Positions 1-64,000 of a stretch of DNA of 64,000 bases are shown piece by piece. Origin of the DNA: an uncultured Hyphomicrobiales bacterium. Lineage in GTDB: Bacteria; Bacteroidota; Ignavibacteria; Kapaibacteriales; UBA2268. Below the pieces are notes generated by a model, which saw nothing but the letters and a program-made list of their open reading frames with translations, ran no database searches and had not been told where the DNA came from. Both the position numbers and the translations under genes were made by a program. The stretch is taken from positions 66,691-130,690 of the forward strand of contig CAYXMM010000002.1 in NCBI GenBank assembly GCA_964465945.1, written 5' to 3'. Within the stretch, counting starts at the first letter, position 1, and each line of letters opens with the position of its first letter.

Positions 1-1275
1 TAAGTAATTGAGCCGAAGCATTATTTCCAAGAGCAAATGAAACATCTAAAGTTGAAGGTATCCATCGTTGAATAAGTTCCCCTTTATAATTAATATTATC
101 ATAAGTTGTATTTGATGTAACATATCCATCAAGAATTGGTCTTTGACCGAATACTTTAAAAACTATCGCTAAAGTACTTTTAGCATTTGGACTAACGTTT
201 ATTACTACATTACCAGAATAAGTTTGTTTTGAAGAACTTAATTTTAGAATCCTTTCTTTAAAATCTTCTCTTAAATTTGAATCAAGTAGCATTGAAATAC
301 TATCAATATTCATTTCGTCTAAAATATTGTTAATTTCAGTAGGAGTAATGTTATCTTGCCTTCCTATTAATCTATTGTATGTATTATCACATTTTAAATA
401 ATTATCATAGTCTTTTTTAATTGAAACTGATAACATTACCGCTTGTAATAACATTACATCTAAGTCTTCTACTTCATGATTTTCAACAGTGTTTTCTCCA
501 TTAGCAATAACCATTTCCGCTCTTCCTAACCAAGTCATAGCTTTAAAGAAGTTTCCTGCTCCAGCTTCTTTATAAAACCCTCTAACTTTAAATTGACTAA
601 AATCAAAAGGAACTTCAGATGATTCTGAAAATAACATTATTCGTTTATATTCTTCATCTTCAATAAACTTTAATATTTGCCCTATTTTACCATTATTTGT
701 AGTAGTGTTATTAATTAAGTGTTCTGTTATTGATAAATAATCTTCAAAATTCTTATATGCTTTAGAAAAGATTTTATAGTTATAACTGTTTACAGGAATA
801 CTATTTGTTATAATTCTGAACTCAGATTTTGAAAGTTTCATTTTAGATACAATTCCTTTCCACAAATTCTGAATTGATTTTAGCTCTATAATTTCTAAAA
901 TTTTCTGGAAATTAAAATGAGTTGAATAGAGCATTAAATCAGCTGAAATATAATTTGGAAAATCGTTTTTAAATACACTTCTATAAGCATCAAAATAAGT
1001 CTTAAACTGGTTTCGCTGTGAAACAACAAAACCATTCTTTTTTAAGAGCGAAATTTCATCCTCTGTTAAATTATATTTATTAATAACATTATCTAAATAT
1101 TTAATACTATCTATAGATGAGTTTATGTTCTGTAAATATTCTCCAGCAGGATACATATTTAGTAGTTGTTCAGAACTCATATCTTGATTTTTATTTAGAA
1201 ACTCTATATATTTTTCAACATCTAATGCCTGTGAAAATAATATAGTATTTAATATAAAAAGTATAGTTATCATTT
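1..1275 (-). CDS. secreted hypothetical protein, partial (C-terminus runs off window start); possibly DUF3160-like
   Basis: Minus-strand open frame from ATG at 1275..1273 (MITILFILNTILFSQA, signal-peptide-like) continuing without a stop to position 1. Absent from the ORF track because it is truncated by the window edge. Confidence 0.55.
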
Positions 1276-1512
1276 TGACTCCATATAATGTATTTTTTTA
1301 AATTTGTAAATTATATATATATAATAACACATAAGTTGCAAAAATATACCGCAAAAAAAAATAAATATTTTTAACAATATTTTAAAAAATTTTCTAAGTT
1401 AATAAATATAAGTAAATTATAATGATAAAAATTTTTAAATTATTTTTTAAAATTTTAGAAAGATGAATATTCTTTCATTTATAATTAGAAATATTTATCT
1501 ATAAATGATTAA

Positions 1513-1542
1513 AAAACTACGTAGTAGTTTCATGTCAATAGC
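1513..1542. repeat. 30-bp REP-like element AAAAACTACGTAGTAGTTTcATgTCAATAG; second copy abuts the RAYT gene at 40096..40125
   Basis: Near-identical 30-mer (core palindrome ACTACGTAGT) seen at both loci by direct reading. Confidence 0.6.
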
Positions 1543-1559
1543 AAAAAAACTTTAATCCA

Positions 1560-1640
1560 AACCTCTCTTCCATTGAGGGAAGTGCCAGTAAGGTGATGGG
1601 TGATTTTTTGCCGTCATATTGAGCGAAGCGAAATAGATAG
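1560..1640. repeat. GC-rich REP-like hairpin element (cttccattgagggaag hairpin; GTCATATTGAGCGAAGCGAAATAG motif)
   Basis: GC-rich island inside an AT-rich intergenic region. Shares the motif GTCATwcTGAGCGnAGCGAAgAAT with the element at 3555..3640. Confidence 0.45.
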
Positions 1641-1754
1641 AATATATATAGAATTATATCAAAGTACACTGCTTATTAAAATATTTATAGTTAAATTCGT
1701 TTTATAACTATGAAAATTATTTCTTACTTTTGTGAATAAAACAAATGAATAAAC

Positions 1755-1967
1755 ATGAATACAAGCGAAATAATAAATGAAATAAATAGAATGCCAATTT
1801 CAAAAAGAATGTATGTTATAGAAATGGCTATTCATTCTATAAGGAAAATCGAGAATGAAGATAAATTAATTGAAGCATCTAATCTTTTACTTTCGGATTA
1901 TTCTAATGACAAAAACTTAACTACATTTACAGATTTAGATTTTGAAGATTTTTATGAAACAAAATGA
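1755..1967 (+). CDS. small acidic-C-terminus protein, putative antitoxin partner of the downstream Kid/PemK-like toxin gene
   Basis: 70-aa ORF ending 14 bp inside the toxin reading frame (typical toxin-antitoxin overlap). No recognisable MazE/AbrB signature, so the role is inferred from position only. Confidence 0.4.
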   Translation: MNTSEIINEINRMPISKRMYVIEMAIHSIRKIENEDKLIEASNLLLSDYSNDKNLTTFTDLDFEDFYETK

Positions 1968-2292
1968 GATTTAGCTAATTAATTTAGATACAACTGTTGG
2001 AGCAGAAATAAAAAAAACTCGTCCTGCTGTTATTGTCAGCGATAATGCTTTAGGAGTATTACCATTAAAAATAATAGTACCAATTACAGATTGGAAAGAG
2101 AAATATGAGATTGCTCCTTGGATGATAAAAATTGAACCAAACCAATTGAATAATTTAAGTAAAGTATCCGCTGCTGATTGTATCCAAGTACGTTCTTTAT
2201 CCCAAGAACGCTTTATTAAGAAATTAGGTGTTCTGAAAGAAGCAGAAATGGATAGTATCCGTATAGGATTATCAAAAGTATTATCAATATAA
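1954..2292 (+). pseudogene. Kid/PemK (MazF)-family mRNA interferase toxin, interrupted by an in-frame TAG at 1972..1974 replacing the conserved Trp
   Basis: Translation MKQNEI*LINLDTTVGAEIKKTRPAVIVSDNALGVLPLKIIVPITDW... parallels the Kid/PemK N-terminus (MERGEIWLVSLDPTAGHEQQGTRPVLIVT) as recalled from memory. The stop falls at the position that is Trp in the recalled Kid/PemK N-terminus (needs alignment to confirm), and TGG->TAG is a single transition. The ATG at 1954 overlaps the upstream ORF. Confidence 0.6.
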
Positions 2293-2322
2293 AGTTAAAA
2301 AGTTAAAAAGTTAAAAAGTTAA
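2291..2322. repeat. perfect tandem repeat (AAAGTTAA)x4
   Basis: Direct reading. Lies between the toxin stop and the start of the 2349 gene. Confidence 0.9.
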
Positions 2323-2348
2323 ACTTTAAAATTATTAGGAAAACAAAA

Positions 2349-3554
2349 ATGAGAATATTTACTTTAGTTCTATCAATAGTTTTATTTCATAACATTTCTT
2401 TTGCAAAGTGGACGATTTATGATTCTACAGATGTTGATCCTTCTGGTAGATTAAAATATATGAATCGTTTTTTATATATAGATAACACAGATAATATTTG
2501 GATTTTAGCAAATAATGCAGATGAATTAATTAAATTTAATGAACAATCAACTGTATTTTTTGACACGAGTAACACCAATTTACCATTTATGCAAATAAGC
2601 TGTGCAACCCAGGGACCAAACGGAGATATGTATTTTGGAACTTACGAAGATTACACATCGCCAAATATGGCATCACTAATAAGATATGATGGCGAAAACT
2701 GGGAATCATTCAATCAATTTAACTCACCAATGCTTCCATATGGTATTCATGACATTTTAGTAACGGGCGAAGATGAATTTTGGTCTGCAAACGTAATTGG
2801 GTTATACCACTACAAAAAAGGCAAATGGAACTCCTACTTTGAAGATGAAAATTTATATAGGAGAGATATAAATAAATTAGCGATAGACAAAAACAATAAT
2901 TTATATATAGCTAATAATTATCGGGAATTATATTCAGCAGATTTGAATAAAGCAAATATAAAGTTTAATAAAGTAGCAGTTCCTCCGTTTCAGGGAGTTG
3001 GTTTATTAACCTGTGATGTTGATTCATCAAATAATATATGGCTTTATTATACAGGTACAGGGTCATTATATAAAAAAGAAGGAAACAACTGGAAGAATTA
3101 CGACACACTTGGACGTGCTTTAGTAACGAGAGACAAAAAATTATACTCACAAAGTCTTCGTAATATATATGAATATAAAGAAAATTCATATTGGGAAAAA
3201 ATATTAGTAACGCCCGATAGCGTTTTAGGTGGATTAATAAGTTTAAAAGCCAAAGACTCCAAAGGCAATTTTTGGTTTACATCTGGCAATAAATTAATAA
3301 AATACACCCCAGAAGCAAACAGCGTAAAAAAAGAATTAAACGTCAAAATATATCCAAACCCAAGCCAAAATACAATAAAAATAAGCGTAGAAGAGCCAAT
3401 AACAAAATTGACATTATACTCAATGAATTTATCCAAAATAAGCGAATACCCAGCAAACCATACCACCACCCAAGAAGTCGATATAAGCATCATACCTTCT
3501 GGCATTTACTTCATAAAAGTAAATGATGAATTAATTAAATTTGTGCGGGAGTAA
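2349..3554 (+). CDS. secreted beta-propeller-like protein with T9SS C-terminal sorting domain
   Basis: Signal peptide; repeated W/Y-containing blades; C-terminal KIYPNPSQNTIKISV...IPSGIYFIKV, typical of a Por/T9SS sorting domain. Confidence 0.6.
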   Translation: MRIFTLVLSIVLFHNISFAKWTIYDSTDVDPSGRLKYMNRFLYIDNTDNIWILANNADELIKFNEQSTVFFDTSNTNLPFMQISCATQGPNGDMYFGTYEDYTSPNMASLIRYDGENWESFNQFNSPMLPYGIHDILVTGEDEFWSANVIGLYHYKKGKWNSYFEDENLYRRDINKLAIDKNNNLYIANNYRELYSADLNKANIKFNKVAVPPFQGVGLLTCDVDSSNNIWLYYTGTGSLYKKEGNNWKNYDTLGRALVTRDKKLYSQSLRNIYEYKENSYWEKILVTPDSVLGGLISLKAKDSKGNFWFTSGNKLIKYTPEANSVKKELNVKIYPNPSQNTIKISVEEPITKLTLYSMNLSKISEYPANHTTTQEVDISIIPSGIYFIKVNDELIKFVRE

Positions 3555-3640
3555 CCCGTCATTCTGAGCGTAGCGAAGAATCTAATCAAAAAAATTCCCC
3601 TCTATCAGAGGGGTGTCGGCTTGCCGACGGGGTGTTGTAT
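3555..3640. repeat. GC-rich REP-like element / probable terminator hairpins (CCCCTCTatcAGAGGGG; GTCGGCttGCCGAC)
   Basis: Two perfect GC hairpins directly after the stop. Contains GTCATTCTGAGCGTAGCGAAGAATC, related to the element at 1616..1640. Confidence 0.5.
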
Positions 3641-3683
3641 TAAAAAATACTTCTTGAAAGTATAATGTAAATAAAAAAATACT

Positions 3684-4376
3684 TTATTTAATTAACCTTA
3701 AAGCTTCTCTTCGTGCTAAGCCGATTATGGCTTCTTCTTCAACTAATTTGATTACCCATTGAGGATTTGTTTTTGAGTATTGACGGAGAACCCAACCGAT
3801 TGCTTTTTGTATAAAAAATTCTTTTTTATGTTTTAATCTGTGAATGAAATTTTGTAGTAATTCTTCGTTAGTGATTTTTTTATAGTTAAGTTGAAAAAGT
3901 AAGGCGCTTCTGTTTAACCAGATATTTTCAGAATCGACCCAATTATTTAAAAGTTCTAAGTTATAATCATTTTTGAAATATTCACCTGTTAGATTGCTAA
4001 ACTCATCAACGCTATCCCACCAAGATTTTGTAATGATTAGTTCTTCAATAATTTTTATTTCAATTTCTCGTTTTATTAAAATTTTTCTAAGTATATCTAA
4101 TGCAAGGTATTGCATTTCTCTTTCATTTTCTTGCCAAAGTTCTTGAACTAGCAAATATAATTCTTCCGTTGGGTATGATTTTAATTCTTTTAATATAGGA
4201 CGTGAAATTTCTCTTAATTTGGGTTTCTTAATGCCGTAAAATGGGAAATTATTTTTCATATACTTTGACATTAAAAAGGCATTATTATCGTCAGAGTGTT
4301 GTAATAATTGCTTTCTAACGAATTCAATATTAATTTTTTGCATTTTATATATTAGATTGTATTTTAAACTAAACAA
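3684..4376 (-). CDS. DNA alkylation repair protein (AlkD/AlkC-like HEAT-repeat glycosylase family)
   Basis: Helical-repeat protein with a ...WWDSVD...IGWVLRQY... pattern recalled for the DNA_alkylation family. The start may instead be the internal Met at 4343. Confidence 0.5.
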   Translation of the reverse strand: MFSLKYNLIYKMQKINIEFVRKQLLQHSDDNNAFLMSKYMKNNFPFYGIKKPKLREISRPILKELKSYPTEELYLLVQELWQENEREMQYLALDILRKILIKREIEIKIIEELIITKSWWDSVDEFSNLTGEYFKNDYNLELLNNWVDSENIWLNRSALLFQLNYKKITNEELLQNFIHRLKHKKEFFIQKAIGWVLRQYSKTNPQWVIKLVEEEAIIGLARREALRLIK

Positions 4377-4390
4377 AAATAAAAATAATT

Positions 4391-4861
4391 ATGAAAATCA
4401 AGTATAATAATAATGTAGTATCAGTTGAAAATAATGAAAGTGGAGTAGTTGTTGATGGAGTAAATTATGATATTAGGATTCAGAGAATTGATGATAAAAG
4501 ATTTAAAGTAATTAGAAATGATGAGGAGTTTATTGCAACTGGTGTAAAAGATAAAGATAAGTTTTACGTTAGTATTGGAGGTAAGCAGTATGTTTTTACT
4601 GAATTGGAAGATGAGTTTATAAGTTCAAGCCAAAGTGATGATAGGGCAGAAATATTTCCACCAATGCCTGGTGCGGTTGTTAAGATACTTGTTAATGTTG
4701 GTGATAAGGTTGAGCCAGGTGATAATTTAATTATTGTCGAAGCAATGAAAATGGAAACAACGTTGCATTCACCAATTTCTGGTAAAATTAAAGAAATTAG
4801 AGTTTCTGAAAAAGAGCAAGTAAATCCGGAAAATTATATGATTTTAATAGAAAAAGTTTAA
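4391..4861 (+). CDS. biotin/lipoyl-attachment domain protein (BCCP-like)
   Basis: C-terminal hammerhead with the EAMKMET biotinyl-lysine motif. Confidence 0.7.
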   Translation: MKIKYNNNVVSVENNESGVVVDGVNYDIRIQRIDDKRFKVIRNDEEFIATGVKDKDKFYVSIGGKQYVFTELEDEFISSSQSDDRAEIFPPMPGAVVKILVNVGDKVEPGDNLIIVEAMKMETTLHSPISGKIKEIRVSEKEQVNPENYMILIEKV

Positions 4862-5838
4862 CTTTTTTGAAATTTCTGGTAAATTTTAGTTTTAACATTT
4901 CCTCCTTTAATATCTTTCACGCTATTTGTGATAACAAAAGCTTTTGGATCGAGTGAACTTATAATACCCATTATGTTACTTACTTCTAAACGAGTAATTA
5001 CTGAATATAAAATATCTCTATCTTTGAGTTCGCTTTGATTCAAGCTATAGCCGCCTTTGCCTTTGAAAATTGTAACGCCTTTGCCGAGTTCTTCTGAAAT
5101 TGCTCTTCTTATGTCTTCACTGAAATCTGATATGATTGTAACTTCTGTATACTCTTCAATTCCATCTAAGATAAAGTCGATAGTTTTTGTAGCAATAACA
5201 TAGGTTAATATAGCATACATTGCAATTTCTAATGAGAGGAGGTAAGCAGCTGCTGAGAAAACAAATAAGTTGAAAATTAAAATAAAGTCACCAATGCTTA
5301 TATTAATTTTCTTTGTTACTACAAGTGCTAATAATTCAGTTGCATCGATTATTGCGCCTCCTCTAATAGCGAGACCACTGCCAAGTCCTAAAAACAAACC
5401 ACCAAAGGTTGCAATTAGAAGTTTGTCTTCTGTGAGAGTAGGAATATGAATGATTTGAACTAATATAGCAAGTAATGAAACAGAAAATATACTTCTAAAA
5501 ATTGACTTTAGTTTCAACTTAAATAATCCCATTAAAATAAATGGTGCACTAGTTAGAACCAATAAAATACCAAATGGAAGTGAAGTTAAATTTAATAATA
5601 TTAGAGAGATGCCTGCGACACCACCATCAATATAGCCATTCGGAACTAAAAAGCCATTAAAGCCAATAGTTGCAGCAAGTGTTCCGAGAATTATTAATAT
5701 AATGTTTTGAACTGAATTTCGGATTTTTGATTTGATAAAAATTAATTTACGGTGTGGACTTTCGATGTCTTCTTTGTCGATTGGGTTGTTCTTTTTCAGA
5801 ATTTTATTTAAGCTGATTATTTCTTTAATATAATTCAT
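4858..5838 (-). CDS. YitT-family membrane protein (DUF161/DUF2179)
   Basis: Multi-TM N-terminal region plus C-terminal soluble domain; overall pattern of the YitT family. Confidence 0.6.
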   Translation of the reverse strand: MNYIKEIISLNKILKKNNPIDKEDIESPHRKLIFIKSKIRNSVQNIILIILGTLAATIGFNGFLVPNGYIDGGVAGISLILLNLTSLPFGILLVLTSAPFILMGLFKLKLKSIFRSIFSVSLLAILVQIIHIPTLTEDKLLIATFGGLFLGLGSGLAIRGGAIIDATELLALVVTKKINISIGDFILIFNLFVFSAAAYLLSLEIAMYAILTYVIATKTIDFILDGIEEYTEVTIISDFSEDIRRAISEELGKGVTIFKGKGGYSLNQSELKDRDILYSVITRLEVSNIMGIISSLDPKAFVITNSVKDIKGGNVKTKIYQKFQKS

Positions 5839-5869
5839 AGCTCTTTTAGATTAAATTCTACAAACTTAA

Positions 5870-6934
<1,065 letters not shown>

Positions 6935-6950
6935 TTGATATTAAAATATA

Positions 6951-6980
6951 AGGATAGACAACAAAAGTCTATCCTTTTTT
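6951..6980 (+). terminator. Rho-independent terminator after gap
   Basis: AGGATAGAC-aacaaaa-GTCTATCCT hairpin followed by TTTTTT. Confidence 0.8.
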
Positions 6981-6989
6981 GAGAAAAAT

Positions 6990-7499
6990 ATGGAAAGAAT
7001 GTGGTCTCCTTGGCGAAGTCAATATATGGATAGTTTCAAAGAATCGAAACAATCTGATAAAAGTTTTATCCAAGAAGCAATAGAAAGCGATAATGATAGA
7101 GAAAATTTAGTTGTTTATAAATTTGACAAAACTATTGTTATGCTTAACAAATATCCTTATAATAATGGACATATTCTTATTTTACCTAAAAGAGAAGTAA
7201 ACGATATTTTACTTCTTGATGATGACGAATATTTAGAAATAAATAAAGTAATAAAAGTTTGTATAAAAGCTGTACTAAATGTTTATAACCCACACGGTTA
7301 TAATTTAGGGGTAAATTCAGGAACAGCAGCCGGTGCAGGAGTTCCATCACATTTGCATTACCATATTGTTCCTCGTTGGAATGGAGATTCTAATTTTATG
7401 CCTGTAATTGCTGATATCAAAGTAGTTTCTGAATCTTTATATGATTCACGTGAAAAATTAAATAACGAAATTCAAAAAATCTTATCGAAAAATGACTAA
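6990..7499 (+). CDS. HIT-family (histidine triad) nucleotide hydrolase/transferase
   Basis: HLHYHIVPR histidine-triad motif. Confidence 0.85.
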   Translation: MERMWSPWRSQYMDSFKESKQSDKSFIQEAIESDNDRENLVVYKFDKTIVMLNKYPYNNGHILILPKREVNDILLLDDDEYLEINKVIKVCIKAVLNVYNPHGYNLGVNSGTAAGAGVPSHLHYHIVPRWNGDSNFMPVIADIKVVSESLYDSREKLNNEIQKILSKND

Positions 7500-8313
7500 T
7501 CTCTACGCTGATTTACACTCACATACAATCGCTTCGGACGGAAAATTAGAAACAAACGAATTACTGAAAATAGCAGAGGATAAAAAATTAAAAGTTTTCA
7601 GTATTACCGACCACGATACAATATCTGCTTATACAAATATTTCAACTAATTTGAATCTAGTTTCAGGTGTTGAATTAACTACTTATTTTAATAATAGGGA
7701 AACACACCTTCTTGCATATAATTTTGATTTAAAAAATATTGATTTGATTAATTATTTAGATTCAATTCAAGAGCAAAGAGTAAATAGAGCTAAGAATATT
7801 ATCATACAATTAAATAATTTAGGAATAAATATAAAGTTTGACGAAATTTATTCTAAATTAAAAGGTAAAATTATCACACGTTCTCATATTGCAGAAGAAT
7901 TAGTTGAAAAAGAATATGCACGGAATATCTATGACGTATTTCAAAATATAATGACGACTGAAAAAGTTATTGTTCCAAAAGTAGAATTTATTAATTTTGA
8001 TAATGCAATAAAATTAATAAAAAATGCTCGGGGATTTGTATCAATAGCACATCCAAATAAGAATTTCACAACTTTGCAGTTATATAATATGGTAAAACAA
8101 GGAATGAGGTGTATTGAAGTGTATCACCCATCTCATAATATGTTTACGACACGTCATCTTCAATCCTATACTAAGCAATTTCAATTAAGGCAGACTGGTG
8201 GCTCAGATTATCACGGAAAACATAAAGCAGAAGAAAATAATTTTGGGCACTATGGATTAACAGAGGAACAATTTGCTTCATTAAATAAAGAATTTCAATT
8301 AAAATTTTTATAA
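7492..8313 (+). CDS. PHP-domain metal-dependent phosphoesterase
   Basis: N-terminal ADLHSHTIASDG and ITDHD motifs of the PHP family. Overlaps the HIT gene by 8 bp. Confidence 0.8.
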   Translation: MTNLYADLHSHTIASDGKLETNELLKIAEDKKLKVFSITDHDTISAYTNISTNLNLVSGVELTTYFNNRETHLLAYNFDLKNIDLINYLDSIQEQRVNRAKNIIIQLNNLGINIKFDEIYSKLKGKIITRSHIAEELVEKEYARNIYDVFQNIMTTEKVIVPKVEFINFDNAIKLIKNARGFVSIAHPNKNFTTLQLYNMVKQGMRCIEVYHPSHNMFTTRHLQSYTKQFQLRQTGGSDYHGKHKAEENNFGHYGLTEEQFASLNKEFQLKFL

Positions 8314-8387
8314 TAACAACTAATTAAACAAAATACTTTTACTTTCGTTATTAATCAATATGACAAACATAAAAAATTGGAAATAAT

Positions 8388-9461
8388 ATGATAAAGTTTT
8401 ATTTTTTACTTTTAGTTTTCACTTTTACATCATTTTCTAACGAACCTCTCGTAGCGTTTTATCAAAATAATGAATGGCATTTTTGGGATATAAATGGAAA
8501 AGAAATGTTTAAGAATAATAAAGTTCTTGATGTGCTTGGGTATAGTGAAGGGATGTATTCTGTTGTAGCAAAAATAAAAGGTAAAAATAAAAATTGTTAT
8601 ATGAATGACAAAGGAGAAATCACTATCATAACTAATTATGATGATATAAAAGATTTCTCCAATGGCAAAGCTATGGTTGTAAATAATTTTCCTCTTGAAG
8701 AAATAGATAAACGATATGGGTTTATCAACAAAGATGGTAGTATATTTATAAAACCAAATTTAATTGATGCTACTTTCTTTACAGATGGCTTAGCTTATGT
8801 TTATGATGATACAAGACGGGGTTACATTGATACAAATGGTTTAATGAAAATTCCTTTAGAAAAAGATATAGTTGGGTATCCTTTTTCAGAAGGCATTGCA
8901 TCTATATCTAATAAAGATTATAAAATAGCATTTATTAATAAGCAAGGTGAATTAATCCTGCCTTATAATTATCAAGAACCTGCATACTTTAAATCTGGTC
9001 TTGCAAAAGCGAATATTGGTGGTGTTGTAGGTCTAATGGATAAAGAGGGTGAAATGATTATTAACCCGCAATACTCTGAAATATTGTCATTTTCGGAAGG
9101 ATATTCTTTTGTGGGAATGCTCGACAAAGGTATGAAATATAAATGGGGATTGATTGATAGTACAGGTCAAAAACTTACTGAATTAATTTTTGATGAAGTT
9201 CATGATTTTACAAATGGATTGTGCTCCGTAAAAATCGGTGATTTTTGGGAGTTTATTGATACTCGAGGCAATACTGCAATAAATCAAAAATTTACTTTTG
9301 CAAGTCAATTTTCAGGAAAAAATCCAATAGCATGGGTGTCTTTTAAATTTAATAACGTCAAAAAATCTCAATTTATTAACAAAAATTCATCTGTTTATCT
9401 TGAACTGCCAGATAATGTAGTTAAAGCAATAGATTTAAGAACTAACAAGGTTTTATATTAA
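8388..9461 (+). CDS. WG-repeat-containing secreted protein
   Basis: Signal peptide and multiple (K)YGFIxKxG / KWGLID repeats characteristic of WG beta-repeat proteins. Confidence 0.7.
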   Translation: MIKFYFLLLVFTFTSFSNEPLVAFYQNNEWHFWDINGKEMFKNNKVLDVLGYSEGMYSVVAKIKGKNKNCYMNDKGEITIITNYDDIKDFSNGKAMVVNNFPLEEIDKRYGFINKDGSIFIKPNLIDATFFTDGLAYVYDDTRRGYIDTNGLMKIPLEKDIVGYPFSEGIASISNKDYKIAFINKQGELILPYNYQEPAYFKSGLAKANIGGVVGLMDKEGEMIINPQYSEILSFSEGYSFVGMLDKGMKYKWGLIDSTGQKLTELIFDEVHDFTNGLCSVKIGDFWEFIDTRGNTAINQKFTFASQFSGKNPIAWVSFKFNNVKKSQFINKNSSVYLELPDNVVKAIDLRTNKVLY

Positions 9462-9538
9462 TATTTATTTGTAGTTTTGTAACAATTTTATTATTTTTGT
9501 GTTTATATAGTATTAAAAATAATAAAATAAAAAATAAA

Positions 9539-12500
9539 ATGAAAAAATACACAATTCTACTGTTACTTATTTTATTTTCACAAAGTAATTTATTCTCCGC
9601 ATTTACCGTTACTCAAATTGTTACAGATGAGTTTCCTTATGTGAAAGTCAATTTTGTTGCAACTCAGCCAAATGGTCAGAAATATGATAACCTTGTAGTA
9701 GGTGATTTCGCTATTAAAGAGAATGGCGTTAATATGGCACCAACTCTTGAACTTTCTTGTAAAGAAAGTGATGCCCCTGCTGAATTAAGTATTTTGCTTG
9801 TGTTAGACAGAAGTGGCTCAATGGAAACTAATCCTGATGACGGAATAAGACGCTGGGATTGGGTTGTCGAAGGAGTTAAAAAGTTCCTTGAGACGCTCAA
9901 ATTTGAAGGAAAAACTAAAGTAGCAATAACTGCGTTTTCATTGGATGCTAAATTAATAAGTGATTTTACAAATGACAAACAAATGCTAATTGATACTGTT
10001 GAAAAAATAATTCCTTTTGGTCCAACATTTTATAATCCTCCATTTATTGAATCAGAAGTTAATGCCGTGAAAATGCTATCTTCTCAACCGGCAGATATGA
10101 ATAGAATATGTATTTTTTTGACAGATGGTTTGCCAGAACCTGGTGAAAAAAATAGAACAGAAGAAATTTTTAAAGCAATGCAAAATGCCAATATACAAGT
10201 TTATACTATTACTTTAATGATGCCAATGACTGTTAACTTATCAAGAATTGCTCACGAAACTGGTGGTAAGTCATTTGAAGTTAGAAAAAAATCCGAGTTA
10301 GAAGATATCTATGAGCTAATTGCAGTTGAAGCTCAATCAAGACAGATTTGTGAATTGAAATGGCTTTCTCATTATGGTTGTGATGAAGCATCAAGAGACA
10401 GAAATGTTACAATAGATTTTTTAAGAGATTTGGAACCTACTCCAAAAGACAGATTTTACAGAGCCCCTGAAAATAGTATTGCTAAATTAGAACCAAAAGG
10501 TGGAGGACTTGTAAGCTTTGGAAACCCTGATATTGGCGTTCCGATTACAAGTACTGCAACATTTACGGTTGTAAATGGACCTTTTACTTATAAAGGTCAT
10601 ACAATTACACCTCCAACATTTTTTACATTGGAACAAGTTAGAATCAATGGAAATATAGCTCAAGTTAATGACGTAGCTCAACCCAACGATACTATTGAGG
10701 TCGATTTAAAATTTACTCAACAAACTGCAAAAGAATATAGGCAAGCATTGTTTTCGTTAGATGGTGTGTTTTGTCCTGGTTATGTGAATTTAACAGGTGG
10801 ATTTTCACGAGTAGTACTTGTTTCTCCGCATACAAGTGTTTATTCTCCTTGCGATGGTGTTGATATTCAATGGGCAGGAGTTGAAGCAGAAACACCTGTG
10901 AATTTATATTACTCTACCGATAATGGAGCAACATGGGAAGATATTGTTAAAAATGTATCAGGAGGACATTATAAATGGAATCCAACATTTGTTTCAAATA
11001 ATATTAAAGTAAAAGTGGAAAGAGAAGCACGCCAATTTTATAGATGGGTCCAACAAGGTAAAAATCAATTTAATGGAATTGCATCAGGTTTAGATATGGA
11101 TCCAGCAGAAACTTATATTTATACAACTGGTTACTTCCAAGAAACATTAGATTTCTTAGGTAATACAAAGATTTCAAAAGGTGGAACTGATATTTATGTG
11201 GCAAAATTAGATAGAGATGGTTTTCCTCAGTGGGTTGTAAACGGTGGCTCGGACATGAATGATTCTACTGCTGGGATTATTGTATCACCAACAAATGATA
11301 TTTTCATTGCAGGAACTTCATTTAATGGATTGAAATTTGGAATATCAACTCCATTCTTTAAACATTCAAATGTATCTTATGGGTTTATTTCAAAATTAGC
11401 AACTGATGGTTCAGTCCAAAAGACAGTTACTTTTGGAGCAGATCAAAATGCAAACTCACAATTATGGGTTCGTGGGATTAGATATGAAAAATCAGCTAAT
11501 AGAATTGCTGTCTGTGGTAATTATAGTGGTAGAGTTGATTTTCCGAGTGGTATTTCATTTCAAAATACAGGTAGTTTTGTTGCATACTATGATAATAATT
11601 TGAATTTTATGGATGCTTACAGAATTGGTTATAATATTAACGACTATAAAAAGTATTCACATACAGATGCAGATGGAAATATTTATAGTACTCAAACTTT
11701 TGAGAATACTATAACTTTTGAAAATCAGACGTTTACTTCACAAGATGCTAAAGATTTTGTTGTTTCTTGCTATGGCAAAGTAGCAGCATCTATCGATCAA
11801 TCATCCGGTAATTTTGCCCTTCAAATGCCAAAAATCTCATTTTCAATAACTAAAGCAGATGTTGGCAATACATTACTTGGGTCAATAGGTACAAGGGTGT
11901 TTAGTGGGTTGTTAAAAAATACTGGTAATTTACCAATTGTACCTCAATCTTCAAATATGATTTCAGAGATTACTAATGAGTTTTCACTTAGAAGTCAACT
12001 ACCGACATACATGGCACCTGGTGAAGAAGTTCCTCTTGAGTTTTCATTTGCACCTCAAAAATTAGGTGTTAGAACTGCTACATTTACTATTATTAGTGAA
12101 TGTGGAGACCCAATTTCTTTAGAGATTGTTGGAAATGGAACTTGTAAAGGTGAATCTGTTGATTTAGCAGATGTTGGTAAAAAAACTATTGGTATTCGTT
12201 CAAGGATAGTTTTAAATGATATTTTTACTAATCCAACTTCACAAGTAATTAGAATCACTCCGGTGATTGAAAGCGACCCAAGTTCAGAATTTGAAATATT
12301 TGCGATTGACCAAAGTGGGGTAGAGCAAGCTACATTAAATGTTCCGGCATTTTCAAGCTCAACTTTTGTAGTCTATTTTACACCGAAACAAGAAGGAATA
12401 AGAACTGCGAAAATTAATTTTGGAGTAACAACAGCATGTGAAAATACTTATTCTAATTTGCAAGGTGAAGGTATCAATTCTTCAATTGTTGGGAATACTC

Positions 12501-14161
12501 CTGAAATTATTAATAGAATTAGAACTGTAAATAATGGAAAAATTACTTTAAGCAATTTATCTGATTTAGCATCAAAAATTTCTAATTTACAAATTGTTAA
12601 TGACCCAAATAATTACTTTAAATTAGTTAATGCCAATAGTTCTTATGATATCGGAGGCAATCAATCAGTTGAAATTGACTATTCATTTACTCCTTTAACA
12701 GAAGGTGTTTATTCTCCAATTTTAGTTTTTGAATTAGCAAGTGGTAAGTTAGATTCCACAACAATTCTAAAAGGAACTGGGTTGTTCCCAGAGCTTGAAA
12801 TTACATATTTATGTGCAGATAATGCAACTCAAAGCCAAACTTCTGGTTCTACTTTAAGGATCAAAAATAAATCTACATTAACGAGCGTTGATGTAAGTTC
12901 GATAACTTCATTGGTTAGCGATTTTAAATTTGATAATGGAACTTTAGTTTCAAACAATTTGAATATCGCAGCAAATTCTACAAAAGATGTAAATGTGAAT
13001 TTTACTCCTTCGACCGGTGGAAATATTACATATAATTTTGATGTTGTTGCTGACGCAGCTATTGGTTATTTGATTGATGATAAATTTGCTACTGATACAA
13101 CATTACCTCGAGTAACTGGCGAATGTGAAGCTAATCCAAATACAAATCAAGATGGTTATGATTTTGCTAATATTTTAGTTTGTGATAAACCAGGTTCATA
13201 TTTCTATACAATTACAAACAATTCCAGTTCACCATTGATAATTAATTCTTCTGATGTTATTATTACTCCTAACGAAGGAATTTTTTCAGTAAATATGCCA
13301 GCAACATTAACTATCCCTGTTGGTGGTCAATCTCAAGTTGAAATCGTATTTACTCCATCTGAATCTAAAATTTATAATGCTTCGATTCAGTTTAAAAATA
13401 ATTTAAACTTAGACTATACTCTAAATGTAACAGGAACAGGAATTTATATTGACTTGAATGCAACAAAAAACAAACAGTCTGTTAATCCTGGTGAGATTGA
13501 TAAACTAAATTTTGGTGTAATAATACCTAAACTAACAAGTCAAGCTAATAATAGTCAATGGGATATTCAAAAAGTTACTATTAATGTAAAATATAATAAT
13601 TTAGTTGTAAATATTAAAGATTCAAGTATTGTTGATAAGACTGGTGGAAAATTAACTTGGACTTTGAATAGAGTTAGTTTTAATGAATTTAATATTGTTG
13701 GAGTTGGTGCATTGCCAACGCCATATAATCAAGATTTAGTTTCAATTGAATATTATCTGAATTTATCAAATGATTTTAAAGCAGAGATTGATTATAATAT
13801 CTTTGTTGAAAATTGTAATGCTGGTGATAGCGATCCTATTACTGTTGAACTTTCAGAATTTTGTGCTAGAAATTTAAGAGTATTTGATGCGAGTGGAATA
13901 AATAGCGACATAGAGGGAATTAATCCAAATCCAATAGCGCAAAACAAATTAGTTTCATACTCAAATGCTTTTAATGGTCCTGTTAAAATAGAAATAAGAA
14001 ACTCGATTGGGGAATTAATATCAGTTCCTGTAAATACTAATCTTGAATCTGGGTTTTATCAATTCCTACTTGAAGTTGATAAATTACCAACTGGTGTGTA
14101 TTTTATAAATTATACTAATTTACAGAATACTAAAACCATTAAATTTAACGTAAATAAATAA
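9539..14161 (+). CDS. very large secreted VWA-domain protein with T9SS C-terminal sorting domain
   Basis: Signal peptide at the Met 14 codons into the track ORF. LLVLDRSGSMET MIDAS motif of von Willebrand A domains, followed by long beta-rich repeat regions. C-terminus ...IEIRNSIGELIS...LPTGVYFINY is T9SS-like. Confidence 0.75.
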   Translation: MKKYTILLLLILFSQSNLFSAFTVTQIVTDEFPYVKVNFVATQPNGQKYDNLVVGDFAIKENGVNMAPTLELSCKESDAPAELSILLVLDRSGSMETNPDDGIRRWDWVVEGVKKFLETLKFEGKTKVAITAFSLDAKLISDFTNDKQMLIDTVEKIIPFGPTFYNPPFIESEVNAVKMLSSQPADMNRICIFLTDGLPEPGEKNRTEEIFKAMQNANIQVYTITLMMPMTVNLSRIAHETGGKSFEVRKKSELEDIYELIAVEAQSRQICELKWLSHYGCDEASRDRNVTIDFLRDLEPTPKDRFYRAPENSIAKLEPKGGGLVSFGNPDIGVPITSTATFTVVNGPFTYKGHTITPPTFFTLEQVRINGNIAQVNDVAQPNDTIEVDLKFTQQTAKEYRQALFSLDGVFCPGYVNLTGGFSRVVLVSPHTSVYSPCDGVDIQWAGVEAETPVNLYYSTDNGATWEDIVKNVSGGHYKWNPTFVSNNIKVKVEREARQFYRWVQQGKNQFNGIASGLDMDPAETYIYTTGYFQETLDFLGNTKISKGGTDIYVAKLDRDGFPQWVVNGGSDMNDSTAGIIVSPTNDIFIAGTSFNGLKFGISTPFFKHSNVSYGFISKLATDGSVQKTVTFGADQNANSQLWVRGIRYEKSANRIAVCGNYSGRVDFPSGISFQNTGSFVAYYDNNLNFMDAYRIGYNINDYKKYSHTDADGNIYSTQTFENTITFENQTFTSQDAKDFVVSCYGKVAASIDQSSGNFALQMPKISFSITKADVGNTLLGSIGTRVFSGLLKNTGNLPIVPQSSNMISEITNEFSLRSQLPTYMAPGEEVPLEFSFAPQKLGVRTATFTIISECGDPISLEIVGNGTCKGESVDLADVGKKTIGIRSRIVLNDIFTNPTSQVIRITPVIESDPSSEFEIFAIDQSGVEQATLNVPAFSSSTFVVYFTPKQEGIRTAKINFGVTTACENTYSNLQGEGINSSIVGNTPEIINRIRTVNNGKITLSNLSDLASKISNLQIVNDPNNYFKLVNANSSYDIGGNQSVEIDYSFTPLTEGVYSPILVFELASGKLDSTTILKGTGLFPELEITYLCADNATQSQTSGSTLRIKNKSTLTSVDVSSITSLVSDFKFDNGTLVSNNLNIAANSTKDVNVNFTPSTGGNITYNFDVVADAAIGYLIDDKFATDTTLPRVTGECEANPNTNQDGYDFANILVCDKPGSYFYTITNNSSSPLIINSSDVIITPNEGIFSVNMPATLTIPVGGQSQVEIVFTPSESKIYNASIQFKNNLNLDYTLNVTGTGIYIDLNATKNKQSVNPGEIDKLNFGVIIPKLTSQANNSQWDIQKVTINVKYNNLVVNIKDSSIVDKTGGKLTWTLNRVSFNEFNIVGVGALPTPYNQDLVSIEYYLNLSNDFKAEIDYNIFVENCNAGDSDPITVELSEFCARNLRVFDASGINSDIEGINPNPIAQNKLVSYSNAFNGPVKIEIRNSIGELISVPVNTNLESGFYQFLLEVDKLPTGVYFINYTNLQNTKTIKFNVNK

Positions 14162-14168
14162 AACAAAC

Positions 14169-14202
14169 AGAGGTTATCAATGAAAGATAACCTCTTTTTT
14201 TA
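14169..14202 (+). terminator. Rho-independent terminator
   Basis: AGAGGTTATC-aatgaaa-GATAACCTCT hairpin followed by TTTTTTT. Confidence 0.85.
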
Positions 14203-14223
14203 TTATGTTAATATTCCTTAATT

Positions 14224-15525
14224 TTGTCCTTTTTTATTGTAAAACTATTAATGAATCTCTGGGCAATAATTTATAACTTATTTATAATTCCAATTTTATT
14301 TTTAACTTATAAAATTGTATCAATTTTTAATCTTAAAGTTCGAAAAAGAGAACGAGATTATTTTCATTATATTAATCAAATTCCAAAAAAAGAAAAAGGT
14401 ACTCTTAGAATTTTGATTCATTCATCTTCTTTAGGTGAGTTTGAACAGGCAAAACCTGTAATAGAAAGATTGAAACGAAACAGAGATAATATTGAAATTA
14501 TTGCTTCATTTTACTCTCCATCCGGTCTTGAAAACTCATTAAATTATGATTTTGTTGATTTTAATGTTTATATGCCTTTTGATTCACTTTCAAGAGCAAA
14601 ACAATTTACTAATATCACAAATCCTGATGTCATTGTTATGATTAGATATGACATTTGGAGAAATCACATAGCACTTTTTAAGTATAAAAGAAAGCCAATA
14701 ATATTAATAAATGCTTCTCAACCAAGTAATTACCTAAAATATTGTCCTTTTATTAAATCGTTCTACAAAGATTTATATTCATTATTCGATGAAATTTACA
14801 CATTAAATGAAGAACATTATAGTTATTTTAATAAATTAAAAATTCCTTCTGAGATTATCAATTCGGCAGACACAAGGTATGACCGAATTATAGAAAAAGT
14901 TGCTGAAAACTTAGATTCTGATTTGTTAGATAAAAAGCATTTTAAAGGTAAAAAAGTTATTGTATTTGGCTCATCTTGGGGAGAAGATGAAAATTTATTT
15001 GCAGATGTACTAAATAAATATAGAAATAGTATTTTTCCAATTATTGTTCCTCACGAACCAAGCAAAGAACATATTATATCATCAAGACTTTTATTTCCAA
15101 AATCAGTGCTTTTAAGTGAGTATTCAAAAAATTTAGACTTTGAATTTGAAGCAATTATAGTAGATAGTATTGGTAAATTACTTCAACTATATTCATTCGC
15201 AGATGCAGCATATATTGGTGGCGGAATTTCAAAAAGTGTGCATTCAGTTTCAGAGCCATCTGGTTACTCAATTCCTCTTGCTTGTGGACCTAAAATCGAG
15301 CGTTCACCAGAAGCCAAAGAGCTTAATAAATTAGGTTCGCTTAAAGTTATAAAAAATAAAATTGATGCTGAAAGCTTTATTAGTCTAGTGCTTGATGAAA
15401 AATCGTCAAAGGAATTAGGAATAATTTCAGGAAATTATATTAAGAACAAAGTTGGTGCAAGCAATTTAATTACTAATAAAATACTTTCCTTAGCCGATAA
15501 AAAAATAAATCTCATTAGAGAGTAA
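14224..15525 (+). CDS. kdtA: 3-deoxy-D-manno-octulosonic acid (Kdo) transferase, GT30
   Basis: N-terminal IHSSSLGEFEQAKPVIERLK resembles the KdtA/WaaA signature WIHAxSVGE. Size and layout fit. Confidence 0.8.
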   Translation: MSFFIVKLLMNLWAIIYNLFIIPILFLTYKIVSIFNLKVRKRERDYFHYINQIPKKEKGTLRILIHSSSLGEFEQAKPVIERLKRNRDNIEIIASFYSPSGLENSLNYDFVDFNVYMPFDSLSRAKQFTNITNPDVIVMIRYDIWRNHIALFKYKRKPIILINASQPSNYLKYCPFIKSFYKDLYSLFDEIYTLNEEHYSYFNKLKIPSEIINSADTRYDRIIEKVAENLDSDLLDKKHFKGKKVIVFGSSWGEDENLFADVLNKYRNSIFPIIVPHEPSKEHIISSRLLFPKSVLLSEYSKNLDFEFEAIIVDSIGKLLQLYSFADAAYIGGGISKSVHSVSEPSGYSIPLACGPKIERSPEAKELNKLGSLKVIKNKIDAESFISLVLDEKSSKELGIISGNYIKNKVGASNLITNKILSLADKKINLIRE

Positions 15526-15560
15526 ATTAAGACAACATTCAGATTTAATATAATAAAAAA

Positions 15561-15582
15561 AGGAGCAATTTGCTCCTTTTTT
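15561..15582. terminator. bidirectional terminator between convergent kdtA and the M28 peptidase gene
   Basis: AGGAGCAA-tt-TGCTCCT hairpin flanked by A-run and T-run. Confidence 0.7.
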
Positions 15583-15588
15583 GATTTT

Positions 15589-17376
15589 TTATTTTGCTGC
15601 TAATTTGACATTGAAAGTAAGTGGTTCTTTTTTGCCACCTCGTAATACGCTGACTTTTACTATATCACCAGGATTTTTCTCCCAGTAGCTATACATAAAG
15701 TCATAAATATCTTTTACATCAACTTCATCAACTTTTATTACTATGTCACCAGCTTTTAAACCACCAATTTCAGCGGGACTTCCTGGACGAACGCCATCAA
15801 GAACGAAGCCGTGTTCAGTATCACTATATGAAGGTATAACACCCATAACAACTTTGGAACTTGTTCGACTTATATGCTCTTTTTTGTCACTTTCTTTTAC
15901 TTCTGAATAAGGTAATTCGTTTTCGTTTGAGAGCTTTCTAATTACTGCTTCTGAATAATCTAAAATTTTCACAATTCCTGCATAATCAATTCTTTCTGGT
16001 GTATCGTCAGGAGTGTGATACTCTGAGTGAATTCCAGAAAAGAAAAACAGAACAGGAATTCTAATCAGGTTGAATGATTGGTGGTCTGAAGGACCATTTC
16101 CTGTTGCGACTTTTTTAATTTTAATTGCTTGTTGCCTTGCAATATCATCAACTACGCTTTCAATTTTCGGACTTGTTCCTACTCCGAAAACTTGCATATC
16201 TTTGCTATCTAATCTTCCAACCATATCGTAATTTACGTAGAATTTGATTTTAGATTTTTCAACAGGAAGGTTTAAAGCGAATTCTTTTGAACCAAGCAGT
16301 CCCATTTCTTCTGATGAAAAAGCAACAAAAATTATGTTGTCTTTAATTTTATTCTCAGAAAATCTCTTTGCTAATTGAAGTATAGCAGAAGTTCCTGATG
16401 CATTATCATCGGCTCCGTAGTGAATTTTAATTTCCTTACCTTTGTATCTTGATGAACTAGAATGACCTTCGCCGAGGTGGTCGTAATGAGCGCCAATAAT
16501 GATATATTTATCAGTTTCGCCTTTCAAAAGACCCATTATATTTTTAGTGCTTGTAAGTTTATCTTTTATTGATACGTTTATTTTGCAAGTTGAGTTTTTT
16601 AATTGAAATGATTTAGGTTTTCGAGTTTTATTGATTGCTTCTTCACAAGGATAAAGCTTGTCGCTATTTGGAAAAAACTTATCCATTTGAACTCTATTTG
16701 CTTGAATGCAAATGATTCCAGCATCTGTTGAAACTCTATCTACATCTTCTAATCTCTCGAATACGTTTGCGGAATCACCTTGTATATTAACAAAAATAAT
16801 TGCTGCTGCTTTGTGATTTTTAGCATTTGTTGTTTTATATCTTAAATTTGAATATTTTGCAAATTCACCTGTTTTTGAAACACCATCTGGGCTGTCCGAT
16901 AGTAAAACCACAATTTTACCTTCAACATTAACTCCTTCGTAATCATCATAATTAAGTTCTTTGGCGCTTATTCCATAACCACAGAATATTAGTTCGGCTT
17001 CAATTTCACCATTTGATGAGAATGAGTAAGGTAAATAGTCAGAATTAACTGCCCAAGATTTTGTTGTTGTTATTGGTTTGCCTGGTCGTGGAATTGTTAC
17101 AGTGAATTGCAAATCGTTATTACCTGCTGCATCTAACTCTCTACCTGTTTTTACTTCAAAAGATTGAGTATAACTTCCGTTGACTTTTTCTAAGCCAATA
17201 CTTTCAAATTTTGACTGAATAAATTGTGCTGCTTTTTCGATTCCTTCGGTTCCTGGTTTTCTACCTTTTAATTCAGGTGAAGCGAGATATTCAAGATTAG
17301 ATTTAATCTCGGATATTTCGTCAGCGATTAAGTTTATAGATACAAAAAGAATTAATATTAAAACTAACTTTTTCAT
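15589..17376 (-). CDS. M28-family zinc peptidase with PA and C-terminal PDZ domains
   Basis: HYGADDNASGTSAILQLA metal-binding motif; C-terminal GLKAGDIVIKVDEVDV PDZ-like segment; signal peptide. Confidence 0.75.
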   Translation of the reverse strand: MKKLVLILILFVSINLIADEISEIKSNLEYLASPELKGRKPGTEGIEKAAQFIQSKFESIGLEKVNGSYTQSFEVKTGRELDAAGNNDLQFTVTIPRPGKPITTTKSWAVNSDYLPYSFSSNGEIEAELIFCGYGISAKELNYDDYEGVNVEGKIVVLLSDSPDGVSKTGEFAKYSNLRYKTTNAKNHKAAAIIFVNIQGDSANVFERLEDVDRVSTDAGIICIQANRVQMDKFFPNSDKLYPCEEAINKTRKPKSFQLKNSTCKINVSIKDKLTSTKNIMGLLKGETDKYIIIGAHYDHLGEGHSSSSRYKGKEIKIHYGADDNASGTSAILQLAKRFSENKIKDNIIFVAFSSEEMGLLGSKEFALNLPVEKSKIKFYVNYDMVGRLDSKDMQVFGVGTSPKIESVVDDIARQQAIKIKKVATGNGPSDHQSFNLIRIPVLFFFSGIHSEYHTPDDTPERIDYAGIVKILDYSEAVIRKLSNENELPYSEVKESDKKEHISRTSSKVVMGVIPSYSDTEHGFVLDGVRPGSPAEIGGLKAGDIVIKVDEVDVKDIYDFMYSYWEKNPGDIVKVSVLRGGKKEPLTFNVKLAAK

Positions 17377-17393
17377 TAATTTTATCCTTTCAA

Positions 17394-18779
17394 TTAGTTT
17401 ATTTTACTTAGAATTTCAGTAACGACTTCTTCCATTTTCATACCTCTTGAACCTTTTACTAATATTATATCATTATCGGCTAGTGAGTTCAAAAGTTTTG
17501 AAGTTATTTCTGACTTATTTTCAAAATTAAGATTTCTATCCACACTATTATAAATTGGTCCATAAGTGTAAATTTGTGTTGTTACACTTTTAGCATTATC
17601 TAAGATTAGTTGATGTTCTTTAGCTGTTTCTTCGCCTAATTCAAGCATATCTCCGAGTACAATATGGATATTTTTCTTGTCTTTAAAACTCGATACTAAA
17701 TTAATCATTTCAGCTACGCTTCCTGGATTTGCATTGTAAGTGTCGTTTATTATTTTGATATTATTTTTATTAATAACAGAAAGTCGTCCATATTCAGTTG
17801 AAGTATCAGGAGTAAAAGATTCTAAGCCCTTTTTCACTTCTTCTTCACTTAAATCTAAGTTCAATCCAATTGCTGAAGCGGCAAGTGCATTTATTGCACC
17901 TGGGTATCCTGGTACATTAATTTTTGCAGTAAGCTCTTTTTGATTAAACTTAGCAGTTATTGTCGGCATTAAATCATCGTCATATTCAACGTCTCCAACC
18001 AGCATTGCCTCATTTGTGAATCCATAACTTACTCTCTTTTCGAGTACCATTGTATATTTTTTTAGTCGAGTATCATCAAGGTTAATATATGAGAAAATAT
18101 CGTGTTTCTTTGCGTAATTAAATAGATTTGTCTCTTCAATTTCTACTCCGTCTATGTCAATTAAAACTTCGAGGTGTTCTTTGTTAATATTAGTTATAAG
18201 AGCATGATTTGGGTTGACGATTTTGCTTAATTCTGCAATTTCACCGAAGGAATTTGTTCCCATTTCAATAACTGCAGCAGTATGACTTTCATCTAATTGT
18301 AAAAGCATAAGGGGAACGCCTAACTGATTATTATAATTTTTATAAGTTTTTAAAACATTAAACTTAGTAGATAAAACTGAAGCGATTAATTCTTTCGTTG
18401 TAGTTTTTCCGTTAGAGCCAGCAACAGCAATAATAGGAATGCTAAACCTACTTCTGTGGTAATTAGCGGTTTCACCGAGAGCTTTATAAGAGTTTTTTAC
18501 AACAATAATTGGTAAATCTTTTAATTCTTCTTTGTTTTGTATATACCAATTTTGTTCAACAAACGCAAGAGATGCGCCGAGTTCAAAAGCATCATTCACA
18601 CGACTATGTCCGTCTGAATTTGCCCCTTTTAAAGCAAAGAAAGCATTTCCTTGATTTATTGTTCTTGTGTCAATCGAAATGCCTTCTACTAAAATATCAT
18701 TATTTATATTATGAAGATCATTCTGTCCAAAAAGGATGAATAAGTCTTCAAAATTAAACTTAGCTCTATTCTTTATCAT
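17394..18779 (-). CDS. murF: UDP-N-acetylmuramoyl-tripeptide--D-alanyl-D-alanine ligase
   Basis: GSNGKTTTKE Mur-ligase P-loop; N-terminal ...FFALKGANSDGH... MurF-type motif; 461 aa. Confidence 0.85.
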   Translation of the reverse strand: MIKNRAKFNFEDLFILFGQNDLHNINNDILVEGISIDTRTINQGNAFFALKGANSDGHSRVNDAFELGASLAFVEQNWYIQNKEELKDLPIIVVKNSYKALGETANYHRSRFSIPIIAVAGSNGKTTTKELIASVLSTKFNVLKTYKNYNNQLGVPLMLLQLDESHTAAVIEMGTNSFGEIAELSKIVNPNHALITNINKEHLEVLIDIDGVEIEETNLFNYAKKHDIFSYINLDDTRLKKYTMVLEKRVSYGFTNEAMLVGDVEYDDDLMPTITAKFNQKELTAKINVPGYPGAINALAASAIGLNLDLSEEEVKKGLESFTPDTSTEYGRLSVINKNNIKIINDTYNANPGSVAEMINLVSSFKDKKNIHIVLGDMLELGEETAKEHQLILDNAKSVTTQIYTYGPIYNSVDRNLNFENKSEITSKLLNSLADNDIILVKGSRGMKMEEVVTEILSKIN

Positions 18780-19524
18780 TTTTTTCTTTCATTATTTGTT
18801 GTGTAAGCAATTCGATTTCTTTTTTGAACTTACCATTAGCAAATTTTGATTCATAAATTTTAATTAATCCGAGGGCTTCTTCATGTCTATCCATGTAATC
18901 AAGTGTTTTGATTTTCCCGAAATAAGCATCTTCAAAGTATTGAGTATCATCATATTTATTAATTACTTCATCATAATAAATTAAAGCCGCTCTTGGAGCA
19001 TCTAAAATCATATAAATTTCAGCAATATGATATTGTTTATGAGCTAATTTACCCCGAAGTACTTCAATTAATTTGTCTGCTTCTTTAGTTAAGCTATCAT
19101 TAGGGTAAACATATTGAAATTCTTGTAGTGATTCTATTGCTTTGTTGGTATATTCTTGGTCTCGTTCAAATGAAGGAGATAGCATAAAGTAGCATTTAGC
19201 AGATTTGAACATTGCCTCTTTTGCGTATTCTGTTGAAGGGTAAATTCTACGTAGGTTGTTGTAATTGAAAGCAGCTAATATATAATTGCCATCATTAAAA
19301 TCACACTCTGAGAGATAATACTGAGCTTTCTCAGCATAATTTGATGCTGGAAATTGTAATTTAATTATATCAAACTTTTGTTTTGCTTTAAAATAATCTT
19401 CATCATTAAAATATTCCATTGCTTGGTTAAAAACGGCTTCAGGAGTTTTTGATGATTCAGATTTATCCGAAGAACAAGAGACAATGCTAATTAAACTTAA
19501 AAATATTAGGAATTTTAATTTCAT
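18766..19524 (-). CDS. bamD: outer membrane protein assembly factor BamD (TPR lipoprotein)
   Basis: Lipoprotein signal (LISIVSCSS) from the internal Met; TPR-like repeats; overlaps the murF start. Confidence 0.7.
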   Translation of the reverse strand: MKLKFLIFLSLISIVSCSSDKSESSKTPEAVFNQAMEYFNDEDYFKAKQKFDIIKLQFPASNYAEKAQYYLSECDFNDGNYILAAFNYNNLRRIYPSTEYAKEAMFKSAKCYFMLSPSFERDQEYTNKAIESLQEFQYVYPNDSLTKEADKLIEVLRGKLAHKQYHIAEIYMILDAPRAALIYYDEVINKYDDTQYFEDAYFGKIKTLDYMDRHEEALGLIKIYESKFANGKFKKEIELLTQQIMKEKNDKE

Positions 19525-19846
19525 AAACAATTGGGATAAAAAATACAAAATTAATCAATTTATTTGATTTCTTGAAACTAAATCAAGAATGAATACGAAA
19601 TACGATTACGAGTTGATTAATGTTTGCAATTTATTAATTTAATAGTTTTAATTTTAAAACTAAAATATTGCTTTTGGCATAATATTTATGGAAAATAGCA
19701 ATAAATAGGTTATTTTTGGAACTTATTAAATTTGTAATTCGTAGAAATTATTCAATTTTATTAACTAATGTTAAATTATTCAGAGGTAAGCTTATATTTT
19801 CTTACTACTTATTCGTCTTTGTGAAATCCAATTAAAGTAAAATAAA

Positions 19847-22800
19847 TTGCGTATAAGCAGAAAGATATATATAACAATAACAATAATTTTTCTCTTGAGT
19901 TTAAGCAGCAATTCAGTGAGGGGAAGTTTGCTGTATAACGCAGGTCCGTTATATAGCATAGCACCTTTATACGCTTTCTCAAACTTAACTTCTACACAAA
20001 TAAACTACTTTCCTTACTTTTGGTTTCCTTTCATTGCTATGCCTCAATCTTACAGAACAGAAAGAGAACTTTTTAAACCCGATACAAGTTATAAATCAGC
20101 ATTATTTGAGCGATATGGTCGAAGATTTCATCCTGGCAAATATGATTATGGGGAGCCGAACTTGCCGGGTTATGAATTTAAAAGTGAGTATGATGATGAA
20201 ACTGGTGGTATGAAAGTTTATGAGACTTTTAATGGTCAAAAAGTTTTTTATGAGCGAGAACTTACATTAAATGAGTATTTGAATGAGGTTAAACAAAGGT
20301 ATCAGGAAAAAAAATGGGATTCTATTTCTTCTGATTATGATTTAAAGAAAGCATTTTCAGGTGGTGATTTAGCTCGACTAATGTCTACTGCGACTGGATT
20401 TTCAATTCCATTACCCCCTAATCCAATTTTTAGTATTTTCGGCTCGCCCAAGATAAGTATAAATGTCAATGGAGAGGTGAATGTGAGGGTGGGTTGGCGT
20501 TGGAATACCCAAAACTTAGGAACGGTATCTCAATTTGGTCAAACTCAATCAACACCTATTTTTTCGCAAGATATTCGAGTGAATGTAAGTGGTAGTATAG
20601 GTGATAAATTGAAATTGTCGACGGATTGGAATACTCGTCGAAGTTTCGATATGGATAATAGGTTTAAAATTGGCTTTGAAGGTGAAGATGATGATATAAT
20701 AAAGCTTGTTGAGGTTGGAAATGTATCAATGCCTTCTTATAATTCGCTTATAGGTGGAGGTCAAACTTTATTCGGGGTTAGAGCTGATTTTCAATTTGGA
20801 CCTTTATTCTTGAAAACTATTCTTTCACAAAGACGAGGTGAAAGAAGATATGTTGATGTTCAAGGTGGAAAGAACTTAAATCCTTTCACTTTACGTGCTT
20901 ATGACTATGTTCGTAATTATTTCTTTTTGAATGATGAATATAAACAAGTTTATAATGAATACTTTAAATATGCTACTCCTGTTTTACCAGTTCAATTTGA
21001 TAGTATAAGTGTAAAGGAAATTGAAGTATGGGAATCAACTACTCAACTTACAAATACTAAAGTTAGAGAGGCAGTAGCACATAATGTCTTGCCTAAATTA
21101 AGACGTGGGGAGAATTATCCGCAATCGTTAATTGATGCACCTATTACAGCGGGGAAAGTTGAAAGAGGTAGATTTCAACTACTTGATTCAACAAAATGGG
21201 AACTTGATTATAACTTAGGAACTCTAAGAATTGAGAATTTGTCACCAGATAGGACTTATGCAGTTTCGTATCGATTACAAGGTCCATCTCAATCATTAGA
21301 CGACGACCAAAGAATTGGGTATTTATCATCAGAAAGAGAGTTCAAAGAAGTGATGGTGCTTCAACTTGTTTATGTTCGTAATTTACAGCCAGGGTTCAAA
21401 GAACTTTGGGGAAGACAAATGAAGAATATTTACAATATTGGAGCTACTAATGTAGATGCGTCTTCAGCAAAAATTAATATTTGGTATTTACGTCCAAGTA
21501 ATGACTCTGTTGATGTGCTGGAAGGTTCAAATCAGAAAATCGTTACAATTTTTGGCGTTGATAGAACAGATAATAGCGGGCAGGTGCAACCTGATGGTAA
21601 ATATGATATGCGAGAGCCGTTTTTTAATGCGCAAAGAGGGGAAATTACTTTCCCAAGTGTTGAACCATTCAGAGCAGGACTTTATGCCTATTTTGATAGT
21701 TTAGGGAAAAGACAAGTTGCTGATAAATATGTTTATGGCGATGTTTATGATACAACTTGGGATGTTGCCAAAATAAATACAGCAAGAGATAGATTTATTA
21801 TTTCGGGTGAAGTTTCTGGTTCTTCTTCTAATAGAATCAGGTTAGGAGCATTTAACTTAGCCCCTGGTTCAGTTAAAATTTCTCTTGATGGTTCGCCTTT
21901 ACGAGAGTATCAAGATTTCGTTGTTGACTATTTTTCAGGGACGGTTCAACTTAGAAACCCAAGAGCAACCTTACCAAATGCAAATCTTAAAATTGAATAT
22001 GAGCAGGCAGATATATTCCAAGTTTCAACAAAAACTTTAGCAGGATTAAGGGCAGATTATAATTTAATTGATTCAAGGCGAGTCAGGTCTGATTTGGGAT
22101 TCACCTTTATGCACTATAATCAAAGCGCTGTAATCGACCAAGTGCAATTAGGGCAGGAACCAGTTGCAAATACTATGATGGGATTTGATGCAAAATTAAA
22201 TTGGGATACTCCTTGGCTTACTAAATTATTAGACTACTTACCTTTTTATGATACTAAAGCAAAATCAAATTTCGATTTTCTCGCTGAATGGGCTATGATG
22301 TTTCCTGAGCCAAATAAAAGAAAATCGGTTATACCAAGTGATGACGGTGAGTCAGTTGTTTATATTGATAATTTTGAAGCAGCTCAAAGAAGAATAACTT
22401 TGGGGTTAAATCCTTCGCTATGGTCACATAGTTCAGCTCCAGTTGATGAAACTATTGCCCCAACAGCAGAAGAACGAAACCTTTATCGTGGTTCAACTTT
22501 TTGGTATCAAAAATTTATCCCATGGATTAGACAGCGAGATGTTTACCCTGATAAACAAGTATTAATTGGACAAAATAACTTAAGCCCGTTGCAATTTTAT
22601 TTAGAGCCATACATAAGAGGTATTTATAATAATAACCCTGAGTTTCTTGACACTTTGAATCCTATGTATGATGAAAGCCAGCCACATTATATTTTAAGAA
22701 ATGGAGCAGATGGGAGATTAAATAAAGATAGAGTTTGGGGTGGTATGATGAGATTATTATCTTCATTCAATACTAACTTTGATAATGAAAATATTCAGTT

Positions 22801-25800
22801 CATTGAAATAATGATGAATGTATATAATCATGAACAGAATACAAAATTATATTTAGATTTAGGACAGATAAGCGAAGATGTTATTCCAAATGGGAAATTA
22901 AATACAGAAGATGGTATAACAGCAAAAAGCCCACTACCAAATGGCTTAATTGATATTGGAGAAGATGTCGGCATTGATGGATTAAGTAATGAAGAGGAAA
23001 AAACAAATACGGATCCAAATAAGTTAATTTTTCCATATCCATTGAGCTTGGAAGATGACCCAGCAAGAGATGATTATTTCTTTGACTTCAAACAAAATGT
23101 AAGCGACCAAGTTGAAAAAGACTTTGTCAAATATAATAATTTTGAAAATAATTCCAAAATGTCTGAAATGGGTGCTTTTCCAGATACTGAAATTTTAAAT
23201 GACAATAATGGGCAACAAATAGCCCTTGACAATAGCTATTTTAGATATGAAATTGATATTTCAAATTTGAACGAAAGCACTAATCCCCAAATAGTCGGAG
23301 GTAACCCATCTAAGGGTTGGTATTTATTTAGAATTCCAATTAGAAAACCAACTTCAAAAGTTGGTAATCCACAATTTACAAATATCCAATATGTAAGGTT
23401 AGCAGCACAGGGTGGAGTAGCACAAGTATGGATTGCAGATTGGGCTTTAGTTGGTTCTCAATGGCAGAGAATTAACACATTTCAATCAGTTCCTCCATCT
23501 GATAGTGCTATGCAAGTTTCTTTTGTTAATTCATTTGAAAATGGTTCATCTCCTGACTATTACACAATGCCTCCAGGTGTTCGCTCTCCAAGACAAATTA
23601 ATAGCCCTAATCCTCAACAGAATATTAGATTAAACGAGCAATCTCTAAGAGTTTGTGTGAGTAATTTGAAATTTGGTGAAGAAAGAATGGCAACAAGAAT
23701 TTTCCAAAATATGGATATATTCTATTATAAAAAATTGAAATTCTTTGTCCATGGCGATGGCTCTATGCCAAATGTAATTCAGCAAGGAACAATTCCTGAT
23801 GCTTATGTTTATATGCGGTTCGGTATTGATTCAAATAACTACTACGAATATAAACAACCATTAACATCGAATTGGGACGATATTGAAATTGATTTAAGGA
23901 AGCTTACTTCTATTAAACAAATCCGTGATAATAGTAAATTGAATGAAAGACAAGAGTTTCCAGCAGGAAATGGTAATCCGAATGCCACTTTTGCAATAAA
24001 AGGAACGCCAATCTTAACGCGTATAAGTTTCTTTGGATTTGGTGTTGCTAATCCAAGCGAACGTTTTCCTAATGACTTAACTACTTGTATCTGGGTTGAT
24101 GAGTTAAGATTAACTGATGCAGAAAATAGCAATGATTGGGCTGCAAATGTTTCATCTAACTTACAATTAGCTGATTTGGGAACTGTAACAGCATCAATGA
24201 ATACCAAGCAAGCGAATTTCCATAAACTCGAAGAAAGATTTGGGGATAGAAAAAATGATGGCAATTTCACCATTTCTATGCAAGGAAATTTAGAAAAACT
24301 TGCTCCAAAAGAGTTTAAACAAATGAAAATTCCAATTGCTTATACTCATGCTGAGTTATTATCTACTCCAAAATTTATAGCGAACACTGACCTTGCACTT
24401 GAAGAAGCAATGGCTATAACAAGGGATAATATTTTAGACAATGGAGGAAGTAAAGCAGAAGCAGATAGAGAAGCTAATAAACTTAAAGATAAATCAGAAT
24501 TACTTAAAGTTCAAGACCAATGGTCGCTTACTGGAATAAAATTAGGTATCCCAGTTAATCACTGGTCAATAAATGAAACTCTAAATAAGTTGAACTTTAA
24601 TTACACATATTCACAAGAATATACAAGAACCCCTGTCTATGAAAATAGGTTTAATTGGAATTGGACATTAGATGCTAATTATACAAATTCACTCCCTGAT
24701 ATTCTTGCTTTTAGCCCAACAAAATTCTTAAAAGATGTGCCTGTAATTGGGGTTTATGGAGATTGGAAATTGAACTTATTACCTTCGAATATTGGCTTTG
24801 GATTAAATATGACTAGGGGGAGACAGACAGAACAATCAAGATTCTTAACCTTTGCTTCACCTGTTGTAAGAAGTTTCTTTGCAGATAGGAAAGCTAATTT
24901 TACTTGGAAACTTAGCCAAGGTGGATTATTATCGCCAAGTATTGATTATTCGTTCAATACAAGAAGTTCATTAATTGATTTAGAGCATGATGAGTTTGGA
25001 AATCAAAGAACTGGGAGTCAAATTTCAAATGCGATGTTTTCAAATGGCTTCGATTTTGGTAGAAATACTACTCATAATCAAATGTTCACAATAAACTTTA
25101 AACCAATTTTACCAGTTGGATTTTTAAATAAATACTTGGATATGAATGGTTCTTATAATGTGAATTACTCATGGAATGACCCATTAATGCCAGACCCTGC
25201 TGTGCGTGATAGAGCAAAAAATGCTACTTATAATGGCCAGTTTCGTTATAATATAAATGTAAGTTTAAGAAGCTTTGGTGACGAAATTTTTGGAATTACT
25301 CCAAGTAAGATGTTTGGTAAAAGAAAAGATGATAAGACAGGCGAAGAAGTAACTGATTGGGGAAGTCAAATATTATTAGCTTTCAAATCCATTCTTTTAG
25401 ATTATGAGAAAATTAATATTACTTTAAGCCAAACAAATAATTCTACTAATCCAGGTGTTTTTGGTGGAACTGGTATGAGTAATTTCTGGGGTAGAGGGAT
25501 TACTGGAAGAGAGAGTTTGAATAATTTCGGACCAAGTTTCGCTTATCAAATGGGATTAACGTCTAATCCTCATGGTGGGTTTAATATATCTCCTTCAAGT
25601 AGTTTTCCATTTTTCTCTTTTGATTCTTACCCTGGTTTGAGACCACCAAATGGGCGATATCAAGATAATTACAGACAAAGCACAGATTTGAATATTGCTA
25701 CCAATAGACCTCTTTGGGAAGGAGCAACACTTGATTTAACATGGAAAACTTCACAAGCGTTTAATAGAAACCAAACTGTAATAACGGATGTTAATGGTGT

Positions 25801-26734
25801 TCCGACTTTTACAAATGTAATTGCTATGCAAACTATTGACAAATCATACATTTCTTTACCAACTATTTTCGGTTTAAATTTATTTGGTAACACAGTTGAA
25901 GATGTTGTGAAAGGTTTTGAGTTACGAAGAGATGCGATAGTCCAGAGGACAGATATTGATACACTTGAGAAAAATAAATTGTTAAACAGAGCATTAGCTC
26001 AATCGTTCTATGAAGAATTAGAAGCTTTCTCATTCTCTGGTGTTGGTCAATTAGGTCATTTCTTACCTTCAATCAACTGGGGAATAAGGTGGACTGGAAT
26101 TGAAAAATGGACAATTTGGGGAGGATATTTGAAGAAGGTTCAAGTAGATCATAACTATACGTCAAACTATTCCGAAGCGGTTCAAATCACTGATAATGGT
26201 CGAGTAATCCAAAATCAACAAGTTACAACGGGCTTCTCGCCATTAATAGGGGTGAATGTCTCATTTGATGAAGCAAAAACCAAAGGAACTTTGACTGGTT
26301 CTATTAGGTGGAATAGAACGCAAGGATATAACTTAAATGCTGCAGCAAAATCAGTAGTAACCTCACAAACAACAAATGAAATTGCGGTGCAAGCAAACTA
26401 TACAATGAATAGCTTTTCAATTCCATTTTTGGGCTTTCAACTCAAAAATGAGCTTGAGTTCAGCTTCTTGGGTTCATATAAATTCAATGGACGAGGAACA
26501 TTCGACGTATTCGACCCAACAAGTTTTTCTGGCGGACAAGAACAAGGTCGAGTATTAGATGGAAGCACTGTTGTATCAGTCGAGCCAAGAGTAAGGTATT
26601 CTCTATCAGAAAGATTAACCGCATCATTTTTCGTAAGATATGACGGTACATTCAACGTAGGAGCTTCAAACCCAGGTTTCCATACTACCCAAGTAGGTCT
26701 TGATTTCCGACTTTCAATCGCTGGTGGTAGATAG
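19847..26734 (+). CDS. sprA: giant outer-membrane protein, SprA/Sov-like T9SS translocon
   Basis: 2295-aa single ORF with a signal peptide and beta-rich composition, ending in a beta-barrel-like ...GLDFRLSIAGGR. Size and genome context (many T9SS cargo proteins) fit SprA. No sequence search was possible. Confidence 0.6.
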   Translation: MRISRKIYITITIIFLLSLSSNSVRGSLLYNAGPLYSIAPLYAFSNLTSTQINYFPYFWFPFIAMPQSYRTERELFKPDTSYKSALFERYGRRFHPGKYDYGEPNLPGYEFKSEYDDETGGMKVYETFNGQKVFYERELTLNEYLNEVKQRYQEKKWDSISSDYDLKKAFSGGDLARLMSTATGFSIPLPPNPIFSIFGSPKISINVNGEVNVRVGWRWNTQNLGTVSQFGQTQSTPIFSQDIRVNVSGSIGDKLKLSTDWNTRRSFDMDNRFKIGFEGEDDDIIKLVEVGNVSMPSYNSLIGGGQTLFGVRADFQFGPLFLKTILSQRRGERRYVDVQGGKNLNPFTLRAYDYVRNYFFLNDEYKQVYNEYFKYATPVLPVQFDSISVKEIEVWESTTQLTNTKVREAVAHNVLPKLRRGENYPQSLIDAPITAGKVERGRFQLLDSTKWELDYNLGTLRIENLSPDRTYAVSYRLQGPSQSLDDDQRIGYLSSEREFKEVMVLQLVYVRNLQPGFKELWGRQMKNIYNIGATNVDASSAKINIWYLRPSNDSVDVLEGSNQKIVTIFGVDRTDNSGQVQPDGKYDMREPFFNAQRGEITFPSVEPFRAGLYAYFDSLGKRQVADKYVYGDVYDTTWDVAKINTARDRFIISGEVSGSSSNRIRLGAFNLAPGSVKISLDGSPLREYQDFVVDYFSGTVQLRNPRATLPNANLKIEYEQADIFQVSTKTLAGLRADYNLIDSRRVRSDLGFTFMHYNQSAVIDQVQLGQEPVANTMMGFDAKLNWDTPWLTKLLDYLPFYDTKAKSNFDFLAEWAMMFPEPNKRKSVIPSDDGESVVYIDNFEAAQRRITLGLNPSLWSHSSAPVDETIAPTAEERNLYRGSTFWYQKFIPWIRQRDVYPDKQVLIGQNNLSPLQFYLEPYIRGIYNNNPEFLDTLNPMYDESQPHYILRNGADGRLNKDRVWGGMMRLLSSFNTNFDNENIQFIEIMMNVYNHEQNTKLYLDLGQISEDVIPNGKLNTEDGITAKSPLPNGLIDIGEDVGIDGLSNEEEKTNTDPNKLIFPYPLSLEDDPARDDYFFDFKQNVSDQVEKDFVKYNNFENNSKMSEMGAFPDTEILNDNNGQQIALDNSYFRYEIDISNLNESTNPQIVGGNPSKGWYLFRIPIRKPTSKVGNPQFTNIQYVRLAAQGGVAQVWIADWALVGSQWQRINTFQSVPPSDSAMQVSFVNSFENGSSPDYYTMPPGVRSPRQINSPNPQQNIRLNEQSLRVCVSNLKFGEERMATRIFQNMDIFYYKKLKFFVHGDGSMPNVIQQGTIPDAYVYMRFGIDSNNYYEYKQPLTSNWDDIEIDLRKLTSIKQIRDNSKLNERQEFPAGNGNPNATFAIKGTPILTRISFFGFGVANPSERFPNDLTTCIWVDELRLTDAENSNDWAANVSSNLQLADLGTVTASMNTKQANFHKLEERFGDRKNDGNFTISMQGNLEKLAPKEFKQMKIPIAYTHAELLSTPKFIANTDLALEEAMAITRDNILDNGGSKAEADREANKLKDKSELLKVQDQWSLTGIKLGIPVNHWSINETLNKLNFNYTYSQEYTRTPVYENRFNWNWTLDANYTNSLPDILAFSPTKFLKDVPVIGVYGDWKLNLLPSNIGFGLNMTRGRQTEQSRFLTFASPVVRSFFADRKANFTWKLSQGGLLSPSIDYSFNTRSSLIDLEHDEFGNQRTGSQISNAMFSNGFDFGRNTTHNQMFTINFKPILPVGFLNKYLDMNGSYNVNYSWNDPLMPDPAVRDRAKNATYNGQFRYNINVSLRSFGDEIFGITPSKMFGKRKDDKTGEEVTDWGSQILLAFKSILLDYEKINITLSQTNNSTNPGVFGGTGMSNFWGRGITGRESLNNFGPSFAYQMGLTSNPHGGFNISPSSSFPFFSFDSYPGLRPPNGRYQDNYRQSTDLNIATNRPLWEGATLDLTWKTSQAFNRNQTVITDVNGVPTFTNVIAMQTIDKSYISLPTIFGLNLFGNTVEDVVKGFELRRDAIVQRTDIDTLEKNKLLNRALAQSFYEELEAFSFSGVGQLGHFLPSINWGIRWTGIEKWTIWGGYLKKVQVDHNYTSNYSEAVQITDNGRVIQNQQVTTGFSPLIGVNVSFDEAKTKGTLTGSIRWNRTQGYNLNAAAKSVVTSQTTNEIAVQANYTMNSFSIPFLGFQLKNELEFSFLGSYKFNGRGTFDVFDPTSFSGGQEQGRVLDGSTVVSVEPRVRYSLSERLTASFFVRYDGTFNVGASNPGFHTTQVGLDFRLSIAGGR

Positions 26735-27052
26735 GATTAATTTTTATAAATTGAATATTGCACTAATTAATTTATTTTTTTAATCATCAATTAGTCTTCT
26801 AAGAATAGTATCAAAGTAATATTGAGTGATGTTAAACAACTTTTAAAACACATTTCTTTTTCTTTCATTAGATTCGATTTTACAATATATATTAATTAAG
26901 ATTTTATAATAAAATGATAGTTTCTTCGGTTACAAACTACTACATAATGATTGTCGACTTTATGTAAAGTAAGGTATTCGCCTCAAAAAATGGCTATAAT
27001 ACAATATTAAAACCATTAAGAAAATAGAAAATTTAGAAATATTTTGAATTTA

Positions 27053-27090
27053 ACCGATAAAAAAAATAAACCTCACTCGAGAGTGAGGTT
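27053..27090 (-). terminator. Rho-independent terminator downstream of the BI-1 gene
   Basis: AACCTCACTC-GAGAGTGAGGTT hairpin with a T-run on the minus strand. Confidence 0.75.
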
Positions 27091-27120
27091 ATAATAAATT
27101 ATTTACAATTAATTTTCCAA

Positions 27121-27825
27121 TTAATCTCTGTTTCCGCCAAGTAATCTTAGTAAGAATAAGAATAAGTTGATGAAGTCAAGATATAAAGTTAATGCTCCTA
27201 AGATTGCAGCTTTTGAAGCAATTTCATTTCCTTGTGATTGAACTTCATACATTTCTTTTAGTTTTTGAGTGTCGTAAGCTGTTAAGCCAGCAAATACAAT
27301 TACACCAATGATTGAAATCATCATACTAAGCATTGAGCTCGCGAAAAAGAAATTTGCTATTGTTGCAAGAATAATTCCGACTAAACCCATAAACATAAAT
27401 CTTCCTACCCCTGATAAGTCTTTTTTTGCAGTATAACCATAAAAGCTAAGTGCGGCAAATGAACCGGCAGTTATAAAAAACACATTTGCTATCGACTCTC
27501 CTGAATATACTAATGCCAGAGTTGAAAAGGTAATTCCAGTTAATCCAGAATAAAGAACAAACAGGGCAGAGGCAACCATTGAACTCATTTTATTTACTGC
27601 AGCCGAGAGAGCAAACACAAGCCCTAATGTTGCAAAGAAAAATAACCACATATAGTCTATAACACTATATACAAGACCACTATCATAGAAGTAGTAAGAA
27701 ACTCCAGCGGTAATACCAAGACCAGCTACCATCCAAGAATATACTTTATTTAAAAAAGCTCTTTGGAGTTGAGCGATTTCACTATCAGTTTTGTAAACCG
27801 AATTGTATGTATAACCTGTCTCCAT
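27121..27825 (-). CDS. Bax inhibitor-1/YccA (TMBIM) family membrane protein
   Basis: Seven-TM profile and a short charged C-terminal tail. Confidence 0.75.
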   Translation of the reverse strand: METGYTYNSVYKTDSEIAQLQRAFLNKVYSWMVAGLGITAGVSYYFYDSGLVYSVIDYMWLFFFATLGLVFALSAAVNKMSSMVASALFVLYSGLTGITFSTLALVYSGESIANVFFITAGSFAALSFYGYTAKKDLSGVGRFMFMGLVGIILATIANFFFASSMLSMMISIIGVIVFAGLTAYDTQKLKEMYEVQSQGNEIASKAAILGALTLYLDFINLFLFLLRLLGGNRD

Positions 27826-27843
27826 TTTGTCCTCTAAATTAAT

Positions 27844-28536
27844 TTAAAAATAAATCCCAACTGAAACTGATAAATAATTTTTTTTATCATTGTTAGTAAA
27901 AGTGTCTACCAAGTTTAAGACGTGAAAGCGTGCGTCTAAGTTTAATTTTAAAAGTGCTAAATTTAAATCAAAGCCAGCACCATAAGACATTCCTAATGAA
28001 TTGTATGCTCCTGTTTCTTCAATTGGAATTGTAATTGTTTTATCATCAGTAATTGGTACATCAGTTGTAAATGTAAATTTATTGTAAGAAAATTCACTTG
28101 AAGCATAGAAATTAAGAACATCTAAAGAAAGAAAGTAAAAATCAATACCAGCAGTGATTGGAATAATATTCTGAAAGGTGAAAATTGTTGCTAAAATTTC
28201 GTTCGTTTCAGGATGTTTAACTTCTAATCGGCTTTGTTGGAAGCGATGATAACCAACACTACCTTGGAGTTTGAAATAGTCATTTAAAGGAATTTTTACT
28301 CTTATACCTAAATGATAACCAAACCCAGCACCTTCTCGGATCATATTTCCAATAATTGTATCGTTCTCAACCGAGCTTATACTTTTAAATACTGGTTGAA
28401 AATCTCTATTATAAATATTATTAATTTGGTTATTTGGAGTTGATAAACCAATTTCAACACCAAAATCTACATCATCATTAGCTTTTGCTATGATATTAGT
28501 GAGAAGTAATACACCTAATAATATATATAATTTCAT
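27844..28536 (-). CDS. small outer-membrane beta-barrel protein
   Basis: Signal peptide, alternating beta-strand pattern, C-terminal ...SVGIYF aromatic beta-signal. Confidence 0.6.
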   Translation of the reverse strand: MKLYILLGVLLLTNIIAKANDDVDFGVEIGLSTPNNQINNIYNRDFQPVFKSISSVENDTIIGNMIREGAGFGYHLGIRVKIPLNDYFKLQGSVGYHRFQQSRLEVKHPETNEILATIFTFQNIIPITAGIDFYFLSLDVLNFYASSEFSYNKFTFTTDVPITDDKTITIPIEETGAYNSLGMSYGAGFDLNLALLKLNLDARFHVLNLVDTFTNNDKKNYLSVSVGIYF

Positions 28537-28566
28537 TTTTCATAATAATAATTTTCTCAAATTTAA

Positions 28567-29952
28567 CTAAAATCTATATGAAAATCCAACAAGAACATTT
28601 GTTATGTCTCTAACATTTTTATAAGATTGTCCAGAATAAACCAAAGTTGTTTCGTCATAATCACGATTTGAAAGAGATACATCAACCATTATGTTTTTTC
28701 CAATCATAACTCCGGCACCCACTGCTTTTGTTATCATAGTTCCAAGGTCAATAAATCCTTGTCTGTAAGGAGTATTATGTGATGAATATGAAGCACGTAA
28801 AAATACTGGATAGAATGGTAACTGATATTCGGCACCAACCCCCCAATCTATTTTAGCAGAAGCTAATCTTTCAGGGACAATCTCGTTCAAATCATCTGTA
28901 AAATTATCACTTGATGTAAATTTCAAATTTGACATATCCATATAACTCATAGCACCAGATAAAGTTAGTCCAACAAAATTATAAGACACTCCTAAATTAA
29001 ATTTAGTTGGAGTGATTACAGTATATTTTGATTCTCCATTACTTTTAACATCAACGTAATCTTGATTGTCGAAATCAGAAGTTGCATTAAGATTCCATTT
29101 TTCTTTAATTGTGTAAATATTTGGCAGGTCAACCGATAGAAATACTCTTGAGCTTTCTGTTGGAGTTGCCATTATTCCAATAGTTCCAGTAAACCCACTA
29201 ATATCTTGACTTAATTTTTCTGTATAATATAAAGATTTAAAGTCAACATCTGTCCAACTTGTTGCGTCGTTGATTTGATACTTATTAATTGCGTCTAACT
29301 CATCTAATTTTTTTGTGTATGAATAATCTGTGCTAAACCCGCTTATACTAAAGCCAAGTGAGAAGGTTTTATTCAATGAAAATGAGAATCCACCAGTAAA
29401 TCTTGAATTACTTCCGTCTTGAAGTAATGAGTAATTTTGTTGTAACGAGTCTTGTAGAGGCGTAATTCCGTCTTTATTAGATAGTGCTAAATCTTGCATA
29501 AATTGTTGTTTAGAATTTGCTGCAATAAAAGAGTTTTTCCCATTAAAAGTTGAAAAATTATTATAGTCATAAAAACTTTTGTCGTTAAAATAACCGAAAC
29601 CGATTACATATTTTTTACCTTCACTTTCAAACGGAGCAACAAAAGTAAAATTAGAAAGATACTGGTCTGAACGATCATTTGTAAAATTTTTACTTAAATA
29701 ATTAATATCTGAGTTAAGATACTTAACAGCAAGTCCTGCTTGAATTTCAGTTGTCGGAACAAGCTGCATACCAGCAGGGTTATAATATAGAGCTGCTCCG
29801 TCGTCATTAATGCCATAGTATGATATACCTAAGGCATTTGAACGAGGGCTAATTCCATTCTCGCTTTGTGTTAATCGTAATCCATCATCAATAAATTGAG
29901 CATTTGCTATATAGCATAGAAAAAAACTTGCTATTATAAAAATATTTTTCAT
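28567..29952 (-). CDS. outer-membrane channel, FadL/TodX/PorV-like
   Basis: Signal peptide, N-terminal ...AALYYNPAGM... (NPAG motif of FadL-like barrels), C-terminal ...VGFSYRF. The start overlaps the stop of the upstream lipoprotein gene (TAATG). Confidence 0.5.
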   Translation of the reverse strand: MKNIFIIASFFLCYIANAQFIDDGLRLTQSENGISPRSNALGISYYGINDDGAALYYNPAGMQLVPTTEIQAGLAVKYLNSDINYLSKNFTNDRSDQYLSNFTFVAPFESEGKKYVIGFGYFNDKSFYDYNNFSTFNGKNSFIAANSKQQFMQDLALSNKDGITPLQDSLQQNYSLLQDGSNSRFTGGFSFSLNKTFSLGFSISGFSTDYSYTKKLDELDAINKYQINDATSWTDVDFKSLYYTEKLSQDISGFTGTIGIMATPTESSRVFLSVDLPNIYTIKEKWNLNATSDFDNQDYVDVKSNGESKYTVITPTKFNLGVSYNFVGLTLSGAMSYMDMSNLKFTSSDNFTDDLNEIVPERLASAKIDWGVGAEYQLPFYPVFLRASYSSHNTPYRQGFIDLGTMITKAVGAGVMIGKNIMVDVSLSNRDYDETTLVYSGQSYKNVRDITNVLVGFSYRF

Positions 29953-30797
29953 TATTTACCTCTTGAATTACCACCACGTGAATTACCACCTCTTGAGTTA
30001 CCACCACGATTGTTACCTGAGTTAGTATTTCTATTTGTGTTTGAATTAGAATTTCTTGGCTCTGATACGTTGGAGTTTCCTCTATTATTTGAATTTGTAT
30101 TATAGTTTGGTTGAGAATATGATGGCTCAGAACTTTCTCTTCGGCTACTATTATTATTATTGTTTCTATTGCCGTATCTTACTTCATAGTTTTCACCTCT
30201 TTTGAATACATTTTCGCCGTTTGAAGTGTATCTTGTGGTTCTCGGATTATATTCTCTTGGGTTTGTAATTGTGTTATCGGTTCTTCTTGGATTATAGACT
30301 GAATAATTATCCCTTGAATTTCCGAAGTTTCTTTGGCTATTTTTAATAGGTCTATCTGTGTAAGAATTGCCTGAATTTGGTAACCAATATCTATTATGAT
30401 AATGATTATCATACCAATGTTGTTGCCAAGTAACTCCATAATAAGGGTGATAGGAATACCAAGGCGAGTACCATTCAGGTCCCCAATAGTTAGAGTAATA
30501 TCCATAAAATCCATATCTGCTTCTTGGAGTATTTCCCCAGCCGTAATAACCATTCCACCAAGGAACAATAACAGGAACATAGTTTGTTCCTAAATTTTGG
30601 TTGTTACTCAAGTTTTGTTTTGAATTTTGTTGATTATTTTGGTCAGACATTGGGTTTACCCAGCCATTATCATCATAATCCTCTTCGTCCTCAACAACAT
30701 CTTGACTATTACTGTAACCATAATATGGGTTATCGTAGTTATAACTTGTGCAAGCACCTAAAATTAATGTGAATGATATTAGATATAAGTATTTCAT
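29952..30797 (-). CDS. low-complexity Y/W/N/R/G-rich lipoprotein with C-terminal GGNSR tandem repeats
   Basis: Lipobox LILGAC; extreme aromatic/Asn composition; 15-bp DNA tandem repeats at ~29958..30020 encoding (GGNSR)n. Confidence 0.6.
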   Translation of the reverse strand: MKYLYLISFTLILGACTSYNYDNPYYGYSNSQDVVEDEEDYDDNGWVNPMSDQNNQQNSKQNLSNNQNLGTNYVPVIVPWWNGYYGWGNTPRSRYGFYGYYSNYWGPEWYSPWYSYHPYYGVTWQQHWYDNHYHNRYWLPNSGNSYTDRPIKNSQRNFGNSRDNYSVYNPRRTDNTITNPREYNPRTTRYTSNGENVFKRGENYEVRYGNRNNNNNSSRRESSEPSYSQPNYNTNSNNRGNSNVSEPRNSNSNTNRNTNSGNNRGGNSRGGNSRGGNSRGK

Positions 30798-30936
30798 TTT
30801 ATCACCTCTTATTGTTTATTTTATAAACGCAAAAGCGTTTAGTTTAGTTTCAATTAATTCATTAGAAATTAATTAATTTTTAAGAAATATTTTAGAAATT
30901 TAAGTTTTTAAGAATTTTATTAAATTTTGTTTAATT

Positions 30937-31806
30937 TTGACTTTTAAATTTAATGAAAAATTAATGAAATATTGTGTTTTAGTTTTCTTTTTACTTTTAG
31001 CTTGTAATCAAACACAAGGGCAAAGGGAAAGTGAAATAAGTAGCGAGGTACATAAAGGTAGTGAACTAAAGCAAGAAAGTGATGTTCAACAAAAAAAAGA
31101 ACTTAAACAAGATTCGCTTAAATTTGAGTTTGAAGTTATTGATGAAATTTATCATAATCCTGTTTTTTATACTCAAGGGTATATTTTCTTAAATGGATAT
31201 TTATATGAATCTATAGGACAATACGGGCATTCTGCTTTACATAAAATTGACCCAAATACAGGTAAATCGTTGAAAGAGACAAAAGTTGGATTTCGATATT
31301 TTGCTGAAGGTTTAGAAGTTTTAGATGACAAATTGTTTCTTTTAACATGGAAAAATGAAGTTTGCAAGGTTTATGATATTGAAACATTCTCAGAAGTAAG
31401 TGAATTTCCTTATGTAGGGGAGGGATGGGGACTTTGTGAAATTAATAATCTTTTTTATATGTCTGATGGTTCTGATAAAATTCAAATTAAAGAACCAAAT
31501 TCATTTTCAACGATTGAGAAATTTAGCATAACCGGTGAAGATAATTTACCTTTAAATGATATAAATGAGCTTGAATATGCGAAGGGATATATTTTTGCTA
31601 ATATTTGGATGACTGATAAAATAGCAATAATTGACCCAAATAAAAAAGAGTTAGTTAAGATTTTGGATTTTTCTGTTTTAAGAAAAAGATTGAAAAACAA
31701 CCCTAACGCAGAATCTTTTAACGGAATTGCTTATAACCCGAAAGAAGATATTTTTTATTTAACTGGTAAATATTGGAATAAAGTTTTTAAAGTTAAAATT
31801 AAATAA
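30937..31806 (+). CDS. glutaminyl-peptide cyclotransferase (plant/bacterial-type glutamine cyclotransferase)
   Basis: ...FYTQGYIF...LYESIGQYGHSALHKIDPNTGK... matches the QC beta-propeller family pattern (FTQGL...ESTGLYG.S). Confidence 0.8.
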   Translation: MTFKFNEKLMKYCVLVFFLLLACNQTQGQRESEISSEVHKGSELKQESDVQQKKELKQDSLKFEFEVIDEIYHNPVFYTQGYIFLNGYLYESIGQYGHSALHKIDPNTGKSLKETKVGFRYFAEGLEVLDDKLFLLTWKNEVCKVYDIETFSEVSEFPYVGEGWGLCEINNLFYMSDGSDKIQIKEPNSFSTIEKFSITGEDNLPLNDINELEYAKGYIFANIWMTDKIAIIDPNKKELVKILDFSVLRKRLKNNPNAESFNGIAYNPKEDIFYLTGKYWNKVFKVKIK

Positions 31807-32906
31807 TGTCAAAGAAGACAGATAAATACTATATAAATAAATGTTTGAAATTAGCTAAAAAGGGGAGAGGTTATGTATCTCCTAATCCCCTTGTTGGTGC
31901 TGTCATTGTAGAAAATGATAAGATAATCTCAACGGGTTTTCATCACAAAATAGGTGAAAATCACGCGGAGAGGGATGCTATTAGTAAACTTCCAGAGGAT
32001 TTTGACTTCTCAAATTCTACAATTTATATTAATCTTGAACCATGCACTCATTTTGGAAAAACTCCTCCATGTTGCGATTTATTAATAGGAAAGAAATTTA
32101 AAAAAGTAGTTTTTGCAATGCAAGACCCAAACCCTAAAGTTGCTGGAAATAGTATTGATAAATTTAAAGAAAATAACATAGAAGTTGCGTTTGGAATTTT
32201 AGAAAAAAAAGCAAAGTTTTCGAATAGGTTTTTTATTAAGCATATTCAATCTAAAAAGCCATATATAATAGTTAAAGTTGCACAGACAATAAATGGAAAA
32301 ATTGCTTCTTTCAGTAATGAATCTAAATGGATAAGTTGTAAAAAATCAAGAAAAGATGTGCACAAGTTGCGAAGTAAAGTTGATGCGGTTTTAGTTGGGA
32401 CAGGAACAATTAGAAATGATGCTCCTAAACTTGATGTGAGGTTAGTTAAAGGTCGAAATCCTTTAAGAATTTTGTTGCTAAGTGATTTGAATATTGATAG
32501 GGCGCTTTTGTTTAATGAAGAAAATAAAGGTAAAACAATTATAGTTTTTGCTAAAAATAAATATAGTTCAGAGCAAAAAAGTAATATTTCAAGTGAAGTT
32601 AGGGTAATTGAAGTGTCTGAAGAGAATGGGAAATTAAATTTAGAAGAACTATTTGAAATTCTTGGAAATGAAGGAATAAATTCAATTTTAGTTGAATCTG
32701 GCGCAGGATTGAGTTCATATTTATTAGATAAAAACTTAATTGATGAGTTAATCATATACCAATCGGCTAAGATTTTAGGAAAAGGCAAAGCTCTTTTTGA
32801 TAGTTTAGAAATCGAAAATCCAAACCAAATTAAACCATTTACTTTGCATAAATCAAAAAAAATAGGTGATGATTTAAAGTTAGTTTATTTAAGAAATCAT
32901 TTATAG
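31806..32906 (+). CDS. ribD: bifunctional riboflavin biosynthesis deaminase/reductase
   Basis: HAERDAI and EPCTHFGKTPPC cytidine-deaminase zinc motifs, plus a C-terminal reductase domain. Confidence 0.9.
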   Translation: MSKKTDKYYINKCLKLAKKGRGYVSPNPLVGAVIVENDKIISTGFHHKIGENHAERDAISKLPEDFDFSNSTIYINLEPCTHFGKTPPCCDLLIGKKFKKVVFAMQDPNPKVAGNSIDKFKENNIEVAFGILEKKAKFSNRFFIKHIQSKKPYIIVKVAQTINGKIASFSNESKWISCKKSRKDVHKLRSKVDAVLVGTGTIRNDAPKLDVRLVKGRNPLRILLLSDLNIDRALLFNEENKGKTIIVFAKNKYSSEQKSNISSEVRVIEVSEENGKLNLEELFEILGNEGINSILVESGAGLSSYLLDKNLIDELIIYQSAKILGKGKALFDSLEIENPNQIKPFTLHKSKKIGDDLKLVYLRNHL

Positions 32907-34846
32907 AATATTAATTTTTCTGTAAAAATTGAATTATTCAACTTATAATTTATAAAATAAACTCCTTCTATTAAATTTAGATTTTTTAAATCAATTCTAT
33001 TCAGTGAATTTATATTTTCAAAAACAACTTCACCAAGTAAGTTTGTGATTTGAATGTAATTAACATTTCTTCCGAAATTAATTTCGCCATTTGTTGGATT
33101 AGGATAAATGTGAATGCTCAAAATATCATCGATAGAGTTAAATTTATCGCCTCTCACGCCAATTGATTCTTCAAAGTAGTATCCTTGATTGTTTTCGATT
33201 TTCTCAATAGACTTTAAAATAAATTCTGGCTCGCCAGCGAAGTCCTGCTGTATTTCAAAATTATTATTTCTTATCCATTCAGTATTTAAAAGCGTGTAGA
33301 ATTGATGAGTATTATCCTTGTAATAAATATTATATGCAAAACTTTTCGAATTGTTTTTCCAACTGAATTGATAGGTGTTTTCAGTTTTTGCAACTTCAAA
33401 ATTTTCAGCCATTTCAGGATAATACATTTTTAATGTAGGGTCACCTATTAATGTTTGATGAACTGTTCGGTTCATCGATGGTGAAGCGTTTGATTCTAAT
33501 GCTCCATTTGTAGAAAAAGTATGGCAATAACCTATTGTTTTACCAACTCCTAAAAAGAGAGTATAGAAGTAAGGGCGGCAACCCCAACGGCTTGTAAGTG
33601 CCATTGGCTCACTAGCAATTATAGACCGCATTATATTGTTTTGACTCGCCCATTCGCAAGCACGCGAACCAAAAGGAACTGTAAAGACACTATTGAAATT
33701 TTGCTTTGCAATGTCTTCTGCATAGACTATATCGTAGATATTATCAACTGCACCTGGTGCAGCACCCCAAAAAAACAAGTATTCTTCGCTATCCATTATT
33801 TGTCTTGATTTTTTCCAAACATAGTTGTTTTCTCCAAATATTGCACTATAATTTATCATCGCTTCTGTAGGGAACCTTTCGATATATCCGTCGTCGAAGC
33901 CATAATCCATAATTGCGTTGTTACTCGGTCTAACTTGTCCTTTTCTAAAATTAATATCTTTTTGAAAATATCTTTTTAATAATTCAACTTCACTTTCTTT
34001 AAAAAAAGTTAAGTTATACATATCTATGCGACCAACATTGAAGACTACGCTTTGAGGTAAATATCCATTATCGAACTTCCCATCTCCAGCAATGTTTTTA
34101 TGATAAGAAAATAAAAAGGGATTGTTTGTATCGCTTTCAAAATCAGTCCAATTTCCGCCAATAGTACCATAATATAAATCTGTGGGCCACGCTCCAAAGC
34201 TTTCATCTGTGTGACCGTCAGGTGTATAATGCCCTGACATTGCGAAGGCAACTCTTCCGATAATGATAATATTTTCTAAGTCGTTATGTGTATTATAATA
34301 GGATACAATTATATCTTTCGTTTCAATTACTTTTTTCGGGTTAAAATCTTCACTTCTTGGAGCAAGTCGAAAATCGCAATTAATTCCGCTAAGTTTTAAT
34401 ATATCAATGTATTTTTCAAGTTCTGGTCTTATCTCTGGATAAATCATTTCATCTACGAGGATCAATGTTTTACCTACATATTGTATTTTATTTTGTCTAC
34501 TAATTAGCTTGTATCCATAAGCGTTAATTTTTTGGTTCGTGTCTGTGCTTGACCTTTCTAATTTGAGAAGACCGAGTTCGATGTTTTTTGGATAATCGCA
34601 ATTCCAAACTTTATTTTCCGATAATTGCAAATCAGCAAGAACTATTGTGTTTCCGTTGTACAAATTATAAATTGTAGTTGAAATATAATTCAAAAGAGTA
34701 TCTTTTTTCAATGTTAAATTGAGTTGATAGTTTTCTAAATTGTTATTTGTATCTATAGTAAATTCAGGATAAGTGTAGAATTTCTTAAGAAATTGAGCGT
34801 TAAGAGTTAGTCCTGAAATTATTCCAATAAGTATAAGTAGTTTCAT
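32897..34846 (-). CDS. secreted protein of unknown function with T9SS C-terminal sorting domain
   Basis: Signal peptide; C-terminal IYPNPTNGEINF...GVYFINYK. Confidence 0.6.
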   Translation of the reverse strand: MKLLILIGIISGLTLNAQFLKKFYTYPEFTIDTNNNLENYQLNLTLKKDTLLNYISTTIYNLYNGNTIVLADLQLSENKVWNCDYPKNIELGLLKLERSSTDTNQKINAYGYKLISRQNKIQYVGKTLILVDEMIYPEIRPELEKYIDILKLSGINCDFRLAPRSEDFNPKKVIETKDIIVSYYNTHNDLENIIIIGRVAFAMSGHYTPDGHTDESFGAWPTDLYYGTIGGNWTDFESDTNNPFLFSYHKNIAGDGKFDNGYLPQSVVFNVGRIDMYNLTFFKESEVELLKRYFQKDINFRKGQVRPSNNAIMDYGFDDGYIERFPTEAMINYSAIFGENNYVWKKSRQIMDSEEYLFFWGAAPGAVDNIYDIVYAEDIAKQNFNSVFTVPFGSRACEWASQNNIMRSIIASEPMALTSRWGCRPYFYTLFLGVGKTIGYCHTFSTNGALESNASPSMNRTVHQTLIGDPTLKMYYPEMAENFEVAKTENTYQFSWKNNSKSFAYNIYYKDNTHQFYTLLNTEWIRNNNFEIQQDFAGEPEFILKSIEKIENNQGYYFEESIGVRGDKFNSIDDILSIHIYPNPTNGEINFGRNVNYIQITNLLGEVVFENINSLNRIDLKNLNLIEGVYFINYKLNNSIFTEKLIFYK

Positions 34847-34900
34847 AGTTTCTTTTAATTTTGGTAAATTTGATATTTATATAACAAGCTAACTTAAAAA

Positions 34901-36163
34901 ATGTTGCAAAAAAAGGACGAAATAGTTATTCAAAAGTTTGGTGGAACTTCAATTGGAACTCCTAAGAATGTTAAAAATATAATTAAAATATTAAATAGTC
35001 AAAATAAAAAACAAATAGTTGTGTTATCAGCTTTTGCAAAAGTTACAGATTTATTATTTGAAATTACGTTTTTAATTAAAAGTAGGCAATACGAAGACTC
35101 TTTAAAATTATTAAGTAGGTTGTATAATATTCATTCTGATTGGGCGAAAGAATTAGCTGAATCACAATATGTTTTAGATAAATTGAATGCTCAAATCGAC
35201 CAGATTTTAGAGCAAATAAGAACAATAATTCAGGGAATTCAAATAATAGATGAGATGAGTGAAAATGTGGAGAAGAGAATTATCGCTTTTGGGGAGATTT
35301 TGTCAAGTTCGTTATTTTTTATTTTAGTTGCTGATAGTAATAAAGATACTGTGTTTTTAAATGCAGTAGAAGTGGTTGTAAAAGATGATGACGTAATTAA
35401 CATAAATTCAGAAACAATATTTGAATGTTTAGAAGAGAATGAGGTTGTGATTACTCAAGGATTTATTTGTCTCGAAAAAGGTAAAATTTCAAATTTAGGT
35501 AGAGGGGGTAGTGATTATACTGCTGCACTAATTGGTGCTGAACTTAATGCTTATTCAATAAATATTTGGACAGATGTCGATGGAATTTTAACAGCATCTC
35601 CAAAGATTATTGAAGATGCTAAATGTTTAGATTTTATTTCATTTAATCAAGTTCGAGCATTGGCTAAGTATGGTGCGAAAGTAGTTCATCCTGATACTAT
35701 CTTACCTGCTATGAAAAAGAATATTGAAGTGAGAGTGTTGAATACGTCAAATCCAGACTTTGCAGGAACTAAAATTTCAAATTTACAGCAAACTAAGAAG
35801 TTTTCAATCTCAATGATTCAGAATGTTTCATTTATAGAAGTAAAAAGGAATGAAGATAGTGAGTATTTTTCGAATATTGTTAAAGTATTGAAAAATATTT
35901 CAATTAATAAATTTACTATTTTAGAGGTAATAAGTAACATTGATAATACTTTAATTTATTATTCAAAGGATAATGAAAAATCTTCTAAATCAATAATTTG
36001 TATAATTAATCCTGATATAAATTTGATAGCAAATATTTTAAAGCAACAAGATTATATTTATATTGCTACTGATAAAACTTTAAAAATATTTATTGATACC
36101 GATATTTCAGAAAAATTATTAAATTTGATTTATCAAAAATTAAAAACTACTTTAAAATTATGA
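34901..36163 (+). CDS. aspartate kinase
   Basis: QKFGGTSIGT amino-acid-kinase N-terminal motif; ACT-like C-terminal region. Confidence 0.75.
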   Translation: MLQKKDEIVIQKFGGTSIGTPKNVKNIIKILNSQNKKQIVVLSAFAKVTDLLFEITFLIKSRQYEDSLKLLSRLYNIHSDWAKELAESQYVLDKLNAQIDQILEQIRTIIQGIQIIDEMSENVEKRIIAFGEILSSSLFFILVADSNKDTVFLNAVEVVVKDDDVININSETIFECLEENEVVITQGFICLEKGKISNLGRGGSDYTAALIGAELNAYSINIWTDVDGILTASPKIIEDAKCLDFISFNQVRALAKYGAKVVHPDTILPAMKKNIEVRVLNTSNPDFAGTKISNLQQTKKFSISMIQNVSFIEVKRNEDSEYFSNIVKVLKNISINKFTILEVISNIDNTLIYYSKDNEKSSKSIICIINPDINLIANILKQQDYIYIATDKTLKIFIDTDISEKLLNLIYQKLKTTLKL

Positions 36164-37137
36164 CAAATAGAGATTCAAATGATTATTACGAGTTAGCGGA
36201 ACATGATTTAGTTCAAAAAATTGTGTTTTTTACTTTATATATAGTTTCTGCATATTTAGTTTTTAGCTTGTTTCTTCCTGTTTTAGAAAACTTTTTCAAT
36301 CATTATTTAGCAGGTATAGTAATGAACGATGGTGAAAAAGTTAATTATTTGTTAGAGAAAAAAGAAGATTTAAGAAGTACAAGTTATTATTTTAATTGGG
36401 CAATTGATATTTATCAAGGGACTCCACAAGAGGGGAGATATTGGCTTAATCCAATATTATCTTTAATAATTCCTTGTTCGTTTTTTGGTCTATTTGTATC
36501 TTTTATAATATCTGCTTTACTTCCTAAGTCATTTGGTTTTATAAATCAAAAAATTACAAGAGAAATAGCCGCTGAAATTGACAAGCTCACTTTAAAAGCA
36601 TCTGGACTACATAGCACAAGTGAGAAAGAGAAAATTGAAAAGATGTTAGTTGATGCGGATATTAGAGATATTCACGATTATGAACGGACTTGGGGTATGC
36701 CTGTTGATGATATTATTTCATTACGTGATGCATTGCAATGGCGAAATGGTGGTGTTAGTAGTTTGAAATGGTTTATCAAAGCGATAAAATTTTATATGAA
36801 GTTTTATGTAACTAAAAAGTATTCAAATTTTATTTTAGGGCTTGTTTATTTTGGAGCGGCGATATTAATTATTATTATTGGATTAAGAGGATTAAAATTT
36901 ATTCCAGCCCAAGAGCCATCACTTGTGTTTTTTTCGCTTGGACTCGAATTTTGCTTGCTTGTAACTTATGCAATTACATTGATGTTCGGTAAAGATGACA
37001 ATGAGGTTGCTAATATAGACTTAGAAAAAGGAAGTTCTGATAGGTTATTGCTGGGACGTGAGTTCTCTTCTGGAAAAGAAACGGAAGAATTACTTAAAAT
37101 GTTTATTGTTGAAAATGAGAAGGAAAGTTCTAAATGA
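36160..37137 (+). CDS. hypothetical membrane protein
   Basis: Several TM segments. ATGA overlaps with both neighbours (aspartate kinase upstream, coaD downstream). Confidence 0.55.
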   Translation: MTNRDSNDYYELAEHDLVQKIVFFTLYIVSAYLVFSLFLPVLENFFNHYLAGIVMNDGEKVNYLLEKKEDLRSTSYYFNWAIDIYQGTPQEGRYWLNPILSLIIPCSFFGLFVSFIISALLPKSFGFINQKITREIAAEIDKLTLKASGLHSTSEKEKIEKMLVDADIRDIHDYERTWGMPVDDIISLRDALQWRNGGVSSLKWFIKAIKFYMKFYVTKKYSNFILGLVYFGAAILIIIIGLRGLKFIPAQEPSLVFFSLGLEFCLLVTYAITLMFGKDDNEVANIDLEKGSSDRLLLGREFSSGKETEELLKMFIVENEKESSK

Positions 37138-37607
37138 GTGTAAAAAAAGCAATTTATGCTGGGACATTTGACCCCATTCACAACGGGCATATTGATGTGA
37201 TTGAGCGTGCATCAAAAATGTTTGATGAAGTGATTGTAGTTTTGGCGGTTAACTCAAAAAAAACTCATTTATTTAGTGAAGATGAAAGAATAATGATGAC
37301 AAGAGATGCTTTATCTCAAATTAAAAATGTAAATGTGATGTTTTATTCAGGGCTTATCGCAAATCTTGCAAATGAAACTGAATCAGTTGCGTTAATTCGA
37401 GGTTTAAGAACTGTAACGGATTTTGAATATGAGCTACAAATTGCTTTAATGAATAGGAAACTTAGCGATATTCCAACAATATTTATGATGCCACACGAAA
37501 AATATTCTTATTTAACTTCAAGCATAATTCGAGAATTATCAAGATATAATCAAGATGTTTCCGAATTTGTTACACCTTTAGTTAGTCGAATGTTAAAAGA
37601 GAAGTGA
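37134..37607 (+). CDS. coaD: phosphopantetheine adenylyltransferase
   Basis: AIYAGTFDPIHNGHID nucleotidyltransferase motif; 157 aa. Confidence 0.95.
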   Translation: MSVKKAIYAGTFDPIHNGHIDVIERASKMFDEVIVVLAVNSKKTHLFSEDERIMMTRDALSQIKNVNVMFYSGLIANLANETESVALIRGLRTVTDFEYELQIALMNRKLSDIPTIFMMPHEKYSYLTSSIIRELSRYNQDVSEFVTPLVSRMLKEK

Positions 37608-37633
37608 TGATTGTTTTGATTTCAATTAACAAA

Positions 37634-37667
37634 CAAAGCCCAACAATTTCTTGCTGGGCTTTTGTTT
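37634..37667. terminator. bidirectional terminator between coaD and the convergent E2 gene
   Basis: AGCCCAaca...tgcTGGGCT hairpin with flanking T/A runs. Confidence 0.7.
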
Positions 37668-37682
37668 ATAATTTATGAATAA

Positions 37683-39458
37683 TTATAGCTGAATTGTACT
37701 GTCGTTTAATGATTCTAAGAAATCAACAGCGTTTTTAAGGGCTTTGCCTGCTAATATTCCGTCGATTACTCTGTGGTCATAAGTTATTGACATATACATT
37801 ATATGTCTTATTACGATTGCGTCTTCTCCATTTAATTCTCTTACAACTGCTTGTTTTTTGATTGCTCCAACTCCAAAGATTACGCATTGTGGTTGGTTTA
37901 TAACAGGTGTACCGAATAATGTTCCGAATGTTCCAACATTTGTTAGTGTGATTGTTCCACCCATAATGTTATCTGGGTCAAGTTTTTTGTTTCTTGCTCT
38001 TGTTGCTAAGTCAGTGATTGAACGTTGTAAGCCAGTTAAGCTTAGTCCATCTGCTGATTTAACAACTGGAACAATTAAGTTTCCGTCTGGTAGCGCTGTT
38101 GCAATTCCAATGTTTGTGTTTCTGTGTTTGAGGATATTTGTTCCGTCAACGCTAACGTTAATCATTGGGTTTTGTCTTACTGCTTCTGCAACTGCTTGTG
38201 CGAAGAAAGAAGTGTAAGTTAGTTTGATGCCTTCTTTTGCTTCAAATGAATTTTTATATTTTTCTCTAAATTTCACTAAGTTTGTAACATCAACTTCTGC
38301 AACAGATGTAACGTGAGCTGAAGTTCTTTTTGACATAACCATGTGCTCAGAGATTAATTTTCTCATTCTATCCATTGGAATGACGTCGTAATTACCACCA
38401 ACATAAGAAGGTGCTGCCGCTTGTTGAACTGGTGCAGGAGCAGGAGCTGGGGCAGATACAACAGGAGTAGGAGCTTGAACTGGCGTTGGAGCAGGAGTAA
38501 CTACTTGAGGAGCAGGAGCTTGTGCTGGCTGACTTCCTCTTGAATTGATGTAATTCATTAAATCGTCTTTTGTTACTCTACCTTCAATGCCTGTACCATT
38601 AATTGACATTAATTCTTCTAAGGATATTTTTTTGTCGGATGCAATTTCTCTTACTAAAGGTGAGAAGAATTTGCCATCTTTTGTTCTTGGAATTTCATAA
38701 GTTGTTCCAGAAACTTGCGCTGTTGGTGCTGAGTAAGTTTGTGCTACTGGTGCTTGTGCGACTACAGGAGTAGGTGCAGGTGCAGAAACAACAGGCGCAG
38801 GTGTTGCAATAGAGCCACCAGTAGAAATTCTTGCTATTGGAGTTCCAACTTCTACTGTTTGTTCTTCTTGAACTAAGATTTCTGAAATTGTTCCTGAAAC
38901 TGGAGAAGGCACTTCAGTATCCACTTTATCAGTTGAAATTTCGAGAATCATTTCATCTCTTTCTACTACATCGCCAACTTGTTTTAACCATTTAATAATT
39001 GTTCCTTCTTGTAAAGATTCACCCATTTTAGGCATAACAACATCAATTGTGTTGCCACCACTAACTGGAACAGGCGCTGAAGCAGGTGTCGGAGCTACTA
39101 CTGGTGCAGGCGCAGGTGTTGGAGCTACTACTGGTGCAGGCGCAGGTGTTGGTTCAACTACTGGTGCAGGAGTAGCAACTGGTGTAGCAACTGGTGTTGG
39201 AGCAGCTGGCGAAGCACTTGCATCAGTTTCAATAATTGCAATTGGAGTTCCAACTTCAACAGTTGTATCCGCAGGCACTAAAATTTTATATAAGATACCG
39301 GATTGAGGTGAAGGCACTTCAGTATCAACTTTATCTGTCGAGATTTCAAGGATCATTTCGTCTCTTTCAATTTTATCGCCCTCTTTCTTCATCCAATTTA
39401 TTATCGTCCCTTCTTGGAGTGATTCTCCCATTTTGGGCATTACGACTTCAACTTGCAT
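37683..39458 (-). CDS. 2-oxo-acid dehydrogenase E2 (dihydrolipoamide acyltransferase) with two lipoyl domains
   Basis: Two near-identical lipoyl domains (VVMPKMGESLQEGTI...EISTDKVDTEVPSP), Ala/Pro linkers, a subunit-binding domain and a C-terminal catalytic domain (DHRVIDG). AGGAG Shine-Dalgarno site upstream. Confidence 0.9.
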   Translation of the reverse strand: MQVEVVMPKMGESLQEGTIINWMKKEGDKIERDEMILEISTDKVDTEVPSPQSGILYKILVPADTTVEVGTPIAIIETDASASPAAPTPVATPVATPAPVVEPTPAPAPVVAPTPAPAPVVAPTPASAPVPVSGGNTIDVVMPKMGESLQEGTIIKWLKQVGDVVERDEMILEISTDKVDTEVPSPVSGTISEILVQEEQTVEVGTPIARISTGGSIATPAPVVSAPAPTPVVAQAPVAQTYSAPTAQVSGTTYEIPRTKDGKFFSPLVREIASDKKISLEELMSINGTGIEGRVTKDDLMNYINSRGSQPAQAPAPQVVTPAPTPVQAPTPVVSAPAPAPAPVQQAAAPSYVGGNYDVIPMDRMRKLISEHMVMSKRTSAHVTSVAEVDVTNLVKFREKYKNSFEAKEGIKLTYTSFFAQAVAEAVRQNPMINVSVDGTNILKHRNTNIGIATALPDGNLIVPVVKSADGLSLTGLQRSITDLATRARNKKLDPDNIMGGTITLTNVGTFGTLFGTPVINQPQCVIFGVGAIKKQAVVRELNGEDAIVIRHIMYMSITYDHRVIDGILAGKALKNAVDFLESLNDSTIQL

Positions 39459-39939
39459 AGATATCTCCTAATAAATTCTAATAATTTTAATTTTCACAAA
39501 ATAATTTTCTAAATTAACCAAAAATTGCAACATTTACAATAGGTTTGTTATGAACTTTGCTGAGTGTTTATTTTTTTGTATTATTTGCACAACTTTTATA
39601 GATATTGATTTTCAAAATTATTATTTGTTTATACTTTGATATATTCAATTGTTTTTATTTTATTTTTAAAATATGAGTTTTTGAGTATTTTTTTTATATT
39701 TTTTGCAGATTCTGGGCGTTTTTGGTTTTTTTTAAAATCGTGTAAATAATTAAAATAAAAATAGTTATAAGATATGTGTAAAAAAAATGTCGTTTTCGTC
39801 TGCAAGAAAATGTACTCGATAAAATTAAAAATATATTGTATAAAATGGAAAATATATTCAACAAAATAGAAAAAATTTGGGCAAAAAAAATGGTTTTTAA
39901 TTTTGTGATTTGAAACCTTTTGAAGGGTAATACATTAAT

Positions 39940-40142
39940 GGCATGTCGCTACTACGGAGTTTTTTTATTTCACTAAAGCCGATGTGATTTGGGTTTTGAT
40001 GAATGGGCTGAAGCCCTATCCTATTGATTTATCCAAATTTTATTGTTGCTTTCCACCTACCCCTACTCAACGATTTTGATTTATTTAAATTAGAAAAACT
40101 ACGTAGTAGTTTAATATCAATAGTATTAGAAATATAAATGAG
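39940..40142. repeat. REP-like imperfect repeats flanking the 3' side of the RAYT gene
   Basis: Contains CTACTACGGAG, GGGCTGAAGCCCTATCCTATTGATTT, TTCCACCTACCCCT...ATTTTGATTT and AAAAACTACGTAGTAGTTTAATATCAATAG. Each has a partner on the other flank or elsewhere in the window. Confidence 0.55.
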
Positions 40143-40619
40143 TTACTGCTCCGTAGGAGTAGCACTTTCTTCTAAAATATATTTATCATCATATTCTATT
40201 TTATATGCCTCTAGTAGACTTTTATACTCTTTTTTAAAACTTACTTTTTTATGATGTTCTTTTTGATTTTCAATATAGTTAATTGTTTTCTTTAACTGAC
40301 TTTGGCTTACTGAAAATGCTGAATATCCTGTCTGCCAATAAAATCTTCCTTTAACAAATTTATTGTCTGATATCCATTTTGATGTTGATGATTTAATATC
40401 TCTTATTAAATCTGATATTAAACAATCAGGATATATACTTAATAAAATATGTATATGGTCAGTATATCCATTAATTACAAATAATTTTTGATTTTTCTGT
40501 TTTATAACTCCCGTTATATATTTGTATAACTGGTCTTCCCAATGTTCTAATATTAAGTTCTCTCGTCCTTTAACTGCAAAAACAATATGCAGATATATTT
40601 GTGTGTATGTATTTGGCAT
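40143..40619 (-). mobile_element. IS200-like / REP-associated tyrosine transposase (Y1 HuH transposase)
   Basis: 158-aa ORF with the HuH motif (DHIHILLS) and the catalytic-Tyr motif INYIENQ. Its ends are embedded in 17-bp inverted repeats: TGCTCCGTAGGAGTAGC at 40136..40152 and its reverse complement at 40651..40667. Confidence 0.8.
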
Positions 40620-40950
40620 AATATTATTGTATCTGATTTTTATATTCTACTCCTACGGAGCAGGTTGTATTGTTGTATCGTTTGCTATTGATATTAAACT
40701 GCTACGCAGCTTTAAAATATTTTTGCCTTTGTGTTCCACCTGCCCATTAATCCCGTCGGGATAATATGTTTATAGTATTATTTTAGTTAGTATGGATACG
40801 ACTCCGACGGAGTCTCACCTTGTTTTTAGTTTTTTTTTGCTATAAACGTTTGAATCCGAGGGATTCGGGTTTGGCTAAAGCCATTATTTATTTGGTGTTA
40901 TGTGATAGGGCTGAAGCCCATTCCTATTGATTTTATTGATATTTTAAATT
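40620..40950. repeat. REP-like imperfect repeats flanking the 5' side of the RAYT gene
   Basis: CTCCTACGGAGCAG, CTGCTACGCAGC, TTCCACCTGCCCAT, CGACTCCGACGGAGTC, GGGCTGAAGCCCATTCCTATTGATTT. Several partner with motifs in 39940..40142. Confidence 0.55.
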
Positions 40951-40952
40951 AT

Positions 40953-41711
40953 TTAATTATTATCATAACTAGCTGTGTCTATACCAGAATGCTTGTAAAT
41001 AACTTGATTTGAATTTTGATTTTGATTTGTTTTATTTATTTCTGTTTCAAATTTCTGTAAATCTTCTTGTTCTATATCATCTTTTAAAATATAATTCTTG
41101 AATATATTCCATAATACTCTTAATATAAAACTAAAGATATAATAAGTAAAGTATAATAAAACCATTAGCAATAAAAAATCATCATATTCTAACTTTACAA
41201 ATAAAAATATTACTACAATAAGACCAAGTAATAAAATTGTAAATTTAATTGGGACTTCTAGTTTGTCTTCATAAATCTTTTCAATTCTTTTTATTTGATT
41301 TTTAATTGTTATTCTGAAATCATTGTTATTACTTTCAACCTTCCTAATGATATCTTCGTTTTTATTAGTTTTTGAATAAGATATTTCATAATTAAAAATT
41401 CTAAATAATTTTCCTGAAGAATTTAATTTTAATTTGTTTCTAAAAATAACATCTAAAAATAAAATGACTGCCCAAATCACATCTACTATATTCCAAAGTT
41501 CCCTTCCAAATGATATTTTAAAAAAAGGGTTAATTAGTATAGCTGATCCAATCCAAAGTATTAATAAGGGTTTCTGTTCTTTATCTAAGTAAGCAAAATA
41601 GATAAACCCAATCATTCCTGCTAATCTAACAAACATATAATATCCATAAGGCATATTTATTAAACAAATCAGGAATATAACAGCTAATATTATTTTTACT
41701 ATTCTCATCAT
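40953..41711 (-). CDS. hypothetical polytopic membrane protein (third gene of the cassette downstream of the MmeI-like gene)
   Basis: Three N-terminal TM helices, a charged middle segment, two more TM helices and an N/Q-rich tail. No recognisable motif. Confidence 0.5.
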   Translation of the reverse strand: MMRIVKIILAVIFLICLINMPYGYYMFVRLAGMIGFIYFAYLDKEQKPLLILWIGSAILINPFFKISFGRELWNIVDVIWAVILFLDVIFRNKLKLNSSGKLFRIFNYEISYSKTNKNEDIIRKVESNNNDFRITIKNQIKRIEKIYEDKLEVPIKFTILLLGLIVVIFLFVKLEYDDFLLLMVLLYFTYYIFSFILRVLWNIFKNYILKDDIEQEDLQKFETEINKTNQNQNSNQVIYKHSGIDTASYDNN

Positions 41712-41725
41712 AATTAAAAATTATT

Positions 41726-42493
41726 TTATTTATTTTTCACTTTTTGATGTTCTGAAATAAAGTCATGAATATATGTGTTGTTAAGATGAAGATCATTTCT
41801 CATCATGTCAATAAGACTGTCAAAATTTTCAGATATCGTAACAAGTTTTTTTTCTATTTCGGCAGGCATATCTTGAACTTCTTTTGAAAATTCCATTTTC
41901 TGAATTTCGTGGATTTCAAATAGAGATTTCATGAGTTTCTGAAATTCATCCCTAATTGAATTAGGAAATAAGCTGCTGTTGTCCAAGGAATTTTTCTTTA
42001 TTCTATTTAACAGTGAGGATCCAAAGTTCAAGTAGACAGAACGATAGTATTCATATGAGTCTTCGATAATAGCATTTCCTTCATGGTAAATTTGTTCAAC
42101 ATTAAACAGATCTGACTTAGACTTTATTAAGTCTTTGAGTGAGCTTGTTTTGTCCTTAAAGATTTCATTTTGTACTGATTGAAGAGAAGAAATTACTATC
42201 GGTTGAAATGAAGACTTGATTTGATTAATCTCAACTTGGTTTTTGTCAGTTTCAGTCTCAACTCTTTTTAATTCCGCTCTTTCTTTTTTTCTAGTTAGAA
42301 GACGTGTAATCCAAAATGTAAGAAGTGTAACAAGTAGCGGAAATACTAACGATATTAATATGGGATTTGTTAGAAAACTATAGTCATCTTTTTTAGATTG
42401 AATAGCCTCTATTGTTATCTTTCCTTCTTTATTGTTATAGGAAATAACTTCGTCTAAATTGACTTTATATATTGTCGTATCTTTTTGGTTCAT
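41726..42493 (-). CDS. hypothetical single-pass membrane protein with long helical/coiled-coil C-terminal region
   Basis: One TM segment (PILISLVFPLLVTLLTFWITRLL), then a K/E-rich helical region. Sits 14 bp upstream of the next gene. Confidence 0.5.
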   Translation of the reverse strand: MNQKDTTIYKVNLDEVISYNNKEGKITIEAIQSKKDDYSFLTNPILISLVFPLLVTLLTFWITRLLTRKKERAELKRVETETDKNQVEINQIKSSFQPIVISSLQSVQNEIFKDKTSSLKDLIKSKSDLFNVEQIYHEGNAIIEDSYEYYRSVYLNFGSSLLNRIKKNSLDNSSLFPNSIRDEFQKLMKSLFEIHEIQKMEFSKEVQDMPAEIEKKLVTISENFDSLIDMMRNDLHLNNTYIHDFISEHQKVKNK

Positions 42494-42561
42494 TTTTAAT
42501 TAGGCCTCAATTTGTTGTTAAAATAATATTTTTTACTTACAAAATAAATACAATTCCCCAC

Positions 42562-43215
42562 CTACTCCTCCTCACAAATTTTGATTTCTGCTCTTTGTAA
42601 ATAACTATCTAAATTGTTTTGTCTATCAAATATTAAAGCAATTGTGTATTGCAATTTTGTTATAGTTAAAACATTGAATTTAGGTAATGGTATTAGGCAA
42701 CGAAAACCATCAACATATACTAAAATAAATGATTCTATTGTATTATTATTATATGATAAATGATAATGAAAACTGCTTGCTTTTGGATCAGGAAATTTAT
42801 TAGCCCACGTCTCTACAAAATTATCATTTAATTCATCATTAATGTTATGCGAATATAACTTTAATTTTGGATCATTTTTATAAATAGATTTGTCGAATTC
42901 ATTATCTTCACTTGTTTCCCAATCAAAAATAGAATTAGTCATAGCTACAAATTCAAGAATTTCATTTTTACTCATATCACTTAATTTCTTCGGTGGTGGA
43001 TCAAAGTGATTTGCTATTGCTTTAGAGCTAAATAAGGCACCAGATAGAAAATATAATAATACGCTAATTGGTTCAAAAATTCCTAAGTCGTTAAATATTA
43101 TCCATAAAATTGTAATTATAATTGCTACAACTGCCTTTATAAAAGCAGTTACAAATATTTTTGAAATATTATTTCTTAAAAACTTAGCAAATTTAATAAC
43201 TTTCGTTTCCATCAC
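42562..43215 (-). CDS. hypothetical membrane-anchored protein, translationally coupled to the MmeI-like gene
   Basis: Two N-terminal TM helices plus a ~150-aa soluble domain. The start ATG overlaps the stop of the R-M gene (ATGA at 43212..43215). Confidence 0.5.
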   Translation of the reverse strand: MMETKVIKFAKFLRNNISKIFVTAFIKAVVAIIITILWIIFNDLGIFEPISVLLYFLSGALFSSKAIANHFDPPPKKLSDMSKNEILEFVAMTNSIFDWETSEDNEFDKSIYKNDPKLKLYSHNINDELNDNFVETWANKFPDPKASSFHYHLSYNNNTIESFILVYVDGFRCLIPLPKFNVLTITKLQYTIALIFDRQNNLDSYLQRAEIKICEEE

Positions 43216-45947
43216 CCCCTCCTCTTCTTTTTACCGGTTGTGAATAAATCGGCGGTGTATTTTTCGTATAGTTGGAATAGGTATTCTAATCGCTCGGCTT
43301 CGGTGGTGAAAGGGGCGGAGCGATAGGATTTGTCAACTGCTTTGTCTAATTCGTTGTGGGCTTTTACTAAGTCTGGGGGCATTGTTAATGGGTCGTATAA
43401 TACTGCCAATGAGGACTCTGGGTATTTTGCTCTGATGTCTAATACTTGTTGGGCTTTTTCTTCGATTGCTTGTATTTGTTTTTCTGTAGGGTTTTCTGGC
43501 CAAGGATAGTTATTATAAACTATATCTTTTGAATATCTATAATCACTTTTCAATCTTCCACAGACTGTTTTTACCCAATTCATGTGCATAATTGAAGATA
43601 ATACACCAAAATGGAAATGAGTCGCATTTGGAAGTGAGAACATAGTATCACTAACAATCACGTCTTTTTTAAAAAATCCAATAGGAATATATTTCCTATT
43701 TTCAGAAGTTGTTCTTGGGATTATTAGATAATCATTCTCTGGTTGAGTTATTTGTCTAAATAATGTATGAGAAGTATAATCCCTGGTAGACTTAGCTTTA
43801 CTTTCACTTCTGAATTTTCTAACTAATTCAATTCTTTTTAAAATAAAGGGCATTTTTTTTAATTCATCAGGTTTAATGTCTTTCAACCATATGCACCATC
43901 TTTTTTTGTTATTTAAAAATTCTCTTGCACTTATAAATGGTTTTATTACATTTGAAGATAATGGATCATTTATAACAAAATCTTTTTTTTCTTCATCATC
44001 TAACAAGTAATGGCCACCATCAGTTGGTTTATTTCCATATTTCATTGATGGAACATTACATACTGGAAATGTTCTATTTTGGATTAATATATTAGGAGCA
44101 TCAATCAAATAAGGGTTTATATTTTTAACTTTAATTACGTATCCATCACCTTTAATGTCTGGGTAATCATAGATTTTTTTATTTTTAATATCATAATTTG
44201 CAAAACCAATTATTACACAATAGACAGCGGCTTTATCTTTAGCTTCATTAGACCATTTGAAAGTACGATGAGCGAAGTGAATATATATATTATATTTTTC
44301 TAATAAAGTATACCATAAAATTCCTACTTGTTCACCTTGGACTAATGAATTTGTTGATACTAAAGCTACTTTTATATTAGTGCCTTGAATGTATTTTAAT
44401 GATAAATAAAACCAAGCAGAAACAAAATCAAGTACCCCATTTGCTTTTATATCATTTAGAACATTTGTCATATCTAATTTTTGTTCTTTTGTTTGTAAAT
44501 GATGTCCAATAAATGGTGGATTACCAATAATATAAGATAGTTCGTTTTTGTTGATTACATCGTTCCAATCAAGTTTTAAGGCGTTTGCATTATGGATATT
44601 AGCGGATTTGACAAGTGGGATACGAGTTAAGTATTGTCCGAACTCATTACTGACTTTTATATTCATTTGGTGGTCGATAAGCCACATAGCAACTTCGGCG
44701 ATACGAGCAGGGAATTCTTCGAGTTCGATACCATACATCATATCTACATTGAGTTTAATCATTTCGCTAATTTCGAGAATTTGCTGACCATCGTCGTATA
44801 GTTTTTTTAGGATTTCGATTTCAAGTAGGCGTAGTTCTCTATAAGTGATAATTAGGAAATTGCCACAACCACAAGCTGGGTCAAGGAATTTGAGTTTGCT
44901 TAGTTTATCGTGGAATTGAGTAAGTTTATTTTTGTTATGTTTTACATTATTAAATTCTTCCCATAATTCATCAAGGAAAAGTGGCTTAATAAGTTTTAAG
45001 ATGTTTTTTTCTGAAGTGTAATGAGCACCGAGATTTCTTCTTTCTGTTGGGTCCATAACAGATTGGAACATAGAGCCGAAAATCGCAGGTGAGATTTTAC
45101 TCCAATCGAGATAGCAACATTCGAGAAGGGTTTGTCGCATCTTTGAATCAAAACTTGCAATAGGAAGAACTTCTTCGAATAACTTTCCATTTATATAAGG
45201 AAAAGCGTTGAGTTGTTCGTCGATGTTTTTAAATCTTTTTTCTCTTGGGGTATTAAGAACTTGGAAGAGTTCTTGTAAGCGAGAGGCAAGGTCAGAGCCA
45301 TCTGGTTGGGTTCTTTCTTCTATGAAAAATTGGAAAGATTGCCTATCGAAAATACCAGTATCTTCTGCGAATAAACAGAATAAAATTCTAACAAGATAAA
45401 CTTCGAGTTCGTGGCCAGAATAGCCAATTTCTTCTAATCTATCATGAAATTTACCGAGTAATTCAGCTGCTTTGATATTAACAGGGTCTTGTTCTTTGAA
45501 TACTTTTTGTTCGTAGCCAGCGATGAAATCAAAGTAATGTAGATTATCGAGGAGTTCAGAAATTAAAAATATGTGTTTGGTGTTTTCTTCCAAATGATAA
45601 AGATGGAATTGATTAAAGTCTGAAACTAAAATATATCTTGGGAGTTCATATTGCGGAATATTATATAAATAATCTTTTGCTTGTTGGAATGCTTTTTCAA
45701 GGTCTTTGCCTCTGCTTTTCATTTCAACAATAATAGTTGCCTTCCAGAAAAGGTCGATATATCCGTCGTTTTCGTTAAGTTTTTTTACTTTATGTTCGAA
45801 GGTGGCGATTCTTTTTCTTTCAACACCAAAGATTTTGAAGAAGTCTTCAAGAAATGGTTTTGCTTCGGCATCTTCGCTTGTTTCGTCTTTCCATTTGTCA
45901 ATAAAAGCGACTGCTCTTTGTTTTATTTCGTTTTTGCTAAGGGGCAT
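43212..45947 (-). CDS. MmeI-family Type IIL restriction-modification enzyme (fused PD-ExK endonuclease + gamma-class N6-adenine methyltransferase + TRD)
   Basis: N-terminus MPLSKNEIKQRAVAFIDKW...AKPFLEDFFKIFGV...DLFWKATIIVEMKSRGKDL parallels the MmeI N-terminal nuclease domain (D...E-x-K), as recalled from memory. SAM motif I FLDPACGCGNFL, motif IV IIGNPPFIG and the conserved YRELRLLEIE / HYTSEKNILKLIKPLFLDEL blocks are present. 911 aa. Confidence 0.8.
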   Translation of the reverse strand: MPLSKNEIKQRAVAFIDKWKDETSEDAEAKPFLEDFFKIFGVERKRIATFEHKVKKLNENDGYIDLFWKATIIVEMKSRGKDLEKAFQQAKDYLYNIPQYELPRYILVSDFNQFHLYHLEENTKHIFLISELLDNLHYFDFIAGYEQKVFKEQDPVNIKAAELLGKFHDRLEEIGYSGHELEVYLVRILFCLFAEDTGIFDRQSFQFFIEERTQPDGSDLASRLQELFQVLNTPREKRFKNIDEQLNAFPYINGKLFEEVLPIASFDSKMRQTLLECCYLDWSKISPAIFGSMFQSVMDPTERRNLGAHYTSEKNILKLIKPLFLDELWEEFNNVKHNKNKLTQFHDKLSKLKFLDPACGCGNFLIITYRELRLLEIEILKKLYDDGQQILEISEMIKLNVDMMYGIELEEFPARIAEVAMWLIDHQMNIKVSNEFGQYLTRIPLVKSANIHNANALKLDWNDVINKNELSYIIGNPPFIGHHLQTKEQKLDMTNVLNDIKANGVLDFVSAWFYLSLKYIQGTNIKVALVSTNSLVQGEQVGILWYTLLEKYNIYIHFAHRTFKWSNEAKDKAAVYCVIIGFANYDIKNKKIYDYPDIKGDGYVIKVKNINPYLIDAPNILIQNRTFPVCNVPSMKYGNKPTDGGHYLLDDEEKKDFVINDPLSSNVIKPFISAREFLNNKKRWCIWLKDIKPDELKKMPFILKRIELVRKFRSESKAKSTRDYTSHTLFRQITQPENDYLIIPRTTSENRKYIPIGFFKKDVIVSDTMFSLPNATHFHFGVLSSIMHMNWVKTVCGRLKSDYRYSKDIVYNNYPWPENPTEKQIQAIEEKAQQVLDIRAKYPESSLAVLYDPLTMPPDLVKAHNELDKAVDKSYRSAPFTTEAERLEYLFQLYEKYTADLFTTGKKKRRG

Positions 45948-45969
45948 AATTTTAAGTAATTTTATTTAT

Positions 45970-46989
45970 TTAAAACATTGAGTTTTCGTCGTTTTTGGTT
46001 CGTTTTAGTCCTAACTGAATATATGCTTTATCGGTAGTCTGTCGACCTCTTGCTGTTCGTTGTATAAACCCTTGTCTTATTAAAAATGGTTCGTAAACTT
46101 CTTCGATTGTGTCGGATTCTTCGCCAACTGCGACTGCAATGGTGTTGATTCCGACGGGTCCTCCGTTGAATTTTTCGATTATTGTTTGTAGTATTCGTTT
46201 GTCCATTTCATCTAAGCCAAACTCGTCGACGTCTAAGGCGTTGAGTGTTTCTTTGGCTATGTTTTTGTCTAATAGTCCGTTGTTTTTTACTTCGGCGAAG
46301 TCTCTTGCTCGGCGTAGGAGCATATTGGCTATTCTTGGTGTTCCTCGCGAGCGTCTGGCTATTTCTGATGCTCCTTCAAGTTCTATGTTTATGTTGAGTA
46401 GTCCTGCGGAGCGAATTATTACTTTTATTAGTTCTTCGTCGTTGTAATAGTCTAATCGGTTTATTACTCCGAAACGTGAGCGTAGGGGAGCGGTTAGTAG
46501 TCCGGCTCTTGTTGTTGCTCCGATTAGTGTGAATTTTGGTATTGAGATTTGGACTGTACGTGCTGATGGTCCTGAGTCTATCATTATGTCGAGTTTATAG
46601 TCTTCCATTGCTGAGTATAAGTATTCTTCGACGACTGCTGAAAGTCGGTGTATTTCGTCTATAAATAGTATATCGCCTTCTTCTAAGTCAGTTAAGAGTC
46701 CAGCTAAGTCTCCAGGTTTTTCAAGTACTGGACCTGAAGTTGTTTTTATGTTTGTTCCCATTTCTCTTGAAATGATATAGCTTAGAGTTGTTTTTCCAAG
46801 TCCAGGGGGACCTGTTAGAAGGACGTGGTCTAATGCTTCTGACCTGTTTTTAGCAGCTTCAATGAAGATTTTTAGGTTATCAATTATTTTTTGTTGACCT
46901 ACAAATTCGTCAAAAACTGAGGGTCTTAATTTTTGGTCGAAATCTTCTTTTTGATTGCTTTGGTTGACTATTTCTCTAAATTCACTCAT
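45970..46989 (-). CDS. ruvB: Holliday junction branch-migration ATPase RuvB
   Basis: [12 protein letters not shown] Walker A motif, the RuvB-specific N-terminal LRP...EFVGQ, and a winged-helix C-terminus. Confidence 0.95.
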
Positions 46990-47986
46990 CTTTTTTATTT
47001 TCGTTTCTGTGTAAATGGACTGGGCATTTTCTTACTCCGTGTAGGATACAATCTCTTGGGCATGGTGTTGCATAAACTCTTGAAATTGCAGTAGGATAAA
47101 CGCTTTTTATTTGTCCTTGAATTTTTTTTTCCATAACTAACTTTTCTTCCATTGAGTAATCATAAGGAAGCATTATGTCAAGTTCAACGAAATAGTCTTT
47201 GCCTGATTGTCTTGTATGAACGGATTTGAATTCGCACATTTCGTGGACGTTTTCGGCGACTACTGCTATTATATCAAATTGAATATCATCGGGTAGAGTT
47301 TTGTCGAGTAATTGGTTAAGAGCGTCTTTTGAACCTTTAAGCGGGATTCTAAGGGCAAGAGCTGTTAGCATAAACGCAGTTAATGAATCTATTTGCTTTG
47401 CTATGTAATCTAAACCGAAGAAAATTAAAATAGTACCGAGTAATAAGTTGCATAGCACACCTAATTCGATGTAACTATCTGTTTTCCAAATCTCTGCGTC
47501 AAATTTAAGGATTGGTATTCTGAATCTTTTTGCGCTTGATTTTTGGTATTTATACATTCCATACATTAAGAAAAATGAAAAGAGCGAATAGAAAGATAGG
47601 AATGAATAGTTACCACTTTCGTAATCACCTTTAATATATACAATTATAACTTCCCAAAGTGCATATCCAAGTACTGCTAAGAGTAGAATTGCACTGATTA
47701 ATAATGTTAAACTTTCATACTTTCCGTAGCCGTAGTTGAAGACGTAGTCAGGAGTTCTAACTGAATGATTAACTGCAATCATCAGTAGAACTGAATTAAC
47801 AACGTCAATTAGTGCTATAAATCCGTTAATTTGAACTGCTAATGACGATTCTTGCGAACCGAGAATTATACCTGAAATTGCTAAAATTAATCCAACAAGT
47901 AATGAAAGTCTTGTTGAGAGTAAGGGAGAGCTTGGGTCTAATATGTTTTTAATTTTTGTTGATATGTTAGATTTATAATTGTGCAT
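46982..47986 (-). CDS. cation diffusion facilitator (CDF) family transporter
   Basis: Six-TM N-terminal domain plus a cytoplasmic C-terminal domain. Overlaps the ruvB start by 8 bp. Confidence 0.65.
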
Positions 47987-48061
47987 TTTGTTTTCAATCT
48001 ATATTTTACAAAATTACAAATATTTAGTTATTGATTTTATGTTATTAATTAACAATATGAT

Positions 48062-48781
48062 TTATCTGCAATCATGATAGCCACCATCTATGTTTAAGTA
48101 TTGTGCTGTGATATATATAGAGCAGGTTGCAAAGAAATAAGCTACGTCGAAAATGTCATTAATATTAGCATAACGTTGCATAGGGATTGAGTTTATGTTA
48201 TTTTTTGTTTGGTCATCTGGTTTTTCTTCTAAATTAACATAACCTGGATTTATTGCATTAACACTGATGTTAGGTGCGAGTTCTCGAGCGAGTGATTTTG
48301 TCAGGGTCAGTGCTGCTGATTTGCTAAGGTTATATTCTATTCTATTTTTCCAAATTTCAAGAGAACCTACTGAATGAATATTAATGATTTTAGAACCTTT
48401 CTTAGCTAACTTGGCGAACTCTTTAGAAATGAATAGGATAGATTTAGTATTGATGTTTAACGCTTTGTCAATGTCATCGTTTGTAATTTCATAAATAGTT
48501 TTTGTTGGTGGAAAAATTCCTGAATTATTTATTAACACGTCTGGAACTCCAAACTCTGAAAATGCTCTTGGGAATTTGCTTTCAATTTCTGAAATATTAG
48601 AAATATCTGCTTGAAAGATATGGCATTTACCTCCCACATTTAAAATATCATTTTGCGTTTTTAAAGCACCTTGTTGAGATTTATTATAATGAATGATAAC
48701 TTCCCAATTATGTTGAGCGAATAGGAGGGCTAATTCTCTTCCTATCCGTCTACCGGCGCCTGTTATTAATATTTTTTTCAT
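48062..48781 (-). CDS. SDR-family oxidoreductase (pteridine-reductase/FolM-like)
   Basis: TGAGRRIG cofactor-binding motif and the YNLSK catalytic YxxxK motif. Confidence 0.75.
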   Translation of the reverse strand: MKKILITGAGRRIGRELALLFAQHNWEVIIHYNKSQQGALKTQNDILNVGGKCHIFQADISNISEIESKFPRAFSEFGVPDVLINNSGIFPPTKTIYEITNDDIDKALNINTKSILFISKEFAKLAKKGSKIINIHSVGSLEIWKNRIEYNLSKSAALTLTKSLARELAPNISVNAINPGYVNLEEKPDDQTKNNINSIPMQRYANINDIFDVAYFFATCSIYITAQYLNIDGGYHDCR

Positions 48782-48814
48782 TAAATTACTTTTTTTTTAT
48801 GAGGAAAATTTAAA

Positions 48815-50761
48815 ATGTTAATTTTTCTATTAATTTTATTTACAAATATAAGTAATTCACAAGAATATTATAGGGTGTTTTATAAAGATAAGGATACGAT
48901 ATCATTTCAAAATAATAATTTTTCATATAAAGAAACTTTAAAGTTGTATGATGTAAATGCTTTGAAAAGACGAGGGAATTTATATATAGAAGATGCTATA
49001 ATTACTCCAAGTTATATTGAGAAGCTTAAAGAATTTGATATTGAGTATATTAACTCGTCACGTTGGTTTAATTATTCTTTAATTAAGGCGGATACAAGTG
49101 TTATAAAGGAAATTGAGAAGTTAAGTTTTGTTAAGAAAGTCAATAGGACAAACACTAAATTTAGTACTCTTGATGTTAAGTCAAGTGAGCTAACTAATTA
49201 TACTGAAATGATTTTGGACAAGAATAGTTATGGGGAATCGGAGGATCAGGTTTCTCAGTTGGGCGTAGATAAATTGCATAAATTAGGTTTTAATGGTGAT
49301 TCTGTCATTGTTGGTTATTTGGATTCGGGGTTTAGGTTGTTTGGTGATGTGGTAGATTCAACTCATTTGTTAGGACAATATGATTTTGTAAATAATGATA
49401 CTGAGACATCAAATCAAGAAGGTGATGCAGTGAATCAGGATTTGCATGGAACTTGTGTGTTATCAACTGTTTCTGCATACAATCAAGATAGTTTAATTGG
49501 TATGGCGAGCGAATCATTCTTTTATTTAGCAAAAACAGAGAATGTGTCGGGTGAGAAAAATGTAGAGGAAGATAATTTTGTTTTTGGGTTGGAATGGCTT
49601 GAAACGAGGGGAGTTCAACTTATAAATTCTTCATTGGGATACAGAATTTTTGATGATGGCGAGCTATCGCATTCTTTTTCTGAATTAGATGGAAGCACAA
49701 CGTTGGTAAGTCAAGCAGTTAATAAGGCAGTGAAGAAATATATTATGTTTTTTAATGCAATTGGAAACGATGGACCAGGTGAGAAAACATTAATTTCGCC
49801 ATCAGATGCAAATTCTGTGATTGCTATTGGTGGGTTAAGAAAGGGAAGTGATGAAATTGCGAATTTTAGTTCGATTGGACCAAATGCAAGTAGTGATATT
49901 CGACCTCATTTTGTAGCACAAGCGGCTGATGTTTCGATTGCTTCAAATAATCCAAACAAAAAGTTTATAAAAGGTAATGGGACAAGTTTTGCATCTCCAT
50001 TAATGATGGGTGCAACAACTCTTATAAAATCTGCCTATCCGGAAGCAACAAATTATAATATATTTAATTCTATGAAAGTAGCTGCTAATGTCCCTAATGG
50101 CGATGAACCATCAAATACTTTTGGATATGGAATAGTTAATTTTAAGAATTTAATGGATACTCTATCATATAATTATGGGCCAGCAATTGCTCCATATAAT
50201 ACTTTTGAAATAGGTGGAAAATTGAGAATTGTTATATATGTTCTTTCAGTATATGATTGTGATGTGAATATTAAATATATTGAAAATGGCGAAGAAGTAA
50301 TAAAAACTATGGAAAAAGGTGGTGAAGAATATCAATATTATTTTGATTTAGAAAAGAATTTATTTATCGATAATAATGCGTTAGTTAATTTTTCTGTTAC
50401 TGATTCAAAAAAGAGAGTTAAGAAATACTCGAACAATTATTTTGAAATTAAGTGGGGAAAGGAGATAATTCGTAAGGGTGTGGATAAGTTTGGAATGCCT
50501 ACCTTAGTATCTGATAATAAAGAAGATATAATACCTATTTTGTATTCTGACAGATTAGAGATTATAAATAATTCGGAAAAAAATGAACTTTTTGAAATAA
50601 ATATTTTGGATATTAATGGAAAGTTCTTATTTTTGAATTCTATTCTAATTCAACAACAGAAAAATGTTCTTTATTTAGAAAATCAACTTAATTTAGGTTT
50701 ATATTTTGTAGTTTTGAAAAATTCTACTGGAATAAAAACGTATAAATTAATTTTAAATTAA
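48815..50761 (+). CDS. S8 (subtilisin-like) serine peptidase with T9SS C-terminal sorting domain
   Basis: D/H/S catalytic triad blocks (GYLDSG, HGTCV, GTSFASPLMMG); C-terminal ...LYFVVLKNSTGIKTYKLILN. Confidence 0.8.
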   Translation: MLIFLLILFTNISNSQEYYRVFYKDKDTISFQNNNFSYKETLKLYDVNALKRRGNLYIEDAIITPSYIEKLKEFDIEYINSSRWFNYSLIKADTSVIKEIEKLSFVKKVNRTNTKFSTLDVKSSELTNYTEMILDKNSYGESEDQVSQLGVDKLHKLGFNGDSVIVGYLDSGFRLFGDVVDSTHLLGQYDFVNNDTETSNQEGDAVNQDLHGTCVLSTVSAYNQDSLIGMASESFFYLAKTENVSGEKNVEEDNFVFGLEWLETRGVQLINSSLGYRIFDDGELSHSFSELDGSTTLVSQAVNKAVKKYIMFFNAIGNDGPGEKTLISPSDANSVIAIGGLRKGSDEIANFSSIGPNASSDIRPHFVAQAADVSIASNNPNKKFIKGNGTSFASPLMMGATTLIKSAYPEATNYNIFNSMKVAANVPNGDEPSNTFGYGIVNFKNLMDTLSYNYGPAIAPYNTFEIGGKLRIVIYVLSVYDCDVNIKYIENGEEVIKTMEKGGEEYQYYFDLEKNLFIDNNALVNFSVTDSKKRVKKYSNNYFEIKWGKEIIRKGVDKFGMPTLVSDNKEDIIPILYSDRLEIINNSEKNELFEINILDINGKFLFLNSILIQQQKNVLYLENQLNLGLYFVVLKNSTGIKTYKLILN

Positions 50762-50767
50762 AAGTTA

Positions 50768-50842
50768 GGGATCGTAGCTCAGTTTGGTTAGAGCGCCAGT
50801 CTGTCACACTGGAGGTCGCGAGTTCGAGCCTCGTCGGTCCCG
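50768..50842 (+). tRNA. tRNA-Asp (GTC)
   Basis: Cloverleaf GGGATCG/CGGTCCC acceptor stem, anticodon loop CTGTCAC (anticodon GTC), T-arm GCGAGTTCGAGCCTCGT; CCA not encoded. Confidence 0.9.
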
Positions 50843-50854
50843 CTTCTTTTTCTT

Positions 50855-52696
50855 ATGAATAACATTAAAAATAAACTCCAAGACTATAAATTATTTAGAG
50901 ATAAATCACTTCCCGCTTTTAAAATATTACTATATTTTTTATTTTTTTATCTTACTTTAATGTTCCTTAATTTAAGTATTACTTATACTTGGGTAATAGT
51001 CTTTATTTGTCTTTTCTCGGTGTTTATTTTTTATAAGTTCAAACACAAATATTTATCGTTTGTCTTCCTAACAATTATTCTTGGAAGCGTAACTTTTATA
51101 AGGTTTAAACAAGGTAATTTTATTGAAGAATTACCTTATGTGAATAAGCAAGAAGTTTTTTTAAATGGAAGAGTTTCTAAGATTTTATATGAAAACGAGA
51201 GATTTTCGAGGTTGCTTGTTGAGTGTAATATAATTTCAAAAGATTTTATAGTTGAAAAGTCAAAACTTATTCTAAACTTAGTAAAGCATAGTAAGGGAGA
51301 GCGGTTTTATATACAGCCAAAAGTTGGTAATACTTTTATATCACAAGCATATTTATCAACGAATAAGGATAAAGTGTTTATTGAAGAATTTCCTTCAAAA
51401 TTATATGCTAACTCATTTAATGCAAATTTTAGTGCTTTGTGCTTTACAGAGCAATTTACAATTACAAATCAGCAACCAACATATTATTTGTATTTAGATA
51501 AAATTAGAAATGAAATTGAAAATAAGATAATTTATTTGTTTCCGAAAGATGTTGCAAAACTTGTTTTAGCACTTACAATAGGACAGAAGAATTTGATGAC
51601 GGCTGAGGATAATGAGAGATTTGCTTTAACTGGCACATCTCATGTTATTGCTGTTTCGGGTTTGCATGTTGCCGTTATAGCTTCTTTTCTATATTTTATA
51701 ACTATTGGAATTAGGAATTTAAAATTAAAGACAATTATTAATGTTGGTTTAATAATTTCATACCTTATATTAACTGGATTGCAAGATTCAGCAATAAGGT
51801 CTGGAATTATGGCAATATTAATTTTAATTTCGTTGGATTTAAAACGATATTATGATATTAGAAATATTTTATGTGTTACAATTTTACTTTTTATTTTATA
51901 TGAGCCGAATGTGATATTTTCAATTTCGTTTCAATTATCAATTCTTGCATTAGTAGGCATTGTGTTTTATTATTCAAGGGTTGAAGAGAGGATAAACAAG
52001 TATTTTCCTTATACAAGAAACATAATTTTTATTTCCTTTATTACAACAATTTCGGCGACGTTTTTGTTAAATCCAGTTGTGGCTTATTATTTTCAAAACT
52101 TTTCTATTTCATCTATAGTTGCAAATTTATATGCAATTCCTTTAACTTCGCTTGTTTTAGTTGCGTCAATTCCAATAATTGGTTTATCGTTTATTTTGCC
52201 GAAGTTAATGCTAATCATTGCTAAAAGTATTACGTTGCTTGTAAGATTGCTTTATAGTTTGAATGATTTTGTATTAAGTTATGATTCTTTTTATTTTAAA
52301 GGAAATGAGACAATAGTTTTGGCAGTTGCTTTTATGTTTGTTGTTTTATTGTTTATTTACATTAAAAATTATAAACAAATGATTCTATATAGTTTGCTTG
52401 TAGTTTGTATTTTATATTGTTTGAATATTTCAATTAACTATAATGTGTTTAGACGAGAAAATTTTGAATATGAGTTTGAGTTAATTCAAAAGAAACACAA
52501 AAACTATTTAATTGTTTTTGATTATAACCCTAAATCAAAACCTGAGTTAGACTATGATTTATATAAGTTTTTATTAAAGGATAAAAACAGGTTAAACCTA
52601 TATTTTAATGGAAACAACGGACAATATTTATTTGATAAATTGAAGAATGATATAAATATTGACACATTTAAAATTAAAGAAAGAATATTATTTTAA
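50855..52696 (+). CDS. ComEC/Rec2-family competence membrane protein (no C-terminal metallo-beta-lactamase domain)
   Basis: Polytopic membrane protein with the GTSHVIAVSGLHVAVIASFLY competence-domain motif; 613 aa. Confidence 0.7.
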   Translation: MNNIKNKLQDYKLFRDKSLPAFKILLYFLFFYLTLMFLNLSITYTWVIVFICLFSVFIFYKFKHKYLSFVFLTIILGSVTFIRFKQGNFIEELPYVNKQEVFLNGRVSKILYENERFSRLLVECNIISKDFIVEKSKLILNLVKHSKGERFYIQPKVGNTFISQAYLSTNKDKVFIEEFPSKLYANSFNANFSALCFTEQFTITNQQPTYYLYLDKIRNEIENKIIYLFPKDVAKLVLALTIGQKNLMTAEDNERFALTGTSHVIAVSGLHVAVIASFLYFITIGIRNLKLKTIINVGLIISYLILTGLQDSAIRSGIMAILILISLDLKRYYDIRNILCVTILLFILYEPNVIFSISFQLSILALVGIVFYYSRVEERINKYFPYTRNIIFISFITTISATFLLNPVVAYYFQNFSISSIVANLYAIPLTSLVLVASIPIIGLSFILPKLMLIIAKSITLLVRLLYSLNDFVLSYDSFYFKGNETIVLAVAFMFVVLLFIYIKNYKQMILYSLLVVCILYCLNISINYNVFRRENFEYEFELIQKKHKNYLIVFDYNPKSKPELDYDLYKFLLKDKNRLNLYFNGNNGQYLFDKLKNDINIDTFKIKERILF

Positions 52697-53838
52697 TGAA
52701 TTTTTAGCTTTTCACAAATAAAGCATACGTTTTTATTATTATAATCTTTAGTAAAGAATAAATATTGCTTGTTATTTTCACTTATTCCTAACTTAGTTTT
52801 AATTTTTGGAAGAGTGTCGTCGAAATTCCTAATTTTAATAATGCCAGAATCTATTCTATATGTTTTAAAATCTGAAGTGTTGTAGTTTAATTTTTGTGAT
52901 ATTTTATAATAATCACCTGGTAAGTTTGGAATTATGTCATTTGAAAAAAGGTATTGAGTGTTATGATTAATTTTGAATAATTTATTGTCTATTGCGATTG
53001 TATCTTGTAAATGTGCTTTAATAATTGCTGGGTCTGGCTCGAAAAGGTAATTAAATTCTTCATTAGAAATAGGAGATTTTGCCTGAATGTTATCATAGTT
53101 GTATTCTGCAACGTTATTGTTATTTATTGATATAATTTTTATTTTGTTTTCAGTTATTTCATCTGAAAGGTGAAGTAAAAGTTCTTTAACTTCTCCATTA
53201 ATACTTATAATCCAGACATTGTATTTTCTAAAGAAATGTGGGAATTCATTAATTTCAAACATAGGGGAGAGCTTTATTAAAAGATTTTTGTATTTTAATT
53301 TTGGTAGAATTTCCAATATATTTGGCTTTAACTCTTCTAATTTGAATAGTTTTTTGTTGCTATTATCTCTTCTATCTGGGTCTATGTAGATTAAATCAAA
53401 GTAAGTGTTTAATTTAGATAGTAATACTTCTGCTTTTTCATTATAAAATGAATTGTTATGGTGGTGATAATTTTGTTTTGCTAATTCAAAAAGTTCTTCA
53501 TCTAAGTCATTATAAATAGAATTTGTAAAATTCTTAGAAATGTAATTAAAATCTATCCCTAATCCACCAGATAAGTCTATAAAATTTTCACCTTTAAAGT
53601 ATTTACTTTTAGTTATCGCACTTATTTCGCTTGAACATTGCTCAATTGATTTTGAATTAATAGGAAAAATAAAATCAAAATTCTTATAAAAACTTGATAA
53701 TTTATTCTTAATTTTTTGACGTTTTGCTATTTGATTTATTAAAAAACGTTTATTTGAATCTTGATGATATTTAAAAAGAAGAGGACTAATATCTTTGTCC
53801 AGATTTTCTAATATAAATTCTTTATCTTCTTTATTCAT
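52693..53838 (-). CDS. class I SAM-dependent methyltransferase-like protein (cap-guanine-N2 MTase-like fold with C-terminal extension)
   Basis: IDLSGGLGIDF (motif I-like), acidic motif II, IYIDPDRR (degenerate DPPW/R motif IV). Confidence 0.4.
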   Translation of the reverse strand: MNKEDKEFILENLDKDISPLLFKYHQDSNKRFLINQIAKRQKIKNKLSSFYKNFDFIFPINSKSIEQCSSEISAITKSKYFKGENFIDLSGGLGIDFNYISKNFTNSIYNDLDEELFELAKQNYHHHNNSFYNEKAEVLLSKLNTYFDLIYIDPDRRDNSNKKLFKLEELKPNILEILPKLKYKNLLIKLSPMFEINEFPHFFRKYNVWIISINGEVKELLLHLSDEITENKIKIISINNNNVAEYNYDNIQAKSPISNEEFNYLFEPDPAIIKAHLQDTIAIDNKLFKINHNTQYLFSNDIIPNLPGDYYKISQKLNYNTSDFKTYRIDSGIIKIRNFDDTLPKIKTKLGISENNKQYLFFTKDYNNKNVCFICEKLKIH

Positions 53839-55126
53839 ATTTTATGAATTTATAAATATTGTAAGAGTTATCTTTTTGAATTATCACGAAATATAATTGA
53901 TTATTAAGTAATTCTGAGAAGTTATAATTGTATTCTCGCCCTTGCACATCAACAATTTTAATAATTTTACTTTTAAAACTTTTAAACTCTAATACACTGA
54001 GGTATGGGCTATTATCTTTTATTTCAATTTCGGAAATCAAGAATGTAGAATCTTGGCAGAAATTTTTAACTTTACAATAATATTTTCCGGCATCAATTTT
54101 AGTAATTTGTTTCTTTAGATAATTTGGGTCTTTACTTGACAAAATTAAAGAATCTTCTTTATACCAGTCATAAGATTGAATATTGCCAGTTGCTTGAATA
54201 TTTAGGTTTAAATCTTCACCAGTTTTCAGCTCAATATAATCATCGGATTTAGAAACTAATCTTGTTTTTTCATATATACTTAGGTCAAGAATTTTAAATG
54301 AATAATATTCATTGCCAAAACTTATATCGCAAAAATAAGCACCAGTTTTATATTTTTTCATTATTTCTAATGTTTCAAATTTAATTTCCGATTTATCTTG
54401 TGATATATGATGATATAATATTTCTCCATTTGAGTTATAAATTTTAGAACTTGTAACGGGTGGGAAAGTTCCTTGATTTGCGTCTATGATTAAAAATTTA
54501 AGATTAATTATTGAGTCTTCACAAATTGTTTTTGCAATACTTTTTGGGAAAATTGGTTTATAATAATTTATTTTAAATTCAGCAGTATCTGAATTGCAAT
54601 CACCATCTACTATACAATAATATTTTTTTAATTTAGTGGAGTCTAATTTAATTGAAAGAAGATTACTTGTTGCCCCATCAATAATTTCATTGTCTTGTAA
54701 AATGTTCCATTTTGCATCGTACCAACTTATTTTATGGTTTAGTTCTTTGCTATTGTCAGTTAATCTACAATGTAAATTCGCAATTTCATTGTTAAAAAAA
54801 GTTAGGTTATTTACTTTATTTATAATTTCGGTTTTTGGTATGATGTTTATGATAAACTCGTCAGAAGTTAATGTTTGAGATGAATTTGAAACAGTGCAAT
54901 AGTATTTTCCGGAATTTTCGAATTTAATATTGTTAAAATTTATGGTACTATTAGTTTCTAAATTTATTAAAATATCGTCTTTAAACCATTGATAATTAAG
55001 ATTATCTTCATTTACAAGTACAAAAATCTGAACCTGCTCATTTTCACAAAATTGTTGATTTTGAGATTGTTGAACAATTTCAAATGCAGATAAAAAGTTT
55101 AATATGAGAATGAAAAAAATCATCAT
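53831..55126 (-). CDS. secreted Ig-like (I-set-type) repeat protein
   Basis: Signal peptide; repeated ...YQWFKD...G.YYC.V.N... immunoglobulin-domain signatures. Confidence 0.6.
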   Translation of the reverse strand: MMIFFILILNFLSAFEIVQQSQNQQFCENEQVQIFVLVNEDNLNYQWFKDDILINLETNSTINFNNIKFENSGKYYCTVSNSSQTLTSDEFIINIIPKTEIINKVNNLTFFNNEIANLHCRLTDNSKELNHKISWYDAKWNILQDNEIIDGATSNLLSIKLDSTKLKKYYCIVDGDCNSDTAEFKINYYKPIFPKSIAKTICEDSIINLKFLIIDANQGTFPPVTSSKIYNSNGEILYHHISQDKSEIKFETLEIMKKYKTGAYFCDISFGNEYYSFKILDLSIYEKTRLVSKSDDYIELKTGEDLNLNIQATGNIQSYDWYKEDSLILSSKDPNYLKKQITKIDAGKYYCKVKNFCQDSTFLISEIEIKDNSPYLSVLEFKSFKSKIIKIVDVQGREYNYNFSELLNNQLYFVIIQKDNSYNIYKFIKYE

Positions 55127-57897
55127 TTCTTATTGTTTATTTTCTCCTTTAAATACTCGACTGCTTTTTCAAGAATTAAATCTTTATCTTCTTTATTGAA
55201 AGTATTCTTAACTTCTATATCGGGTGATATTGGTTTAAACATAATATTTTTTTCTGCGGGATTGAAAACATCAAAAGCACTAAAGCTAAAACTATAATCC
55301 AATGGTAAAGATATAGAGACAACATCGCTTGGCATTCCAACACTTTTGCGACCAATTAGAGTTCCAATTTCATAATAATCAACTAAGTTCATTATAAACT
55401 CTGAGTAGCCGATGGTATTTTCGTCAATTAAGAACACAACGTTTTTGGTTAATGCAGTATCTAATTTTTTCAAAAATGGTTGAAGAGTTTCAAATTGAAC
55501 GTTTTCTTTGTTTGATTCAACAAAGTATGGGACTTTAGTCATATTTGTTTTAACATTATTAATAAGAAAATATCCTAAGAAATGCTCTGAAATTAAGCTA
55601 TTACCTCTTGCATCAAAAATTAGTCCATCTACATTGTTAATTTCGTTAGCTAAGTATTTAAAGAATTTATCGTCGAACATTGACATATTTATATACATAA
55701 TATTGCTATCGGGCTTCATTAAGTCAACAACGTTGGACTTTAAATATTCGCTATTCCAAACGTCTTTTGTGAAGTTAATTTTTTTATCTTCGAAATCGAA
55801 TAATAACTCATTTTTATCATCACCCATCACAATTCTTGCTATTGCTCTATTAATTAGATAGGGACTTAAATCTTTTAAGTTTTTTTGTTTATTATCGGTA
55901 TTATTATAGCCATTAATAAATTGAAGTTCGTTTGTAACATACTTTTCAATATCTATATCTTCGATTTTTACTATTTTATCTCCTACTTTAAGTCCTTCAA
56001 CTTGTTTGTAAATTTGGCTAACGTGAAATCCATCTTCATAATATTCAAAAGTGAAGGGTAATGATTTGGAATTTTCATCACCTAATTTCCATAATCTAAT
56101 TTGTGGGTCATTTAAAATAGCTAGGAATTTTCTAATTATTGCTTCAAAATCTTTAACTTTTGCTGTGCTAATTTTAGAAATGCTTTCTTTGAAAGCTAAA
56201 TCTAATTTGTTCAAGTCAAAATTCGGCTCAATAATATAATAGTTTCTAATATATGAATATAACTCAACTATGACTGAAATTCTTGAATATAAATCGTTTA
56301 TATTTAAGTCGTTGTTGTTTACTTCGTGCAAAATTTTATTAAATTTTAGCGAATCAGGGTAGGGTAGAGAACCATTTTCTCCAATTTCTAATCCATTAGG
56401 CATATTCAAATATACATTATCAGAAATTTTGTAGTTATTATATTTATAAATAACAGGGTAGTTAATTATAAAAGTATTTAAAGTAGAAATTTTAAGAGAA
56501 TTAGGTTTTGAGTTTGCCTCCGTTTCATCAATATAATATTCATATCCAGCTAATTTAATTGAGTTAGGTATTTTCCAATCTTTTGGTTCAGCCAATGGGC
56601 TTTCATCATCAAAGTTTTGATTTAGTTCTGGGATTTCAATTTTATGTCCGTCTCCAGATACTTCAACTTTCAAATCATCAAACCAAGCTTCGCCATCGCC
56701 AATTAGTACGCAACCAATTGTAATTTTAGATGTGTTTTCAGGTAATTTAATTTTATTTTCAAATTTTTGCCAATCAGGGCTTATAATTGGATTATCCATC
56801 ATATAGACATTAATATCTTCACCTTGCTGTCTTTGAACTCTAATCCAAAGTTGTGCATTTGAATATAAGTTTTTTAATTTAGTTTTAACATTGCTTGAAA
56901 AAATTAGTTCTTTTCCACCTAATCCACTGCCTGAAATATATCTAAGCATATAACCTTGTTTATCTTTATCGGGAGTGTAAATGTTTTTAATGTCAGTGCT
57001 TGAAATGTTTGAGCTCCCACCATTATATGCGATGCGTGTTTTATTTAGCATTCCATACCCGTGTAGTGCTGTTTTCTGGTGATTATATTGTGGAACAATT
57101 TTATTGTTTGAAATATTAGCTATTGGGAAGATGGGATTAAAAACATCGTTAAGAGAAGTTACAATATCTTTTGAATTAATTGTTTTGTCAATTCCGTATC
57201 TAATAAAATTATATGGTTCTAACTTTAACATTTCAGAAGTTGGTAATTGAAATCTTAGATAACTATAGACTTTAGTGAAATTCAATATGTTGTCAATACT
57301 CTCTTGATTTAACTCAATGTTGTCAATAAAGTTATAATGGCTTTGTCGAATAATGTCAAATTTAATGTTGTCAATAAATACTGCTCCTCTTCCAGCCATG
57401 ACAGCACCTATAGAGATATAATAGGCATCGTTAGATATATCTATTTCAACTTTAAACTCTTCCCAATTTGCTTTCAAAATTGGGTTATCAATCATTTGTT
57501 CAATTTTTATAGTCTTTCCATTTTGGTCATATTCGTGAATAAATAGTCTTAAGTTAGATGAATCACCTTCGAATTTTGTAAGAACGTTTGCGCTAAGGAA
57601 TACTTTTTTATTTTTATAACGAAAGGCGTCAAATTTTTGGTATAAAGTGCCATACGACCCAGGTTTAAAAGGGGTAAAATTAAACATTGCGATTGCTCTT
57701 TTACCGCTAAAAAAATTTTCATCATCAGCTCTTGCAACATACTCGTTCTCAATACTTTTTTTTGTTAATTCCCAAATAAAAGGCATAGCAGGTGGAGTTC
57801 CAATTTCAAAATCTAAATTGTATGGTTGGAAAATTATGTTTTGTGATTTTAAATTTAATGAAAAAACTAATATAAAAATTAAAAGTAAAGTCCTCAT
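55123..57897 (-). CDS. large secreted S41-family peptidase with internal PDZ-like segment
   Basis: Signal peptide; GLKVGDKIVKIED PDZ-like segment; IFDARGN and ...IDENTIGYSEF...GRKSVG blocks matching the S41 Ser/Lys dyad region. Confidence 0.55.
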   Translation of the reverse strand: MRTLLLIFILVFSLNLKSQNIIFQPYNLDFEIGTPPAMPFIWELTKKSIENEYVARADDENFFSGKRAIAMFNFTPFKPGSYGTLYQKFDAFRYKNKKVFLSANVLTKFEGDSSNLRLFIHEYDQNGKTIKIEQMIDNPILKANWEEFKVEIDISNDAYYISIGAVMAGRGAVFIDNIKFDIIRQSHYNFIDNIELNQESIDNILNFTKVYSYLRFQLPTSEMLKLEPYNFIRYGIDKTINSKDIVTSLNDVFNPIFPIANISNNKIVPQYNHQKTALHGYGMLNKTRIAYNGGSSNISSTDIKNIYTPDKDKQGYMLRYISGSGLGGKELIFSSNVKTKLKNLYSNAQLWIRVQRQQGEDINVYMMDNPIISPDWQKFENKIKLPENTSKITIGCVLIGDGEAWFDDLKVEVSGDGHKIEIPELNQNFDDESPLAEPKDWKIPNSIKLAGYEYYIDETEANSKPNSLKISTLNTFIINYPVIYKYNNYKISDNVYLNMPNGLEIGENGSLPYPDSLKFNKILHEVNNNDLNINDLYSRISVIVELYSYIRNYYIIEPNFDLNKLDLAFKESISKISTAKVKDFEAIIRKFLAILNDPQIRLWKLGDENSKSLPFTFEYYEDGFHVSQIYKQVEGLKVGDKIVKIEDIDIEKYVTNELQFINGYNNTDNKQKNLKDLSPYLINRAIARIVMGDDKNELLFDFEDKKINFTKDVWNSEYLKSNVVDLMKPDSNIMYINMSMFDDKFFKYLANEINNVDGLIFDARGNSLISEHFLGYFLINNVKTNMTKVPYFVESNKENVQFETLQPFLKKLDTALTKNVVFLIDENTIGYSEFIMNLVDYYEIGTLIGRKSVGMPSDVVSISLPLDYSFSFSAFDVFNPAEKNIMFKPISPDIEVKNTFNKEDKDLILEKAVEYLKEKINNKK

Positions 57898-57988
57898 TTC
57901 GTTCCTTTATTTAAAATATATTCAAAATTAGCAACTTAAATTGTATTTACGAAAAACTTAGCTAAATGATATAGAATTTAATATAATT

Positions 57989-58780
57989 TTGAAAATTGGC
58001 AAAGTATTTGGATATGCTTTAATTATGAAAAAAATTTATATAATAATTACAATATTAGCCATTTCTTGTACGCCGGTTCGTAAATCTTTTTATGAAGATG
58101 ATGGTAATGAAACTTCATATAATAAACAAATTAAGAATAAAAAAGGAATTACTGAGCGTGAAAAAAGGCAAGACATAAATGATGATTCAAATGCTGAATA
58201 TAAGCCAGACTCTGATGTTAAAGATGAGACTTATTCTGCTAAGCCAGAGATATATTATCAAGATGAAACTTCTGATACTATTAGTTTGAATGAAAATTCA
58301 AATTTGAACAAACTTGTTTCAAAACAACAAGAGAAATCATATAAAAGCAATGACCCCAATACAGAGGTTTACACTGAAAATATAAGAGTTGGTTCAAATT
58401 CAAGTGATGATGAAGCAGATATTGTATTGAGCTATGAAAATGCTTTAAAATTATTTAATTCAGGGAATTATACAAATTCTTTAGAAAAATTTAAGGCATT
58501 AAGTGAAACTTTAAAAGAGAATGATACATTGATTTATGAAACGCAATATTATATCGCAGAGTGCCATATTTCACGGAATGAATTTTCGCAAGCAATGGAT
58601 ATTTTAAAGAAATTAGAGATAACTGCCGACAATAATAGTGAGATAATGCAAAAAACATTGGTGCGATTAGGACAAATGTATTGTATATTAAATATGAAAA
58701 AAGATGCAAATGGATATTTTAAGAAATTAAAATCTCGATTTCCAAACTCAAATTATAACAAAGTGGCAAATTGCAACTGA
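57989..58780 (+). CDS. TPR-repeat lipoprotein
   Basis: Lipoprotein signal at the internal Met (ILAISC); C-terminal TPR-like helices. True start is likely ~58025. Confidence 0.55.
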   Translation: MKIGKVFGYALIMKKIYIIITILAISCTPVRKSFYEDDGNETSYNKQIKNKKGITEREKRQDINDDSNAEYKPDSDVKDETYSAKPEIYYQDETSDTISLNENSNLNKLVSKQQEKSYKSNDPNTEVYTENIRVGSNSSDDEADIVLSYENALKLFNSGNYTNSLEKFKALSETLKENDTLIYETQYYIAECHISRNEFSQAMDILKKLEITADNNSEIMQKTLVRLGQMYCILNMKKDANGYFKKLKSRFPNSNYNKVANCN

Positions 58781-58849
58781 TGTTATTTCAGAAATGTGAT
58801 TTGATTTTCACATTTTGATTTTATTATGAAATAAATAAAAGGTTTTTTA

Positions 58850-61800
58850 TGAATGTTTTAATCTTATTGATTGTGCTTGCAACAGGTATTTCTTTTGCTA
58901 ATTGGACAGCTCAAACTTCTTTTACAACTGAAAATATTAATGATTTTCATATTGAAAATAATACTAGTGCTTATTATGCTGTTTGTAATAATGCAAAGAT
59001 TTTTAAAAGCACAAATTCCGGTTCAACTTGGGCTGATATTTCTTCAAATTTAATTTCAAGTAATATTAATTCAGTGAAGTTTTATAGTTCACAAGAAGGA
59101 ATTGTAACAAATCAAATAGGGAGAGTTTATAGAACTGCAGATGGTGGAAATAGCTTTGAGCTTCTTTCTACTTCTAGTGATAATCATTCAGTTAATGATA
59201 TATATTTCGTTCATACCCTAAATACCATAATAGTGGGTGATGATGGAGTGTATAGAAAATCAACAAATACAGGGAGTAGTTGGGATACAATTCCATATAA
59301 ATTTAATAATTCTAATTTGAATTCAATTGGTTTTAATGGTATTAACAATGGTGTGATAGTTGGAGATGGAGGGGCAATTTTTCAGACTACAAATGGAGGA
59401 AATGATTGGGCTTCTAAAACTTTCTCTGGTGTTAATGAGAATCTAAACGCTGTAACTTATATTGGAGCAAATAATACATTTTTTGGAGTTGGTGATAATG
59501 GAAGAATTATAAGGTCAATAAACAACGGACTAACTTGGCACACGATTACTTCAGGAGTAAATGCTAATTTGAATGCTGTTTGTTTTACTTCAAACACTAA
59601 TGTTGGGTATATTGTTGGAGACGGAGGTGTGATTTTAAAAACCACTGATGCTGGTGTAACTTGGTCTCAACAGATAAATAATAATAATTCAAATTTATAT
59701 GCTGTTAAATTTGTAAATGAAAATGTTGGTTATGCTTTTGGTAACGGTGGAACGTTTCTGAAAACAATTAGCGGTGGGTTAAACCAATCAATTACTTTAA
59801 ACGCTCCGCAAGCGGGAACAACATGGATTGTGAATAATCAAGTCAATATTAATTGGAGTTATTCTATGATAACAAATATTAATATTGAAATATCGAGGGA
59901 TAATCAAAATTCATGGGGAGCGATAGCAAGTAATGTACTTGCAAGTAATTTAACTTATTCTTGGACTGTTTCAAACCCAAGTTCAGAAGATGTGTTTATT
60001 AGAATTTCAGATGCAAATAATCCTAATTTATATTCAATTAGTGGTAAGTTCAGAATTACAGATTTTAATCTAGAAATAACTTCTCCTGTTGCAAATGAAG
60101 AAGTTGATATTAATTCAACTAAGAAAATTCAATGGAATAGCCAAAATATAAATAATGTTAATATTTTTTATTCATCAAATAATGGAAATTCTTGGAGTAC
60201 AATAGCAAGCAATATCCAAGCAAATTTGGGCGAGTATAATTGGACTGTACCAAACACTGCAACTAATCAAGCAAAAATTAAAATTGAAGATGCAATTAAT
60301 TCTTCTAAGTTTGTTATTTCAAACGCTTTTACTATTATTGGGGATAACCTTACTTTAACTAGCCCAAATGGTGGAAATTTTGATGCTGGTGACCAAGTTA
60401 CAATTCAGTGGAATAGTCATAATGTGAATAAAATTAAAATTGACTATACAACAAATGGAGGGTCGACTTGGGCTAATATTGTAAATAATTATCCTGCGTC
60501 AAACAATCAATATACATGGATAGTGCCTTACAAACCAGGTCAAGCACAAATTAGAATTACTAATGTAGATAATTCCTCATTATTTGATATTTCTGAACCA
60601 AGTTTTAATATAAATGGTTACGATTTGACTATAACAAATCCATTAGGTGGGACTTATAATAAAAATTCAAATTTAACTATTAATTGGAGTGCTGACCCAA
60701 GAATTGTTGCTTTAAAAATTGAGTTTTCTTCAAATAATGGCACAAATTGGAGTCAAATTGCAGATAATGTATTAGCATCTTTAGGTGCATATTCTTGGAC
60801 TTTGCCTAATGTTGCAGGTAGCCAATATAAAATAAGATTGACTGATAACACTGGAAATATAGTTAAAGTATCAAATACTTTTGCTGTTTCTTCTTTATTG
60901 ATTACATCACCTTTGAATAATTCAACGCTTGTTGCAGATAGAGAATATACTATTACTTGGGAAGCTATAGGATTTAGTAATATTAATTTGAAATATTCTT
61001 CTGATAATGGCTCAAATTGGCAAAATATTGCAACAAATGTTCTGGCAAGTCAAGGGCAGATTAATTGGACTACTCCAAATTTTAATCAAGCTTTAATTTT
61101 AAAAATCGAAAATTCAAGTGACCCAAATCAATCTAATTCAATTAATTTGAGTATTCAAATACCTACTATTGAAATAACTAATCCTGTTGCTAATTATTTT
61201 TATCGTTCAGGACAACCGATAGTTATTCAATGGACTTCTAATTTAGTTGAAAATGTAGATGTTTTATACTCTGTAAGTGGTGGTGCTTTTGTGAGTATAG
61301 CTAATGATGTCGTTGCTAATAATGGCTCTTATACTTGGACTGCTCCTGCTATTGAGTCTGGGAATGTGGTTGTTAAAGTAGTTGATAGTGGAAACAATTC
61401 AGTCTTTGATTTATCAAACGCATTCGGTGTTTCTGATGATACAATCACACTTTTATCTCCAAATGGCAATGAACTCTGGAATCAAGGAGAAAACAGAGAA
61501 ATAAGTTGGGTTGCTTCGGATGCAATAAATGTTGATATAGAAGTTTCCACTGATAACGGACAAACTTGGCAATTAATTGTTTCAGGTGTCAGTGCGTTGC
61601 AACCTTATAATTGGATAATAGGTAAAGTCTCTACAACAACTGCATTAATTAGAGTGTCTGATCATCATAAACAAGGTATTGTCGATGTGTCTGATAATTC
61701 TTTCAAAATAAATGGATTAGATTTACAAAGTCCTAATGGTGGTGAAACTTTCTTGTTAAGCACTCCAACCACAATTAATTGGAAATCGGTTGGTGTTTCA

Positions 61801-64000
61801 AAAGTAAATATTTATTATTCAAAAAACTCAGGCGCTTCTTGGACTGAAATTGTTAAAAACTATCCTGCTGGTTCTGGATTTTATAATTGGAATATTCCAG
61901 CAATTACGGGAGAAGAGTTTAAAATAAGAATAATTGATCCTACAAAAACAAATTTTGAAGATGTCAGCGATAATAATTTTAAAATTCAAGGGATTAAAAT
62001 TACTTCTCCTGTTGCTGGTGATGAAATTTTATTTGGAACTCAACATTATATAACTTTCGATAAATATGGTATTCAAAATGTGAAAATCGAACATTCAACG
62101 GATAATGGTTTAACTTGGTATACAGTGATTTCTCACTATAATGGTTCATCAGGTCAATATTTATGGAATGTGCCGGAATTACCTGGTAATATGAATAAAA
62201 TTAAAGTTACGAGTGTTGAAGTGCCATCGCTATATGATATTACAAGCGAACAATTCACTATCTTGGAACAAGGGGTTGTTGTTACATATCCAGATGGAGG
62301 AGAAACACTTACAGCAAGTTCCTCTCAAACAATCACTTGGGCTTCTGCGAATATTGATAATGTTAAGATTGAGTATTCTGCCGATAATGGTAATACTTGG
62401 AATGTGATTACTAACTCAACTGATGCGAATAATAAATATTATGTTTGGAATACTCCAAATACAAATGGTAGCAAGTATTTAGTTAGAGTTACTGATACAA
62501 AAATTTCAAATTTGTCTGATGTTTCTAATTCTAATTTCAATATATCAGGTGGTGTTTATATTTTACCTGATGATTGGAGTTTCACTATGGGAACTGGAAA
62601 AACAAGTAATATTATTGTTCCAAATTCTATTCACCCAATTATTGGAAGTAGTGTAATACAGAATGGAGATGCTATTGGTGTGTTTTATATGGTTAATGGT
62701 GTTAGTAAATGTGCAGGTTATTCAATTTGGGATAGTAATGATATGGCTATTGCTGTTTTTGGTGATAACGCCTTGACTACAGCAAAAGATGGGTTTGATG
62801 ATAATGAAAATTATAGTATTAAAGTTTGGTCGAAAACAACTGGAAATGTAAATGATGCTACTGTTACTTATTCTTCTGGTAATCCATATTTTACAATAAA
62901 CGGAATTTCTATTATTTCTAAATTAGAAACTCAAAGACCATTAAATATTGAGTTAGAAGCTGGAAATTGGCAGTTGGTTTCTTCTAATATATTGCCAGTT
63001 AATACTTTAGTGAAAAATATTTTTATTAATAATTTGAATGATTTTGAATATGTTAAAAATCAAAATGGTCAGATTTACTATCCGCTTCAAAATATTGACC
63101 AAATTGTTAATTGGAATATTAAAGAGGGTTATTTAATTTATGCTAAAAATGATGCTACTTTGCAAATAATGGGTAATACTATAATACCTTCAAATTATTC
63201 CTATACTTTTAATGCAAATATGTGGTATATGATTTCTTACTTGCCAAGTGATAGCCGAAATGTTTCGTCAGTATTTGCTAATACGAATAGTTTAATTTTG
63301 GTTAAGAATGATGAAGGAAAGGTTTATTATCCAGCTTTCGGGATTAATCAAATTGGAAATATGAAAGTTGGTGAGGGTTACCAGCTTGCTGTTAGTCAAA
63401 ATAGCCAAACGTTTAGTTATTCAAATGTTGCATCTCCTCCAGTTGGACCTGTTGTGCCAGGGATTTATTCAGAAGATGAGGAAAATTATTATCAAACAGA
63501 AATTTCAAAAACAGGAAATTCAGCTGTTATTATTATCAATAATGATTTAGAATTATATGGCGAAATTGGAGTTTTTGATGGTAATGATAGATTAATTGGT
63601 CATGGAATGATTGATAATGTATATTCTTCAATTACGATTTGGGGTGATAATCCTGCTACATTTGAGAAAGATGGTGCGAGAGAAAAAGAGACATTGCGAA
63701 TTGAGTTTTATGACTATAATAGCAAATCAGTTCAAAAGCTTGATATTACTCAAATTTTTGAGATGATGACAAGTAAAAATTTAGGGAAAGAATTACAATA
63801 TGCAAAAGATGCAATTTATAGTATTGAGTTTTCTAAAGTAACGACAAGTGTATCCGATAATAATAGTAGTTTCAAAATTTACCCAAATCCTGTAAAAGAT
63901 ATTTTGTATATTAGCATATCTGGAAATGATTTATTTAATATAGAAGTGTTTGATTTATCAGGCATAAAAGTTCTAACTAAACAATTTGCTTCAAAAGGAC
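58850..64000 (+). CDS. giant T9SS cargo protein, partial: N-terminal BNR/Ycf48-like beta-propeller, ten tandem ~92-aa beta-sandwich repeats, a distinct ~440-aa region, then a T9SS sorting domain running off the window
   Basis: Frame open from the ATG at 58850 to the window end; not in the ORF track because no stop is reached. Signal peptide. Repeated T(N/D)xG(S/T)(T/S)W blades. Ten repeats of the type ITSPxxGxxWxxGxxxxIxWxxxNIxxVxIxYSxDNGxTWxxIAxNxxAxxGxYxWTVPN. C-terminal FKIYPNPVKDILYISISG at ~63880. Confidence 0.75.
59790..62560 (+). repeat. tandem array of ten diverged ~275-bp coding repeats inside the giant cargo gene
   Basis: Periodicity visible in the translation. Confidence 0.7.

What the first reader, a model, noticed from the sequence alone, without database searches (positions are those of the whole stretch)
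43212..45947. MmeI-like enzyme: specificity may be predictable from its TRD
For MmeI-family enzymes, recognition-sequence positions map to a few identifiable TRD residues, and specificities have been rationally altered. This homologue has a complete C-terminal TRD, from roughly ...DAPNILIQNRTFPVCNVPSMKYGNKPTDGGHYLL... onward. Its recognition site could therefore be predicted and may be new. The conserved nuclease (D, VEMK) and MTase (NPPF) residues are intact, so the enzyme is probably active.
Basis: partly seen in the sequence, partly recalled or inferred. Interest (0 to 1): 0.55.

Follow-up and report, generated by a model that had tools for sequence, protein, structure and literature searches.

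The report
MmeI-type restriction enzyme, predicted site ACGRAG
This gene encodes an intact single-chain restriction-and-methylation enzyme of the well-known MmeI family; its DNA target can be read from published contact residues as ACGRAG (or only ACGGAG), a site already on record for another bacterium, so it is an ordinary new member of a known family.

Summary
The ORF at 43212-45947 (minus strand, 911 aa) is real. It is a full-length MmeI-family (Type IIL/IIG) restriction-modification enzyme with all five MmeI Pfam domains and 55.7% identity to MmeI (PDB 5HR4) in a nearly gapless alignment. The nuclease residues (D65, E75, K77), SAM motif I and NPPF are intact.

I mapped the published MmeI base-contact residues onto the protein:
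- Position 1: A718/R731/Q732, the RdeGBII triplet, gives A.
- Position 2: Y637/K640, as in MmeI, gives C.
- Position 3: R745/D767, the pair used to engineer G, gives G.
- Position 4: T768/R804 gives a purine.
- Position 5: the methylated A.
- Position 6: K800/D802 gives G.

The predicted site is ACGRAG or its subset ACGGAG. The 2009 MmeI paper documents the Thr/Arg pair as ambiguous (R in SdeAI, G in DrdIV and MaqI), so position 4 cannot be decided from sequence.

ACGRAG is already a recorded m6A motif (MspI7II, Maribacter sp. Hel_I_7). Thirty of the 120 nearest database proteins share the same residue code. The specificity is therefore probably not new.

Side finding: sister strains carry the same gene at the same ruvB-adjacent locus. 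Residues 1-480 are identical, but the specificity cassette (residues 481-799) has been replaced.

The parts
43212..45947 (-). Complete MmeI-family Type IIL restriction-modification gene (911 aa)
   Evidence: ORF. Five MmeI Pfam domains. 55.7% identity to MmeI 5HR4 over 899 aligned residues. PADLOC REase_MTase_IIG, 1226 bits.
45429..45917 (-). N-terminal PD-(D/E)XK nuclease domain (residues 11-173). Catalytic D65 is at 45753-45755 and E75-x-K77 (within VEMK) at 45717-45725.
   Evidence: Pfam MmeI_N, E=5.5e-40. D65/E75/K77 align to MmeI D70/E80/K82. DEK is conserved in nearly all homologues examined.
45177..45413 (-). Helical spacer domain (residues 179-257)
   Evidence: Pfam MmeI_hel, E=1.3e-25.
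44166..44951 (-). Gamma-class N6-adenine methyltransferase domain (residues 333-594). SAM motif I DPACGCGNF is at 44856-44882 and catalytic NPPF at 44511-44522.
   Evidence: Pfam MmeI_Mtase, E=4.4e-91. Motif coordinates.
43494..44102 (-). Target recognition domain (residues 616-818) carrying the specificity residues: Y637, K640 (position 2); A718, R731, Q732 (position 1); R745, D767 (position 3); T768, R804 (position 4); T746, L799 (position 5); K800, D802 (position 6).
   Evidence: Pfam MmeI_TRD, E=4.7e-74. Residue mapping onto MmeI contacts. Rules taken.
43242..43484 (-). MmeI C-terminal domain (residues 822-902)
   Evidence: Pfam MmeI_C, E=2.8e-34.
43551..44507 (-). Naturally exchanged specificity cassette (residues 481-799). 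It comprises the MTase loop just after NPPF-IG, the rest of the MTase domain and most of the TRD.
   Evidence: Sister-strain alleles P0003 and P0004 are 97-100% identical in every 40-residue window over residues 1-480 (P0004 100%; P0003 differs at two codons), 38-80% over 481-799 (38-60% in the loop after NPPF and in the TRD, 72-80% in the MTase segment 521-600) and 90-100% over 800-911. Nucleotide identity to L083 falls from 97-100% to 65-72% over window 44547-43557.
42562..43215 (-). Downstream 217-aa ORF overlapping the stop codon by 4 nt. It is a predicted membrane protein of unknown role. Its link to the enzyme is uncertain.
   Evidence: No Pfam or NCBIfam match. Weak PADLOC PDC-S50 hit, E=3e-9. 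An ORF sits at this position in L086 (near-identical) and in L083 (very divergent). tblastn found it in none of the other 80-odd MmeI loci I held.

Best explanation
The gene encodes a functional, solitary MmeI-family (Type IIL) restriction-modification enzyme. One polypeptide binds an asymmetric 6-bp site through its C-terminal TRD. It flips out and N6-methylates the penultimate adenine of one strand, which protects the host. Its N-terminal PD-(D/E)XK nuclease cuts unmodified foreign DNA about two helical turns downstream (about 20/18 nt). From the published contact-residue code, the site is 5'-ACGRAG-3' (R = A or G), or the subset 5'-ACGGAG-3'. Shown here: the domain architecture, the intact catalytic motifs, the identity of each contact residue, purifying selection on the catalytic half, and replacement of the specificity cassette between strains. 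Inferred: the site itself, single-strand methylation, the cut distance and activity in vivo.
For: Family: five MmeI Pfam domains in the canonical order, and E=0 with 55.7% identity to the MmeI crystal-structure sequence with only three single-residue or short gaps.

Catalysis: D65/E75/K77, motif I and NPPF are intact.

Specificity, position by position:
- Position 2: Y637/K640 are identical to MmeI Y642/K645, which hydrogen-bond the C:G pair.
- Position 3: R745/D767 is the same pair as the engineered E751R/N773D change that converts C to G.
- Position 6: K800/D802 is the KxD pattern. It is invariant in G-readers and was proven by swaps in both directions.
- Position 5: T746/L799 are conserved.
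- Position 1: A718/R731/Q732 is exactly the Ala/Arg/Gln triplet listed for RdeGBII as the 'A' code. CstMI (AAGGAG), which I extracted from pTP10, has Ala/Gly/Gln, and its other residues obey the rules.
- Position 4: R804 reads a purine. With Thr at 774 the paper gives R for SdeAI and G for DrdIV and MaqI. SdeAI (CAGRAG) also has G at position 3, as predicted for this protein.

Independent support: ACGRAG methylated on the penultimate A is a real Type IIG motif in a member of the Flavobacteriaceae (MspI7II, 99.4% of sites).

Selection: codons 1-480 differ from sister alleles by 13 synonymous and 0 non-synonymous changes, and by 16 and 2. The exact protein occurs on 3 independent contigs.

No separate M or S gene is needed for this family, and none is present nearby.
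Against: There are no biochemical or methylome data for this gene. The position-1 rule has never been validated by engineering; all MmeI position-1 variants, including Ala/Arg/Gln, were inactive. The Thr/Arg pair at position 4 is explicitly ambiguous. The minor-groove MTase-loop contacts differ from MmeI (K487/S488/K489 become H482/H483/L484), with unknown effect. I could not retrieve the MspI7II sequence, so it is not shown that MspI7II carries the same residues. It is also typed 'IIG*' (atypical) in the source table. Some natural family members are silently inactivated (NmeAIII, DraRI, ApyPI). The predicted site is not depleted in the window (30 observed against 18.6 +/- 4.9 expected), so genome statistics give no support for activity.
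Confidence: 0.78

Rival explanations
1. Same enzyme and mechanism, but position 4 is read strictly as G, so the site is ACGGAG only. This hexamer may not yet be assigned to any characterised enzyme.
For: The Thr774/Arg810 pair reads only G in two of the three characterised enzymes that carry it (DrdIV, MaqI). Thr is bulkier than the Ala of MmeI, and bulk at 774 excludes A:T, as in A774L. One 2025 methylome paper lists ACGGAG as 'not in REBASE'.
Against: The only Thr/Arg enzyme that also has G at position 3, as this protein is predicted to have, is SdeAI, and it reads R. ACGRAG, not ACGGAG, is the motif observed in nature (MspI7II). The S. meliloti ACGGAG signal is methylated at only 8.7% of sites and is probably noise.
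Confidence: 0.3
2. The enzyme recognises something other than A at position 1, or a longer or otherwise different site, because residues outside the mapped set modulate recognition.
For: Position 1 is recognised mostly through van der Waals contacts and resisted every rational change. The authors conclude that non-contact residues matter. The loop between 723 and 738 is one residue shorter than in MmeI. The MTase minor-groove loop differs (HHL against KSK) and covaries with the TRD.
Against: The triplet is identical to that of a characterised 'A' enzyme (RdeGBII). Ala723 plus Gln738 recurs in all the listed A-readers (RlaII, ApyPI, CstMI). There are no TRD insertions of the kind that accompany 7-bp sites.
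Confidence: 0.1
3. The gene is intact but is not an active restriction enzyme in its host. It could be methylase-only, poorly expressed or otherwise silenced.
For: Several natural family members are inactive in their hosts. There is no recognisable dedicated promoter; the gene starts 22 nt after ruvB. There is no site avoidance.
Against: There are no frameshifts or stops, and all catalytic residues are present. Substitutions in the nuclease/MTase half are almost purely synonymous. Repeated replacement of the specificity cassette in an otherwise clonal gene is what diversifying selection on a working R-M system would produce.
Confidence: 0.12

Closest known systems
MmeI (Methylophilus methylotrophus; TCCRAC 20/18; PDB 5HR4)
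   Same: Same five-domain architecture and length (911 against 919 aa). 55.7% identity. Identical catalytic residues. Identical contacts at position 2 (Tyr/Lys) and position 5 (Thr/Leu), and the same Arg at position 4.
   Different: The contact residues differ at position 1 (Ala/Arg/Gln against Ala/Phe/Tyr), position 3 (Arg/Asp against Glu/Asn), residue 774 (Thr against Ala) and position 6 (Lys/Asp against Glu/Arg). The MTase minor-groove loop is HHL instead of KSK. The predicted site is ACGRAG rather than TCCRAC.
MspI7II (Maribacter sp. Hel_I_7; ACGRAG, m6A on the penultimate A)
   Same: Its experimentally observed motif equals the site predicted here. It is Type IIG, and its host belongs to the Flavobacteriaceae, the family of most of the closest same-code homologues.
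   Different: Its sequence was not retrievable with these tools, so shared contact residues are unverified. It is listed with a controller (C) protein and typed as atypical IIG. No C gene is evident next to this gene. It was not among the 120 best hits of either full-length search.
RdeGBII, SdeAI and CstMI (characterised MmeI-family enzymes)
   Same: RdeGBII has the same Ala/Arg/Gln position-1 triplet. SdeAI (CAGRAG) has the same Thr/Arg pair at position 4, with G at positions 3 and 6. CstMI (AAGGAG) shares Ala..Gln at position 1, a basic residue plus Asp at position 3 (Lys/Asp in CstMI, Arg/Asp here) and Lys/Asp at position 6.
   Different: Each differs at other positions. SdeAI reads CA at positions 1-2. 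CstMI has Phe/Met at position 2 (A) and Leu774 (G only).
TRD exchange ('domain movement' or allelic TRD replacement) in Type I and Type IIG systems of Helicobacter pylori (Furuta et al. 2011, 2014)
   Same: A clonal R-M gene keeps its catalytic part while the recognition module is replaced between strains.
   Different: Here it is seen in an MmeI-family gene of an uncultured FCB-group bacterium. The junctions are sharp, immediately after NPPF-IG and just before the K-x-D-x-R strand. No silent cassettes lie nearby.

Membership tests
MmeI family (Type IIL / IIG single-chain R-M-S enzymes) | N-terminal PD-(D/E)XK nuclease motif aligned with MmeI D70-X9-E80-X-K82 | tested here: met
   D65, E75 and K77 align to D70/E80/K82. 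Pfam MmeI_N, E=5.5e-40.
MmeI family (Type IIL / IIG single-chain R-M-S enzymes) | Similarity along the whole length of MmeI, with the domain order nuclease, helical spacer, gamma-class m6A MTase (motif I, NPPF), TRD, C-terminal domain | tested here: met
   All five Pfam MmeI domains are above cut-off and in order. The alignment covers 1-901 of 911 residues at 55.7% identity. Motif I and NPPF were located.
MmeI family (Type IIL / IIG single-chain R-M-S enzymes) | Solitary gene with no separate methyltransferase or specificity subunit | tested here: met
   The neighbours are ruvB upstream and, downstream, three small ORFs with no known function (one matches DUF6804) and an IS200-like gene. There is no MTase or S gene within about 5 kb.
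MmeI family (Type IIL / IIG single-chain R-M-S enzymes) | Methylates only the penultimate adenine of one strand and cleaves about 20/18 nt downstream; SAM-dependent | not testable with these tools
   This needs a methylome or a cleavage assay. It is inferred from family behaviour.
Isospecific with MspI7II (ACGRAG) | Same base-contact residues as MspI7II | not tested
   The MspI7II sequence could not be obtained. It was absent from the best 80 genome loci and from both full-length protein searches. Only the motif is known.
Isospecific with MspI7II (ACGRAG) | Contact-residue code predicts A-C-G-R-A-G | tested here: inconclusive
   Five positions are predicted as A, C, G, A and G. Position 4 (Thr/Arg) is compatible with R but also with G only.

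The most novel reading that the evidence does not exclude
This ruvB-adjacent gene is a natural hot-swap locus. At least three sister-strain alleles share an essentially identical nuclease/MTase front (residues 1-480) and a near-identical C-terminal domain, but they carry unrelated specificity cassettes (residues 481-799). The junctions lie immediately after NPPF-IG and just before the K-x-D-x-R strand. If these junctions define a portable module, which includes the MTase minor-groove loop that covaries with the position-2 residues, whole-cassette grafting could re-target MmeI-family enzymes at positions 1-3. That would include position 1, which resisted all rational point engineering. Separately, if Thr768 excludes A:T, the enzyme would cut ACGGAG, a hexamer apparently not yet assigned to any enzyme.
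Probability: 0.3. Interest if true: 0.45.

Novelty: new member of a known kind. Interest (0 to 1): 0.22.

Why it matters
In practice, this is one more MmeI-family enzyme whose site can be read almost completely from sequence. That confirms the published code transfers to distant, uncultured FCB-group bacteria. It also marks where the code fails: the Thr/Arg pair at position 4 and the unvalidated position-1 rule. The predicted site is probably not new, so the value as a reagent is low. The more useful by-product is a set of natural alleles with identical catalytic halves and different TRD cassettes. They give exact recombination junctions that enzyme engineers could copy, and they show population-level diversification of restriction specificity at one chromosomal locus.

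Tried and rejected
1. The supplement of Morgan & Luyten 2009 (family alignment) is not held as text, so Figures 1, 3 and 4 could not be read directly. I relied on the main text and on Callahan's S1 Table.
2. A TRD-only protein search returned only short fragments, with no named full-length proteins.
3. A profile of the same-code clade returned the same set of about 30 clusters and no Maribacter protein.
Neither the host genome nor Maribacter Hel_I_7, SdeAI or CdpI was among them.
5. Literature searches for ACGRAG or CTYCGT as a motif in main texts gave only primers. MspI7II is not discussed in any held paper.
6. A cross-check of my code-reading against other organisms in the Blow et al. tables found no overlap with genes I hold.
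7. The idea that the downstream 217-aa ORF is a conserved partner of MmeI-like genes is rejected. tblastn found it in none of the other loci.
8. A local shufflon with silent TRD cassettes is rejected for this window.
9. Site avoidance as evidence of activity is not seen; the site is slightly enriched.
10. In one search the 'last 111 codons' comparison for L083 and L088 was mis-registered, because gene lengths differ, and should be ignored. The protein alignment is the valid measure.
Full report
OBSERVATION. The N-terminus (MPLSKNEIKQRA...) aligns from residue 1 with MmeI (MALSWNEIRRKA...), so the start codon is correct. The quoted TRD peptide is residues 616-649. VEMK is at 74-77 and NPPF at 476-479.

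WHAT IT IS. Pfam finds all five MmeI-specific domains in the canonical order, each far above cut-off:
- MmeI_N, residues 11-173
- MmeI_hel, 179-257
- MmeI_Mtase, 333-594
- MmeI_TRD, 616-818
- MmeI_C, 822-902

The only solved structure matched is MmeI itself (5HR4), with E=0 and 1133 bits. Query residues 1-901 align to MmeI 1-906 at 55.7% identity, with only a few 1-5 residue gaps. PADLOC calls it a Type IIG REase-MTase at 1226 bits. The nuclease triad D65/E75/K77 (MmeI D70/E80/K82), SAM motif I (DPACGCGNF) and the catalytic NPPF are intact. There is no separate MTase or specificity gene nearby. The gene starts 22 nt after ruvB and is followed by three small ORFs with no known function (one matches DUF6804) and an IS200-like Y1 transposase gene. 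That fits a solitary MmeI-type system, which protects the host by methylating one strand.

READING THE SPECIFICITY. The rules come from Morgan & Luyten 2009 (PMC2731914) and the MmeI-DNA structure paper of Callahan et al. 2016 (PMC4833311). I mapped the contacts using the nearly gapless alignment.
- Position 2: MmeI Y642/K645 correspond to Y637/K640, unchanged. These residues hydrogen-bond the C:G pair, so C.
- Position 3: E751/N773 correspond to R745/D767. This is the very pair (E751R/N773D) that converts MmeI from C to G, and it is the natural pattern of G-readers, so G.
- Position 5: T752/L805 correspond to T746/L799, conserved. This is the methylated A.
- Position 6: E806/R808 correspond to K800/D802. 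KxD is invariant in G-readers and was proven by reciprocal swaps in MmeI and NmeAIII, so G.
- Position 1: A723/F737/Y738 correspond to A718/R731/Q732. Callahan's S1 Table lists exactly Ala/Arg/Gln as the triplet of RdeGBII, used as the code for A. The main text says A-readers have Ala723 plus Gln738.
- Position 4: A774/R810 correspond to T768/R804. Arg810 reads a purine N7, and the residue at 774 decides between R and G.

As a control I extracted CstMI (AAGGAG) from plasmid pTP10. It maps as Ala/Gly/Gln, Phe/Met, Lys/Asp, Leu/Arg and Lys/Asp, fully consistent with the rules. The predicted site is therefore 5'-A-C-G-(R or G)-A-G-3'.

THE LIMIT OF PREDICTABILITY. The 2009 paper states that the same pair, threonine and arginine, specifies A or G in SdeAI but only G in DrdIV and MaqI. 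Position 4 therefore cannot be decided from the two residues. SdeAI (CAGRAG) is the only one of the three that also has G at position 3, as predicted for this protein, so I favour R. In addition, the position-1 rule is only a correlation. Every MmeI variant carrying a foreign position-1 triplet, including Ala/Arg/Gln, was inactive. The MTase-loop residues that touch base pairs 2 and 4 in the minor groove differ from MmeI (KSK becomes HHL).

IS THE SITE NEW? Probably not. The supplementary tables of Blow et al. 2016 (PMC4752239) list MspI7II of Maribacter sp. Hel_I_7 (gene P178DRAFT_2545; Type IIG; m6A) with the motif acgrAg. It is methylated at 99.4% of sites and is recorded as an unambiguous match in REBASE. 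That is exactly the predicted motif, with the methylated base where the MmeI family places it.

I could not obtain the MspI7II sequence. The table types it 'IIG*' (atypical) and lists a C protein with it. The identity of contact residues therefore remains untested. From memory only (REBASE), I recall that MspI7II cuts about 20 nt downstream and that RdeGBII recognises ACCCAG. Neither was checked here.

Independently of MspI7II, the full residue code ARQ|YK|RD|TR|TL|KD is shared by 30 of the 120 nearest database proteins. These are 66-70% identical, and the named ones are Flavobacterium. Three of the 80 genome loci also share it. The specificity is thus common in this clade. If the enzyme turns out to read only ACGGAG, that hexamer may be unassigned. 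A 2025 paper lists it as absent from REBASE, though on weak data.

ACTIVITY. There is no direct evidence. Several lines give indirect support:
- The ORF and all catalytic motifs are intact.
- The exact protein is present on three independent assemblies.
- Substitutions relative to sister alleles in codons 1-480 are nearly all synonymous: 13 synonymous to 0 non-synonymous, 16 to 2, and 116 to 25.

The predicted site is not avoided in the window: 30 sites against 18.6 +/- 4.9 expected. This neither supports nor contradicts activity.

SIDE FINDING: CASSETTE REPLACEMENT. Contigs from other samples carry the same chromosomal locus (ComEC, S8 protease, SDR, CDF transporter, RuvB, MmeI-like gene), with flanks 99-100% identical at the nucleotide level.
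- Their MmeI-like proteins (P0003, P0004) are identical or nearly so to this one over residues 1-480 (P0004 100%; P0003 differs at two codons).
- Immediately after NPPF-IG, identity drops to 38-80% and stays low up to residue 799. It is lowest (38-60%) in the loop just after NPPF and in the TRD.
- Identity returns to 90-100% in the C-terminal domain.
- Their codes differ. RGE|FM|RD|TR|VL|KD predicts a CAGRAG-like site. DRD|FI|IV|TR|TL|KD cannot be read at positions 2-3.
- The closest overall relative, P0002 (89% identical, in a different genomic context), differs in code only at the position-6 pair (ER, giving ACGRAC-like).
- No silent TRD copies exist in the window, so this looks like homologous replacement from other genomes rather than a shufflon.
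- The exchanged segment includes the MTase loop after NPPF. Across 245 family members this loop covaries with the position-2 TRD pair: Phe/Met goes with G-S-K-x-M, and Tyr/Lys with G-H-H-x-Q.

Allelic TRD replacement is well documented for Type I and Type IIG systems in Helicobacter. This is therefore a new instance of a known process, not a new one.

HOST. The host genome is not a representative in the genome collection; the best hits were 70% identical. The low G+C (about 30%), a T9SS sorting tail on the neighbouring protease and the taxa of the nearest homologues (Flavobacteriaceae, Ignavibacteria, Kapaibacteria) point to the FCB group. This is an inference.

VERDICT. This is an ordinary new member of a well-characterised family, with a modestly interesting natural example of specificity-cassette exchange.

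Noticed in passing
window 43551-44507 (residues 481-799 of the MmeI-like protein); loci L083, L086 and L088: Sister-strain alleles at the same ruvB-adjacent locus are identical over residues 1-480 and near-identical over 800-911. They carry unrelated specificity cassettes in between, with sharp junctions right after NPPF-IG and just before K800-x-D802.
   Followed up: yes
window 44493-44507 (residues 481-485, G-H-H-L-Q, the loop after NPPF): The MTase loop that contacts base pairs 2 and 4 in the minor groove in MmeI covaries with the TRD position-2 pair across 245 homologues. Phe/Met goes with IGSK[IML]M, and Tyr/Lys with xGHH[ML]Q. MmeI itself has VGKSKQ.
   Followed up: partly
window 42562-43215 (minus strand): A 217-aa ORF overlaps the stop codon of the MmeI-like gene by 4 nt. 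It has a hydrophobic N-terminus, no Pfam or NCBIfam match, and a weak hit to the PADLOC defence candidate PDC-S50 (E=3e-9). It is near-identical in L086 but highly divergent, and split into two called genes, in L083. It is absent next to MmeI-like genes in the unrelated genomes.
   Followed up: partly
window 40000-40935: An IS200/IS605-type Y1 transposase gene (40143-40619) is bracketed by inverted repeats (40095-40123 with 40685-40713; 40146-40162 with 40647-40663, a perfect 17-mer) and by GGGCTGAAGCCC hairpins at 40001-40020 and 40904-40923. The arrangement resembles a REP/RAYT element.
   Followed up: no
window 40714-42557: The segment carrying the 255-aa ORF and the DUF6804 gene is absent from sister contig L086. 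There the MmeI-like gene and the small ORF abut the Y1 transposase region directly. This is an indel polymorphism at a repeat-rich junction.
   Followed up: partly
window 50148-50547 and 47348-47947: Against otherwise 99-100% identical flanks, two short patches diverge from sister strain L083 (85-88% and 90-94%). They lie in the S8 protease gene, which has a T9SS tail, and in the cation-efflux gene, and suggest further recombination tracts.
   Followed up: no
whole window: The predicted recognition site ACGRAG occurs 30 times, against 18.6 +/- 4.9 expected from dinucleotide-preserving shuffles. It is mildly enriched, not avoided.
   Followed up: yes
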